Shown: piece after piece, positions 1 through 64,000 of the stretch | How positions within the stretch are numbered: position 1 is the stretch's first letter | Layout of the letters: every line of letters begins with the position of its first letter | NCBI GenBank assembly: GCA_023920165.1 | Contig: CP089275.1 | Span: forward strand, 4,712,001 to 4,776,000 | DNA from: Curvularia clavata | Taxonomy: Eukaryota | Reading direction: 5' to 3' | Length of the DNA: 64,000 nucleotides | Notes under the pieces: generated by a model | Database searches by the model: none | What the model saw: the letters and a program-made list of their open reading frames with translations, nothing else | What the model was told of the DNA's origin: nothing | Made by a program: the position numbers and the translations under genes

Positions 1-288
1 GCCACCATGGCTAACAGCCAAAGCAGGACGAGCATGCATGGCGTGTGAGATTTGTCCCGTCGGCACGCATCCAACGGCGGCGACTGTCGTGTGTTGCCAT
101 GCCGGCCTTGGGCGGAAAAGGGGATGTGCGGCCGCATCGGGCCTAGCGCCGCGGGAAGCACACAGGGACTCCCTGCAGGGGAAATGACGGCCAAGGCCAG
201 CCCAGCGCCCCGTGTTTGCGATCTGGGCTCCCATGGCATTCATTAATCTACTCGTAGTATCCTACCTCCCATACCATGCCTCGTTCCC

Positions 289-2796
289 TCAGTCAACAAC
301 CCCCGCAGGAAGAAAAGAAACATAGTCAATGGGCGCCGCCTCGATACCGTCGGCCTGGCCAATGATCTGCACCTCGTCCCCCTGCTGCACCTCGACGTCG
401 CGGAACGTTATCCGTCTTGCTGAATGCCCGTCGAGATAGATTGAAGGCGCGTGGCCCAATCTATCTTCCATGTCTCCCGTCCAAGATCCCACTGTCCGGT
501 TCCCCAGCTTCAGCTGATACTTGGCCCGCCCACCAATGACATCCCAGTAATTCACCGCCACAGAATACTTGCCCGTCGCAAACTTGACCTTCGCCGTAGC
601 TGTGCCAGTCGACCGGTTCGACGTGGTGACGATGCCGGTGAATCCAGACGCCGTTTCAAAAGGCTTGACCGCATACGGCTTGTAGTTCTGCAGAGTCATG
701 CTTTCTGCCTCAATCCGATACGGGTGGTTCCCTACGCGGTTTGCCTCGTCCGGTATCTTGGACAGGTTGAAATAGAACTGGTTAATGGCGTCGCGCCACA
801 CCAGCGAGTGCCCAGCTTGGTAGGTTTGTCGGAACAAGACGTGCTCAAATCGCTCCTCGTCAATCTTACCTTTTAGCGACTCCCATTGGTGGACCAACTC
901 CTGCGCCGTGGCCGCTCCCTCGTAGTGGGCGTCGTAGAAGTGCTGAATAACCGTCTTGTTGGATTTTAACCGCTGCGTATACGGCACATGGTGGAACCAG
1001 AGCAAAAGATTATCCGGAGTCAGCTCAATGTTTTCCCAAATTTTGGCAACCTCCGGTGGGTATTGGCCTGCATTCTTAGTGCCGTTTCGCACCGTGCGGT
1101 CCATGCCAATACCAAAAGCATCGGCGCGCGTCCACTGACCCCAACCATTGCCATCTTGAGAAGCCGGATTAGGACCGTAGTGCGTGTAGAGGATATCAGT
1201 CAGTGTCTGGATACCAAGATTGCCACTGTAGTTTTCGTATGCCGGCCATGACTTCATCGACATGTCGGTAATGGTGTCGAGAACATTTTGGTCGAATCCG
1301 AACGTCAAGCGAATCCAGTCCTGAAGAATGGCCTCTGAGCCACTAGATGCGTCCCAGGCTAGCCGGCCAAAAGCATACAGATTCGACATGGCGAGATGGC
1401 TACCTAGCCATGTCGTGTTGGCGCCAACGCCAGAGACACCAGCATATCCTCCAAGTGGTCGCTTGAAGCGTTTTCCGCTAACAATGTCCTTAACTTTTGA
1501 CGGAGCATTCTCAGCCCTCATGTCAAACTCGAGGATTTCCTTCCACTGCGGCGCGAGGTATACCAGGTGGCAGTTCTGGCCAAGGTATTCGGGTGTGATT
1601 TGGACCTCAATGGCTGTGCTGGTGTTGTGTAGTGACGCGAACAACGGTGACGGCGGCTCTCGGACCTGGAAATCAATTGGCCCAAACTTAATTTGCACGA
1701 CAACATTCTCGTCAAACTTTCCATCAAGATGTTGGAAGAACTCGAGCTGTGCATTTGCTCGGTCAGCGTACCAATTCGCCTCGTTGATATGGTTGTCGTA
1801 TACGAAGGCACGAAACATGACCACTCCGCCATGGGGTTTTACAGCTCTTGCAAACATATTCGCTCCATCCGTCAGCGTACGGTTGTATGTAAGTGGTCCT
1901 GGCTGACCCTCGCTGTTGGCTTTCACCAAATACCCTGCCATGTCTGGAACCTTGGCATAAATTTGGTTGGTGATGTTTGCCCACCAGGCGTCAACTCTGG
2001 GGTCCAATGGATCAAAAGTGCCCAGACTTTGATTGGGGGATGCAAAGTTGAGTGAAATGCCAATCTGCACTCCGTACGGCCTCATCGCATCCGCAATTCT
2101 GCCGAGCCCCACCACGTTGCGATCGTTGAGCAAAGAGGCATTTGCATTGACGTTGTTGATGATGGCGCCATTGACACGAATAGAGGCCAACAGCCGGGCA
2201 TATTCCGTGATGCGAGTAGTATTCTCGATCACGTAGCCATTCTGGAAGAAAATGGACGGACCAGCATACCCTCGCTCAATACTGCCATCCATGTTGTCCC
2301 ATTCATTGGTCCATCGGATGGGCGCCTGAGGGTTGTATACCTTCGCTCCGAACGTAACCTTGTTCTGTGCGAGCTGCGAGAGGTATTCGAATGCGCCGTA
2401 CAAAGCACCCCGCTCATTCTGCCCGACAATAATAACCTTCCCTGGAGCTGTGCTGAGGTAAAATCCATCCTCTTCCAAATCTAAACTTTCCTTAATATTG
2501 CCGTATGCTTTACGGTAGGCGTCGGCTGTCCCAACTATGATCGTGGATTGGTCCTTTCCCCCAGTGGTGCTCACTTTGAGTTGTTTACCGGTGGTGCCTC
2601 GTACGCCCTTCTGGAGCTCTTGACCGGCTGTATAGACGGGGCTTATTTGTGTACTGTTCAATGCGATGATTGCTGATGGCACCGATTTGGCAGATGGTCC
2701 ATCTGGGATTCGAGCGTATCGTAACCAGCCCTGGGAGCCATCTTCGGCAATGGCTCCACCAATGGCACAAAGTAGCGTTGCGAATATCAGCCGCAT
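289..2796 (-). CDS. aguA: Secreted alpha-glucuronidase, glycoside hydrolase family 67 (intronless, 835 aa)
   Basis: N-terminal signal peptide followed by EDGSQGWLRY. GH67 motifs WDNMDGSIERGYAG, KANSEGQPGP, GPIDFQVREP, EYLGQ and LLLWFHHVPY are present. Confidence 0.95.
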   Translation of the reverse strand: MRLIFATLLCAIGGAIAEDGSQGWLRYARIPDGPSAKSVPSAIIALNSTQISPVYTAGQELQKGVRGTTGKQLKVSTTGGKDQSTIIVGTADAYRKAYGNIKESLDLEEDGFYLSTAPGKVIIVGQNERGALYGAFEYLSQLAQNKVTFGAKVYNPQAPIRWTNEWDNMDGSIERGYAGPSIFFQNGYVIENTTRITEYARLLASIRVNGAIINNVNANASLLNDRNVVGLGRIADAMRPYGVQIGISLNFASPNQSLGTFDPLDPRVDAWWANITNQIYAKVPDMAGYLVKANSEGQPGPLTYNRTLTDGANMFARAVKPHGGVVMFRAFVYDNHINEANWYADRANAQLEFFQHLDGKFDENVVVQIKFGPIDFQVREPPSPLFASLHNTSTAIEVQITPEYLGQNCHLVYLAPQWKEILEFDMRAENAPSKVKDIVSGKRFKRPLGGYAGVSGVGANTTWLGSHLAMSNLYAFGRLAWDASSGSEAILQDWIRLTFGFDQNVLDTITDMSMKSWPAYENYSGNLGIQTLTDILYTHYGPNPASQDGNGWGQWTRADAFGIGMDRTVRNGTKNAGQYPPEVAKIWENIELTPDNLLLWFHHVPYTQRLKSNKTVIQHFYDAHYEGAATAQELVHQWESLKGKIDEERFEHVLFRQTYQAGHSLVWRDAINQFYFNLSKIPDEANRVGNHPYRIEAESMTLQNYKPYAVKPFETASGFTGIVTTSNRSTGTATAKVKFATGKYSVAVNYWDVIGGRAKYQLKLGNRTVGSWTGDMEDRLGHAPSIYLDGHSARRITFRDVEVQQGDEVQIIGQADGIEAAPIDYVSFLPAGVVD

Positions 2797-2852
2797 GGTC
2801 GCATTCGAATTGCTGCAGGCCCCTTCTCAACTCATTCCATTCTGTCGCAAAC

Positions 2853-2860
2853 TATTTATA
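2853..2860 (-). promoter_or_regulatory. TATA box of aguA (TATAAATA on minus strand)
   Basis: Plus-strand tatttata lies about 60 bp upstream of the aguA ATG. Confidence 0.5.
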
Positions 2861-2976
2861 TTCTGCCATGGTCTATGTTTAGTGAAGACCGATACGTCAA
2901 TGATCTGATTATAGCAACATATATCGCAACATTTCCAACCGAAAATGCAACTTGGAATGGTAAAAGCCGCATTTCA

Positions 2977-2983
2977 GGCTAAA
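2977..2983 (+). promoter_or_regulatory. Putative XlnR/Xyr1 binding site GGCTAAA
   Basis: Exact match to the known XlnR consensus, about 180 bp upstream of a xylanolytic gene. Confidence 0.55.
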
Positions 2984-3060
2984 AGCTGAGGTATCAAATC
3001 AAGACTATCTCCGTTTTTGTCAAGCGTGCGAAAGGTCATTTGAAGTTCTGTGGATGAAAT

Positions 3061-3080
3061 GTGGGGAAAATAACGCGGGG
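3061..3080 (+). promoter_or_regulatory. Paired putative CreA (SYGGRG) carbon-catabolite repression sites
   Basis: GTGGGG (3061-3066) and GCGGGG (3075-3080), each followed by AAA(A)TAA, lie in the aguA promoter. Confidence 0.45.
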
Positions 3081-5519
3081 AAATAAGGAGATCTGCACCT
3101 GTCAAGCCCGATGATCGCAGTGTTATGATCGAGCACCGCATCTCGTTCTGTAAGGGCATAGATGATAGAAATGTAAGATGGTAAACTTTACGGAAAATTT
3201 CGAGGACGGAACAGAAATGATGACGCCGGTGTTGGTGCTCGAAAAGGCGATGCATGGAGGGTGAGAAAAGAAGCCGCGTCATGATGATCCTTCTCCACAA
3301 GGTCGCCGGAAGGAAGGTGCGACATAATTCCCGACTGCATACCCCTTTCAAGCCACAACGGCCTACAATCAAGGCATCTCCAATTGAGACGATCCTTAGG
3401 CACTGGACGCATGATTGCAGTGATATCTGTTCCCAAGAAATCGAGCTATATGGAGACGCCGCGATTACCACACCATTTAGTACAACAACACAGCAAAGCA
3501 ACGGCATACACGAGTATCTGACATAGATAGTGGGAATAAAGGATTGTTAAAGGACCGATGTGGGCTGTTGCACAAAACAGTATCATGTACTGACCTCATC
3601 AACAAGTTCGAGCAGAGGTGCTGTTTGTCGTGCCTTTTTCTTCCACAGAAACTCTAAAGCCGAAACAATGACGATAGAATGCCAGAGTTGTAGCACCGTA
3701 AAAATCAAGGAGAGCCGTGATCTTTCAGATCCAAGCACCGGCCCAAAAAAAAGTCGACTACGTGTTTGCCTTAGAGCACCAAGTCTCAATTATTTCTTGC
3801 AAAGGAGCGCTGAAGTCCACAACAACGCTAATTGAACAATAACAATTCAATCTCCGCAGCAATGTTTGATGTTCTCAAGATGGAAATAATATATGTCCAA
3901 GAAAACAGCGCTCTCAGTTTACCAAGATCAATGTATAATACTATCAAAGATGCACGTTGAACTGCCGTGGTTCAGAGGTTGCAGCGCCGTGCATCTTGGC
4001 GATACACCAACTACACAGAGACGTGATGCTATTCTCACTGAGGGGTGGACGAAACAATCGCAAAACGGACACCTGACTACTGTTGTGGGCGATTCTTAAT
4101 AGTGTCCGCACCAGTGACTGAACACAAAGACAGATGACATCTCTAGTGCAGCCTTGCAGAACCAGATAAGATCGTCAATCCTCCAAGGATCTCCAGACCG
4201 GTTTCTTGGAAGCGTCAAGAACAAGCACCGGTACGGCTACTCCCGCGCCACTATCACTTCCATGCATAACACCCATGTGATGGCGGTGATCGTAAGAAAC
4301 TAAACGATGAAGCGGGAACACGGAGATCAACTATTCGACTCATGGCATATACCGCTCGCATTGGAACGATTTACTATCGCCTCTTCGTACAGGACAGGCT
4401 GTTGGATGCGGAAGTGACTCGTCCCCACATGCAAATGAGATGACCGCCTCGACCCAGGGCAAAACTGTTGCAGATGGTGTACTGCGGCAGCTCACAGCAA
4501 GGGCAGCAACAACGATTGACGGTAGTGTTTGAGGGAGCAAAGGTTCAAGAGACGAGACGCAAGGATCGAGCCGAGGGACTCACTTGCTCGGCCGATTCCC
4601 AGGTACTTGGGTTGATAGAGTCCCCGTCCCCAGACCCCAATATATGGATACCGAGGCCAGTTCGGATACCTCGTGCAACATTGTGAACACAACACGGAAC
4701 CAACGGTCAGCTAGGCCGGGCCTTGACAGCGGCTTCTTGTTTACGGTTTAGACGCGAAGTCGTATTTAAAGCGAAGTACGTCTAGGCCCAGCGAGGCAGG
4801 TATAGATGGCAAGGTGCTTACGAATATTTGATGTATGCAGTGGGTGCAGGCCCAGCTGAATGTGCCCAGACAAAACACGAGCTTCTAGCCTTTCCATTAC
4901 ACAAGGATGCAGCGAGGCGACAGGAAACCGACCGCGATAGTAATCGGTGTGGAGATGGCGATAGCCGACTCAAGTTGGAGTTTTTCCCGACCTGCCTCTT
5001 TGGATGCGCCGTTTATCCGCCATACATTGATTCTGAAGCTAGCGCGCCTTGGCGGTATCCGCCACCCACTCCACCAACTGCTCTGTGTAGCAATACACAC
5101 GTGAAGGTTGCATGCCAAGTCGACCCGCCCTCTGGTCTGCATGTGGGCCGTATTGCGATAGGACGACACGGAAACATGCTTTCTAGGACTCCACCCGACG
5201 ACAAGCTTGTTTGTGCGCCCGGGAGGCTAGCCCCCATCAGGAAGGAGATACAGTGTACAACGTTCATCTCTTTACATCTCTGGATTAGCAGGTATCGCTC
5301 TCGGACCTGGTTATGATGCCATCCCAGGCGTGCCACCAACGAGAGTCATCATCACATCCAGGTACCGGCTCCGAGCCGTCATGGACCCCGCCGGCGAAAT
5401 GTCGTGTGGCAAGGGTGTTTAATTCGGCTCATTGTACAAATAATTTGCATGCCCTCGCTGAACTTGTCTGGTCATCGACCTCGTCCAACTGAGCTTTTAC
5501 GAAGCTGGTCGCATACACA

Positions 5520-7737
5520 ATGGCTCGATACCTCAGTGTTGCCGCAGCATTGGCTGCTACTGGTGCCTGTGCCTTCACTCCAGAGTGCGTACTTGTCCAT
5601 GGCCACATCTTTAATTATGTACTAAAAAATCCACAGGCTGCTCCTTAGCACTGTACGCCGCAGTCCTGCTGACCCCAGTCCTGATGGCTCGGTTGCTCTG
5701 TTCCCGTACTCGCAGTACTCCTTCGAGAAGCATGCAGGCAAGTCAGGCATGAACCTCATCAATCTCAAGACTGGTGAGGTCACTGAGTCCGGCCTTGATG
5801 CCAGCGAGGTCAATGAAGTTGCCTGGATCCCTGGCAGCGAGACTGGCATTATTTACATCAATGGCACCAACGAGGAAATCCCAGGTGGTGTTACTCTGTG
5901 GATTGGTGACATCAAGGACCCCAAGCAGAGCAAGATGGTTGCTTCCCTCGATGCGCCTTACTCCGGATTGAAGGTTGCCAACACCTCCACTGGAGACATG
6001 CACTTCCTGGTCAACTGCATGGCCTACCCCAACGGCACTGCAGTCAACCCCGAGACCGAAGTCAAGCCCTTCTCGACTGCCCGTTACTACTCGGACATCT
6101 ACGTTCGCCACTGGGACACTTGGCTAACCAAGAACCGATACCAGCTTTTTGCCGGTACCCTTTCCAAGAACAGCAGCTATGGCCTTTCAGGCGCGGGCAT
6201 GCGCAACCTTCAGAGTGGTATCAATTTCACCACTACCCAGCCCGAGACTCCAGTCCAGCCTTTCGGTGACTCGAGCGACTACGACATCAGCCCTGATGGC
6301 TCCATGTACGCTTTCGTTAGCAAGGCTCCCCAGCTCAACAAAGCCAACTACACCGCTTCTTACGCATATGTCGGTGCTTTCGCTTCCAACGACGCCCCTG
6401 TTGCCATCAACGGCCCTGGTTCGGAGATGTTCGAGGCTGGACACCAGGGTGCTTCTGGTCTGCCTTCCTTCTCCGCTGGCAGCTCCAAGCTTGCCTACGT
6501 CCAGCAGGATGAGGACTACTACGAGTCGGACCGCTTCATCTTGTACACTGTCGATGTTGCTGTTGAGGGCAGCGGTGTTGCTGTCAGCAACTGGAAGAGC
6601 TTGAGTGCCGGTTTTGATCGCTGGGTCCAAGGACCTCTTACCTGGGCTCATGATGATTCTTGCATCTACGCCACTGCTGATGACTACGCCCACGTCAAGA
6701 TCTTCAGCTTCCCAATCACTGCCGATGAGAAATTCGTTCCCCAGCCGCTGACTGGAAACACTTCTGTTTCGACTTTTGCTCTTCTTCCCGATGGTTCGCT
6801 GTTCGTTGCAGCTACCGCTATCTGGACTCCTAGTGAATGGTACATCCTCGCTGATGGCAACAAGAAGACCCTTCTTGACGCCTCTAAGGTCGACCCCAAC
6901 CTTGCTGGTCTTGGCCCCCACACCGTTTCTGAAATCTTCTTCAACGGCTCCAACCCCGAGCTCAAGCAGCAGCTCCAGGCTTGGGTTGTTAAGCCCACCT
7001 TCTACCAAGAGAACGTTACTTACCCTCTTGCTTTCTTGGTCCACGGTGGTCCTCAGGGCAACTGGGGTAACAGCTGGTCGAACCGCTGGAACCCTCAGGT
7101 CTGGGCCGACCAGGGCTACATTGTCGTCGCGCCTAACCCAACTGGCTCTACCAGCTTTGGACAGTACCTGACCGACTCGATTCAGGGACAGTGGGGCAGC
7201 TGGCCTTACGAAGACCTGGTTAACGCCTGGAACTACATCAACTCGACCTTGACTTGGATCGACACCAAGAACGGTATCGTCGCTGGTGCCTCGTACGGTG
7301 GTTACATGACCAACTGGATCCAGTCCAACGACCTCGGCAACGAGTTCAAGGCCATCGTCACCCACGACGGTATCTCCAACACTGAGGCTGCCTGGGCGTC
7401 TGAGGAGCTCTGGTTTATCCGCCATGATTATGACGGCAACATCTGGGACTCGCCCGCTTACCGCCAGTGGAACCCACAGAACCACATTGCCAACTGGTCC
7501 ACCCCCCAGTTTGTCATCCACAACACGCTCGACTACCGTCTCCCCGAGAGCGACGGCCTCAGCCTCTTCAACATCCTTCAGGCCCGTGGTGTCCCCAGCC
7601 GCTTCCTCAACTTCCCCAACGAGAACCACTGGGTGCTCAAGCAGGAGAACAGCTTGGTCTGGCACACGGAGATCTTCAACTGGATCAACCACTGGGCCAA
7701 GGGCGAGCCTCTGAGCGACACGCCTATTGGTAATTAA
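5520..7737 (+). CDS. dppV: Secreted dipeptidyl-peptidase V (peptidase S9); exons 5520-5584 and 5637-7737
   Basis: Signal peptide MARYLSVAAALAATGACAFTPE joins the 5749 ORF in frame across a 52-nt GT-AG intron. Motifs YVRHWDTW and VHGGPQG are present, with catalytic Ser in GASYGG, Asp in LDYRL and His in ENHW. Confidence 0.93.
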
Positions 7738-8445
7738 GCCATGTTACTAGCATGAATGCTTTGACGTAATAAGCGAGGCTTTTGTATATGGTCTTGCTTT
7801 ACGTAGTATTGATAAATGTTTAATGAATAACTATCAAGAATATGCTTCACTTAAAGGATGTGACGTGCGACTTTTGAAGAATATTTTTTCTCAACAATGG
7901 AATTGTTTTTCATACGAGATACAAATGCCTACCTAACTCTGGACGCATCGGAATAGTCTGAAATAAAACTAACCCCATCAACTCTGATAAAACGCACATT
8001 TCAACACTTAGTGTCACAAGGCAGATACAAAATATGTCTAGATTTAGACAAATCCTTCGCACATGATTTATACTACGGCTCCGATCTTTATAATTTGTAC
8101 ATAATCCGGGCGGTTTTATCCCACTATTTTGATCCACCGAGAGCCTACCTACCTTACGTATCTTCCCGCTTCGCAGCACTTACATCCTGCACATGATCAT
8201 CACACGGCTGTTCTCTGCGCCACTGCCGTAGTGACCGTAGTGACCACAGTGACCCAAAAACACCAAAGCAAGTAAGAGCGGACAGAGTAGCGATACAAAA
8301 GCTGGATTAAGTTAGGTAGCATAGGGGGTGAGACTGAGTATAGGATCCAAGTCAGCATGATATACCGGAATACACAAGGCCTGGCAGGCCACAACAGTAT
8401 TCGGCATTCATCATCTTGTTGGCCTAAGCCCATCATCTGCTGGTC

Positions 8446-8481
8446 CTTTCTTTTTTTCTTTTTTTTCTTTTTTTCTTTTTT
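8446..8481. repeat. Poly-T / T-rich low-complexity tract
   Basis: About 36 nt of T interrupted by a few C residues. Confidence 0.8.
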
Positions 8482-10376
8482 AAAGAGGAGACCAAAAGAA
8501 AGTACAGCTGCAAGTGCTAGGATTACAGAAAACAATGAATGACTATGGCGAATACAGCAACTTCTAACGCGTGCAATCAGATACGCTGGGGCAGGCTGTT
8601 GTCACCAGGCAGGAGGCTACCAAGCAAGCGGCTGTTCGGGTGCGGAGAGCGGCTGCTTAAGAGAGACTATCAACTTAAATTGATGTAAGGTTAAGGCAAC
8701 AAAAAGGCCTCTGACAGTAAGCCGAAGATAACTGCTGGTCTAACGACTTGATAGCTTGTGCTGGCAGGTAAGCTCGTTTTGATTTTCTGGTTTTGAGAGA
8801 GACATGTCTGGGTGTTGAGGAGGGGCTTGAGATGGTACGGTCGATTGATGTGGTAAAGTCGATGGAGATTCTGTGATTATGGCAGAGGGGAACATGTATC
8901 GGTATCAGTATCGGAAATCGCTATTTGAGAATGGGCGTGTGCTGACTGCAAGCTTGGCATGTTTTGCATGATGATGGGGTTGGTCGTTGGGTCTTGCAAT
9001 GACGATATGGCTGTTGTGGCCAACGTTGATCCTTCCGCCAAGCCCAGCCCACACTCGTCCTCGTGATTACGTATTTGACAAGGCGTAAATAACACACTCG
9101 CTGGATGCAACCGCACGGTTTAATCTGTCAGGATACGAACGTGCGATTGATAGGATCACCGGACCAGATAACAACCACCCGGTTCTATTGCCAAGGCTGG
9201 TCGAAAACAGTGGGGTCGCGCCTCCGTTCCATGGCATTGTGGACAAGCGAAATCATTGCCATGATACCGCGCAAGGCAAAGCTTCCGCCAACACACGAAG
9301 CCTTTCCCGACGACTTCTTCGGCCGTCTTGACCGCTTCTGTCAAGCGGAAATAAGCTCGAGAAAGACGAGCGCCGCGCCGCGCTGCACAACCTCCCTTCG
9401 CGAGCACCGCAGTTGTTGGGTGAACGAGGCGACCTGCGTACCGATTGGCCAGACGCACTCACCAGCAATAAGAGTATATGGAATCAGACGGTCGAGCTGC
9501 CTCTTCGAGCATGGCCGAGTTACATTGGGATGGTAGGATGGCTTGTGAATTGCACAGGCCGAGGCGGGCGAGACGGGTGGAGAGGGGCAAGGCCAATGCC
9601 CAGCGGCGCGGAAGGCTGGGCGCCATGGCAGCACGGCGGCAGAGTTTGCACTCATAGGTCCTAGTGGACTGCGCGATAAAGACGTCGCTCATACTCTAGA
9701 CGTCGTTCTGACACCACTTGCTTCCATATCAAGCTCTTTCTTTCGCACAGGCCGAAGTCCAAGGATTTGCGATCATGTCTCACTCGCCGATGGTTGTGCA
9801 AGAGATTTGGCATGCTTCGGTTCTATGGCACAGTATCTGTCGTCCAGATAAGAAAAGAGCAAGGGGCCCATACAACAGGCGGGTGTGAGTGGCCAAACCA
9901 TCTATCTCGCAGGCGTGATGTGTGTAAGATCGGCAACCTTGCCAAGTGCCGAAGCACTGTATCCAAGCCGTCGCCTAGGCTGTTACATCCAGTCCAATCG
10001 AACCTTGGGCCCCAGTTGAGATCCATTCAAGCGTTGAAAAGCTTGAGTGGGTGGTTGGTTCGGCGTCGGTCCCAATTTGCTCAAGCCATAAGCTGGTTCG
10101 AAAAGCGGGTAGCGAAAGCGAGCCCTTGGTGTTGGGTCTGACCATGGTGATGGGGCACCTTTGGCTGGGCATCCGCACACCTGCTTGATGGAGGAACCGA
10201 CAAGGAATACCAAGACGGCGCTTGGTACAAGGGATATTTGCCGCTCGTGTGTTCCTTTCAAGAGGAGAAATTTCAAGTATAACTGGAGCCACATTTCCCG
10301 TGTGCTGTCAAGGAGAGTAGCACCAGCTCGCTCGTCTCATCTCCCTTGTTGAGTTTTGCGATAATACCTGCTGATC

Positions 10377-12432
10377 ATGGCGGCCAACTCTGGTTCCAAC
10401 GCCGTTGACATGGCCATGTCTCATGAGCCTGAGCAAGCTGCCAAGCCCATCTACGAGGTCGATGAGAAGCGCGCTATTGACGGGCGTTCGTCTTCGCCTT
10501 CGGAAGCTGAGCACCCCCAAGCAGAATTCGAGGCTGATCTCGTGGGCGAGGAGCCCACCGAAGAAGAACTGAAGACGCTCCGTCGTGTCTCTGGAAAGAT
10601 TCCCTGGACTGCATTTACCATTGCTTTCGTCGAGCTGTGCGAGCGTTTTGGTTACTATGGTTGCCAGGTGCTATGTAAGTTGTCATCGTGTCACACTTCT
10701 CGATCAGTCTGCTGACTCTAGAAAGACACAAACTTTATTCAGCAGCCTCTTCCTGTTGTTAATGGGAAGTTGTCGACAACCGGTTCTGACCCTACCGAAG
10801 AGGGTACACCCGGTGCGCTTGGAATGGGCCAGCGCGCGTCCTTTGGTATCGGCCAGTTCAACTCGTTCTGGGCCTACTTCACGCCCATTTTCGGTGCCAT
10901 TATTGCCGATGAATATCTCGGACGATTCAATACAATTTTCATCGCCATCGCATTCTCGATTGTTGGTCACATCCTGCTTATCGTCTCCGCTCTTCCTCCG
11001 GTCCTCACCAGTGGCAATGCCCTTGCTCCATTCATGCTGGGTCTCATCACTCTCGGTTTCGGTACTGGAGCTTTCAAGTCCAACATCTCACCCTTGATTG
11101 CGGAGCAATACCGTCAGACCAAGCCGCGTGTCATCATCGATCCCAAGACAGGTGAACGTGTCATCTCCGACCCTAACATCACCCTGTCCCGTATCTTTTT
11201 GTACTTTTACATGGTAAGTCTCAAGGCAGCGCTCTCATGAGAGGTCAGGTTCTAACGACTGCTCAGTTCATCAACATGGGCTCCCTCACCGGCCAGATCT
11301 CCATGGTGTACGTGGAGAAGTACGTTGGCTTCTGGTGCGCTTGGTTGCTTCCCACAATTCTGTACTGCTTCTGTCCGCTTGTCCTTTGGCTATGCCGCAA
11401 CAAGTACCACCGTAGCCCACCCACAGGATCCGTACTCATCCGCGCCATCAAGCTTTTGGCTCTCGCAACCAAGGGCAAGTGGTCGCTGAATCCCGTTACT
11501 ACGCGCAAGAACTTTAAGTCGGACAACTTCTGGGAGGATGTCAAGCCCAGCCATCTTGGCAACAACAAGCCAACATGGATGCAGTTCGATGACGCGTGGG
11601 TTGACCAGGTCGCACGTGGACTTAGGGCTTGCTCTTGCTTCACCTGGATTCCTCTCTATTGTAAGTCATTTCTGTTTGATTTTGGTCTCTTTTTGTAGTC
11701 TCCGAAACTAACTTGGGGAAAGGGCTTTCATACAACCAGATGAACAACAACCTTACCTCGCAAGCTGCTACTATGACACGTAACGGTGTTCCTAACGACG
11801 TTATTACCAATCTCAACCCCATATCTCTAGTCATCTTCATACCAATTGTCGACAACTTCCTCTACCCTGCTCTTCGCAAAGCAAACATCCGCTTCACACC
11901 GATCAAGCGCATTGCCCTGGGCTTCATCCTCGCCTCCATGGCCATGGTATCCGCAACCGTGATCCAGTACTACATCTACAAGACTGGCCCATGTGGCAAG
12001 TACATGAACGATTGCGAAACACCAGCTCCCATCAACGTCTGGGTGCAATCCGTTCCCTATGTACTCGTTGGTTTCTCCGAGATCTTTGCGTCCGTCACTG
12101 GACTCGAGTTCGCCTTCACCAAAGCCCCGAAGAACATGCGATCGCTCATCACTTCCTACTGGCACTTCATGTCTGCCTTTTCCAACGCTATTGGCCAAGC
12201 TCTTGTCTCGCTAGCTGAGGATCCCCTCCTGGTTTGGAACTACGCTGTCGTTGCCTGCCTGGCGTTTGTCGGTGGTATCCTTTTCTGGCTCCACCAGCGC
12301 CCCACGGATAAGCAGGAAGATACCCTCAACATGCTGCCTGACTCGACTTATTCTGGTCGTGACCGCAGACACGCCAATGCTGTTGAAGACGGTCTTACTG
12401 GACACCATGTTGAGGCGCCTCCTAAGGCCTAA
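10377..12432 (+). CDS. PTR2: POT/PTR2-family proton-dependent di/tripeptide transporter; exons 10377-10674, 10726-11213, 11267-11660, 11723-12432
   Basis: ExxERFxYYG motif (ELCERFGYYG), GTGAFKSNISPL, FYMFINMG and GLEFAFTKAPKNMRS are present. Three GT-AG introns with branch points restore the frame. Confidence 0.93.
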
Positions 12433-13346
12433 GGTGCATGGTGTGCGGATGAATGAGATGATGGAGGCGCATGTCCTACATGTGTATGACTTTGTTACGA
12501 TTGTAGATACCTAGTCGCTTCTGTAGCTGGAAGAACTACGAGCTGGTGCTTTGTCATATACCCGAAATTATGCAATATGTTATATTTGATACACTATGGA
12601 CACGACGTGACGGGCTAGACCAGTGAATGAACTCCTTAGCCTCTAGACACAAGTACTCGACTGGGATACCGTATAGACCTTTATTGCACTATTGGAAACG
12701 GTTTTGACACATCCTCTGTGATAAGTCAGCATATTTGTCACTATCTTCTAGGTTTTGTTGAAGCAAGTCAAAACTAAGATAGCATAGGGCTTTCCTGAAT
12801 AGGACTAGACCGTCGGATGTTACCGTCTTCACGTAGCAGATGTCGGCTCTTGACCCTAGTGGATGGCATGAGTAGTCTAAGGGCAGTTTCGTTTGCTTCT
12901 CGAGTGAGTCGTGCCAGATGTCGCATTGCCGTTACTAAGCGGAAGGGTAGAAGAGACCTACGTTTGAGACCTTTGGGTGTCTCAAATCCGATATGCATCG
13001 TTTGGGTTGTTGTGCATTTTTCAGATTGATTCACGCTCGTTTCCGGTTTGTGGTAGTATGTGATATGTAGTGACAATGCAGATGAAAGCTCATAGTGCAG
13101 TAGCTCTAATGACCAAAGTCACTTGTTATTGAAGATAATAAACCCAAAATAAAAAAGATCAGTATTGTTATGTTTGAAGATTAACTCCTGACACGACACA
13201 TATCATGCGTGGTGGGGTGAATATGATTTGCTTCTCACAATAGAATTTCATACTTACAGCATGCTGCGCTCTCATGCTCCAATTCACCTTTCACTTTCAT
13301 CGATATCCACGTCCCAACCAATAAGCTCGGAGCCAACCTCTTCGCC

Positions 13347-13946
13347 ATGAACGACTCAACGCTCACTACAAAACGCATCTTGCACCTTCTGCAAAAACAC
13401 GGCAGCGGGAGAAAGCCAACGCATCACACCGCCACACTACTCTCAACCCGCGCACCATCAACCCAACCAACTTGCCATCTTGCCGCAAAAATGAACGCCG
13501 AAAACATCATCTGGACCGGTGATCTTGATGAGACACCCGTCTCCACCTCCTCAACCCCCGCCTACCGCCCACCGCAATTCGACGCCAACACGTCCCTCAC
13601 CGCGCATCAAAAGAACCTCCTCATCATCTATCACCTCCACCGGCACTATGAGATCGAATTCATGAACACCGTTGTCGATGTCGACATTACTATCCGGCGC
13701 GAACGTGACGAACCAGGTGTCAAGTTTATTAAGCAGCAGTTGGGGGACATGCAGGAAGAGTTGGCGAGGCATAGAGAGGGGGGGAGGAGGGTGGAGCGGA
13801 AGATAATGAATGAGAGGGAGAGGCTGGGGATGGTCTTGAAAAAGAGGCGGGGAGGGGAGAAGGAGAAGTATGTTGCGAGGAGGCAGCTGGAGGAAATAGA
13901 GAAGGTCATGGAGAAGAGGAAGCAAAAAATAAAGTGCTTGCGTTAG
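13347..13946 (+). CDS. Hypothetical protein with a charged coiled-coil C-terminus (true start may be 13491)
   Basis: 199-aa ATG ORF with an E/K/R-rich helical C-terminal half. No family recognised. Confidence 0.5.
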   Translation: MNDSTLTTKRILHLLQKHGSGRKPTHHTATLLSTRAPSTQPTCHLAAKMNAENIIWTGDLDETPVSTSSTPAYRPPQFDANTSLTAHQKNLLIIYHLHRHYEIEFMNTVVDVDITIRRERDEPGVKFIKQQLGDMQEELARHREGGRRVERKIMNERERLGMVLKKRRGGEKEKYVARRQLEEIEKVMEKRKQKIKCLR

Positions 13947-14376
13947 ATGACCGACGGAGCAAGTATAAGTCAGTTTTGATGGAGAGCTGTACGGTTGCAG
14001 TGCTTGGTAGCTGGCGGCATGTATTCGAGACACAGTTTTCCTTATTGAGATTGACATTCCCTGCTAATGTGTGTAATTATAATTTTTGTGTGCCTTAAGT
14101 GTTAAATACAGCTTGCTCCTGAGAAAAAGAAACATTCGTGGGTGACATTAGGGGATGTTCGTAACAGCAGCAGGCTTACCCTGATGCTTCATGACTTAAT
14201 GTACAGGGGGTATATGTAAAGAGTTGAGTTGTGAAGTGATCCGGGGTATTTTACAGCGTTAAAAGTACAGATATGAGAAGCGCTCAAATTACTTTTCGAG
14301 ATGCCGAAAAAGAAAATCGTAGCTTCAAGGGTGGAGAGATGTGGCGGCGCTCCCTCCAATCTCATCCTGACGCAGG

Positions 14377-15597
14377 TCAGTGAGATTCGAGGAGAGTACT
14401 CGTAACATTAGGGTCGACTGCTGCTTGCGGCTGGGCGTCGTCTTGAGGGTGAGGCTGCGAGATTTCGCCGAGACACCACATACATATCTCTCGACCCCGC
14501 GTTGACCCGCAACGGCAGCGCGCCATGTGGTCAGTGTATGCGTGGCTAAGAGTCGTTTCTTCTTTTTCATAACATCGTAAACAAAGCCATCGATCGAGAA
14601 AACGACGGCGAAGGCTGCAATGGCACTGGTGTAATGTAGAGCACCTACGTAGGTCTGCTGGGAGATGTTTGTCGCAGAACAAGCGCTTCCTTCCTTCTGT
14701 GGTTTGGTGTACTGTTCGGAGAACAGGTGACGGATGAGCCACGTTAGAGCTCACCGATCCAGCAAATGTGTGAGTACCAAGGTCCAAGTCCAAGAAATCG
14801 TCGACACACTCTGGAGGGCCAAAGCTTTCTTCCTCCAACGGTACGTCGATAAGTCCCTGATCATGATAAGGGGGAACCGTGCCAGGAGATGGCTCTTGCC
14901 ATTGTGGCGTGTTCGGAGTACTTGCCAAGTGATTTGGGCTCAGTATGGGGACCTCAGATGGTGAAAGAAGAATGAAGCCACTGTAATTGGGCAACTCTTC
15001 ATCGTCGCATGGCTTCTCAAAAATGCTTTGATATACGCAGTGGATACGGCATTCGTTGCAAGTCGTAACCTTGCATTTCTCGCAAGGCTGTGATTCTGCA
15101 CCGCCATCTATTGCGCCACATTCGACGTATTCATTGCATTCGTATGCGTAGAAGAAGGTCGACTTTACGTGACGCCTTCTTCGTATTTCCACACCTTTAC
15201 CAGGACACCTTAGCTTGCCGAGTAAGTTTTCCAGACTGCCAGGCTGCGGCAAGAGTGTCTGGTGTACAGACTTGGAGCACAGTAGCAGCGCCAGGAGGTC
15301 GTCGGGACAAAGACAAGAAAGGATGTTCTCAACAAGACCGTACTCTCGGAGAGCCACTAACAGAGGGCATGACGGCATCGAACCTGCAGCGCTATCCTGT
15401 CGACTTTTCTTGCGCTCCTCGTGGACTACTTCTGGCGACCTTTGGCGCTTGAGTAGTCTTGAGTGCGTGGCCCCACAGTACTTTCCACTTTGGTCTTCGC
15501 ATGACAGGACTGGCTCATTGGCAAGCGCCTGATGTCCCAGCGACTGAGGAGTCATAATGATCTTGAGGCACCTGGAAAGTGATGAGCAGGGGTCCAT
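14377..15597 (-). CDS. Hypothetical Cys-rich protein with an F-box-like segment
   Basis: 406-aa ORF containing F-box-like LVENILSCLCPDDLLALLLCSK, plus several CxxC clusters (CEKCKVTTCNECRIHC, CLRC, CRC, CMWC). Confidence 0.7.
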   Translation of the reverse strand: MDPCSSLSRCLKIIMTPQSLGHQALANEPVLSCEDQSGKYCGATHSRLLKRQRSPEVVHEERKKSRQDSAAGSMPSCPLLVALREYGLVENILSCLCPDDLLALLLCSKSVHQTLLPQPGSLENLLGKLRCPGKGVEIRRRRHVKSTFFYAYECNEYVECGAIDGGAESQPCEKCKVTTCNECRIHCVYQSIFEKPCDDEELPNYSGFILLSPSEVPILSPNHLASTPNTPQWQEPSPGTVPPYHDQGLIDVPLEEESFGPPECVDDFLDLDLGTHTFAGSVSSNVAHPSPVLRTVHQTTEGRKRLFCDKHLPADLRRCSTLHQCHCSLRRRFLDRWLCLRCYEKEETTLSHAYTDHMARCRCGSTRGREICMWCLGEISQPHPQDDAQPQAAVDPNVTSTLLESH

Positions 15598-16549
15598 GCA
15601 ACGTAAAAGTGTAGTAGGGTAAGGCTGTCACTGACTAGGCAGTTCATGATGACAAACCGCGCTATGGGACGTATAGGTACCGAGTATTTGGTAGATTTGT
15701 GAAACGCTGCTGGACTGACGTACTTCACTTCACGTCAAAACGTGTATGCAGCTTCCCGCGCGTAGACAAGCGCTTAAAAGCCGGACAAGTCCAGGCCTGG
15801 GTCCATGTTACTGTTGCCCCGAATCAGTGCTCTGGCGGGGGATTTTAAAAGAAAAACGCGGCAGATGTGAGGCTCGGCTGCAGCGAAGAAATGATGGAGT
15901 GGCAGGTGGGTTTGAGCGTAGTGAGGCGTCAGTAGTGTCGAAAACAGTATTACAGCAGTGATTGTTGTGGGGACAAAATTCGAAAATCAGCGGACCGGAA
16001 AGTGCGCCGGAACGATACGGAACGCCATTCCGACGGCTTCCGATCGCCAATTAAGCCACGATGACATAATGGTTCGTCGGTGTCTTTCTTCCGTTCATCC
16101 ATGGCGAACCACCAATACTCCAAACACCCAACTCTTTCCAAAAGGTGAGTTTGGGCAACTGAGCTGAAAAACGGTGTTGCGTTCCTACAATTTCCGCACC
16201 AGTGGTCGAAAGGCAGCTTCTAAACACAACTACGGCATAAGCATAGGCCCGGGATTGCGCGACCGAAGTACATTGGCTCTGGTGGCCGTTTAGAGGTCTT
16301 TGCTAACAAGTCTTCGGTTTCAAAATGCACGGTCGCGGTCATTCAACTTCCTGGATGACGTAGACTAGCAATCAAGCATCATGGCCAAAGCGAATGTTAC
16401 GGATAAGAATACATTTCAGAGACTAGTAGTTTTGCCCAGATGACTTGAGCGCCCGAAGGTTCTGGGCTCTCTCCTTGATGAATCTCATCTCACACGGTCC
16501 ATTTTGATTGCCCTGGCCATGTTCCCTCGACTATATTTAGGACCATACC

Positions 16550-16768
16550 CTACTTGTTTTCGTCGGGGATAGAGTAGCAGCATCCGATGTCGAGCACATT
16601 GTAGAAGGTGCAATCGCGTTGCACCCAAAAGCCACCTTTCTTGTAGCAGGTTGACTTGGTAGTGCAGATTCCAGAAGGATCGGATCGTCCACAGGGTGCT
16701 GGATACGGGTCCTTGGGGGCACCGAGTGCGACGGCTGTAAGGGTTGCGACAATGAGGAGAAACTTCAT
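16550..16768 (-). CDS. Small secreted cysteine-rich peptide (72 aa, 6 Cys)
   Basis: Good start context (caaaATG), signal peptide MKFLLIVATLTAVALG, and Cys pattern C-x8-C-x5-C-x11-C-x9-CC. Confidence 0.8.
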   Translation of the reverse strand: MKFLLIVATLTAVALGAPKDPYPAPCGRSDPSGICTTKSTCYKKGGFWVQRDCTFYNVLDIGCCYSIPDENK

Positions 16769-18652
16769 TTTGAGATGAAGTTGCTTGTATAGTTGTATTT
16801 GGATGTATGGGTGGGGTTGCCTGTTGCGGTGGATGGTAAAGCAGATGGAGTACTGTCGCGATTCACTGACTCTGTTCTTGCACAGACACGAGAACGAAGC
16901 CGTTTAAATACACAGCAAAGCCAAGTTCAAGACGCCACTGACATGACTGCTGTACACTTCTCATATCCGTTTGACTATGCAGTACGAGCCTGGAATTGTA
17001 GCATTGATCGGTCGTCCAAAGAGATCATAGAACACGTCCGATCCATGTGTAGTGTCGACCGCGAACCATCGTACCTAGCTCGAGATGGCTGTGGCTGTTA
17101 TATATCCAGTCCAAATCGTTGGCCAATTTGTTGGCCATATGTACGATTGTCGTCATGGTGTTCATATGGGTAGATTATACCAGGACGCTTAGCGAGTCGG
17201 TTAATGTAGCTTCCCCGGGTTTTTGTTTCTTCGCAACGCGGCAAGCACCCGCTAGGAATTCTGCCATATTACGATGCTCGTATGGTTCTGTCATGTCGCA
17301 CGTGTGCAGGCTCTGGTATGCAATGAAGAGAAGCGAAGAAAATCTGGATTTCAGCTTCAATGGGTGTTCGGCGAAGTGGTCGACTCCGAGGAGGTTTTTT
17401 GTTTAGACAGCAAATCCGGACAGCTTTTGTGAGGCAGCTACACGCGCCTCCAAGCCCCCAAGCCTCACAGCCTCATGGGTCGCTCGTATTCCTCGCGCAG
17501 AGCAGCGTGATCAATATGGCTGGCCATGGCAGACCCGGATTCGAATCAGCAACCCTTGATAATCATATTGGGCATTGGCACATACGAAGGTGGCAATGCC
17601 CGCTTGCATGAAAGGGTAGCCAAGCAGTTTCTTTGTAGTACGTTTTTAGGATGGATGAAATGCTATGCATTGCTAGACCAGCATCTCTTATCTGCGTTCG
17701 AGTCAGACAAGGACAGGCTTAGTATGCAGCGTGGCGCGGGATTTATGCATCCACACGACTCTTGTAATCCTTTCAAGGAAAAATTGCCGCGTTCTAGAAG
17801 AGAAAGGAAACACTACCGGAGCGCTCTTGGCCTTGTCCGGTGTCGCGAGGGTTGGGTAGGCCTGCGCTCGGAGTAAGCGGTGCAGGGCGATGCGGGGCAT
17901 GAGTATGTCGACCGCGGAGGCTAACCCAATGTCACACGTTCGCTACGTCACTCGTACGCGTCTCCTAGGCTGTCCCATGTCTTGTGTAGCCTCAAACGTC
18001 GACCGAGCGTACAGCTTAGAAGAGGCCGGCGTGATGAACAAGGTGAAGAGTGTTTTGGCATGTCGATGGTCGCAGGGCATGAGCAGCTGATGGTTGTGAA
18101 ACAGCAGCCTTTTCTCTCCTCGGACGCAGACAGACGTACAAAGTAGAAACTGTGCCCACGACGGCGCATAAGCAGCCACCTGTGTATTTGCTTTGTGCAG
18201 TGTGCGTGTGCAGCGCCCCATCTGCAGGTGCAGGGAGCAATTTTCTTCTAAAAAGCTTCTAGAAGGAAGGTTTTTCGGTCTGTCCAGCTGGCCCTCGGGA
18301 ACCGGGCGCCGCCGACGGCTGCCGCAGCCCTGATTGGCCAGCACGGCCGCCCCAAGTGCAGGGGTCAATCTACCTGCAGCATCCTTCTCCACCTTTTGTT
18401 CTCAGCATCAGCCGCATGCTTTGACCGCGCCCAACATCACTTCATACCAAGGACATGCTGCTGTTGTCCTCTGGTGCTTCTTTATCTGCTTCCGACAAAT
18501 CTCCCAGCCAGCGCATCCCCGCACGCTATCCATCCCCAACCGCTGCCTAGATAGCCCTAAGCTATCTCCGCTATGACGGATTGATATTGTCCAACCTCTC
18601 TTGAGCATTGCTTGCCTTTCCGACCAGCCTAGATCCCTGACCGTCAAGAAAA

Positions 18653-20443
18653 ATGGCCATGGCCCCAAGAAAGGGCACGCGACGGGCGTGTGACCCTTGT
18701 TCTGTCCGTAAGTCTCAGTAACAGCTCAACAAAACACCCACGGAATTGACACTCTACTTGCTGTATACAGGAAAGGTGCGCTGTGACGGTAACCAGCCAT
18801 GTGCGAGGTGCGAAGCCGCCAAGTGGGACTGCACTTATCTCAAAACGCATGGGAAGAGTGGCCCCAAAGGACCACGGCGGACAACCGAAGCCGCCATCAG
18901 AAGACTGCAAGAACGCAGCAAGAGTAGCCGTGATGGATCCAGAAGCACCAGTGAGACCAGCTTTGACACCGGTAGCCCGGTTAACGAGCTACCCTATCTT
19001 AACCCAATGCCTCCCATTGGCGACCACCACACGTGCTCAAAGGGCTGGCCCGAGATTATCAGTCCCACAATCTCCACCACCGCTATCCCAGAAACCCAAC
19101 GAATACCCGTAGCATGCCTCTCCCAGTATCTCGAAATCTACCAGGCCCGTGGATACGGCATTTGGCCAGTCGTCGATGCTGAAGCCCTGACTGGGCGTTT
19201 ACTCACCCACTCACATGATCTTGAGTCTTATGCACTAGCCACTTCCATATGTGCGGCTATTGTGAGCCAGTTCTCGATTGACGTTGAGCCCGGAAGCCCG
19301 GTCGAGGGCTCGTATCGCGTCTCAAGCAGCGCGTTCGAGCTAGAAGCGAAAAGAGCAAGGAACGAATCCGACCATCTGGAGAACATAACCATGTCATCGT
19401 TACTAAGCAGTTTCTTCCTGCACGTCTATTCTGCCAATGTCGGCCGGATGAATGCGTCAACAGTTTTACTTGGAGAGGCTATTTTCAAAGCCCACGTCCT
19501 CGGCTTGCATAAGCCAACCCACTATCAGCTCATGGATCCAAACCAGACGCAATATGCCTTGAGAGTCTACTGGCTCCTCTTTATCACCGAACGTGCTCAT
19601 TCCTTGCAGCACGATGTCCCGACAACACTGAAACGGTCACCTGACCTCCCAAGACTCGAAGACTTGCATGATGGATCCGTTACGCCCGCTTTCGTCCAGC
19701 TTTGTCGACTGTTCAACATTCTCGATGTCACAATCACCGCCGATCCTGCAAGTGCTCGGCGGGCACTTGCCTTGGCTCAGCAACAGCTTAGTAGTGATGA
19801 AGATTCTCTCAGTCTGGAGAACGAGCTCCAGCGTGCCGATATCACCATGACGCAGCAGTGGATGCGTATCTTCCTGTGGCAACATGCGCTGAATGTGACA
19901 AACCTGAGCAGTCAGGCAACCCACGACGAAGAATTTTCGTTTCGCTTTCCCGCTAGGGTAGCTCAAAACGTACTCAGCAATCTAAGTAATCTTTCGCGGC
20001 AAAGTGTCGAGGCACACGGGCCCGGCATGGTATGAATCTCACGGCAGCAACACCGGTTCCTCTGCTGACCTTTGTGATAGGAATCGAAGCTATTTGATGT
20101 GGCCAACTCTCTCGCTGATGTGATGATGATTATGCCATCACTGAACCACGAGTCGGGTTTCGATGTTGGTCCTAGAGATCTTATGCATTCACTCTCCCAA
20201 GTCCTCGCTGGCTTCCGTGGCGGCAACCCTGCCGTCATAAGCATATTACAAGAGAAACTTGCCGCCCTCGGACTTGGTGTGGGATCTCCACAGAGAATGT
20301 TGGAGCTTTCCTCGCCCGAAGAAGAGCCTGAAGAGTTTCGCACTAGGTCTATGCCAGCCTCATCATCCTATGTGCCACTCGGAAACGATCCACCGATAAT
20401 GTCACCTCTTCCGCCCCCGATGAGCATGGACGGAAGATATTGA
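18653..20443 (+). CDS. Zn(II)2Cys6 transcription factor, AmyR/MalR-like sugar-regulator type; exons 18653-18707, 18771-20029, 20081-20443
   Basis: Spliced binuclear cluster ACDPCSVRKVRCDGNQPCARCEAAKWDC, middle homology region (RVYWLLFITER, ADITMTQQWMRIFLW), and EAHGPGM-ESKLFDVA. Confidence 0.88.
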
Positions 20444-21965
20444 TCTACGGTTGATTTGGATGAAATACTTGAGCTCACTAAGAGCCGAACACCGCCCGAT
20501 CTACCGAAACAGATCAAGATACAAAGACTTTTGACTGGCTCGCCTGTGTCCAAGCCAAGTACTATTCATTGCAGAGATCCCTGGTCTGTAGTTACAGACC
20601 AAGTCAGAAGTCGAGTTCATCCGGAGCGCTTGCATGGACCACATAGTCGACATTTCAATACCGCTGAGTTTGAACAACTTTATAGCCAGTGGTGCTGTAT
20701 GGCATGATGGCTTCGCATGGCTTTATCCCAAAAAATCTACTTGCTGGAATGCTTTCGAAACAGTCGACATCTCCTTTGGCCCGTCTTGTGATCCAGCTTC
20801 CCATTGTCCGCAAAACCCCGACATGAGGAAGCCTCATACACCGAAATTGGAGCCGATTGTCTGGTTCGGGCAAGCCTTATCGGCTTGCTTCAAATCTTGC
20901 ATCAGATGTAAACACTTGGGTGTTTATTTATGAGAGATGCGCTAAGCAGCTGGCATCTCATTATTGCAGCGGCGCGTCTCAGGATGATCTCCACGGGCGC
21001 AATTAGTATATCGATGAACACGATGATATGAGGATGATAGGGGTTGCTCGTACGATCCATCGAAACGCCTGGAAGGTCCTAGCACCAATCAAGCCACGCA
21101 AACGGATCTTGGACACCAAAAGTGGATAGACGGCTAACAAAAGAGGGAAATTACATGGACTCAGATTCGACTGTTGTTACATGTTACACGCCTATAGGCT
21201 ACTATCGAGGCATATTGCGCGACCCGGAGGACTAACGTAACAACAGGTAATGAAAATTTCCTATGAGATGATCGATGCGGAGCTCGTGCAATTTCGAGGA
21301 AACTATTCGCAGAGCAAAGTTCATTTCTATTTACCACTGTACTTTGATCAGTCCTATCGTCTGTCCTTCGTTCGGATTTTGCCCCATCTCACCTTTCACT
21401 TGCTTTTGTTTCAGAACATGATCGCATGCTACGAAATTTTTAGCTTAGTGGTACATACTACCCAGTATTTTGAAGTGAGGGAAGGCTGTCGCGATGCATA
21501 GCAACGTGTCGACGGATTGCTTGGTGTTACCAATCCTCTAGATGTGTTCTCTCGCAGTGTATCCGAAATGTACCTATAGACCCATGGGCTTAACTTGTAG
21601 TGTCATTGAAGCGTTTATAAGCCTTTCTCATACTGTCTCCGTGGTTTGCTCTATTCAGTGTAATTCTGATTGAGCTTCATTCCCACTATTAGTGTACGCG
21701 AGGCGAGGGCATAGTATACCAGATACAGGCTAGCGCCAAGCAGGATATGACGAGATATTGAGTGAAAGCAAACTCCATGTGGGCCACCTACTTAGTCATC
21801 CCCGCCTTCACCTTCACCTTAGGCAACTAGGCTACCAATATCCGCGCAACGGGTTCGAGGCACAACTTGCGTATGTTTTGTTTTCATTGTAACTCCAAAC
21901 ATACGGTGTACCAAAACCACTCGACCAGTATTCAACCCCGTTGCGCGCCCGACTGGAACAACAAC

Positions 21966-24229
21966 ATGGAATCTTCGCCGCCCGAGCTGAGCTTGAAGAT
22001 TATGCGCGGTCTTTTCACGCGCGGCGACAAAGACAAAGCGCTTGCCGAGCTCAGGGTAGCGCTCTCGCTCCTGCAGCTGTCAGGTCTGGAGGACCTTGAG
22101 TACCGCTTCCTCGCAACGGAAGCATTTCTCAAACCCTGGGCGGTATTTCGAGATGCAATCCTCATGCTCAAGCCCGAGGGCATAGCAGACGCAACTACAG
22201 TAGCTGTAAGTGAGGGTGGTAAAGGTATCTTACGCACGGACATACTGTGGTTTTATACACAGTTCGACGAAGATATGTACCGCCACGACCCTTGGGCAAG
22301 AGACGACAGATATTGCATCTATATCGATAAGAAGGGCTGGGGTGTTGAGGAATACGAAAAGCATCTCTTCGCATGGCTGCTGCAAACATTCAAGGTCGGC
22401 AAGTCGCGTAATCCATGGGGCTTCGACTATTTCGAATTACGAAACATATGCACTGCATGGCAAGCGGTCTTTGTGCCAATCGTCAATGCGGTCCGCGCCT
22501 CGTACGGCTTCAGGGGTCGACGATATTATGGACGCCTTGCGCTCTTTGTTGAAGAGAGATGTCCTTCTGGATTAGCCTTTCCGACAGGACATATAAGCCC
22601 TTCCCATAACAATTTCTCCACAAGTCCTCATCGCGCCTTGTTCCCGCTGAGATTCAGCAATGGCGCCGGTGTGTTGACACGAAAGCATTACGATGAGACT
22701 GAAAAGGAACTCCGCACTGTCTATCCTCAGTATGGAGGCTTAGTCGAACGCCCAAAGTTCAAGCACAGGATGGATGAGTGGCTAGAGGAGCAACGTGCGC
22801 GGGCAAATCTGAGGAAGGCGGCTGAGCGGGCTCGTGAAGCCAAGGCTTCTCTATCTGAAGTGGTCACGGGTGATGCCAACCAGACTCCGACTAGTAGCAC
22901 ACGCTCAGTCAAGGACCCTAAGGGCCAGGAGAAAGATGGCAGTATCAGCCCAATCAGGCGGGTTTCAAACAGTATTAGACGTTCAATTTCTCGTCGTCTG
23001 TCCAAGCTGACACCATCAGAACAGCCGAAGAGCCCGTTACATGGAGTTACCCGTCAACTCTACATACCTGACGATCTGCCGTCGCCTGGTTCGCAAGATG
23101 CGCGGAATACCTCAACAATGCCCAGGCATATGAGATCGACTTCCGCGGGCTCATCCGATACGACAATCATTACACCCTGGCCCCGTCCTAGCACAGAGCG
23201 AAAGTCGCCCGAGCAGAGCGTCTACAGCGAGAGACCCCTGACTAAGAACAACCAGCTTAGAAATTTCGAGCTCACCGACACTCCGTAAGTTTGCTGTGGC
23301 GTATCCTGTGAACTGAACAGCAGCTAACAATATGCAGTTCTGCGTCCCGTGATGTTCCCCAGATTTATCCCGAGTGCATATCCACTCCTTTCGACGTTTG
23401 CAATGAAGCACAGATCCTGCAGGAACATGTTGACCGCAATGAATCGTTTTCTCCGCGCAAGGGCACGTCGAGCGGCATTCCGCGACTAGCACGTAGAGAT
23501 ATTCGACAAGACCAGCAAGGTGCACCAGTAGCACCGATCAGCGATCAGAAGTCATGTGCCGAGCGACGCAATCCAAGCTACGAGGGCAGCGGATGGGGAA
23601 AGGATATTTCTATGATGGATTCAGGCACAATCAAAGCAGATGCTGGTCGAGTCTTTGAGCCAAAGCGACCCACGAAATCAACCACTCGTCTACCTGCCCC
23701 AATCAAGCCTACTCCATACTATGGCCAACTTCGAGCTGCAACAGAGAACAGCCGTGATGCGTCATCTGTATCCTTTGGAAGCCTCGAAACAGCCCGTCCA
23801 AAGCCAGTTGCGTGGCCGGGTACGTCTCCAGAAGACAAGTCTGTACTGGCTGCAGTGAACGACCAGGACGATTTTCTACCGCCTATCCCGGCGAGAAACC
23901 CAGAACGACGCAGTGAAATGCGATGCCAAGCCAGCATCTCTCATCCACAGCAGAGGGAGCGTTCTGCATCTAATCGTAGCGCGGCTCGCATAGTGTCGAA
24001 AGAAAACATTCGTGCTGCGCTCGGCGGACATTCACGAGACAGCTCAGTGGAGGACGTCCCGCTAGTACAGTGCATAGAGACGGACCAGGATCAGTGCTCG
24101 TATGCGCCCTCTGGAGGCCTCAAGCTGCAAACATACAACACACATATGTTCCCGCGCGGAGACAGGCGAAAGGGTACCCCGGTTGGAGGATGGGTCGGTG
24201 CACCTGGAGGCAGGAACACGACCGGCTAA
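21966..24229 (+). CDS. Hypothetical protein with a globular N-terminus and long S/P/R-rich disordered tail; exons 21966-23284 and 23338-24229
   Basis: A GTAAGT...GCTAAC...CAG intron (23285-23337) joins the 21867 and 23612 ORFs in frame with no stop codon. Confidence 0.75.
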
Positions 24230-26083
24230 TCGTACTAGCCATCGTCGGAGGGATTTCAAAAAGGGAGAACAAAACAAGGAAGCTGAAGTATGACGACATG
24301 AATCAGATACACGATGTAGGGAGACATACCAAGGTGTTCGTGATCTGGCGATCGCTGCAGCTTTGAAACATCTGTCTTCGCTACCACTACACAGACACAC
24401 TTCATGGATGTAACTCAGAGATCTTGATCGGTCATACGGCTTTGTGAACACTGTGCTAGTAATACCAGAGCATTTGGTTTGTGCTTGTCATTGACGCTTT
24501 GAGTGATGGGGGTAATATCAAGACTTTCCGAGCAGTGGCTGGCGTTGAAAGCTCTTGTAGTTTAAGTAACAATAAAAAGTTAATCATACACTGTGGCGCG
24601 CCTCCAATACAAGATACTGTGGCTAGAGACAGGGACAAGTTTACCAGTGCTCAATACGACAATGCCACGCTAACGCCCCTGGTGATAGTGCGGACCAACG
24701 TTGTAAGCTATGGCCTATTGCAGCCTGACATTGCCAACAGCATCTGTATGAAAGTGTTCCCCACCGAGAAAACAAAACAACAAACATTCATGCTAGGTTC
24801 ACAACGAAACACTGACCGCTGCCCGTGCTTGTTGCACAAGCGATGTTGACCAACTCGGGCTCATCCCTGAATCCTTTCGCTGATTATTTTGCAATATGAG
24901 CAACTTTCGACTAATAATCTCATCGATACTCCACATGAGAGAGTTTGTAATTACAGTTTTCACTCCATCGACCGGGGAAAACAAAGTTCATCTCACCGGG
25001 ATGTGTAGAGAAGATCCAACAAAAGCAATTTCAGGTACAGCAAATTCTCACCGTGCTCAAGCCGACTTCCCTGCAGGAACCTCAAACCTGCCAATACATC
25101 CTTGCATATTTCACCATCTTTTGAGGGGTTTCCTATACACCGTGAACGTAGCGCGACCATTCCCTACGTCAGGGCGAAGAGCTAGGGACAGCGCTTCGGC
25201 GTTTGAGATCGTCAACACTTCATGCTGGGTCTATGAGGGCGAGCTAGACACGTCAGACGAAGGAAACATGAACAGGGTCGTATGACAGCCATTTCCATGG
25301 AAACGTTGACTTCAGTCTCGGTTAGACGTTCGACGCGTAGATCCAGACGTTGAGAGATTGCCCCTTTGGCCGTTGAGAAGTCAAGCCAGCGACCAGTTTT
25401 CTTACAGCAGCATAACGTAGGTGGCGGCCTGTAAGTCAAAGCCAGTCGTCTCGTGATGAAATGTAGCTGTAATCTAACGTACGCAGCTAAGGGGTTCTAA
25501 GGACTACCCAGTGCCTCATTGAGTGGCCAGCTTGATCTTCGGTACTCGACCCCGGCTGGGCTGGCTCGGAAGCCAAGGGTACCGGACATCAGACGCACGG
25601 AGTTCCGAAGGTGGTCATGATACACGCAACACTTGTCTTAGACCACTCGAGTCCATGTGACAGAAAATCAACATCCACGTATCAGGGTCGATGTAAAATA
25701 AATAACATCAAGGTTCTCCTTTTTGAAAGTCATAAGAACAACAAACCGTCTTGCAAAACTGTATCCACGAACTACATACCCAAGGGACTCCCATCAGACT
25801 CGCATCGGAAGCGAAGGGTCCATTTTTGCGCCTATACCTTGTTCGGTCGAGTGCAGAATGCAGTACCGTCATTGATATCAGAACAGCCTATCTCGTTTCG
25901 CAAAACCTTCGTCAGCGTCTCGCCTCTGCAGGTCTGGGGTATACCAGGCCCCCATTGCACTGCTGCGCATCAGATCAATGCGGGGGCAAACGGCGCATTC
26001 ATCTCCAGCACTTATTTAGATGACCGGACCCCATAACAAAAGCTTCGTACCGCCTAATCCAGCAAAATCACCAGTTTACCAAT

Positions 26084-27439
26084 ATGGGCGGCTATCTTTC
26101 CTCGCCGTGCAAAGAGGAGCGCAAGCACGATGTACGATATGTGGCGGAAACGGGGCCGTTTTGCGTGATTTGTGGTGGGCCGTTTGACATTGAAGGGGAA
26201 ATCTACAACATCGATCCTAAAGACCCACAGTTTTCGGTATGTCGGTTTTTCCCCTTGCAGAAGACCACCTTTTTTATGTTCCGCGGACTGATGAGAATTT
26301 TAAGTGGCTGTATGACCTTCGTCTCATTGGCAACACCCAAGACTTACAGCACCATGTAGTTGCTAGTGAAGGGTACGCGTGAGTATTTATATCTCCATGC
26401 CGTACACTTCACTAAAACGGATCCAGGAGCCCCATCAACATTTCCAGCCTGCCCGACAGCTTTCTTTCTGAACCTGCTTGCTTCAGTCTCACCGGGTCTG
26501 GTTTCTTCCACGTTGCTGGACAGGACGGACAAAACGATATTTGGATTGATGCGCTTTGTCGCATGCCAGGACATGGCACCTTGTTTCCTCTACACGATGC
26601 CTGCCTAGAGACAAGCTGTAGAGCGATAGAGCATCACCAGCTCAACCGGAAGGAATGCGAGAGAAAACCGGCGCTCGAAGTACTGATTGACTTGCTAAAC
26701 AGTTGCTTTATCGACAAGCGAGAGCGAGATGGGTCAGCTAGTTCAGCCAATGACCTCTTCAATCTGTCTTCTCACTGTAGCGTCTATGGACCCAGGAGTG
26801 TGCTAGCACTGACAAAACTGGAATGGTGGGGAGGTGGTTACGACGTAAGCCTCGACACCCTTTGCGTCAAGCATGAGGTTAACAGTTACGCAGAGATATT
26901 TTGCCAACCCGATCGAGAGAGGCAATACCACTCCTTTTGTACAACGAGTCCTACAAACGTTCCCGCGCACGAAGTACATGCCTGCTTTCACCGCACTACC
27001 GTCTCGCCAGTACCAGAGGCTGGAATGTCTCCCAAAAGAGCTTCTGGACGAGATTAGCAGTCACTTGCCTATTTCATCCGTCATAGCACTCCACCGAACA
27101 TCAAAACTCCTCGCTTTACAAACCCCACTGGACTCGAATTTCTGGCGGAACAGTCTTGGTGAGGGAAGCTTGCACCCACATGTTTGGGACCTGGATGCAA
27201 AGCGCGTCGAGCAGCTGTTACCTCAACCTGCCACTGCACCTTTGGACCCGACGGCGTCTTGGGACTGGAGAAGTGTGGCGAAACTTCTTGCGGCCAAACG
27301 GTCTCCGATCAATCGCCGTGATGATCGCTTGGTCGATGTGCCGGCTGGCTTCTGGAATCGATGCAGGATCTGGGCGACGGTTGAGGAAGCGCTGCAGGCG
27401 CGCATGAATGAGTTGGCGACAGAATTGCTGGTAACATGA
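26084..27439 (+). CDS. Hypothetical F-box-domain protein; exons about 26084-26236, 26305-26372 (or 26378), 26427-26844, 26894-27439
   Basis: N-terminal CxxCGGPF motif, WLYDLRLIG, FPLHDAC, late F-box LECLPKELLDEISSHLP, and C-terminal GFWNRCRIW. The introns restore the frame. Confidence 0.75.
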
Positions 27440-27691
27440 GCTGTGTGGATCTGTCTTTCTGTTGGAGTTCAACAACCTCAATCCTCGAAGAACAGCACTG
27501 GACATGCTTTCTATCGGCAAGCCACTCCTGGGCTTGGACGATGACCCCAGGAGTCCCGAGGCACAAGATGTTTCCATATACAACAGAGGTCTTTCGTCTA
27601 AAGTCTAAGGTAAACCCGGTCTTTCGCATCCTTCAACTCAGTGCCCGGCATCCATCCGCGTGCCCTCGAGATTGGAAATACCCACACACCT

Positions 27692-28627
27692 TTATGGCTC
27701 CGCCATGACCTGGACAAACCTCACCCAACTAGGGCCAAATTTCTCATAAAACCCGGTCGTTGCACTCGTCACGAAAAGGTACTCCGCACGCTTTTTCAGC
27801 GCCCTCGTCAGGCCTTCCACCTCATGCTCAGGAACAGAATGCACCATGTACGCTGCGCGCGACCGGTCATACGGTGACGTCGCTAGCCATTCCTGGTAGT
27901 CCTTCGTCACGAAATGCTGATATGACGTCTCCACGACGACCGTAATATCTGGTCCTGGTTTCGCCAGTCCAGCATTAACCGCTGTACCGGGGTTATGTAT
28001 GACCTTACAGCATATCCATCAGGTTAACGCATTATCTCTGTTGAAGGAAAACATACCATTCCCTTTCCCTTCTCTGTGCAGGGTAGTTCACATCTAACCC
28101 TCTCATCCACCCCATCCAAATACCTCTTGACCCTCTCATCGTACAAATTCACAGTCTCATCGACAAACACGCCCTCGACCCTCATCTTTTCGTCCTCGCG
28201 CCCGCGTGCCGCGTACACTTTGATATCCTCACAGATGTCTCCATGCGGCCGCTTACAATATGTCGCCCTGACGTATCCTAGCGTAGTCACATTCGACAGC
28301 GCATTCAGCCGTGCGATTTCGCGCACATAGTCTGCATTCGGCCACCAGGGTGGTGTGCCGGGGCCGCTGTTTGGATTCAAAATAACAAGAAAATGAAGGT
28401 GTGGGTGTTTAGAGATTCTGAAAGAAACATGTTAGTCAGGTGATTTTTGACGAGCTTGGAGGATGGTCGGAAAAGTGCGGGGAGGAGGGGAGAATACGAA
28501 AAGGGAAATAGAATCAAAGATGAGAAATTGTTTACGCTGTATACAGAGGTTCCCAGGCACCTGGGTGCGGGTAAATGTACAGAGGGAGGAGTATCTTGGA
28601 TTGGGCAGCGAGTGACATTTTCTGCAT
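27692..28627 (-). CDS. Spherulin-4-like / GH135 (Sph3-type) protein; exons 28627-28536, 28417-28057, 28003-27692
   Basis: Hallmark spherulin-4 motifs LLPLYIYP..GAW, ILNPNSGPG, LGYV, GVFVDE, HNPGT and VVVETSY. Confidence 0.88.
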
Positions 28628-28995
28628 CGATGGAACGGTGTGGTTGGTGCGAATACTTTGAAGTAGGAGGGGGGAAACCAAGTTGTTTGGTCTTTTCCTA
28701 GACCGCGACTATGCGGCTGACTAATATGTATGCAGTCAGATGCTTATGCAGTATAGGCGCCAGTGTGGATTCTTTTCGCTGCTAGGAAGGAATGGGGATT
28801 ACGGCGTGGTGGGAAGGGGGCTGGAAACGTGTTCTTTAAGGATTAAGTGAGAATGTGCTGTGCAAGGTTTCACGTAGTACTGAAAGCAGACTGGACTTAT
28901 GTATGTTCTTCACAACTATTGTATTGCAAGACGCTCTATCTATAACTACAACCACTCAAATTCATAGAGATTAGAACCTAAACTCAGCCTCAAAT

Positions 28996-30071
28996 TTAAT
29001 CCTGCACCTTGTCTAACAAGCTCTTCAGTATCTTCGCGGTGCTCTTCATGCCCTGAAGAGCATTTTCATCGGGACCCTGCCCAGGCGTCCATGTAGCGTG
29101 AGCAAAGTCAATCATCTTGACTTCCGCCAGCTTAGGCAGGACCTCTTCTTCATCCTCTTCCTCGTCCTCAGGATGGGCTGAACGCAGCTTCTGCTTCGTA
29201 TTGTTGTACTCTTCCACGTCGCCTTCATACACAAGAAGTATACTGGCACTGTACATTCTGCTCTCCTTACTCTCAAAAACCTCTTGTATATCCTTGACCT
29301 CACCCAAGAAGTACGCCAGAACCTCCCTTGCGCGGTCAAGTTCTGCTTCCGACTTGGCTCCAGGGTAGATGTACGACATGAAGCCCTCGTCCACATTCTC
29401 AGCGTTGAACTTGCGCCCGTACATTTTGTTGTACACCCAGTATCCATTCTCCTTGTCTACTTCGACGTACTCCTTCAGGTCGTCGGGGACGTCAGGTACA
29501 TCAGCGCCCTTGTAGGTGCGCATACCCGCTATCCGGAAGCCGAGGCTGCCACTTGTAGTCTCCTTACTGACGGCATCGAGGCGATCCCTCTTCTCCTGCT
29601 TCGCGGCATCGTCCCATAATCTTGCGCCGAGCTTCAAGTCCAAGACATTTGGTTTCTTGAATCCATGCGTGATGTTTTCCAGCACAATGTGCAGGTCTGT
29701 TTCAAGGTGCTTGCCATGGAGTCTCTCAATAGTGCCGTCGGCTGTTTGTATGGTACCGGTCTCGACACTTTCTGCGGCGGCTGTCTGGTCGGCGGAGAGC
29801 GACAGCCGGCCCATGAAGGTGGGGAGATGGCGGGCGAGATCTGGGTGCGCAGAGAGGGATTCATAGAAGGTGATTTCAGCGAGTGTACACGGCTTGACAA
29901 CTACGGCACCAGATTCGTCGCTGAGCACGCCTTCGCTGGAGTTGCTGGTTTAGTGTGGTAATCAAGGACATGGCTGGGCGGCAGACAGCTGCCTGCGGGT
30001 CACACGTACTGGCCTGCAGCAGCACTGCCGTATGCTTTCAACTTGGACGCGTCATATTTCTTGGTCGCCAT
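28996..30071 (-). CDS. IPK2: Inositol polyphosphate multikinase (Arg82/Ipk2-like); exons 30071-30010 and 29935-28996
   Basis: AAAGH-EG across the intron, PNVLDLKLG (PxxxDxKxG), TTSGSLGFRIAGM, SASILLVYEGD and MIDFAH. Confidence 0.88.
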
Positions 30072-30739
30072 AATGCCGGTATGTTTGGAATGCTTGGCTT
30101 GGAGATCTTGGGCTACGCGGGGTTGAGGCGGGAGTTGGAGTGCAAGCTGCCTGAGGTTGTTGTGGGGGGGTATTGAGGACCCCACTGTCGGGAGCTTGCA
30201 GGGCAACCGGCGAGTCAGGTGTCGCTGTCGTGACAGGCCATATGATTCGAATGCAATAGTACAACACCAACAGCGGGGTGGCCTGGGCACATCTCTATCC
30301 TGTCTCTTCCACAACTGGTAAAACCAGAAAATAAAGACCCAATCTACAAGTAGCCGTAGTTGTCACGGTTAATTATCATTCATTGTGTTTTACCATCCGT
30401 CCGTGAGGTGAGAGCTGGGAATGGGCGGCTGCATGTAGTCAGCATATTGGAAAGCACAAATGTGCAACAGTAGCGCTTCATCTTGGAGTGTCTATCTGAT
30501 GGCTAGAAGATAGTAGAATATGCAGAAGTGTGGCCTCGTATGTCTCTTCTATGTTTGTGCGACGTGTTTTCGGTTGTGCCAGTTACGCCTCCATTGGGTG
30601 AAGGCGCCGTGACATAATTGCGCTTGCCATTCTCATTTACTTGCAAACGCAGTAGCCCGCCGTCAACACCTATAAAATCTTACCGTAACTTCTCCCTCTT
30701 CCCTCAGTATCATTCGGGGCCTTTCAACTGACCGTCATC

Positions 30740-32706
30740 ATGGCATCTGCGGCGACGACACCCGTCGACGACGGGTCGCAAAAAGATAATACAAGCACTG
30801 CAACTCATGGCATTCCTCATTGTTATCCCGAAGGTGATAAAGGCCGTCGTCTAGTACTGAATGATGGCTCAGGGGCAGACGATACAAGCCCAGCAAATAA
30901 CAGTACCGTCCAAGATCACCCTGACGGTGACGAGATCCGCCGTCAAGTACGTTTTAATCCCTTGACCTTTAGGTGATATCTTTGGCACACTAACCCTTGT
31001 CCTAGGTAGAGTACTACTTTTCCGATGAGAACCTTCCTACCGACATGCATTTACTGCAGTGCTGCGGCGGACGCGAGAACCTTCCCGTCTCCATTAACCG
31101 CATATGCGGCTTCAAGAAGATGCGACAGTACAAGCCAAGATCCCTCGTCGTCGAAGCCCTCCGTCTAAGCACCTTCCTAGAGGTCTCCGAAGACGGCAAG
31201 ACTATCAAACGCAAGATCCCTCTGCGAGGGAAATGCGTCCTTGATCCAGACTTCTTTGATGACGAAGATATCGCCTACGACCCGCGCGTCAAGAAGCCAG
31301 CACAGTTTCCGGTACCGCTTATTCCGCAAAACAAGGCTGAGAGGAATACGCCAAAGCCTACAGGGTTCGAGAAAACGTACGCCGAGCCGCCCTTGACCGC
31401 CGGGGAAGCCGCAAAGGAGGAAGACATGTACGACCCCACGAAGCACTTTGTTGAGCGCATCGAATTGGCCATCCAGCGCTTCAAGCAAAAGCGTCGCATG
31501 CAGCCCAAGTATGCGCTTGCCTTTGAGAAGTTTGTGCGCCTTGGAGGTGTGGAGTCTGGTCCTCGCATGTACCAGGGCATCTCGAAGCAAGAAATGAAGG
31601 ACATGGATGCCGAAGAGCTTGCCAGGGCGCTTGCGACTTATCACGTACCCTGGGATCGCGCCGACGAGAGTCAGTGGGTGGTCGATTTTCAGGGTGTCAG
31701 CAAGGCCTTTCTGTAAGTCTGCTTCATCACGCGTCTCCAATGATACTAAGTGTGTAGCTCATCATACTACCCTACTCACTACGGTTATGCTCCGAGTACT
31801 GTGGACGACGCTTGTCAAGTCCTCCGATCATTCTTCAAATACCTCCAGTACCACAAAGTCTGCCCTGAGCATGACGATCAACTTGCTGCGGCACTCCAGA
31901 TCTGCGACATTGCTGAAGACCAGCTCCTCACAGTAGACGCTCTTGCCTCTGCCTTGGCGGGAGACTTCAGCAAGTCCGCCAGCCTCATCTTTGGTGGTGC
32001 TCAAGCTGGTCTCTATACTGTTAACAGATCTTGGATTGACGCTTGGATGGAGGAGTTGAAGGAGCAGGGTATGGAGTTTGAAGACACTGAATTTTCCGAA
32101 GAAGAAGCAAGGGTTAGGTTTGGTATCGCTATGGCAATCCTGGGATCGGAAGAGCAGTTCAAGCTGTACAAGTCGTCCAAACTGGAGGTCCTGGACAAGA
32201 AGTCTACCTTGCTCGAAGTGGTCGCGATCCACCTCCCGGACGATGACACTAAAGCAGCCTTCGCCGCACAAAGCAAACTTTACCAGCACAAACTAGACAT
32301 TGCACCTCTAGGCAAACTCATCTGCAAGACCTGGTACGTCGACCGTTGCGAGGTGTATGATCTTCCAAAGGATAAGTACCCTATCGGCAAGCCCTGTCCA
32401 ACTGATGACGGCGAAGAGTATGAGTTTTGGATCGAAGAAGGTATTGTTCGTAACTGCTTTATCGGTATGAAGATGGACGCGGATCTTCTGATACTGTCGG
32501 GCGACCTGGCTATCCTCGACAGAGTCAAGGAGGTCATGTGCAGCTTCTACACTTTCCTACCGAACGAGCTACTGATGGAGCGGAGGCCGAAAGAGGTGCG
32601 GTGGCTCAAGAAAGGCACGGGTCTTGATGAAGACGAAGACGAAGACGACAAGGCAAAAGAGGGCGCGGACAACGACCCGTCCGACGATGAGTTTGACGAT
32701 GAGTGA
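30740..32706 (+). CDS. arb1: Argonaute siRNA chaperone (ARC) subunit Arb1-like protein with an N-terminal La motif; exons 30740-30946, 31006-31712, 31758-32706
   Basis: La motif IRRQVEYYFSDENLPTD...GFKKMR...LEVSEDGKTIKRK, followed by Arb1-type motifs PTGFEKTYAEPP, FVERIELAIQRFKQKRR, WVVDF..VSKAFL, GMKM and SFYTFLPNEL. Confidence 0.82.
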
Positions 32707-34281
32707 GGGTTGGATCGGAGGGCAGGCTAAGGCGCTGTTTTTGTCGCAACGGGCCATGAAACAGCTGTCAAGGGCTGGAGACGGAACTTGGGGGAGGCTG
32801 TGTATGTAGAGTGGACATCAAACTTTGCCTCTGCAGGCATGCACCTCAGGACCCGATGCGAATAATGTGCTGTACATAGATGCGAAAATGCTTCTAAACA
32901 CTGTGCGGAGGGTTTTCTCGATTCCGGGCACACTGCGACTGATCACACCAACTTAGTACAGCTGCAATGCCAAAGTGAGACTTGGCTTCCTTGGTGGTTT
33001 TAGTGTTGCAAGTATAGTTGAATATAGTGCATTTTTTCCCAACAAAGCAAGTTACCTTCATCTCTTGTACCTAGTACACACACAAGGCGGCAAGGTGCAC
33101 CCTCCACGCTCAAGTTTGACCATGAGCCAGGCTGCGCCTCAGTGGTGCGCCCCAGTTTCACCCGTCGACCTCGTCCAGGTCCGCGACACCAAAGCCGAGA
33201 CTGAAACCGACAAACGGGTGCACGGCACGGGAGGACATTGACAAGTCTCGTCGGGCAGCCAAGAATTCCGTCCAATGTCTCCTCGCCTAGCCAAGGTACG
33301 CAGTCCCCCAGGCACCAGGTCCAAAGCGCGCAGATAGCGTAGCTGGGCGCGAGTTTATTTGTCGATGTCGTAAAGGCAAAAGGGCCCGCCACGTACGCAA
33401 ATGACGGCTATAGGCAATGCTCAGCAGGTCGTAGCCCTTGGCATTTGTAAACGACGAGACCTGGCACTGGGGCGCCAAGCGAGCGCTGTGTCGGAATCAC
33501 GATAGCGTGCGAGGTGTATGGCTGGCGGCCAGCAAAGCCACACGTTGCCGGTATTACAGTGCTTACCTCAGTCTGCAAGGCGCGGTGCCTGGCTGCTCGC
33601 CGTGGGTTGGATGGCGCGTTCATACTAGGTGTCCTGCATTGTACCCGTGGCAGGGGGAGGCGTCACTGTTGGTGGAGGAAATGAAGAAAAGCGTATTCTG
33701 GACAGAAGCAGGTTAGCCAGATGGGAGCCAAGCACCAAGGTCAGATCCGAGTTATCCGCCTGTCTCGCATGGGAAACGCGCACCAGGCATTTCCCAGCTG
33801 CGGCAGCGTGACGGACAGGTAGGCGGAGGGAAGCTTGGTGTCAAGGCACGCCAAGTGCTTGAGTCCTCTTAGCAAGCGGAGAAAGGGTCGACTGGTAAAA
33901 CCCAACCACAGCCCGCCGCGCGCTGAGCTTCTTAGCTTGCTCCCTTTGGTTTTGATTCCATTCACATGTTCCGCTCGGGTTGGCCTTTTAAATATAGTAT
34001 GCGGCCCTTTTGCTGTCTGATTGCCAGTCCGCCGCAACGACGACAACGACCCTAAGCTACGGTGCTGCTTTTCGCTGTGCGACATCCCCCATCGAATTCA
34101 CGCCACGACGGCGTCAAGCAAGAGCAAAAAAAAAACTACACTCGTCTCCAGAAAAGAAGGATAGGTTGGGCGTGGGGAGAAGAAAACCACTAACATTTCT
34201 CCCTCTTTTACCCCAGCACCGGCAGTTGTGCCTGGAACAAGAGGGCTGTGGAGACGCACACCGGGAGATTCCCTCGCTAGG

Positions 34282-35426
34282 ATGATGAGCGCCGCCGCCT
34301 TGCTAGTAGCTGCGCGGGCAACGTCCGACTTTCCCAAACGGGACCACGTTGGTACGTATTACTCCAACTACTTTTTCTCTTACCATAATATCTGTATCTT
34401 ACTAGACAATGTGCTATAGACACTAACGTTGCACCAGCCCAACGCATCCTCAACCCATACATTTACGACCCCTCGTGTGTCCTTGCCATCATCGGCACAG
34501 TCCTCGTCATCCTCCTCTCCATCTACTCCATCACGCAGTACCTGCGGCACCGATCATGGTTCTTCTGGGCCGCCATTATCGCCATCCTGATGCTTGATCT
34601 CGGCTTCATCTGTCGCATTGTATCGTCGTACGACGAAGGCAAAGAGTCCGCCTTCCTCGCCTCCTGGCTCATGATACTACTCGCTCCCAGCTTCCTCGCC
34701 GCTGCATGTTACATGTCATTTAGCCGCGTTATTTGGTTCAGTTGCCCAACAGAGGCCCTCAACTTCAAAACACTGTGGTGCTGGCCTGAATGGATCACGC
34801 CCTCGTTTGTCGCTTTTGACATGTTTTCTTTTCTCATCCAGCTCATCGGCGCGTCCCAGATCAGCAAGCACTATGACCATTCGCCCTCGGGCGACCGCGC
34901 TATCAGCATCTCGGAGCAGAAGGCGCTGCCGGGCCGTGTGATTTTGGTCCTGGGCTTGGTGCTTCAGATGCTGTGCTTCACCACTTTTTCCGTCGTCTCA
35001 ATTCGCTACTTTTACATGTCCCGCAAATGGCAGGCATACGACCTCGGAGACATGCATCTTTGGCGCAAGCTTTCTTACACTATCAATTTGTCTTCTATTC
35101 TCATTGCTCTGCGCGCCGTCTACCGCACCATGGAGATTCCCCATGACCGCAACTACGGCCTGCGCTACTTGCAGAGCCACGAGTGGTGCTTCTGGGCCTT
35201 CGACGCGGCGCCCATATTGTGTGTTTTGCTCATATTTGCCCTGTGGCATCCTGGCCGCTACCTTCCTCGCTCCTATACCGGCCTGCGGCTGGACAAGGTT
35301 CGGGCTGTCCAGGAGAAGGACGAAATTAGTTCCATGTGTAGCAAGAGTGTCTATGGCCAAGACACAGAGCTGAAAGAGTACAGGCCGGAGGACTTTCGCC
35401 ACGTGAGTGTTGCAGCAAAAGCATAG
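34282..35426 (+). CDS. RTA1-like 7-TM protein (lipid-translocating exporter family); exons 34282-34351 and 34438-35426
   Basis: NPYIYDPS, ILLAPSFLAAACY, FVAFDMFSFLIQLIG, LRAVYRTME and HEWCFWAFDA...HPG motifs. Confidence 0.88.
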
Positions 35427-35810
35427 CATAGCATAAAACTTAGATGGATGTGGGATGGGTTTTATTACATATCATGATACCAACGCATAGAGCGAAACGG
35501 CGTTTACGGGCTCGTTTAGAATGATACCATTTTTAATGTTACCATACTTCTTCAACTGGCAATGCTTGGTTTCCTCTCTGATGTGATCTAGTAGTCCAAT
35601 GACAAGACCCGGTAATCTTCATAGCCCTGGCAACTCGTGGGTCCGCTATGGGCGCTGCTTAATCTTGCAGGCGACATGGCTTTATCTGAATACCTTGATT
35701 CGCGGTTATCTGAATCATGCCCTCGGCTGGTTTGCATGGTGAAGTCTCATGCCGTAAGAAACGTGAGTTGAGGAGATCCTATGATGGTGCTCATATGCTA
35801 GTCCATTTCT

Positions 35811-36555
35811 TCATATATCAGACTGGTAATGGATTCTGAACTTCTTGTTCGCACGATCGGCCGATCGTGTCTGAAACTGCTCTCCGTTGATCTCAAAGGT
35901 GAGTGGCTCCTTCGGTGTCTCTCCCTCACCACAAGGGAGCGGAATTTGAAATCGGAAAATGGTGTGTTCTTTGGGTACGGCTGGATTCGTCAGATACTTA
36001 CCACTTACCTTTTGTGTCTACAGACTTACATTTAACAACGTTGTTTTTGGTTATAATTTCGAATGTGAATCTCGTGTCGCGCACAACTATACCTTCAAGG
36101 CCTACACGACTCACACACCGACTCCGCACCACGGTCACAAGCGCTCCGTGCATATCAGCAGTCGCCAGTATCTGGCCGCTTGCGTTTGGGGTGATGAGAA
36201 TGCCCTTCGAGGCATCATTCACGCCCAACACCTCCCTCATGTATCCGATCCAGAGGTTGTGTAGCCCCTCGTAGATGGAATACCTCTGTTGGTCCTTTGG
36301 GATCTCATTCAGACCTAGCGCGCGCTTCTTTGCTGCAGAGAGTGGGCGAGGCTTGTTCTTGCTACGCTTTCGGGAGGCTTCTTTACGGTCGTTGAGCGCG
36401 CGACGTCGGACAGCGCGCGCTGATGGTGTTGGCGATGTCGTGCGGATGTAAAGAGGTCGCTTTACAGCGCGTTCTTGGTAGTGCGATTCTGCGGTAGACG
36501 GAGAAAAGGCGCGGTGCAGCAGCGTTTGAGCAATGTGCGGGTTGGTGTCTGCCAT
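35811..36555 (-). CDS. POP4: RNase P/MRP subunit Pop4/Rpp29; exons 36555-36030 and 35980-35811
   Basis: LHNLWIGYMRE, ADMHGALVTVVRSRCVSRVGLEGIVVRDT, spliced VPKEHTIFRF, and RSADRANKKF. Confidence 0.9.
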
Positions 36556-36902
36556 TGCACCCAAATGTTCCACTGTAGCTGTTTCTGCGGATGCAGTGGC
36601 TTCGATGATGATGATCAGGTCAAAATTTCTTCGGGTGCCCTTGACGACAGATTACTAGGAGACTTGTATGAGCGACTCCAAGATTGCACACTGGGAAGCA
36701 AAAATTACACGGCGAATTCAGAACTTGACTCTGGGTGTCGCAACATGACGATGGGGTTCGCACAGCAGACGGCTGCGCTAGTGCGAAAGCGGGCTAGGCT
36801 TGTGGCTCGGCTATCGTTTTTCCGCCCTCACACATTCGAGGCTTCCCACGTCAAAATCGACCTCAGCTTCGACAACACCGCTAACCCGCAGCAACCGTCA
36901 AG

Positions 36903-38097
36903 ATGAAGTACATGTACGTACATCCCCCGAATTGGACGCACAAACCGCTGCACCGCACGAATTTCCCACTCCCGAACGGCTCATAGACGCCTCCGCACCG
37001 AATTTCCATCCACGATCGCAAAACACCAAAACCCTCGAACTTATGCTGACAAGTGCGCAACAGCCACTCCGAGGAAGAGCTCCCCGTCCCTGAGGGCGTC
37101 AAGGTCCAGATCAAGAACCGAAATGTCGTTGTTGAGGGTGAGTGCGCAATTGGATGCTGAATACAGACACAATACTGATAATGTGACCAGGTCCCCGAGT
37201 AAGCCAGGCGCAATAGCATGACCACGACGAACCGTTTCTTACACTACGCAGGGCAAGCTCACCAAGTCTCTCGGTCACTTGGCGGTCAGCTTCACACACG
37301 TATGTTTGGGATGAAGAATTGGTACCATCAGAAAATACTAAGACTGGTTACAGCCCAAGAAGGACCTCATCAAGATCGAGCTCCACCACGGCTCCCGCAA
37401 GAGCGTCGCCACTCTCCGCACCGTCCGCACACTGATCGTACGTGAAATGCACCGAAACATCGAAATACCAGAGGGAGGACAAGACTGACTTGGAACAGAA
37501 CAACTTGATCATCGGTGTCACCAAGGGTTACAAGTACAAGATGCGCTACGTATATGCCCAGTATGTTACCACTCGGATCTTCTTTTCGCCCTCTCGAAGC
37601 CAATGTCTGGTCCAAGGCGGTTTCCCATGTACTCGGTCCAAGACAGCCCAAGCGGGATAATTGTTGCTGGTACATCCGGAACCTCTGACAAACCAAATTG
37701 GACCAGACTCATGGCGGACGGTACACAGTCGGACTTGGCTAACATGTCACCCAGTTTTCCCATCAACGTCAACCTGGAGAAGAACAACGAGACTGGCTGC
37801 TGGGAGGTTGAGATCAGGAACTTCATTGGCGAGAAGCTTGTACGAAGGGTTGTCCTGAGGCCCGGTGTCGAAGTCGAGGCTTCCAAGAACGTCAAGGACC
37901 AGCTTGAGCTTTCTGGAAACGTAAGACCCCTTCTCTCACAATCAAGTCTCGCCTGCTAACGACAACAGTCGCTCGAGGACGTCTCCCAGGGTGCCGCTGA
38001 TATCCAACAAATCTGCAAGGTCCGCAACAAGGATATCCGAAAGTTCTTGGACGGTCTGTACGTATCGGAGCGCGGCAACATTGTCGAGGACGCTTAA
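36903..38097 (+). CDS. RPL9: 60S ribosomal protein L9 (uL6), 8 exons: 36903-36913, 37064-37137, 37191-37198, 37252-37299, 37354-37437, 37499-37560, 37755-37920, 37969-38097
   Basis: The spliced CDS is 582 nt (193 aa): [16 protein letters not shown]...VEGPRGKL...[20 protein letters not shown]...EIRNFIGEK...[14 protein letters not shown]. Confidence 0.96.
37598..37743 (+). other. Structured RNA element in RPL9 intron 6
   Basis: Nested inverted repeats: AGCCAA/TTGGCT, GTCTGGTCCAA/TTGGACCAGAC (11 bp perfect), GGTTTCC/GGAACC and ATGTAC/GTACAT. Confidence 0.6.
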
Positions 38098-38871
38098 ACG
38101 GTTCTGGGGAGTACGGGTTTCTTTACGGGCACATGAGCATCTATGAACTTCTCTGCATCACATGCGGTTGGCGCCTGGGGGTCTAAGCTCAAAAATGACG
38201 TTCAAACAATACCACCAATGACTTGATGGAAGAAGCATGCATCCACAACCTTGGTGATATGATGGGAAGTCAACCATTTCCGTGTTTGCGCAAGGGTCGG
38301 TGCCCGGGACTTACTTCTTTAGTACAGGACAGTTGTGGTTGACGGCGAGAGCTTTTGTTAACATACAGAGCCAATGAAAGAACGCTTCCCATGTCCACAG
38401 TTGGTTTGCTGTATGTGTGTACTGTAATTGCAGATGGACCATACTGTCTTCCAGCCTTGTATGCATGTTTGATTCTGTCGGAAGGTAGCATGCGTGTCCG
38501 CGGACGCAGGTCCCATTGGTCATGACGTACACGGGTACAGGACTACGGCACTTTGTTGCAACACCCCGCACGCTGGTCAATGATAATGCCGTAAAGTACA
38601 GCCACCGGGACAATGATAAGACTATCACCGCAAAGTCCGATGATTGACAGCTCATCAGCCGTGGGGTAGGTAGGTAAGCATTAAGCGAAGGGCAGAGAAA
38701 GGGCGGGAAAAGGGCGATCACGCTGAGAGTACAAGTATATTAAGAAGGATGTACTCGACATGTTGGCAGATAGATATCCACCACAACTGATTACCCCGCG
38801 ATATCCCACTGGAAAGTCAAAGTACCCTGCCAACACATCGGTAATATCCAACTTGAATTGACCAGCAAAAC

Positions 38872-40068
38872 ATGGTGGACAAACTAGACATCGAGGGTCT
38901 CCTCAAGGAGTCCAAGGCCGAGTACAGACGTCTAGGGAAAAGCGGGCTCAGAGTATCTGTGCCTATCCTGGGTGCTATGAGCATAGGAAGCTCAAAATGG
39001 CAGCCGTGGGTGATTGAAGAAGCCGAGGCACTTCCGCTGTTGAAAGCTGCGTACGACCGTGGTCTAACGACTTGGGATACTGGTTAGCTTGCTAGATGCA
39101 AATCAAAGCTTGGGATTTTTTTTTTGCTAACGCTGTCTCAGCCAACGTCTACTCTAATGGCGTGTCGGAAGAAATCATTGGCAAAGCAATCAAACAATAC
39201 AGCCTTCCACGCGAGAAGCTCGTCATTCTCACAAAATGCTTTGGCTACGTAGGCGAAGACCCTGGCCTTCGCTCCATCAATTATACAAAAGAGCTCGCTC
39301 AGCTCAAAGACTACGTCAACCAAGCCGGACTCTCGCGCCAGGCGATTTTCAACGCTGTCAATGCATCGCTCAAGCGCCTCGATACGGATTACATTGATCT
39401 CCTGCAAATCCACCGGTTTGATCCCAACACCCCCTTGGAGGAGACGATGGAAGCACTGCATGATTTGGTCAAGAGCGGAAAAGTACGGTATATTGGTGCG
39501 AGCTCCATGTGGGCAGTGCAGTTTGCGCAGATGCAGTTTGTAGCGGAGAAGAATGGGTGGACCAAGTTTGTTAGCATGCAGAATCACTATAATCTGCTGT
39601 ATCGGGAGGAGGAGCGCGAGATGAACCGGTTTTGCAATGATACGGGAGTTGGGCTTATCCCGGTAAGTCGCTGTTTACAATTTGCTTGAAGTCGTTTGTG
39701 ACAGGTTGCTGAACAAGTCTTAGTGGGCGCCTCTCTGTCGCGGCCATCTTGCTCGTCCGCTCTCAGCCTTTGGCTCAACGACGCGTTCTGAAGGCGAGCA
39801 GAAAGCCGCCAATCAAACTACAGGTAGCAGGGAGGTGGACAGGAAGATCATCGAGCGAGTGCAGGAGCTGGCGAAGAAGCATGACTGGAAAATGAGCCAT
39901 GTTGCACTGGCGTGGATCAACAAGCGTGTGTCGAGCCCCATTATTGGGTTCTCGAGCGTGGAGAGGATGGACGAGGCGCTAGAGGCCAGAGGCAAGGAGT
40001 TGAGTGAGGACGAGGAGAAGTATCTCGAGGAGCTGTATGAGCCTGTGCGCATTTCGGGGCACTCGTAG
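38872..40068 (+). CDS. Aldo/keto reductase (aryl-alcohol dehydrogenase-like); exons 38872-39082, 39142-39662, 39724-40068
   Basis: [52 protein letters not shown] and [16 protein letters not shown]. Confidence 0.93.
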
Positions 40069-40923
40069 GTTGGTGGTGCGACTGAGATGTGTGCTATGTA
40101 CAGCCTTATGGTCCTATGAGCACGTGAGGTACAAGCTGCGTGTCTCCTGGTGCACCGAAATAGCCGGACAGAACCGCCCAGCTATATACAGTCAAATCTA
40201 CGATAACAGCATAGACTTAATGTAGTGCATTGTATACTGGCTAGATGTATGCGTATCTACCTCGCGTCGAGGGCGTTTTATCGGAGTCTGGGTAAGACAG
40301 GTTTCGTCCGACTCTCCGGTACATCAACAGCGTCAAAAGCAACACGCAATGACCATGGGAATATGCACTCGGCTCGGCGCAGACTATCGTATGCAGCATC
40401 GACCAAGTGGATCAATCGAGACAGCGGTTGGTGCTAGCTGAGACGATGCGAGTGGAGGATGCGGGCTTTGTCAACCCATGGCGCGACCAATGACGTCGGT
40501 CGCGTGATGCATCTCACCACCGTACCTGAGCTGAAGCATGGCGGCGACACAGCAGCACAGCGGCACAACAACGCCCCAAGGCAATGCAGATGGGCAAAAC
40601 TGAGGCTCAAGTGCTAGCTTCCGGTGCCCTTTGCTGGTCCTGGGCCACGATGCCAAAAAGGCGTCTCTTGTCACATCGGGGGCCACGCATGCGCTCACCA
40701 ATGGTGGTTGGCTCTCTCCCCCGCATTCTGGGCGATGGTCGCCCTTCCCCGCACGGGTCCGACCATTCACATCTCACGCCGATGGGATTGATTGGATTGC
40801 GCCCCTTGGACGTGGTGATCAATCAAGTGACCGTCGCCTGTGTCTTCCTGCCCCCGACACGCTGGGCCCCTCATAAAGCTGTCCCTTCCCCTTCTTCCTC
40901 TTCTCTTCTTCACTCATCTCCCG

Positions 40924-40925
<2 letters not shown>

Positions 40926-40953
<28 letters not shown>
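40926..40953. repeat. (CA)14 microsatellite in the probable 5' leader of the 41059 gene
   Basis: Perfect CA run seen directly. Confidence 0.95.
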
Positions 40954-40956
<3 letters not shown>

Positions 40957-41058
40957 ATCAGCCACTTGCCCTGCCGCCTTCTCACCTCTTTGTGATCTAT
41001 CACTCTCATCCCACACTCTTCCATCGCTTCCGCTAGCTCCTGCACTCCCACCACTACA

Positions 41059-41846
41059 ATGGCCGCAGAGACAGAAAACACACTCCAGAAGGTCGACTCT
41101 CTGACCGAGGAGCACAAGGATGGCGCCGCCAAGAAGGGTCACCGTAGAGTCAGCTCCATGGCTGCCGATGTCTACCGCATTGAGGACCTAGGTATGTGTT
41201 CCGGTGACGAGACCCTGAGGCTGAGGGGTCGAATGAGGGGCAGACGATGCTAACTCGTCCACAGAAAAGGAGAACAAGCACATTGAGATCTCAATTGAGA
41301 CACAGAAGCTCAACTGGTAAGAAGCCCCCTCTCCTTTCGTCTCGTCTGGTGTCGTCTTCGCTGCGTCCGCCGTGATCCGGGTGGCTCTGGTCCGCTTCTT
41401 CCGGGTTGAGATGGTGCTAACGCATGCCACTTAGGAAGCTGAACAAGTCACCCACAACTGTCGAGGATCCCTCAGTACTGAAGCTGCCGCTCACGGAGCC
41501 CAAGCTCAAGTCTATTACCCTGCACTTCCCGCTTGGCCTCGAGGTCGTCGCACGGAATATGAAGGGTGTCACCATCAAGGACGCACTAGATGCCATCCAC
41601 AAGCAGTTCAAGAAGCGCGTAAGTACAAGACCGTGTCATGACATGTCTGGTTCAACACAGCTGACCCCCTCAAAGGCAGACGACGAGTTCGAGAAGCCAT
41701 ACCTCATGGGCTTTGAGTGGGACCCATCAGAGTGCTACACTCGCTTCATCGTCCACCAGTCGGCCAACCCCACCGCACCCAATGCATTCGCTTCAGGCGG
41801 CAAGAAGAAGAAGGCCAAGAAGGCCGAGGGCGAGGAGGGTTCCTAA
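41059..41846 (+). CDS. Small uncharacterised protein (about 180 aa); exons 41059-41191, 41265-41316, 41435-41618, 41676-41846
   Basis: Three canonical introns keep the frame, codon bias is strong, and the protein has GVTIKDALDAIHKQFKK and a lysine-rich NLS-like C-terminus. Confidence 0.82.
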
Positions 41847-42672
41847 GTGAATGACTCGCCCCCTTCCCAATCTTCGACTCGTACAAACAGCCTCAGTCAT
41901 GGCACCGTACTCGAGCATCGGATGGTCCGGGTATGGCTGTGCATCTGGGTGCTGGTCAATCTTGATATCGATATGGGAAGAGCGAGTGCGTCTTCCACGA
42001 CGACGTAGCCGCTATGCTGCACACCTGGCTAGGTGGACAGCTTGCTGGTGCGGCCATCGTGAGGAATGATGCGTCGTGGAACCGTTCGCAAGGTGTGTAC
42101 CTGGTGCAAAGGTAACATCTTACTATGTAGACTTATGAGCATTTATTCGGGCTGCCGGAAGGCGCCTGAAGCAATGAGAAGAGGTTAATGCCATACTCGT
42201 GTGTAAAGAGTGGTTGTGATGTCGTCGCCAGCCCTTGACGTTGACGGGGCCAAGAGATCCACAGCGGGCAGAGCTCCACGCAGTAAGCGAGGGGCACGAT
42301 GTGGGCTTCGGCCGGCCTGAATGATGCCCCTCGCGCCCCTCCCAGCTAGTCACATGCACACACTCCCATGGGCCTACAGTGCCAGCCTCCTCAGCTCGAA
42401 TCGGATAGCTCGCCACCTTGCATTGGTAGCGTGCTCGCCCTCGCGTTTCACTTTGTTTGGATCTTGGCTATCCGACACCATGTTTTATTCATCACGGTCT
42501 TGCTTTTCTTCCGCTGCTCCTGTGCCACCCTTACATCTCAACTGTCGTCTACGCCAAGTAGCTAGCATAGCTCCAACCTTATAACCCTTCACAGCAAGGC
42601 CGTACAGTCGATCCACTTGAACACACGCCCTTCAATATTACATGCCCACTGCGCTTTCCCATACCTTTTACC

Positions 42673-44520
42673 ATGTTTTCAACCCTCCAGATACGGCCGG
42701 CCAAAACCCCACGTCGGAAACCCAATTTGACTATCCATGCCGGCGTCTCAAAGCGCAGAGTATCCTTTGTCTCCGCTCTGAGCGCGAGCAGGGTGCCGTC
42801 GTTAAGCTTCATGGAGGGTTTGTTTGGAGACGAGTTCCCAGAGGCCTTCGGAAGCGGTGACGGACCCCCGGACAAGAGTAGGAAAACCATTTTGGATTTG
42901 CCAGCTGAGCTGTTGGATATCGTGTGCGCATACATCTCCAAGCTTGACATCAAGCGCCTGCGACTTGCTAGTAAGCAGCTAGCCAATAGCGTCTATCTTC
43001 GCATCGATCGCGTCTACGTTTCGCCAAACCGAGCAAACCTTGACTATTTGTACCAAATCATGTCGCATCCCAGCTACAAATGCCGAGTCCGTGAGATTGT
43101 CTGGGATGATACCCGCCTCGAGGAGTACCCGACGCTCAGCAGCTTCCGCGAGGCCATTCGAGTGGACGAAAGAGAAACCAAGAGGGCCATTGAGAATCGC
43201 CTAGAGGAAGCCATCTGGATCTATGGCGAAGAAAATCCCGAGTATCATGCACTCGAACACGACGACCTTTTTGATAGCAGCATGCGCTTGACTGCGGCTG
43301 CGAAAGAAATCCTCCTGCGATACGGCGATCAGTTCGCAAGAGAGGTCCTTGCGCGAAATGCAGCCATGATGGGCATCGAAGAGAGCTACTCGCTCTACCA
43401 GGACTTGTATCGGGAAGAACAAGTGATCATGCAGCAGCAGTCAGATGTCCAAGCACTACAACAAGCACTGGTGGGATTTCCAAATCTCAAGAGAGTCACG
43501 TTTTCAACCGAAGTTTGGCGCTCCACTTCCTTCCCACTCCGATACAATACGCCATTTCACAAGTCGCTGCCCGTGGGATTCCGCAAGCCGAGTGTCAGGC
43601 ATGTGTCCTATGCACATATTCCACTAGAGCACGTCCAGGACCGCGATGTGAAGACGCCTTTTCAGAACAATCGATCACTAACGGGCTCGCAAGGTTACTC
43701 TGCTTTGGTATCTGCCATAACCGACATGCAGATGCCAAAGATTGAGGAATTTGTTGCCGAAACAGAAGATGAGGCCGCACTCGAACCCGCGCCTATAATG
43801 AACGACAACCACAACTTCCCTTTTACTTCAAAGAACGTCGATGACACTGTGAAAATGTTCCAGCGAACCCCACTGAAAAAGCTCAAATTCTTCGTCACGT
43901 CTGAGATGGATGCCCGACCGGTATTCACCCCCGACAACACTACCATCAACAAAAATTTTCTTTCCCATCTTCCCCATCTCCAACACCTCGATCTAAGCCT
44001 CAGCTACAACAAAAAGGCACCCGCGTCTGGTATGCCACTGCGCCTCATCCCTATCCCCGAGACCTTGAAAGAGCAACTCAAGACCCTTACCCTACATCAC
44101 ATTCTTGCAGAATGCGAAGACATCGTCGGCCTGCTAGTCTCCATGCCAAAACTCCGACACGTCACGCTGCACCGTCTTTACCAGTGGATGGGCCACCCCT
44201 CGTGGCACGCACACTTTGAACGATTAAAAGAACACTACAGCTCCGCAGAGTGTACAAGTAGGCCGAACTTTACTATTTGCCAGCTGCTGCAGTCTGATGT
44301 GACTTGCTTCCAGATTGTGGATCAAGAGATAGATGAGTTTTTGTTTGGAGATGGTAAAGAAAACCCGTTTTTAAAGGATGGAGATAGGACGTTTGCGATG
44401 CTGAGGCCACAGATTGGGTGGAGGGTGGACACGAGGGATGACAGTGTTAGAGAGAGGATGAGTGACTTTTCAAAACGTATGGAGGTAGTGGAGGAGGTCA
44501 GTGAGTGGGATGTAGTTTAG
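42673..44520 (+). CDS. F-box domain protein (probable start 42811, MEGLFG)
   Basis: F-box ILDLPAELLDIVCAYISKLDIKRLRLASKQL followed by an LRR-like C-terminus (LPHLQHLDLS, MPKLRHVTL). Confidence 0.85.
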   Translation: MFSTLQIRPAKTPRRKPNLTIHAGVSKRRVSFVSALSASRVPSLSFMEGLFGDEFPEAFGSGDGPPDKSRKTILDLPAELLDIVCAYISKLDIKRLRLASKQLANSVYLRIDRVYVSPNRANLDYLYQIMSHPSYKCRVREIVWDDTRLEEYPTLSSFREAIRVDERETKRAIENRLEEAIWIYGEENPEYHALEHDDLFDSSMRLTAAAKEILLRYGDQFAREVLARNAAMMGIEESYSLYQDLYREEQVIMQQQSDVQALQQALVGFPNLKRVTFSTEVWRSTSFPLRYNTPFHKSLPVGFRKPSVRHVSYAHIPLEHVQDRDVKTPFQNNRSLTGSQGYSALVSAITDMQMPKIEEFVAETEDEAALEPAPIMNDNHNFPFTSKNVDDTVKMFQRTPLKKLKFFVTSEMDARPVFTPDNTTINKNFLSHLPHLQHLDLSLSYNKKAPASGMPLRLIPIPETLKEQLKTLTLHHILAECEDIVGLLVSMPKLRHVTLHRLYQWMGHPSWHAHFERLKEHYSSAECTSRPNFTICQLLQSDVTCFQIVDQEIDEFLFGDGKENPFLKDGDRTFAMLRPQIGWRVDTRDDSVRERMSDFSKRMEVVEEVSEWDVV

Positions 44521-45227
44521 CGGGAGAGGCTGGAGCTTTGAGGCGAGAGTACGAGAAGACCTGAGTAATGTGGTCTCGCGTTTCCTCAACTCTGAAAAAG
44601 AGGCATGCAGCACGGGATATATGGGTCACGTCAGATTGATCACCTACAAGACGTGGCTAGTCTTCGTGGCTGTTCTTTGCCCCGATATCGTCCGTATTCA
44701 TGGATTTCCTCCCTTTGGTCTGACTTCATCTACAAAAGTCGAGCGAGTCAAACAAGGATCGAGCGGGGCGCTTCAGATTGAATGATCTGAGGGCGGATGC
44801 GACCATTCAGGCACCTCTTGGTACACTGTGTACACGACGATTGTGGTTGTATCCCATGGCTATCTAAACATGTGCGAAGAGATTATGCAGACTGAACAGA
44901 AATTAAGAGCAAGCCAAGAAGCAAGTTGAGCCAAGAAAGGTAAAATGCATGGTCAGAAGGGAGTTGGGATGAAGTGTATAACATTTGTGTTTTCTCGACG
45001 ATAAGTACGAACACGATGGGCTTGGGCTTGAATTGAACTGGCAACAGGCATATGAGTGCCTCTGTGGCTACATTCTGAAGTATCCTTTGCAAAGGTGAAT
45101 AGTAATATATCGAACGAAAGATATGGTATTGCTATTGAACGGTTTACCTGGATACCTCCCCTTCCCCTTTTTGTTTCCGCCCAGCTCACCCCCTCACCAA
45201 AACCCTTTCCACTTCGCAATTCAAGTC

Positions 45228-46812
45228 CTACCCCACAAGCCCCTCCACCTTCTCCGGCCAACTTCCCAAAACCAATGCGCTCGCCGGGATCTGCCCAGGC
45301 AACGGACTCAACAACCTAACCTTCTTCTTCGCCTCATCCACATCCGCCACATACACATACCCCCTAATACTACTATCTCTAATCACCGCCATGGCCTCAT
45401 TCGCTCCCGCCGTCGTAATCGCCAGCAACGTACCCACCATCCCCTCGTCTGGAACTACTTTGTCGAACAGCCTTGGCGCGAGCGGCTGGCCATATTCATC
45501 TGTTGCTTCGTCGCTTTCCTCTGCAATCTTGAAGATGTGCAAGTCGCTGAAATCAGCCATCTGGCTGCTTGGTGCTAGTGTCTCGTCGCCGGCGCGGCCG
45601 AAGAAGTATTCCTTGATTTGGGAGTGCCGCAAGGAATGCATGTAGGTTTCGCTGCGGTCGACGCAGCCGCCGGATTTGTCGAGGCGGAGGACAGTGATGG
45701 TTTCCGAGGGGTCCGTGGTGGTGCGAGAGGAGAATTTGCGCGAGAGGTCTGAGTAGAGGCGTTCGGAGCCGAGGGTTATGAGGATATTGACTGTTTGGGG
45801 GAAACAAAGGGGATGTGGTTAGCGTTTTGATTCAGGGAAAGAAGGAGGGGTGTACCTGGGTGGATATGTATGTGTGGACATGTATGCAAGAAAAACAAGA
45901 AGATGGGCAGACTAGGTCTAGGGTGTAGAATAGTGTTGAATGCATGGGCAGACAAAAGGAGATCAAGACATCACACGCACCCGAAAACTCAGAAACAATA
46001 TGCTCTATGTTGTCGTAGACGCCATTCTTCCCCTGGCTAATCGCGCCTGAGCTATCGATGATGAAGCCAGCCTGCTTGCTCAGCTTATCCTCCTCCAGTC
46101 TACTTGTAACCGCGAGCGCCATGCGCGTGACCAACGGCTTGAACACCCTGCCTTCTTCTGGATCTTTCAGCCCATAGTGATACACCAGTGGCATCTTAAC
46201 TGGGATCGGGCTGGGTCCGGAGATAGGACTGCTGCCCCACCCTTCCTCAATATCTACGATTGACGAGAAAGCGGCGGCGGAGAAAGACCCGGGCACGCTC
46301 AGCATGCCCTGGCGCGGATCCAGATTCACCACCATGGGCTGTCTGTCCGACTTGACCGCGTAGGATACCAGCGTCTTGACCAGCGACGTTTTACCAGAGT
46401 TCTCGGGCCCCACGACGAGAACACGAGGTCCCATGTCTACGCTCCCGCTCGCAACGCTCTTGTCGCGCAGGTTCTCCAGCGCAAAGTGCAGATTTGTTAC
46501 GCTCATCATTGGCGTCTCTTCAGCGACATAGTCGGACTCGACGTCGCCGCCAATGTCGAGCTTGCACCCGTGCCATGTGTAGATTGCGCCTTTTGTGCCG
46601 GAGAAGGAGTATGTGGTTGAGGGAGCGAGTTCAGTGCCGAAGAACTCGGCGGTTCCGGAGGCGAGCTTGATTGTGAGGGTGCGCGAGAAGGAGACTTCGA
46701 AGCGGTATTCGGCGTTGGCGGCGAGCTCTTGGGTTCGTGTCACGGAAGATGTGGGGGCGTTAAGGGGCTCGGCGAGCTGCGAGGAGAGGTTGAGGCCGGG
46801 GAGGGATATCAT
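45228..46812 (-). CDS. CLP1: mRNA cleavage/polyadenylation factor Clp1 (RNA 5'-kinase family); exons 46812-45981 and 45790-45228
   Basis: GTAEFFGTEL, AIYTWHGC, YVAEETPM, Walker A GPENSGKTS, NLDPRQG, spliced FSVNILITLGSERLY, and IKEYFFG. Confidence 0.93.
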
Positions 46813-46833
46813 GGTGGTGGTGGTGGTGGTGGT
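46813..46833. repeat. (GGT)7, i.e. (ACC)7 immediately before the CLP1 start codon
   Basis: Perfect trinucleotide run abutting the ATG on the minus strand. Confidence 0.9.
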
Positions 46834-47365
46834 GGGTACGCTGAGGCGAGAGTGGTAACCAGAGCGTGTCGTTGATCAGTCAATTGAATGAGGGCGGTTT
46901 ATTGTAGATTGGTGAGGTTGTGTAAAGTTGACTCGGTTCGAGAAAGGCAGACAGGGAACAATCTAGTCGCCAGAGTCATGCGAATCTACCAGAGTGGTTA
47001 TGAGCCCAGAAAACCTTGCAGCTGCAAGGCGAAAGCAATATATCTCAAGGGAGGGAAGAGCAGAGGATGCGCGACCTTGAGCTACAGCACAGGCCATGCG
47101 GACTTGACGCCTGCCCATTGGCGGAGGTGTCGGCGTGCTCCGCATATGACAGCGACCTCGTCTGGTGCAACATGCCCAGTCTAAACCATCGATTGAAGCT
47201 TATCTGCCTACTTTGGATCCATCACCTGAGATAACTTGTGTTGGAAGAACTATGCAGAATATCCCCAGTTGAATATCGTCTTCGCCACGTCTACCAGTCC
47301 CTCGCTGTCCAGTATCGCGAAACGCTTCCATTGAATATTGTCGCCCTTGAGTCTCCTCCGACACA

Positions 47366-49058
47366 ATGAAGTCGTACTTGGCAGCACTATCCTTGGGGTC
47401 TCTCCTCCCTCTGCAAACCGTTTTAGCCAACTCGAAAGACGCCTACCATCAAGAGCCTCTGAAAGTCGATATCGATCCGGTCAAGTACCGTGCAGCATGT
47501 CCAGACTATGCACACTACGCTAAACGACCACAGTATGTAGAGACTTGTGTACGATATAACTTTCGCTAATGTACCTGCCAGTCCACCATACAGTTCAGGT
47601 CCTATGAAACTCCCCTTCCAACGACCTTCAAAGTACTGTCGAACTTTTGAATCGCCTCTTGTCGAGAAGGTCATTGATGATATGAGTAAGAAGATGGTCG
47701 ATAAGGATCTCGCCCGCCTCTTTGAAAATGCCTTTCCGAACACACTCGATACGACTGTGAGGTGGCATGTAGACAAGACTGCTAAGCCCAAGGAATTCCG
47801 ACAAAGCTGGGATTCTGCTGCTTGGAAAGGACCACAGAGTTTCATCGTCACTGGTGACATCAATGCGGAGTGGCTACGCGACTCGACGAACCAACTGGCT
47901 CAATACCAACTCCTTGCCAAAAAGGACAAGGAAATCCACCAGCTCATTCTAGGTGCCATCAATACCCAGGCAGAGTACGTCATCGGGTCTCCCTACTGCA
48001 ATGCTTTCCAGCCACCTCCACCAAGCGGTCTAAAACCGACCTTCCAAGGCGATGGCGACAACGTGCATCCCTTCTACGAGGAGTCCTTCGTCTTTGAATG
48101 CAAATACGAGCTGGATTCCCTCGCTCACTTTCTCTCTCTGTCAAACCAATTCTACAACCACACCGGCTCAACCGAGTTCATCAACGGACGATGGCTCCTC
48201 GCTCTCGACACGCTTCTAGGCGTCTTGAATGAGCAATCGAAACCCACCTTTGACGAAAAGACCGGCGAATACCAAGGTAACGAGTACACCTGGCGACGCA
48301 AAACCGACAGCGGCACCGAGACCCTCGGGCTCAGTGGCTTGGGTAACCCTCTGAACGGCGGCACAGGCCTCGTCCGCAGCGCCTTTCGCCCCAGCGACGA
48401 CGCCACCATCCTAGGCTTCCTCATCCCTTCCAACGCCATGATCGCCACCGAACTAATCCGCACCTCGCACATGCTTTCCAAAGCCGGCAAGAAAACCATT
48501 GCCAGCCAAGTCCTCTCTTGGGGCGAGAAGATCAAAGAGGGTGTCTGGGAACATGGTGTGGTAACGCACAAAAAATACGGCCAGGTCTTTGCCTTTGAAG
48601 TCGACGGCTACGGCTCCTCTATCCTCATGGACGACGCCAATCTCCCCTCGCTACTCGCTCTGCCCTTGCTCGGCTTTACCGATACCAAGAACGAAGTGTA
48701 TAAAAACACTCGAAAGATGATTCTAGACAAGAGAGGGAATCCATACTACCTGACTGGCGAGGCCTTCAACGGTATCGGCGGCCCACATGTTGGTCTGCGC
48801 AATGCGTGGCCCATGGCTGTCCTCGTGCAGGCTATGACGAGCGATGATGACAAGGAAATCACCACGTGTCTTGAAGCAGTCAAGAATGTGTCAAGGCTGG
48901 GGCTGGTGCATGAGAGTATTAATGTAGAGTATAGCTCGTCGTATACGCGGAGTTGGTTTGCATGGGCCAACTCTGTGTTTGCGCAGACGATTTTGGACCT
49001 CGCGCAGAGGAAGCCGCATTTGTTGTTTGGGAAAGGGGAGGAGGCGTACACTTTGTAA
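47366..49058 (+). CDS. Secreted GH125 exo-alpha-1,6-mannosidase-like protein; exons 47366-47532 and 47582-49058
   Basis: Signal peptide, LFENAFPNTLDTT, TGDINAEWLRDS, FECKYELDSL, SAFRPSDDA, MDDANLPSLL and RSWFAWANS. Confidence 0.93.
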
Positions 49059-49728
49059 AGATGGACTTATTTTGGAATATGGACAGGAACACAACATTTG
49101 CGTGACATGGTGCTTTGATTATCTGTGTCTTGAGAACCACTTTTCGTTTCTGGGTAAGTTACGTAGCGAATGGAAAGCTTCAGCTGCACCCAGAAATATG
49201 TTAAAGCGGAAGCAAGTCATTATAGCTATTCATATCTATATGCCCCGCCTGGAATAAGCCACCAAGCGGTGTATTGCAAAACATGCTTCCACCCGATGGC
49301 GCTCTTACGGAATCAAAAATCCTCTCCCCCCAATCCTTCCTTCTTCCAAACCTCCCTCCCTCGATATGTTGAAGCAATGAAAAGGGCAGGGGTGGGGGAG
49401 CTAAGATAACAAACATGCTGTTTTACCCAGATACTGCGCGAAAAGGGAAGGGGTATAAGTAGTATCGAACAACGGATTACAAAACGCGATACACAAGAAA
49501 TTTGCCGGTATTAGTAGTGATGATGAACAAGAATTGCAAGGGGGTATTCATCCGGTCGTTGCAAACAAACAAAAAATGTATAGGCAAGGAAAGAAGAAAA
49601 AAGGGAGACAACAAAGGCTGGACGCTCGCTTGCGTAACGTGATAGAAGAATTTAGAACATGCCAACAGACAGTGGGGTAGTTAATACTTTGAAGTCCAAG
49701 ATCAACGAGGTGTGGGGCAGATCCGAGC

Positions 49729-52700
49729 TTAATTGGTGAAGCTGACCTGAGTCTTCAACCTCTCGGTGGTGCGCCTCCTTGAGACCGCACGCTGCTCGCT
49801 TGTGCCTCGTGTGACGTTGTTCCAGTCCTCCCAGTCGCCAGCTATTTCTGTAAGCACATTGCCCATGACCTGTGCGCTGGCCATGAGCCCGTGCTGCTCG
49901 CCCTCCAGGATGCGAACTTCGCATTTGCGCATGAGCTTGCCGAGCCATCGCACATTGTCTACAGGTACACGCGAGTCCTTGGATCCATGGTGGATGACCA
50001 CTGGACGGTTGATGTCCTCATATCGGAAGCCAATTGTCTGCTTGGTTTCGAGACAGACAATAAGATCAGTGGCGGGATTAGCATGTGCTGTTGCACGATC
50101 CCAGATTGCAAAAGTGAGACGCTCGTCGAAAGCGCGCTGCCGCTCGCGTTCGGCTATAGTAAGCATTTCTCTCATGCGTTGTGCCTCCTCGTCGTTGGGG
50201 GCTGGAGAGTTTGCCAAACTCAGGGTGCTGGCATTTGGCAACACTTGGTCCATAACCATCATCGAATGTCGGTGGGTGTCTTTGAGTGAAGGTCGCGTCG
50301 AAGCCTGACTTGGCGCCGGCGAAGGGGCCATGCTTTTCCGTTTCGTTTTGGGCGCGGTCTTGGGCCCGGTGCGCTGAAGGCTTGCGCTAGTCGCACTCAG
50401 AAAGGTGGAGTTTGCAACCTTGAGAAGTGATGGAGGTAGAGCACGAAGGAAGCGCTGTGACCGCGGAAGCTGCTGCGTTGGTGGACTGTCTTGGCTGATG
50501 CCAATAGGCGCCATTTGCGAGGGTGGTATCCAGGGAGCAAGCAAATGCACCCTGCCGCGAATATGCTGTGGCATTCGCAACGATGTTGCGAGAGCATAGA
50601 CGGCTCCCGCTGAGTGTGCCAATAGAGAGAACTTGTTGATCTTCAATGCTTGACATATTATGAGTACGTCATCTAGTCAATGTTAGCATAGGACTAAAGT
50701 AGCCGATACCGGACCCATCTACTTACCAGGCCAACTGAGAGGCGTCCCATTCGGGTCGCCTTGACTTCCTCCAATACCAGGTCGGTCCGGTGTGATCAAA
50801 CGCAGCTTCAACGTAGCAGCGAGTTGATCGTAAAAGGCCATGACATACCTGGTGAGACCCATGCCCACGCAGACAAAAACGGCAAAACCTTGGGGGTCGC
50901 CCACTTCGGAGAAGGATATTATCCTGCCCGTCTGTGGATGACGAATCTTTTGCGACAAGCGCTCAGAGTTCAGGTATTGAGTTACATCTATATCGATCGA
51001 GTCACGACTTGCAGGCCGCTCTTCAATGATTGGGTGTGGCGGGCTTTGCACCGCCGCAGCTCTTGCCATCTCTTCTTTCCGCTCCATTCTTTCATTGTGA
51101 GCTTTCTCTGCCTTTGCTGGTAGGTCAGGGTGAGACCATCTCTTCTTGGCGCTTGTACGCTTACGCTGGAGTTGCGCGCTGTGAGAATCCGGTAACGTCG
51201 ATATGAGCATTGATCGGTGTCGAGTAATGGGCTCTTCGCTGGCTGCCCGCGAAGGCAGAGACAGCCTGGTTATGGAATCATCAGTGACGCTTGTGGAGTG
51301 TCTGTGTCCGGAAGGTTTGGTTATAGTAACCGCACCAGATGCGGTCCGCATTATGACTGAAGTCCTGCCTCCAGCAGCAATAGAGTTTGAGCGCTTCATA
51401 GAAGAGCCGTTGCTCGTCATGGTGGTTTTGGATGCGATGCTCGTGCCGATAGGCAAACAGGATAACCTTGAATCTGTGATCGACGCAGGGGACGGTAGAG
51501 AGAGGCTTTCAAGAGCAAGCGAATAGTCGATGGGTAGCTGGCTAATTGTGTCACCGTCATTCAGCGTCAGGCTTCGGGGTCGTGGCCGCTGAGATCGTGC
51601 TCGGTGGGGTACTGGAAGGCTAGGCTTATCTGTATATTCCTTTTCAGCGGCCTTATCGCCTGGCCAGTTAACAGGCTCCTGGGAGATGCCAAGCACCTTG
51701 TGGGCCTTTGTAGGATCGCTGATCCTCTTTCCATCATCTGACACACTTGATACAGTCGTGGTGGGGGAGCATTCAGGGCTCGGGATGGATGAAACGCCAG
51801 GTTCACTTGATGGTGTTGCCCCTGCATCCATGTCTGCAGGCAAAATCCCGGCTAATTTCTCTCTTTGCATTTTTCTTTCGCGTAGTTCTCGGATTCTCTG
51901 GGCGACTTCACTTGGTTCTCGTTCCAAATTTTCCAGGATCTTCTTCTGCTTCTGCGCGTCGGGATCCACCTTTCCCTCCGACGCCATTTTGATAGCCTCT
52001 TGGAGTACGGGTTGATTTTTGCTCGACTTTGGGCGATTCTTTTCGTCAGACCTATGCTTTTTGTGTTTACGTGTCGGACTAGCAGAGTGTTTCAAGGAAG
52101 ATCCACGTGCGGGGATCAGTCCTTTGTCCGATGGGCTCTCACCAAACGGACCATCTACCAGATTCAAACGAATGCGGCGTGTGCTCGAATGCCGGGGCAC
52201 AGAACGAGAGGAGCCGATTCCTGCCTCGTCGAGCTGACCGTCGTCTCTCGCAGATGAAGGCTCTTCCTTGATTGTGTCTTCGTATGGGAAAAGCTGTGTC
52301 GTATTCTTTCTCGGGGAGTCGCTGGTGGGGGTGTCGTCGAAGCCGTGTACCGTCGCGCGCTTTCGTTCTGTTTCCTTTTGCCTTAGTCGCTCACGGGAGC
52401 TCATGTACATCAAGCTTTTATGAGCTTTGACACTCCGTTTGCTCTCCGCCGATGACCTGTTGCTGCCTGTAGATATGCGGCGATTCGTCCCTGCCTCGAT
52501 GCTGATGTTGCCAAAGCTGCTTGCCGAGTGGTTGGAATGCGTAGATTGAAGCGAGCAGGAGCTACTGCCGCTGCGGGCAATGTAGTTGCTGAGTGAATGC
52601 GGTTTGCTTGTTTTCTTGGGCGCAGTCAGGGGCGACTTGCCGGATGGCGGTTTCGAAGTGCGCACAACAGGCGGTTCACATGCGTCGTCTGGGTAAAAGT

Positions 52701-53091
52701 CGCTATGCGCCCTTATTGATTCGTAGTAGCTGGCTTGGTCTGTCGAAGCGCCATCATGGCCTGTGGCGATGGAGGTTTTGTCCGAATGCGCGCGCACGCT
52801 AGGGGCAGCAGACACGGATGGCGCACTGTCGTAGCCGACGAGGAGATTCTCGAAGTGGTTGTGGGCTGGGGTGGAAATGGCTGACAGCTGATCGATCAGG
52901 GACGAGATGATTTGGGGCGAGGTGGCCGCGTTGCGTATGTAGCAGGAGGAGCGCTGGGTCGGGCGGGGGTCGGGTGTCTTGATAGAGAGTGGTAAGGAGT
53001 TGCGCCGCCTCTCTCTCAAACTCTGGTTCGCGGTGGTAGCGGCTGCTGCATCATTGGTGGGAGAAGCGCGGAGCGCCTGCTGTGCGTCCAT
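49729..53091 (-). CDS. Alpha/beta-hydrolase with a long disordered N-terminus; exons 53091-50727 and 50672-49729
   Basis: GRIISFSEVGDP, LITPDRPGIG, spliced WPDDVLIICQAL, nucleophile AHSAG, HHGSKDSRVP and EGEQHGL. Confidence 0.9.
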
Positions 53092-54322
53092 GACGAGCCG
53101 GCCTGCTGCAGTTGGACAGTCTTCTGGCCCAGACGGATATGTGTGTTTTTGTCAAAAAGGGTACACTCGCGGGGGCGCAGCTTGCACATGGGACGGATGG
53201 CTGCCAGTGAAAAGGATCAGTACATGATCGACGTGCAGCGCCGCCCAGCTGCTTGAATGGCAGAAAGCGTACCGGCGACACACTTGTTGGAGTAGCAGCA
53301 AGAGTCAACAGGACGTCTAGGAGAGGGGACGGCGCCCAGTGTTAAATTAGACATCAGCAGCCCGAGGCGAATTGGACGCTGTCGACGCGACGCTCAGGGA
53401 TGCACGACTGCCGCTCTCGCGGCGCCGCTGCACTGGCATGGGCCAGCCGCTAGTCCCCTTTGGGCAGACGCTAGCAAAACATGGCTGCTCCTATCACGCC
53501 CCCACTATCGACCAGCAACAACGACATACGTTTTGGGCTTGTCCCCCAGCCAATACTAAAACGTCCGCCCAAGGCGTTGCTCATCCGTCTCCAGCCCAGC
53601 ACTGTGCCTGGCCAGCCGGGAAAGGGCACGGCGGCGCCTGGCCGGACCCCCCGACCGTTCGGTTGCCGTTAGCCAAGCACGCGTCGCCCCCAGACTCGAC
53701 TTTTATCCGCCCAATCCCCCGAGATGCCGCATGACATTACATTGACTTCAAAGACCCCTGGCGCTCATCATCACATCCGCCCATTCCCGTTGCTTCTCGA
53801 CGTTTGTTCCCTGTCCATTTCACATGATGCCACAGGCCGCTGTCAAGCCAACCACATGCCAAGGAGACTGCAACTCGGAGAATTAAGCACATACCACGCA
53901 ATCTAAGACCGGGAGCAGCCGAATATCAGTCCAGGTTACCCTTCCATGTGTGCCATGCACGATCACCGCCCCTTGCCTTGTCATACGCATATCGAACTGG
54001 TGAAACGCGGAGATAGCTGGGTGCAGAGTAACGCCATGTCGAGTGTATTTTCCTGTAGTGGCGGAAAGAATAATAAATCACGACTGCTACCCAGGCCTGG
54101 AGTAAATGGTACCCAGGTGGCAAATGAAGCTGACAGCAACAAAGTTCAAGTGCAAGCCAACCCAGCCCAACTCCAACCAAGCAAATAACATCGTTATACC
54201 TGCCCGTTTGACAGCCACCATGTTTCACTTTACGTCCTAGGAAACCGCCCGTAGAAATTCTATTCGTCTTTCATGTAAAAAGATCAACAACTGCCAGGTT
54301 GTTCCCCCCCCCCCCTTCTTGA

Positions 54323-54550
54323 TTACCTCACCATCACCGCATCCGCCTGCTCCCCTAGGCCCCCCGCCGCTTCTCTGTCCGCTTCCCCTCTCTTTAACCC
54401 CTCGTTAGCAGTAGCCAACGCACCCTTTTTTCTCTTCTGCCCAAGCCGCCGTCTCTTACGCAAACAAACTGCCAGCACACTGAGGGCAATGGGAACAACA
54501 GCCAGTAACACACCCAGTAGAACAAATTCCCGCGTTCGATCTCTGCCCAT
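54323..54550 (-). CDS. Putative 75-aa single-pass membrane microprotein
   Basis: gccATGg context after a CT-rich leader, one hydrophobic stretch (FVLLGVLLAVVPIALSVLAVCL) followed by the basic cluster RKRRR. Confidence 0.5.
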   Translation of the reverse strand: MGRDRTREFVLLGVLLAVVPIALSVLAVCLRKRRRLGQKRKKGALATANEGLKRGEADREAAGGLGEQADAVMVR

Positions 54551-56598
54551 GGCAGATGGCTGTTGGTGAAGAGAGAGAGAGAAAAGAGGGGTGCCGAATC
54601 CGCAGCTCAAATGACTCGCAAGCTTTCGGTAGCGCAAGCACCCTTCTTTGTGGCGTAGGGGTGTGTGGGAACGAGCGCAGTGGCCGACGGAAACTAGACA
54701 AAACTCGTGTCCCCCGATGTGATTGAAGATCTTGAGGCTCGTGTATAAAATGTGTGGGTGTTTGTGGGTGTGTGAATCGTGCGATCGATCCCTTCAAGAG
54801 ATCTGGGGTTTCCTCAGAGTATACCTACTACCTGATCACCCGCACGTCTTTCTTGTTCCCTCAACCAACATGCGACTTCACGATGCAACTCGACGATTTT
54901 TCGTTTCTTTTCCGCTCCAGAACCTCGTCTGTCTCTTTGGTTGAGAGCAGTGTCACGCGTGCGTTGGGTTTTAGCTTCCACCTTCTCTTTTCTTTTCTTC
55001 TCTGAAGTAAATGCACCATTGTGAACGTCTTTCACCTTGCATCGTCACACGCACGACGACGATAGCTCAGCCTCATGGCTGTGGGAAAGGCGCAAAATAA
55101 ACAAATCGAGCAAAAGCATGCCCAAGAAGACGAGGGCAAGATGAGCCGAGTCGAAGGAAAAGCAATGGGTTGATCAACGAGGCTCGGGCTGCGTCTTGGC
55201 TTGGAATTCCCTAAATGTCACTCTCTAGGTCTCTCTTCACTCCATTCACTATGGCGTATGCAATTCTGGATACTTCCCAACAGAACCACTGAATACCAAC
55301 GATGGCGAAGAATGTTGCCACGCTGACGCCTAAGTATATAGCGTACCTGCAGTGTGATCAGCATACGCACGCGCCCGAGCCCCAATCCTAGCACTGGGCC
55401 GCTATTGCAGTGCGGAAGCAGCCGTCATCGGGCGGGCGGCGGGGTGGCACCGGTAAACTGTTACAGTTACAGTGGCACAAGGCACGTCTTTTTCTCTTTT
55501 CCCGTGCTATGGGAAAGGGAAAAAAGGGACAAGGGATGTGTTACCAGCTCTTTCTTTCTTCCTCGTTATTATGCTTTTTGGGTTAACTTGAGTAAATTCT
55601 GGATTTGTGGGCGGTGGTGTCCACGTGAGGTATGTTGCTGAGCCTAGATATCTTTGACAGTAAGAGTACTTTTCCTTGGTATAAACCTCTCTTTGCCTTT
55701 TCTCTTCATCACCCAACTAGTTGACAATACTCAGACACACACGCAGATGAGTTTCCTTACCAACCAAAAGCGTCAATCTGATAATTTACCCAATCACACA
55801 TAACATCACCGAGTACGATCATTCAAATAAGCCTTTTCAACCCAGAGTATGTGATAGAATAGCGTATAAACGACCAGCGTTAGGCAACGTGGACCACAAC
55901 CTTTATTCTTTCTTTTCAAGCGAGGCAATGGCCCCCGACTTTGAACTAATGTTATGCTAATGCCAAGATATATACATGGTGAAATGAAGATTCCCCATCC
56001 CAGCCACGCTCACCACTGCCCTCCAACACCAGTAGCAGTATCCAAACCAACAAAAACAAAGGGAAAGCAAAAAAAAAGAGACGATGCCAGCAATGCCCTA
56101 GCAAGAATGAAAAGCAAGAAAAAGAAAAAAACGCCGCGAATGTTATGGGTTCGTATCTGTCGTGTCTATATCCAAGAATGCAATGGTGCTGTTTTGTCGC
56201 GCTACGCTGTTGCCAAAGAAAGAAAACGCTGATTGGACAATGCCAACAATGTAACGACAGAAAAGAAGAAGAAGAAGAAAATGTGAGACAGGCAAATGTA
56301 TGTTTTGCCAAAAAGAAAAGGAGACAAAGGAGAAGAAAGGGAAGAAAGAAAAAAAGAGTATGCTTTCGACGGTTGCGGTGCAATGGTGGATGGGTAAGAT
56401 ATGCTGTGCTAATCTTGTTTATGTGTGTAGTGTAGAAAAGGGTTGGAGTGTGTATCCTGCTTTATGCAATGACGATGCTGTCCAGCGATGCTTGTGCGAA
56501 GCGAAGCGGGAGGAAGGCAGTAAAATCCAAGTGCTGTGCTAAAAATCAAAGCCAAGTAATATTCGTGAAGGCGTGTTTAGCAATGTCAAGGACAATGT

Positions 56599-58107
56599 TT
56601 AAAAGTCGACACTCCATCTAAAGCTCGGATCTTTCTCTGGAGGACCTGATTCCCGATCAAAAGGGACATTGACAATAGCTTCTGCTTCGTCGTCATCGTC
56701 ATTCAAATGTTTTGAAGCCCCTTCTTTTCGCGCTCGGCCGGCCATGTCTTCTTCGGAAGGTGGGAGCCGGATCTTGGCTTCGACTAGAGGTGCAGAGACG
56801 AATCGCGAATTTAGCAATGCTTGTGGCGAAACGAGATCTTGGAGACAATTTAAGGAGGAGACGTCGGAAGTGCCGAGTGGTACTCGACGCTTGGTGGGAC
56901 TGGTCCCTGTTTCGCGGGTCGGGGTAGCTGTGGAACCATGGTATGCAGGCTTAGGTTTTGCTGGCATAGGGGAAGTATTCTCGTCATCGTGATTTCCGGG
57001 AATCTCGGCAGTCGAATCTTCTCGTCCCGAATTGCTAGAGAAGACAGTGGAGAGAGCAGGTCGACTCTGGCGGGCACGGACCGCCTTGAGGTCTGGAATA
57101 GGCGTGATACCCCGAGCTGTGTTGTCAACTGGATCTGCAGATTGCTGGGTGCTAGTAGTGTCTGTACGTGTAATGCCATGGTCACGAGCCATGGCGGTAT
57201 CTCTTCTTTTTCTGTTTGGTGAGATGCTAGTGGCAGAAGGGGGTCGAGCCTGGGGCGTCCTGCAGCGGCCGTGTGAGAGGTTGGAGTAAGAGCCATTCGG
57301 GGACGTGGTAAGTCGGTCGGGCGTCTCTCCTCGCTCAAGTTTGTGCATCAGGTGCCTCGTGCTAACCTGGCGACCTAGACTCAGCTCTACACGGCTGCTT
57401 GCACCACTGCCGCTACGGCTCCGGTTTGTTGCGCGCTCCTTTCCTGCCATTACGCTGGCTTTGGGCGGCGGTTGAAGCATCCACCGGTTTTCCGCGGGAT
57501 CGGGAGATGGTAGACTAACGACGGGTGGGTGCAGCTCGTTGACCGGAGGCGCGCGTGCGACATAGTAACTTCCGGCCCTCGACACGTTTGGTCTTCGCAT
57601 CTGGTAGCCACCACCACCCACCGACGAGCCCGTTATGGTTTGTTCCAGCGCAGTCGAGTGGTCGTCATAGCCCCATAGGTCCTCGTCCTCTCTCTGGTAG
57701 CGCTTGTGGTTCCAGGTCTCGTCGTCATCGTCGAGTGTGTCGTCGCTGAGGCGGTTTTCGGTGCCATGGGCGATGTCGATGCTGCTTCCGCCCTTGCTCA
57801 AGGTTGAACTCTGTGTTCCCCGTGTGGGCAGGCCTCTGGAACTGCCGCCATGTGGCGTATTGGTTCTCCTCGCTCTTCGTGGAGGCGGGCCCGGGCCCAT
57901 GGCAATCTCCTCGCTCCAGTATGCATTGGTGCCCGTGGGCTCGGGGTGGTGATATGCGCCGGGCTGCTCGAGTTCCAGCTTCTCTCGCAGTTTCCGGGCC
58001 TCTTTGGCGGCTTTGCGCCTTTTTCTGCTGTCGCTGTAGCCGGTACAGGGGGCGCAGGAAGCGTAGTGGAAGACGGCGCTCTGGACGCCTCTCATGAACC
58101 ACGCCAT
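56599..58107 (-). CDS. Hypothetical protein (502 aa, mostly disordered)
   Basis: Long intronless ORF with good start context (accATGg) and motif-like islands: FHYASCAPC, YHHPEPTGTNAYWSEEIAMGPGPP, WNHKRYQREDE, WMLQPPPKASVM and RWSVDF. Confidence 0.82.
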   Translation of the reverse strand: MAWFMRGVQSAVFHYASCAPCTGYSDSRKRRKAAKEARKLREKLELEQPGAYHHPEPTGTNAYWSEEIAMGPGPPPRRARRTNTPHGGSSRGLPTRGTQSSTLSKGGSSIDIAHGTENRLSDDTLDDDDETWNHKRYQREDEDLWGYDDHSTALEQTITGSSVGGGGYQMRRPNVSRAGSYYVARAPPVNELHPPVVSLPSPDPAENRWMLQPPPKASVMAGKERATNRSRSGSGASSRVELSLGRQVSTRHLMHKLERGETPDRLTTSPNGSYSNLSHGRCRTPQARPPSATSISPNRKRRDTAMARDHGITRTDTTSTQQSADPVDNTARGITPIPDLKAVRARQSRPALSTVFSSNSGREDSTAEIPGNHDDENTSPMPAKPKPAYHGSTATPTRETGTSPTKRRVPLGTSDVSSLNCLQDLVSPQALLNSRFVSAPLVEAKIRLPPSEEDMAGRARKEGASKHLNDDDDEAEAIVNVPFDRESGPPEKDPSFRWSVDF

Positions 58108-59239
58108 GGTGTCGAAGGGTTGTGTTCAGGCAGGGAAGTGGTCGGGTTTCGGATGAATGCTGCGACGTTTGCCTGAGGAGCAGGAGAGCAGGTAGAGGAG
58201 AGAGGTTTCAGACGACGATGCAGCATGGAGGGTCATTGCCGCTCCTTGCCATGGAGCCTTCTCGAGCACGCGACAGAGTCAATGGCGGTGGAGTTGGAGC
58301 GGACGTTTCGTGTGGTTGGTTTGGGTGAGCGCGGTGCACGGATGCGGGTGCCGGCGGGTGCTCGACAGTAATAGGCAGGAGGGCTTAGATGAAGTAATGG
58401 ACTGATTGCGCGCACCGGTCCTTGTTCTTTCCGGGCGAACAAGCACAACAGCCAACCCACCACCAAGGCACTGGCGCAAACGACGAGGGGTGGGGGCTAC
58501 GCGTCTGTCGCGGTTGTCTGTCGTGAAAGAACCGGCCAACTACAGCTGGCAGTTGCTAGGCGCTCGTCACCCAAAGAGCCCGTTTCGAAGACGAAACGGT
58601 GTGCTTTGGCGGCTCTGGCTCTAGTGTGGGTGCGGCACAGGGCGCCGGGTAAGGCCCGAAAATAGCAACCCAAATCCCTTTTGTTGAAACACCTGTCGTG
58701 CTCGCCCTCGGCGCTACTCTGGCCCTCGTCGTACGTCTACTCAGAATCGCATGAGACCAGCCTCGTCCCTTTGCAGCGTCGGCACAGGGGAGCGGGGGCG
58801 GCGTCGGGAATGCACCAGCAAGCATACTTAGACGGTCGTAGTGTGAGCAGATAGCCGCGGCACAAGATAGGCTATCGGCTCTTGTGGGCTGGGGTGCCAG
58901 CACATGCATAAACTAGCGGGGTTGAGCCGCCGGCCCCTTGCGTGCGCGTCCTGCTTACATGTACATGTAGTGTACCAAATATGTGACTGAGAAAAGTGCT
59001 TCCTAAAACACTGCACATGGTATATTGCTTTCTAAAACTTACACAACGCCGTGTCATGCCATCATAGCCCTTGGCCAAACAAGCACATGTATACATAATT
59101 CTCGACCCGGCCCATGGTACCGCCCGCGCAGCAATTTGTACCACTCCATCCATGCCCCAACCTCTCGTCATCAGCATAGAGACAAGCCGGAGAAAAGAAA
59201 AGAAGAAAAAAGAGTCCAGAGCAGTCGGCGCAGCCCCGT

Positions 59240-62200
59240 TCACTCCCTGATTTGCGCCTTCAACCCAGCAACTTCTCTCTTCAGTCGTGCATTTTCTTTC
59301 CTTAGTCGCGCAGCCTCTTCTTCGCTTGACTTCAACCGGCGTTCCACCTCCTCGCTGGCCCTGCCCTTGCGCGCGCTGCTCGTCACCTTCTCCAGCTCTT
59401 CGTTGAACCGTGCATACAGCGCTTCGTTCTCTGCGTTGACATCGCGATACAGTTGGTCCAGATGCTTGCATCGGGCTTCAGACACCTGCAGAGACGTCGC
59501 CACATCATTGGCTATTCCCGATGTGCGCGTCGACAGCAACTCCAGCGTCGCCTTGAGCTGCTTCTCCAGAACCCCAATCCGTGCTTCAGCTGACCTGGCC
59601 CCGTTGGTAAGCGACAACGACGGCGCAGAGCTTTGAGTCGTGAGACGCGGTGTGCCTTTGCTACTCAACTCCTGCCCGATAGCGCTCAGCTCGCTCTGTA
59701 ATGCATTCGACGCCTCAGCAATGTCCTGCTCTTGAACCTGTAGTCTCTCACGCAGCTTTTGTGGCGATTGCATCCGGAGCCTCTTGGGTGGACTCGTCGA
59801 TCCAGTCCCCATTTTCGTAGGCGACCGTGGCGTTGAAGGAAGTTTGACCGTGTTACCAGACCCTGTGCGCTCGTGTAACCCAGACCCCGTAGGTCGGAGG
59901 CTTGGGATACCCGAAATCGTCTCGCTTCGCTTCTTCGTAGGGCTAAGCGACTTGATGGTTACCTCATCCTTAACCTCGAGTTTTGGCGTAATCGACTTTG
60001 ACCGCGTGTGCCCTGGACGTTCCAAGCCAGTCGGTGCGTTTTCCTTCTTCTCCACTCGCATCGGAGATCCAAGCCGTGCGGGCGTGGGTATCGACGATGC
60101 ATGCTTGTTGAGCACGGCCGCTCCCGATGGCGTCTGGGGACGAGGTGAATCGCTAATCTGCCGAGTCTCGTGGCGAAGTGTCGACTCGGTCTTGCGAGGT
60201 GCTTCAGGGGACCACTCAGGTACATCGTCAGCATCCTGTAATGTCTTAAGATCACTCAGAGAAGAGCGCCGCTTCTTGCGGGGAGGCCCAGCATTGGGCG
60301 GTACCTCTCCAATTGTTCCAAGCACCCCACTATACGGCCGGTTGTTCGTAGTTGGCGTTTCAAAGCTGAATGCGCCTAGTACTGTTGGCCGATCGCGAGA
60401 TGAGGGTCGCTTGGGCGAGAGCCGCGCTGCAGCGTCGGTGGAGTTGGAGCGAGCAAGTGGCCCGACTCCGTTTCTCGATATGCTTGGTGGCTGTGCGTCT
60501 ACATGGCTGTTCTTGCTTAGCGAACGCCATAACGATCCCACCTTTGAATCGTTCTCGTTTTTGCTGTTCTCCCGAGTCAGAGTGCCAAACCCAAATCGTC
60601 TCCTGAGTGAAGTGTTCGAGTTGATCGAGCCGGCTGCCAGGCGGCCCTTAGAGTCTATGGACCCGTAGATTGGGGTACCGACACCCGGCGTCTGAGGTGG
60701 AAAGAGCACATCGATATCTTCCACTAAACGGTCCACCAGCGATATGAAGTCGTGCGAGTTTCCAGCAGGGACCAGCATCTCAGCAAACGCTGCAGTGAGG
60801 ATGCCGCGATCCCCATCGTTGCTGGTTCCATCTAGCAGTTCGGCCAGTAGATTGATGATCGCCCTGAATGCTCGTTGATTTGGGGGCGCAAATTGATCGA
60901 GCATGTTTCTGAAAAACTCCTCAAACTCCTCAGGGTTTAACGTGTCCGATCGCATTTGCAATGAAACTAGGGTAGCATGAGATAGAACAGGCCCCATGCG
61001 CTCCCTCCAAGCGATGCTGAGGAACTTGTCAAAAACCGCAAACAAGACGTCAACTGACGATTGGCTGGCCAGATCGAGGTTCCCAGGATTCTCAAGGACC
61101 GTGTTGTAGAGTTCGTTGACAACGAGTTCGTCTGCAACATTCCTTGCGCGGACCGAACGTCCAACAATGTTGCCTTTGCGTGCAAGCAGGGCGAGTGTCA
61201 GATTCGCAAGACTCTCTTCAAGTTTCGAGATGGGGTCGGTCATCATGCCAGCAAACGTGGCGCTCTTGTTGGTGCTGGATGAATTAGGACGTGATGATTC
61301 ACCATCCCGGCTTTGAGCACGAGCAGGCATGGCGGGCAAAGGTGGCGGCATCCGAGGTATCTCGCCCAAAGTGTGGGCATTTCGCTGTAGTTTGCGAGAT
61401 CCACCACCTTCCTTGCCGATGGTCCCGCTGAGGTTGCTCACACTTCCGCCAAAGAAGCTTGATAGCATCTTAACTGGGGAATGTGGGCGACTCTTGCTGC
61501 CTCGCTCCTGCTCCATTTCGTACATTTCAAGAGCAAGCGACTTGAGTATCTGGTGGTTCCGGCGCAGATAGGCATCAGTCAGTGCTACATTCTTTACGCT
61601 ATTGCGCAACTGGAAGAAGTTGGTGAGACGCTTTGTTAGTACAGGCAGGAATTCCAGGTTGGTCAGTTTGTCTCGCGCCGCGAATCCATTGGTGCCAGTG
61701 CTTTCCAAAAGGTACAGTCCCTCTCCGATGGTCGAAATCGTGATGGTAAGCTCGATGCCATTGTCGCCAACTTCTATTGGACGAGAGAACTTGGATCCCT
61801 CTACAAGAATTTGTACCCTCGCAGGTTCTCTCCGGCCCTCAATTTGTCGATCACCCGTCTCTTCCGTGATGGATGAGAAGAAGCTCAAATCGCCGGGCAG
61901 GGTTCGAACTTCCCATTTATCGCCCTCCCGCTCTGCTTCAGAGAATCTGCCCTCGATGCGAGCTTTTGTAAGCTCTTCGGTAAACTTCTGTCCTTTGCCC
62001 TCGTACGAGCCTTGTAGGTAAAACATGCGGATACCGACCCTCTGCTGCTCCCGACTTCGTGACCGCGAGGAAGTACTGACCATTGGCACAGGGGATATAA
62101 CCTGAAGGATATTTCCTTCCGAGTGTTCGCTGATAAACACATCGCTTAGGCTCAGATATTGGTGGAAGGCAAGCTCGGTGGTTCCGTCGAATGATTCAGC

Positions 62201-63844
62201 AAACTTTGGATTGTCGAGCTCAGCAAGCAGACCACGGGCGTTTGTCGAGCCATCCTCGGACTTTTGCAGGATGATGAGATAGTCAGTAAAAAGCACCATG
62301 ATGCCAGAAACTGTGGCTGGTCCAGAAAGCTCGCCGTGGTATGGCGGGGATAGCTCTACGCAGTCAACGGCTGTGATCAGTCGTCCCTGTGGGTTGCATC
62401 CTGATGGCCACGAAGAGACTATCTTGCGTAGACGACCGGAGATTCTAAACTTCTGTGCAGTAGGCCCCTCTCTTGTGCAAATGTCCGATATCATGTCTCG
62501 TGCCTTAAGGAACAGTTTGATTGCTGGATGCCTCATCGGAAGCTGCTTGGTAATATTATCAATGTACAGATTGTATCGTGGAAGGCGCTGTACAGGCTCT
62601 ATCAACATGGATGTGAGTCGCTGTTCGCCGGTCTCGTAAACGCGCTTGGAAAAGCTAGAGGCCGTGTCCTTGGTAAAGTGCTTCAATAGCTGTGAGAAAT
62701 CGCCGTGGGCCGCCATGTAGTCAGTGTAGCAGTCCGAAAACTGTGGCAGCCACTCAAGGAGCGTCCTTGCGACTGCTGCAGCGCCTGTTACGTCGGGTGC
62801 GTCTTTTTGTCCTCGCAGAGGTGCGACATAGACATCGTCTGTGGTTGACTCTATGTCTTCAATCGCACCATTCTCTGATTCTTCCAGCACAATGCGCAGG
62901 GCTTCCAAGAATTGTGAATTGACTTCCAGAATCTTGTCGAGACTGGGAGGAAACAGACTCCGCAGCGCTTGCTCGGTCGGGCTGGCACTGGAACTCGACT
63001 TTTGCTTTGCCTTTTCCCGGAAGTCGACAGCGACTGTATGGACCAACTCATCCAGCTTGTTCACGTAGTTCTCTTCCGTGTCTAGCAATTCACACATCTC
63101 CCTCCGGAGCGTTTCCTTCTGTTTCCTTGAGAAATTCTGCGATCGGTTGAGGGCTGTAGGTTTCGAGGGCGCGCGGCGCAGCCTGGAGGTGGGAAGAAAT
63201 GCAGACTCTCCAAACAGTTTTATTAGAGGTGCGAATTCGCCATACTTTTGCTGGGTCAGGTCTTCTTCAATCTCGTCAAACTGGGCTGATTCTCTCGGGT
63301 TGAGCTTCTTCATGCTGCCTTGGGGCAAGACAACATCCAAGTCTATCCATGACAGTGTCTGCTCGCCCAAAGCATGGCGCACGTCTATTATGACATCCAT
63401 GACATTCTCTACTTTGACCATCTTGGCGGCGACAATGGCGGCGTGCGACTCAGAAAAGAGCCTGGGCGCCGAAGGTAGGTTGTCCGACGAGCCATACCGC
63501 CTACCCCACGAACTCTTAATTTCGGGTGGTAGCTCGAGGAAGTACTTGTACAGACTGAAGGCGAGTCCACGGCATATTTCGTCGCCCTGTTCCTCGCGCG
63601 GTAGACATGTGACGGCATTGTAGTAGGTGGCAGTGGGCGATATAATTAGGCGGGCGAAGTTCTGCAGGCCAGCGGGTGTAAACACGTGGGCTTGGATGCG
63701 CGAATGCGTCGCCTGAGTCGAGGTGGCCGTGGGTCCGTAGAAGATCAGGACGGGCGAGCCCGAGAGCAGCTCGTCGGTCGTGTAGAAGAGCGACAGGTCG
63801 TCGGCGGACAGGGCCGCGGGCTCGGGGTTAATTGTGACGACCAT
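59240..63844 (-). CDS. BUD3: Rho guanine-nucleotide exchange factor, Bud3-like (DH domain, C-terminal coiled coil)
   Basis: DH motifs ELLDTEENYVNKL and SMLIEPVQRLPRYNL at about aa 250-460 of a roughly 1530-aa protein, with a coiled-coil C-terminus. The first ATG is at 63844. Bud3 orthology is inferred from size and architecture. Confidence 0.75.
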   Translation of the reverse strand: MVVTINPEPAALSADDLSLFYTTDELLSGSPVLIFYGPTATSTQATHSRIQAHVFTPAGLQNFARLIISPTATYYNAVTCLPREEQGDEICRGLAFSLYKYFLELPPEIKSSWGRRYGSSDNLPSAPRLFSESHAAIVAAKMVKVENVMDVIIDVRHALGEQTLSWIDLDVVLPQGSMKKLNPRESAQFDEIEEDLTQQKYGEFAPLIKLFGESAFLPTSRLRRAPSKPTALNRSQNFSRKQKETLRREMCELLDTEENYVNKLDELVHTVAVDFREKAKQKSSSSASPTEQALRSLFPPSLDKILEVNSQFLEALRIVLEESENGAIEDIESTTDDVYVAPLRGQKDAPDVTGAAAVARTLLEWLPQFSDCYTDYMAAHGDFSQLLKHFTKDTASSFSKRVYETGEQRLTSMLIEPVQRLPRYNLYIDNITKQLPMRHPAIKLFLKARDMISDICTREGPTAQKFRISGRLRKIVSSWPSGCNPQGRLITAVDCVELSPPYHGELSGPATVSGIMVLFTDYLIILQKSEDGSTNARGLLAELDNPKFAESFDGTTELAFHQYLSLSDVFISEHSEGNILQVISPVPMVSTSSRSRSREQQRVGIRMFYLQGSYEGKGQKFTEELTKARIEGRFSEAEREGDKWEVRTLPGDLSFFSSITEETGDRQIEGRREPARVQILVEGSKFSRPIEVGDNGIELTITISTIGEGLYLLESTGTNGFAARDKLTNLEFLPVLTKRLTNFFQLRNSVKNVALTDAYLRRNHQILKSLALEMYEMEQERGSKSRPHSPVKMLSSFFGGSVSNLSGTIGKEGGGSRKLQRNAHTLGEIPRMPPPLPAMPARAQSRDGESSRPNSSSTNKSATFAGMMTDPISKLEESLANLTLALLARKGNIVGRSVRARNVADELVVNELYNTVLENPGNLDLASQSSVDVLFAVFDKFLSIAWRERMGPVLSHATLVSLQMRSDTLNPEEFEEFFRNMLDQFAPPNQRAFRAIINLLAELLDGTSNDGDRGILTAAFAEMLVPAGNSHDFISLVDRLVEDIDVLFPPQTPGVGTPIYGSIDSKGRLAAGSINSNTSLRRRFGFGTLTRENSKNENDSKVGSLWRSLSKNSHVDAQPPSISRNGVGPLARSNSTDAAARLSPKRPSSRDRPTVLGAFSFETPTTNNRPYSGVLGTIGEVPPNAGPPRKKRRSSLSDLKTLQDADDVPEWSPEAPRKTESTLRHETRQISDSPRPQTPSGAAVLNKHASSIPTPARLGSPMRVEKKENAPTGLERPGHTRSKSITPKLEVKDEVTIKSLSPTKKRSETISGIPSLRPTGSGLHERTGSGNTVKLPSTPRSPTKMGTGSTSPPKRLRMQSPQKLRERLQVQEQDIAEASNALQSELSAIGQELSSKGTPRLTTQSSAPSLSLTNGARSAEARIGVLEKQLKATLELLSTRTSGIANDVATSLQVSEARCKHLDQLYRDVNAENEALYARFNEELEKVTSSARKGRASEEVERRLKSSEEEAARLRKENARLKREVAGLKAQIRE

Positions 63845-64000
63845 GGTGTCGAGGGAGCGGAAACGAGCGACGGAGGTGGATAGGTACAGCGAAGCAAGTG
63901 ACCAGGGCGGCAATTAGTACATTGCTTGCATGGCGCAGGCGCGTGGGGACGGTCAAGGGCCTGGGTGGTCGTCGTAGTCGTGGGCGTCGTGATTGTTGTG

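What the first reader, a model, noticed from the sequence alone, without database searches (positions are those of the whole stretch)
30740..32706. La-motif::Arb1 fusion: an RNA 3'-end reader built into the Argonaute chaperone
Seen: a complete La motif (IRRQVEYYFSDENLPTDMHL...GFKKMRQY...LEVSEDGKTIKRKIPL) runs in the same exon and frame (31006-31712) into Arb1-type sequence, so the fusion is not a gene-model artefact, and no RRM follows the La motif. By-eye alignment to human La shows the UUU-3'OH-binding residues Q20, Y23, Y24, D33 and F55 retained and F35 replaced by His. Established: Arb1 is a subunit of the S. pombe ARC complex that loads duplex siRNA onto Ago1 and, to my knowledge, lacks a La motif; La motifs recognise RNA 3'-OH ends. 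Inference: a lineage-specific RNAi loading factor that selects or excludes small RNAs by their 3' end (siRNA overhangs, or Pol III/tRNA-derived RNAs). I am not aware of a functional description of this architecture.
Basis: partly seen in the sequence, partly recalled or inferred. Interest (0 to 1): 0.72.

Follow-up and report, generated by a model that had tools for sequence, protein, structure and literature searches.

The report
La-motif–Arb1 fusion protein of Dothideomycetes
This fungal gene joins an RNA-end-binding La motif to Arb1, a helper protein of the RNA-silencing enzyme Argonaute; the fusion is kept across one whole class of fungi, but nobody seems to have studied what it does.

Summary
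A three-exon, 620-codon gene (30740-32706, + strand) encodes a La motif (Pfam PF05383, 59.8 bits against a cut-off of 37.1). About 40 residues later, in the same exon, a full-length Arb1 domain begins (PF09692, profile positions 3-401 of 403). No RRM follows. One correction: the first residues of the La motif (…IRRQ) lie in exon 1, across a 59-nt intron. Spliced RNA contigs confirm both introns.

The architecture is not peculiar to this genome. All 84 Arb1 hits have it, and so do 51 of 140 further cluster representatives. Every named fungal carrier is a Dothideomycete. Arb1 proteins from other classes lack it and form one clade.

The La motif is the best-conserved part of the protein. Its 3'-end pocket is nearly fixed in 100 sequences (D 100, Y 100, Q 99, F 96), and human F35 is usually His (83). 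Orthologue models superpose on RNA-bound La motifs at Z 10-11.5.

Databases annotate the architecture automatically. I found no paper on it. Function is inferred: probably RNA 3'-end capture coupled to Argonaute loading.

The parts
30740..30946 (+). Exon 1: start codon, poorly conserved N-terminal tail (residues 1-64) and the first five La-motif residues, ending in Q69 (30944-30946)
   Evidence: The tail has a mean commonest-residue share of 0.19. Transcript contigs start at 30605-30698.
30947..31005 (+). Intron 1 (59 nt, GTACGT...CTAAC...TAG), lying inside the La motif
   Evidence: The joint 30946->31006 is seen in contigs of runs X5 and X8. It is read through in three public orthologue gene models.
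31006..31712 (+). Exon 2: the rest of the La motif, the conserved pre-Arb1 segment and the first third of the Arb1 domain, all in one frame
   Evidence: La at residues 1-53 and Arb1 at residues 111-235 of this exon's translation.
30932..31224 (+). La motif (residues 65-142, interrupted by intron 1). Pocket residues: Q69, Y72 (31012), Y73 (31015), D82 (31042-31044), H84 (31048-31050), F105 (31111-31113)
   Evidence: Pfam. PDB sequence hits. Conservation. Orthologue models superpose on solved La motifs at Z 10-11.5.
31225..31335 (+). Segment between the La motif and the Pfam Arb1 match (residues 143-179). It has no regular secondary structure in the orthologue models and is too short for an RRM
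   Evidence: commonest-residue share 0.58; no helices or strands, pLDDT 67-90. Arb1-only proteins already align to the family profile from about position 117-148, so this is ancestral Arb1 N-terminal sequence.
31713..31757 (+). Intron 2 (45 nt, GTAAGT...TAG), phase 2
   Evidence: The joint 31712->31758 is seen in run X8.
31336..32586 (+). Arb1 domain (PF09692 profile 3-401 of 403, interrupted by intron 2): a helical part followed by a beta-rich C-terminal part
   Evidence: Orthologue models have pLDDT mostly above 90. No solved relative by sequence or by Foldseek. Only weak fold leads, Z 5-7.
31758..32706 (+). Exon 3: the rest of Arb1, the acidic C-terminal tail (32587-32703) and the stop codon (32704-32706)
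   Evidence: The orthologue consensus ends in EFDDE. RNA contigs run on to 32867-32986.

Best explanation
This is the Dothideomycete form of Arb1, the Argonaute-binding subunit of the fission-yeast ARC siRNA-loading complex. An ancestor of the class grafted a La motif of the genuine-La type directly onto the N-terminus of the ancestral Arb1 protein.

Shown: one gene, one spliced mRNA, a complete La motif and a complete Arb1 domain. The fusion is kept across the class. The La motif is its most constrained part, and its 3'-end pocket is intact.

Inferred mechanism: the Arb1 domain docks on an Argonaute. The La motif grips the free 2'/3'-OH end of an RNA through the invariant Asp and Tyr, with the terminal base stacking on His84 in place of Phe. 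An RNA 3' end would thus be held at, or shielded within, the Argonaute loading complex. The most likely RNA is the 3' overhang of duplex siRNA or an untrimmed precursor, while Arb1 delays passenger-strand release. This would resemble the La-motif domain of HEN1 gripping a small-RNA 3' end, and genuine La shielding 3' ends from exonucleases. Which RNA is bound, and whether the effect is positive or negative, remains open.
For: Architecture and transcript:
- establish the gene, its domains and its splicing.

Class-wide retention:
- 84 of 85 hits carry PF09692 plus PF05383.
- 51 of 140 further 50%-identity cluster representatives carry La at E<=1e-3, 49 of them above Pfam's cut-off.
- Of 20 La+Arb1 representatives looked up, 10 had names. 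Eight were Dothideomycete names and two were plant-assembly labels. Six carrier lineages were checked in the taxonomy.

Single origin is plausible:
- In the Arb1-only-columns tree of 110 rows, 47 of 53 La-less rows form one clade (support 93). The La label needs 6 changes, against a shuffled mean of 37.
- The 6 nested La-less rows start at Arb1 residue 1-17 or in the middle of the La motif, so they look like truncated models.

Constraint:
- The La motif has a mean commonest-residue share of 0.80, with 34 of 78 columns at >=90%. Arb1 has 0.61, with 65 of 407.
- Pocket residues in 100 sequences: D 100, Y 100, Q 99, F 96; the Y23 position is Y47/F46/H6/W1; the F35 position is H83/Y12/F4/C1.
- The roles of these residues in human La come from passages of PMC2430598.

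Fold:
- The La motif of the P0002 model has pLDDT 94-97.
- It superposes on RNA-bound human La (2von_B, Z 10.8, rmsd 1.8 A over 82 residues), on LARP7 (Z 11.3) and on the LARP1 La motif (Z 10.8).

Origin:
- 51% identity over 76 residues to a Scedosporium La+RRM protein.
- Profile scores rank genuine La, LARP6 and LARP7 above LARP1 and LARP4.

Link of Arb1 to Argonaute:
- ARC biology is described in passages of PMC5985592 and PMC13136243.
- Arb1 and Arb2 are 'mostly conserved in... ascomycetes that have retained RNAi' (PMC9963178 passage).
- An A. terreus Argonaute gene model is said to carry an Arb1 domain (PMC13194176 passage).

Precedents:
- HEN1's La-motif domain binds the small-RNA 3' end (PMC8473176 passage).
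- Tetrahymena Mlp1 is a La protein that works without RRM1 (PMC9705548 passages).
- LARP1 La motifs have been crystallised alone with RNA (PDB titles).
Against:
- In human La the La motif needs RRM1 to clamp U-2. Here no RRM exists, so affinity and specificity may be low unless Arb1 or Argonaute supplies the second wall.
- Arb1's Argonaute binding is documented only in S. pombe, whose Arb1 is distant from this one.
- The A. terreus Ago-Arb1 statement rests on SMART predictions for gene models and could be a merged model.
- The structure models are of orthologues (P0001, P0002; 62-65% identical to the window protein), not of the window protein. I could not inspect coordinates, so whether the La motif packs on Arb1 is unknown.
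- X1 and X3 contigs keep both introns, and the X5 contig keeps intron 2. Unspliced RNA, or DNA, is therefore also present in those runs.
Confidence: 0.5

Rival explanations
1. Gatekeeper. The La motif binds UUU-3'OH ends of Pol III products (pre-tRNA trailers, tRNA fragments) next to Argonaute and keeps them out of it. The fusion would be a negative filter rather than a loader.
For: The motif is of the genuine-La type. It retains the Gln that reads U-2 in human La (99 of 100; role). La is reported to prevent tRNA fragments from entering RISC in human cells (Hasler 2016, seen only as cited and summarised in a passage of PMC10191329).
Against: U-2 recognition in human La also needs RRM1 (I140 and N139), which is absent here. 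The Phe-to-His change is at the terminal-base stacking site. Nothing links Arb1 to exclusion of RNAs. No RNA data were examined.
Confidence: 0.2
2. Argonaute-independent RNA-binding protein. In Pezizomycotina the Arb1 domain has a role other than Argonaute loading, and the La motif directs it to some other RNA (for example Pol III transcripts or mRNA 3' ends).
For: Arb1 function is known from S. pombe only. The Arb1 domain has no solved relative. Its C-terminal beta part weakly resembles OB folds (Z 5-7.1), so it could itself bind nucleic acid.
Against: Arb1 and Arb2 presence is reported to follow retention of RNAi in ascomycetes (PMC9963178 passage). An Argonaute gene model with an Arb1 domain is reported in A. 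terreus. The OB-like Z values are within the range the tool calls common arrangements.
Confidence: 0.12
3. The La motif has been re-used as a protein-binding or purely structural module and no longer binds RNA ends.
For: It has no RRM partner. The canonical Phe35 is replaced. The Y23 position is Phe or His in about half of the sequences.
Against: The residues that contact the ribose hydroxyls and the phosphate in human La (D33, Y24) are invariant in 100 of 100 sequences, and Q20 and F55 are kept in 99 and 96. Such a pattern is not expected if only the fold mattered. All replacements at the Y23 position, and all but one at the F35 position (a single Cys), are aromatic or planar.
Confidence: 0.08
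4. Gene-model artefact: two neighbouring genes wrongly read as one.
For: None. It was considered only because fusions in eukaryotic annotations are often artefacts.
Against: La and Arb1 lie in the same exon and frame. One X5 contig covers 30664-32362 with intron 1 removed. All 84 Arb1-bearing hits share the architecture.
Confidence: 0.01

Closest known systems
S. pombe Arb1 (ARC complex: Ago1-Arb1-Arb2; Pfam PF09692)
   Same: The Arb1 domain matches the family model almost end to end (profile 3-401 of 403). By family membership it is expected to bind Argonaute.
   Different: It carries an N-terminal La motif. Arb1 proteins outside Dothideomycetes have none: 52 of 53 La-less full-length rows give no La signal, and the one exception is a truncated La motif. 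That S. pombe Arb1 itself has none is recalled, not tested. Argonaute binding, slicer inhibition and an Arb2 partner were not tested here.
Genuine La (human SSB, yeast Lhp1/Sla1)
   Same: The La motif has the same fold (Z 10.4-11.1 to human La). It has the same pocket residues Q, Y, D and F. It is 51% identical to a fungal La+RRM protein.
   Different: It has no RRM1, so no La module. Phe35 is His. The motif is followed by an Arb1 domain instead.
Tetrahymena Mlp1 (La motif + DUF3223, no RRM1)
   Same: A La motif works with a non-RRM partner domain, and its Q/Y residues are needed for pre-tRNA binding (PMC9705548 passages). This is the nearest precedent for 'La motif without RRM'.
   Different: The partner domain is different (DUF3223 rather than Arb1), the lineage is different, and Mlp1 acts in tRNA processing, not RNAi.
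LARP1 La motif, and the solo-La-motif LARP1 forms of fungi and plants
   Same: An isolated La motif can hold RNA 3' ends (PDB entries 7soo-7sow, titles). Solo-La-motif proteins exist in Dikarya (PMC7928011 passages).
   Different: The fusion's motif scores closer to genuine La, LARP6 and LARP7 than to LARP1 or S. pombe Slr1 (77, 68 and 61 bits against 42 and 28). It has no DM15 region.
Arabidopsis HEN1 La-motif-containing domain (LCD)
   Same: A La motif built into a small-RNA pathway protein, said to bind the 3' end of the small RNA (PMC8473176 passage). It is the closest functional analogy to the proposed mechanism.
   Different: The structural match is only weak (3htx_A, Z 5.5). HEN1 is a methyltransferase with dsRBDs, not an Argonaute partner. 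No homology is claimed.
Aspergillus terreus AGO3 gene model carrying an Arb1 domain
   Same: An Arb1 domain joined to another RNAi component in Pezizomycotina (PMC13194176 passages). It supports an Arb1-Argonaute link outside fission yeast.
   Different: The partner is different (Argonaute itself rather than a La motif). The claim is based on SMART prediction for a predicted protein and was not verified here.

Membership tests
La-motif superfamily (La and LARPs) | La motif matching PF05383 above the curated cut-off | tested here: met
   59.8 bits against a cut-off of 37.1, even without the first 4-5 residues that lie in exon 1. PDB La, LARP6 and LARP7 chains are hit at E 4.7e-10 to 2e-3.
La-motif superfamily (La and LARPs) | Winged-helix La-motif fold | tested here: met
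   Tested on orthologue models only (P0001, P0002). Z 10-11.5 with rmsd 1.8-2.7 A over 82-87 residues to human La, LARP7 and LARP1. pLDDT is 94-97.
La-motif superfamily (La and LARPs) | Conserved 3'-end pocket (human Q20, Y23, Y24, D33, F35, F55) | tested here: met
   Window protein: Q69, Y72, Y73, D82, H84, F105. Five are identical and F35 is His. Human numbering is recalled.
La-motif superfamily (La and LARPs) | La module: an RRM directly after the La motif | tested here: not met
   No RRM family at E<=0.1. Only about 37 residues separate the La motif from Arb1. That stretch has no helices or strands in either model.
Genuine La (SSB/Lhp1/Sla1) | La motif + RRM1 binding the UUU-3'OH of Pol III transcripts | tested here: not met
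   RRM1 is absent. RNA binding is not testable with these tools. I therefore do not file it as a genuine La, although its motif is of that type.
Arb1 family (PF09692) | Full-length match to the Arb1 model | tested here: met
   Profile 3-135 in exon 2 (159.4 bits) and 137-401 in exon 3 (243.6 bits), against a cut-off of 25. It nests among Arb1 proteins in the tree.
Arb1 family (PF09692) | Binds Argonaute and inhibits slicing or passenger release (ARC function) | not testable with these tools
Arb1 family (PF09692) | Argonaute, Dicer and Arb2 present in the same genome | not testable with these tools
   No whole genome is held for this window.
HEN1-type La-motif-containing domain | Structural similarity to the HEN1 LCD | tested here: inconclusive
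   3htx_A gives Z 5.5, rmsd 2.9 A over 94 residues, which is within the range of common arrangements.

The most novel reading that the evidence does not exclude
La-Arb1 is a further, undescribed La-related protein family, confined to Dothideomycetes. In it the Arb1 domain (or the bound Argonaute) replaces RRM1 as the second wall of the 3'-end pocket. The protein would act as a built-in 3'-end sensor of the Argonaute loading complex. It would hold or measure the 3' overhang of duplex siRNA, and so control passenger-strand release, 3' trimming or tailing, and the choice of which RNAs become guides.
Probability: 0.25. Interest if true: 0.75.

Novelty: new variant of a known kind. Interest (0 to 1): 0.5.

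Why it matters
La proteins and Argonaute loading have been linked only in trans, for example by the report that La keeps tRNA fragments out of human RISC (seen as cited). Here evolution has tied a genuine-La-type 3'-end reader covalently to an Argonaute cofactor, and has kept its RNA-contacting residues almost unchanged across a whole fungal class that includes many plant pathogens. That gives a direct handle on two questions. How does an Argonaute loading complex treat the 3' ends of small RNAs? Can a La motif work with a non-RRM partner? It would also add a class-specific family to the La-related protein catalogue. If the function proves unrelated to Argonaute, it would instead show that 'Arb1' outside fission yeast is mis-named.

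Tried and rejected
- Own-genome searches for Arb1 and La families failed because no genome is held. Paralogues, Argonaute, Dicer, Arb2 and the organism's own La could not be checked.
- The exon-3 search in the 'near' length band returned 76 hits. Most were roughly 200-350-aa ORF pieces from metagenome contigs, which say nothing about architecture. Only Xylona heveae (487 aa, Arb1 only) was useful.
- The La-region-only search returned 73 fusion proteins and one spinach LARP6B out of 74 hits. Origin rests on score ranking and one pairwise comparison.
- Foldseek of the P0001 model against the PDB gave 0 matches at E<=0.001. For the Arb1 part, only weak VIA leads appeared: an integrase core-binding-like helical region at Z 6-7.1 and an OB-like beta region at Z 5-7.1. 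I treat these as leads, not folds. Both models exceed 400 residues, so a domain match could have been missed.
- I looked for a hidden La motif in La-less Arb1 proteins. None was found in 52 of 53; the exception is a truncated model.
- I considered a Zn-site in Arb1 (a His/Cys cluster conserved among the fusion proteins). I dropped it because the cysteines do not reach 90% across 110 family rows.
- Earlier scan notes gave nothing for this genome or for the fusion. The five notes that mention 'Arb1' concern the unrelated ABC-F ATPase Arb1.
- One paper search failed on term syntax and I did not resend it.
- I did not lay the runs holding only a small share of the stretch (X9-X22), and I draw nothing from them.
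I repeated the fold with P0002, which has an intact motif.
Full report
**1. What is there**

Reading the DNA gives a three-exon gene on the + strand.
- Exon 1 is 30740-30946, exon 2 is 31006-31712 and exon 3 is 31758-32706.
- The two short introns are typical of filamentous fungi: 59 nt (GTACGT…CTAAC…TAG) and 45 nt (GTAAGT…TAG).
- The spliced CDS is 1863 nt, or 620 codons.

Pfam finds two domains in exon 2. The La domain PF05383 sits at residues 1-53 of the exon-2 translation (59.8 bits, curated cut-off 37.1). In the same exon and frame, Arb1 PF09692 sits at residues 111-235 (159.4 bits, profile 3-135). Exon 3 continues Arb1 to profile position 401 of 403 (243.6 bits). No RRM or other family appears at E<=0.1.

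One detail needs correcting. The motif string it quoted (IRRQ|VEYYFS…) crosses intron 1, and the Gln equivalent to human Q20 is the last codon of exon 1.

**2. Is it transcribed as one message?**

One search listed 22 public runs holding the stretch or part of it. I laid four of them, from two studies.
- A contig in each of X5 and X8 joins 30946 to 31006.
- A contig in X8 joins 31712 to 31758. All joints have GT..AG ends.
- One X5 contig covers 30664-32362, running from exon 1 through the La motif well into Arb1.
- Contigs of X1 and X3 retain both introns, and the X5 contig retains intron 2. Unspliced RNA or DNA is therefore also present in those runs.
- These are assembled contigs, so they show presence and splicing, not expression level.

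**3. How widespread is it?**

Hits from this window's sequence:
- A search with exon 2 for longer proteins gave 85 hits. Of these, 84 carry both PF09692 and PF05383. The remaining one is a Scedosporium La+RRM protein.
- The best hit is 74% identical (Bipolaris maydis), so the window organism is a Pleosporales-like fungus whose own protein is not in that collection.
- Where names are given, all are Dothideomycetes (Pleosporales, Botryosphaeriales, Phyllosticta, Cercospora and others). Most of these assignments are from my own knowledge. Taxawa, Eremomyces, Bathelium and Coniosporium were checked.

Hits from a family profile:
- A profile of 78 orthologues (A1) searched against 1.84 billion cluster representatives found 471 proteins at E<=1e-30.
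- I scanned 140 of the best 150 with Pfam; the other 10 were already known to me. Of the 140, 51 carry La at E<=1e-3, and 49 of those are above the cut-off. The rest carry Arb1 alone, and many of them are fragments.

Name look-ups (20 La+Arb1 and 10 Arb1-only representatives asked):
- Ten of the La+Arb1 representatives had names: Trichodelitschia, Aulographum, Cladosporium, Dothistroma, Baudoinia, Polychaeton and two Oleoguttula, all Dothideomycetes. Trichodelitschia and Aulographum were checked.
- The other two named ones are labelled as the trees Carpinus and Quercus. These are probably fungal contigs in plant assemblies.
- Eight of the 10 Arb1-only representatives had names (taxonomy): Thelocarpon, Sarcosagium, Agyrium (Lecanoromycetes), Phylliscum (Lichinomycetes), Cirrosporium (Xylobotryomycetes), Ophidiomyces, Ascosphaera and Pseudogymnoascus.
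- Xylona heveae also has Arb1 only.

Tree (FastTree, midpoint root, 110 full-length rows, Arb1 columns only):
- 47 of the 53 La-less rows form one clade (support 93).
- The La label needs 6 changes, against 37 for shuffled labels.
- The six La-less rows nested among La rows either start at Arb1 residue 1-17 or, in one case, start in the middle of the La motif. They look like truncated gene models.
- The other 52 La-less proteins show no trace of a La motif (E>0.8). In the same test a genuine La scored 93.5 bits.

The simplest reading is one fusion at or near the base of Dothideomycetes. The polarity (gain rather than loss) rests on the recalled absence of a La motif in S. pombe Arb1. Arb1-only proteins align to the fusion profile from about position 117-148, directly after the La motif. 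The motif was therefore added onto the ancestral Arb1 N-terminus, not joined by a new linker.

**4. Is the La motif functional-looking?**

Conservation across the window protein and 84 orthologues:

| Region | Mean commonest-residue share | Columns at >=90% | Median identity to window protein |
|---|---|---|---|
| La motif (residues 65-142) | 0.80 | 34 of 78 | 77% |
| Arb1 domain | 0.61 | 65 of 407 | 50% |
| N-terminal tail | 0.19 | 2 of 64 | 14% |

The motif is the most conserved region of the protein.

Pocket residues across 100 class-wide sequences (A2):

| Human La position | Counts in 100 sequences |
|---|---|
| D33 | D 100 |
| Y24 | Y 100 |
| Q20 | Q 99, gap 1 |
| F55 | F 96, W 2, Y 1, L 1 |
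| Y23 | Y 47, F 46, H 6, W 1 |
| F35 | H 83, Y 12, F 4, C 1 |

Passages of Kotik-Kogan et al. 2008 (PMC2430598) give the roles of these residues in human La.
- D33 binds the 2' and 3' hydroxyls of the last nucleotide.
- Y24 binds its phosphate.
- The last base stacks on F35 without base-specific contacts.
- Q20 and Y23 read the penultimate U, together with RRM1.

So the end-recognising residues are fixed, and the stacking platform is a family-specific His.

Structure models:
- A model of orthologue P0002 (intact motif; pLDDT 86.3, pTM 0.78) has its La motif at pLDDT 94-97.
- That motif superposes on RNA-bound human La (2von_B, Z 10.8, rmsd 1.8 A over 82 residues), LARP7 (Z 11.3), T. brucei La (Z 11.5) and the LARP1 La motif (Z 10.8).
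That public gene model reads through intron 1, and the insert has pLDDT below 50.
- The roughly 40-50 residues after the motif have no helices or strands in either model. There is no hidden RRM.

**5. Where did the motif come from?**

By profile score against solved chains, the order is as follows: Dictyostelium La 77 bits, LARP6 68, LARP7 61, T. brucei La 57, human La and LARP1 about 42, S. pombe Slr1 and LARP4 26-28. The window motif is 51% identical over 76 residues to the La motif of a Scedosporium La+RRM protein. This points to the genuine-La lineage rather than the solo LARP1 type. It is not a phylogeny, because the search meant to collect fungal La paralogues returned none.

**6. The Arb1 part**

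No solved structure matches it by sequence or by Foldseek. The models are confident, with pLDDT mostly above 90. They show a helical region followed by a beta-rich region. VIA-align gives only middling matches:
- the helical part to integrase core-binding domains (Z 6-7.1);
- the beta part to OB folds such as SSB, PriB and RPA (Z 5-7.1).

The tool itself warns that such values are common, so I report them only as leads.

**7. Mechanism**

What is established elsewhere (all seen as passages):
- In S. pombe, Arb1 and Arb2 join Ago1 in the ARC complex, which holds duplex siRNA. They are needed for loading and they hinder passenger-strand release, and purified Arb1 inhibits slicing (PMC5985592; PMC13136243; both cite Buker 2007, which I did not read).
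- Arb1 and Arb2 are reported as mostly conserved in ascomycetes that kept RNAi (PMC9963178).
- An A. terreus Argonaute gene model is said to carry an Arb1 domain (PMC13194176). I did not verify this.
- La motifs hold RNA 3' ends.
- The La-motif domain of plant HEN1 binds the 3' end of its small-RNA substrate (PMC8473176).
- A La protein without RRM1 exists and still uses its La-motif residues (Tetrahymena Mlp1; PMC9705548).

My best inference (confidence about 0.5) is that the Arb1 domain docks on Argonaute, while the La motif grips a free 3'-OH end and holds or shields it in the loading complex. The bound end is most likely the overhang of duplex siRNA or of a precursor.

The rivals:
- a gatekeeper that sequesters UUU-3'OH Pol III fragments (0.2; compare La and RISC in PMC10191329);
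- an Argonaute-independent RNA-binding role (0.12);
- a La motif that no longer binds RNA (0.08);
- an annotation artefact (0.01, refuted).

None of the functional steps could be tested.

**8. Novelty**

The architecture is visible in databases. Sources name these proteins 'HTH La-type RNA-binding domain-containing protein' or 'Arb1-domain-containing protein'. The ESM Atlas holds an 80-member cluster in which 100% of members have Arb1 and 93% have La.

In print I found nothing.
- No paper in the searchable library holds 'Arb1' together with 'La domain' (0 papers).
- None of the listed hits holds Arb1 together with 'La motif', 'La-related' or 'HTH La-type'.
- The 135-species survey of La and LARPs (PMC7928011) never uses the words Argonaute or Dothideomycetes (term look-up only).
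- Subscription journals and supplements were not searched.

I rate it a new variant of a known kind: a real, class-wide, strongly constrained and functionally undescribed fusion. Its mechanism is plausible but unproven. Interest 0.5.

Noticed in passing
Orthologue proteins P0001 (Bipolaris maydis), P0036 (Pyrenophora seminiperda), P0031 (Plenodomus tracheiphilus); equivalent of window 30947-31005: These three public gene models lack the contiguous Q-x-E-aromatic-Y-F signature. P0001 visibly reads through intron 1, putting about 19 extra residues into the La motif between IRRQ and VEYYF. In the P0001 model that insert has pLDDT below 50. These look like annotation errors that hide the intact motif.
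   Followed up: partly
Proteins P0200 ('Carpinus fangiana') and P0176 ('Quercus suber'): La+Arb1 proteins are filed under tree species names. They cluster with Dothideomycete sequences in the Arb1 tree, so they are probably fungal contigs in plant assemblies.
   Followed up: no
Orthologue models: P0002 residues 421-545 and P0001 residues 197-350 (window roughly 32100-32500 and 31390-31900): The beta-rich C-terminal part of the Arb1 domain weakly resembles OB folds (Z 5-7.1). The helical part weakly resembles the core-binding domain of tyrosine recombinases (Z 6-7.1). Arb1 has no solved structure, so folding each sub-domain alone would be needed to judge this.
   Followed up: partly
window 32587-32703: There is an acidic C-terminal tail (DEDEDEDD…DDEFDDE). 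The orthologue consensus also ends in EFDDE, so the extreme C-terminus may be a conserved short motif.
   Followed up: no
window 28996-29949 (-), 34389-35426 (+), 35998-36651 (-), 39096-39689 (+): Neighbouring ORFs match inositol polyphosphate kinase (divergently oriented upstream of the gene), an RTA1-like protein, RNase P/MRP subunit p29 and an aldo/keto reductase. No RNAi gene is seen nearby.
   Followed up: partly
window 30947-31005 and 31713-31757, runs X1, X3, X5: Contigs of two runs keep both introns, and one otherwise spliced contig keeps intron 2. Retaining intron 2 would stop translation at 31714-31716, after the La motif and the first third of Arb1. Contigs cannot tell whether this is pre-mRNA, DNA carry-over or regulated intron retention.
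   Followed up: no
Paper PMC13194176 (A. terreus), not in the window: An Aspergillus terreus Argonaute gene model (AtAGO3) is reported to carry an Arb1 domain. If real, this is a second and independent Arb1 fusion in Pezizomycotina, and a Rosetta-stone link between Arb1 and Argonaute. It could also be a merged gene model.
   Followed up: no
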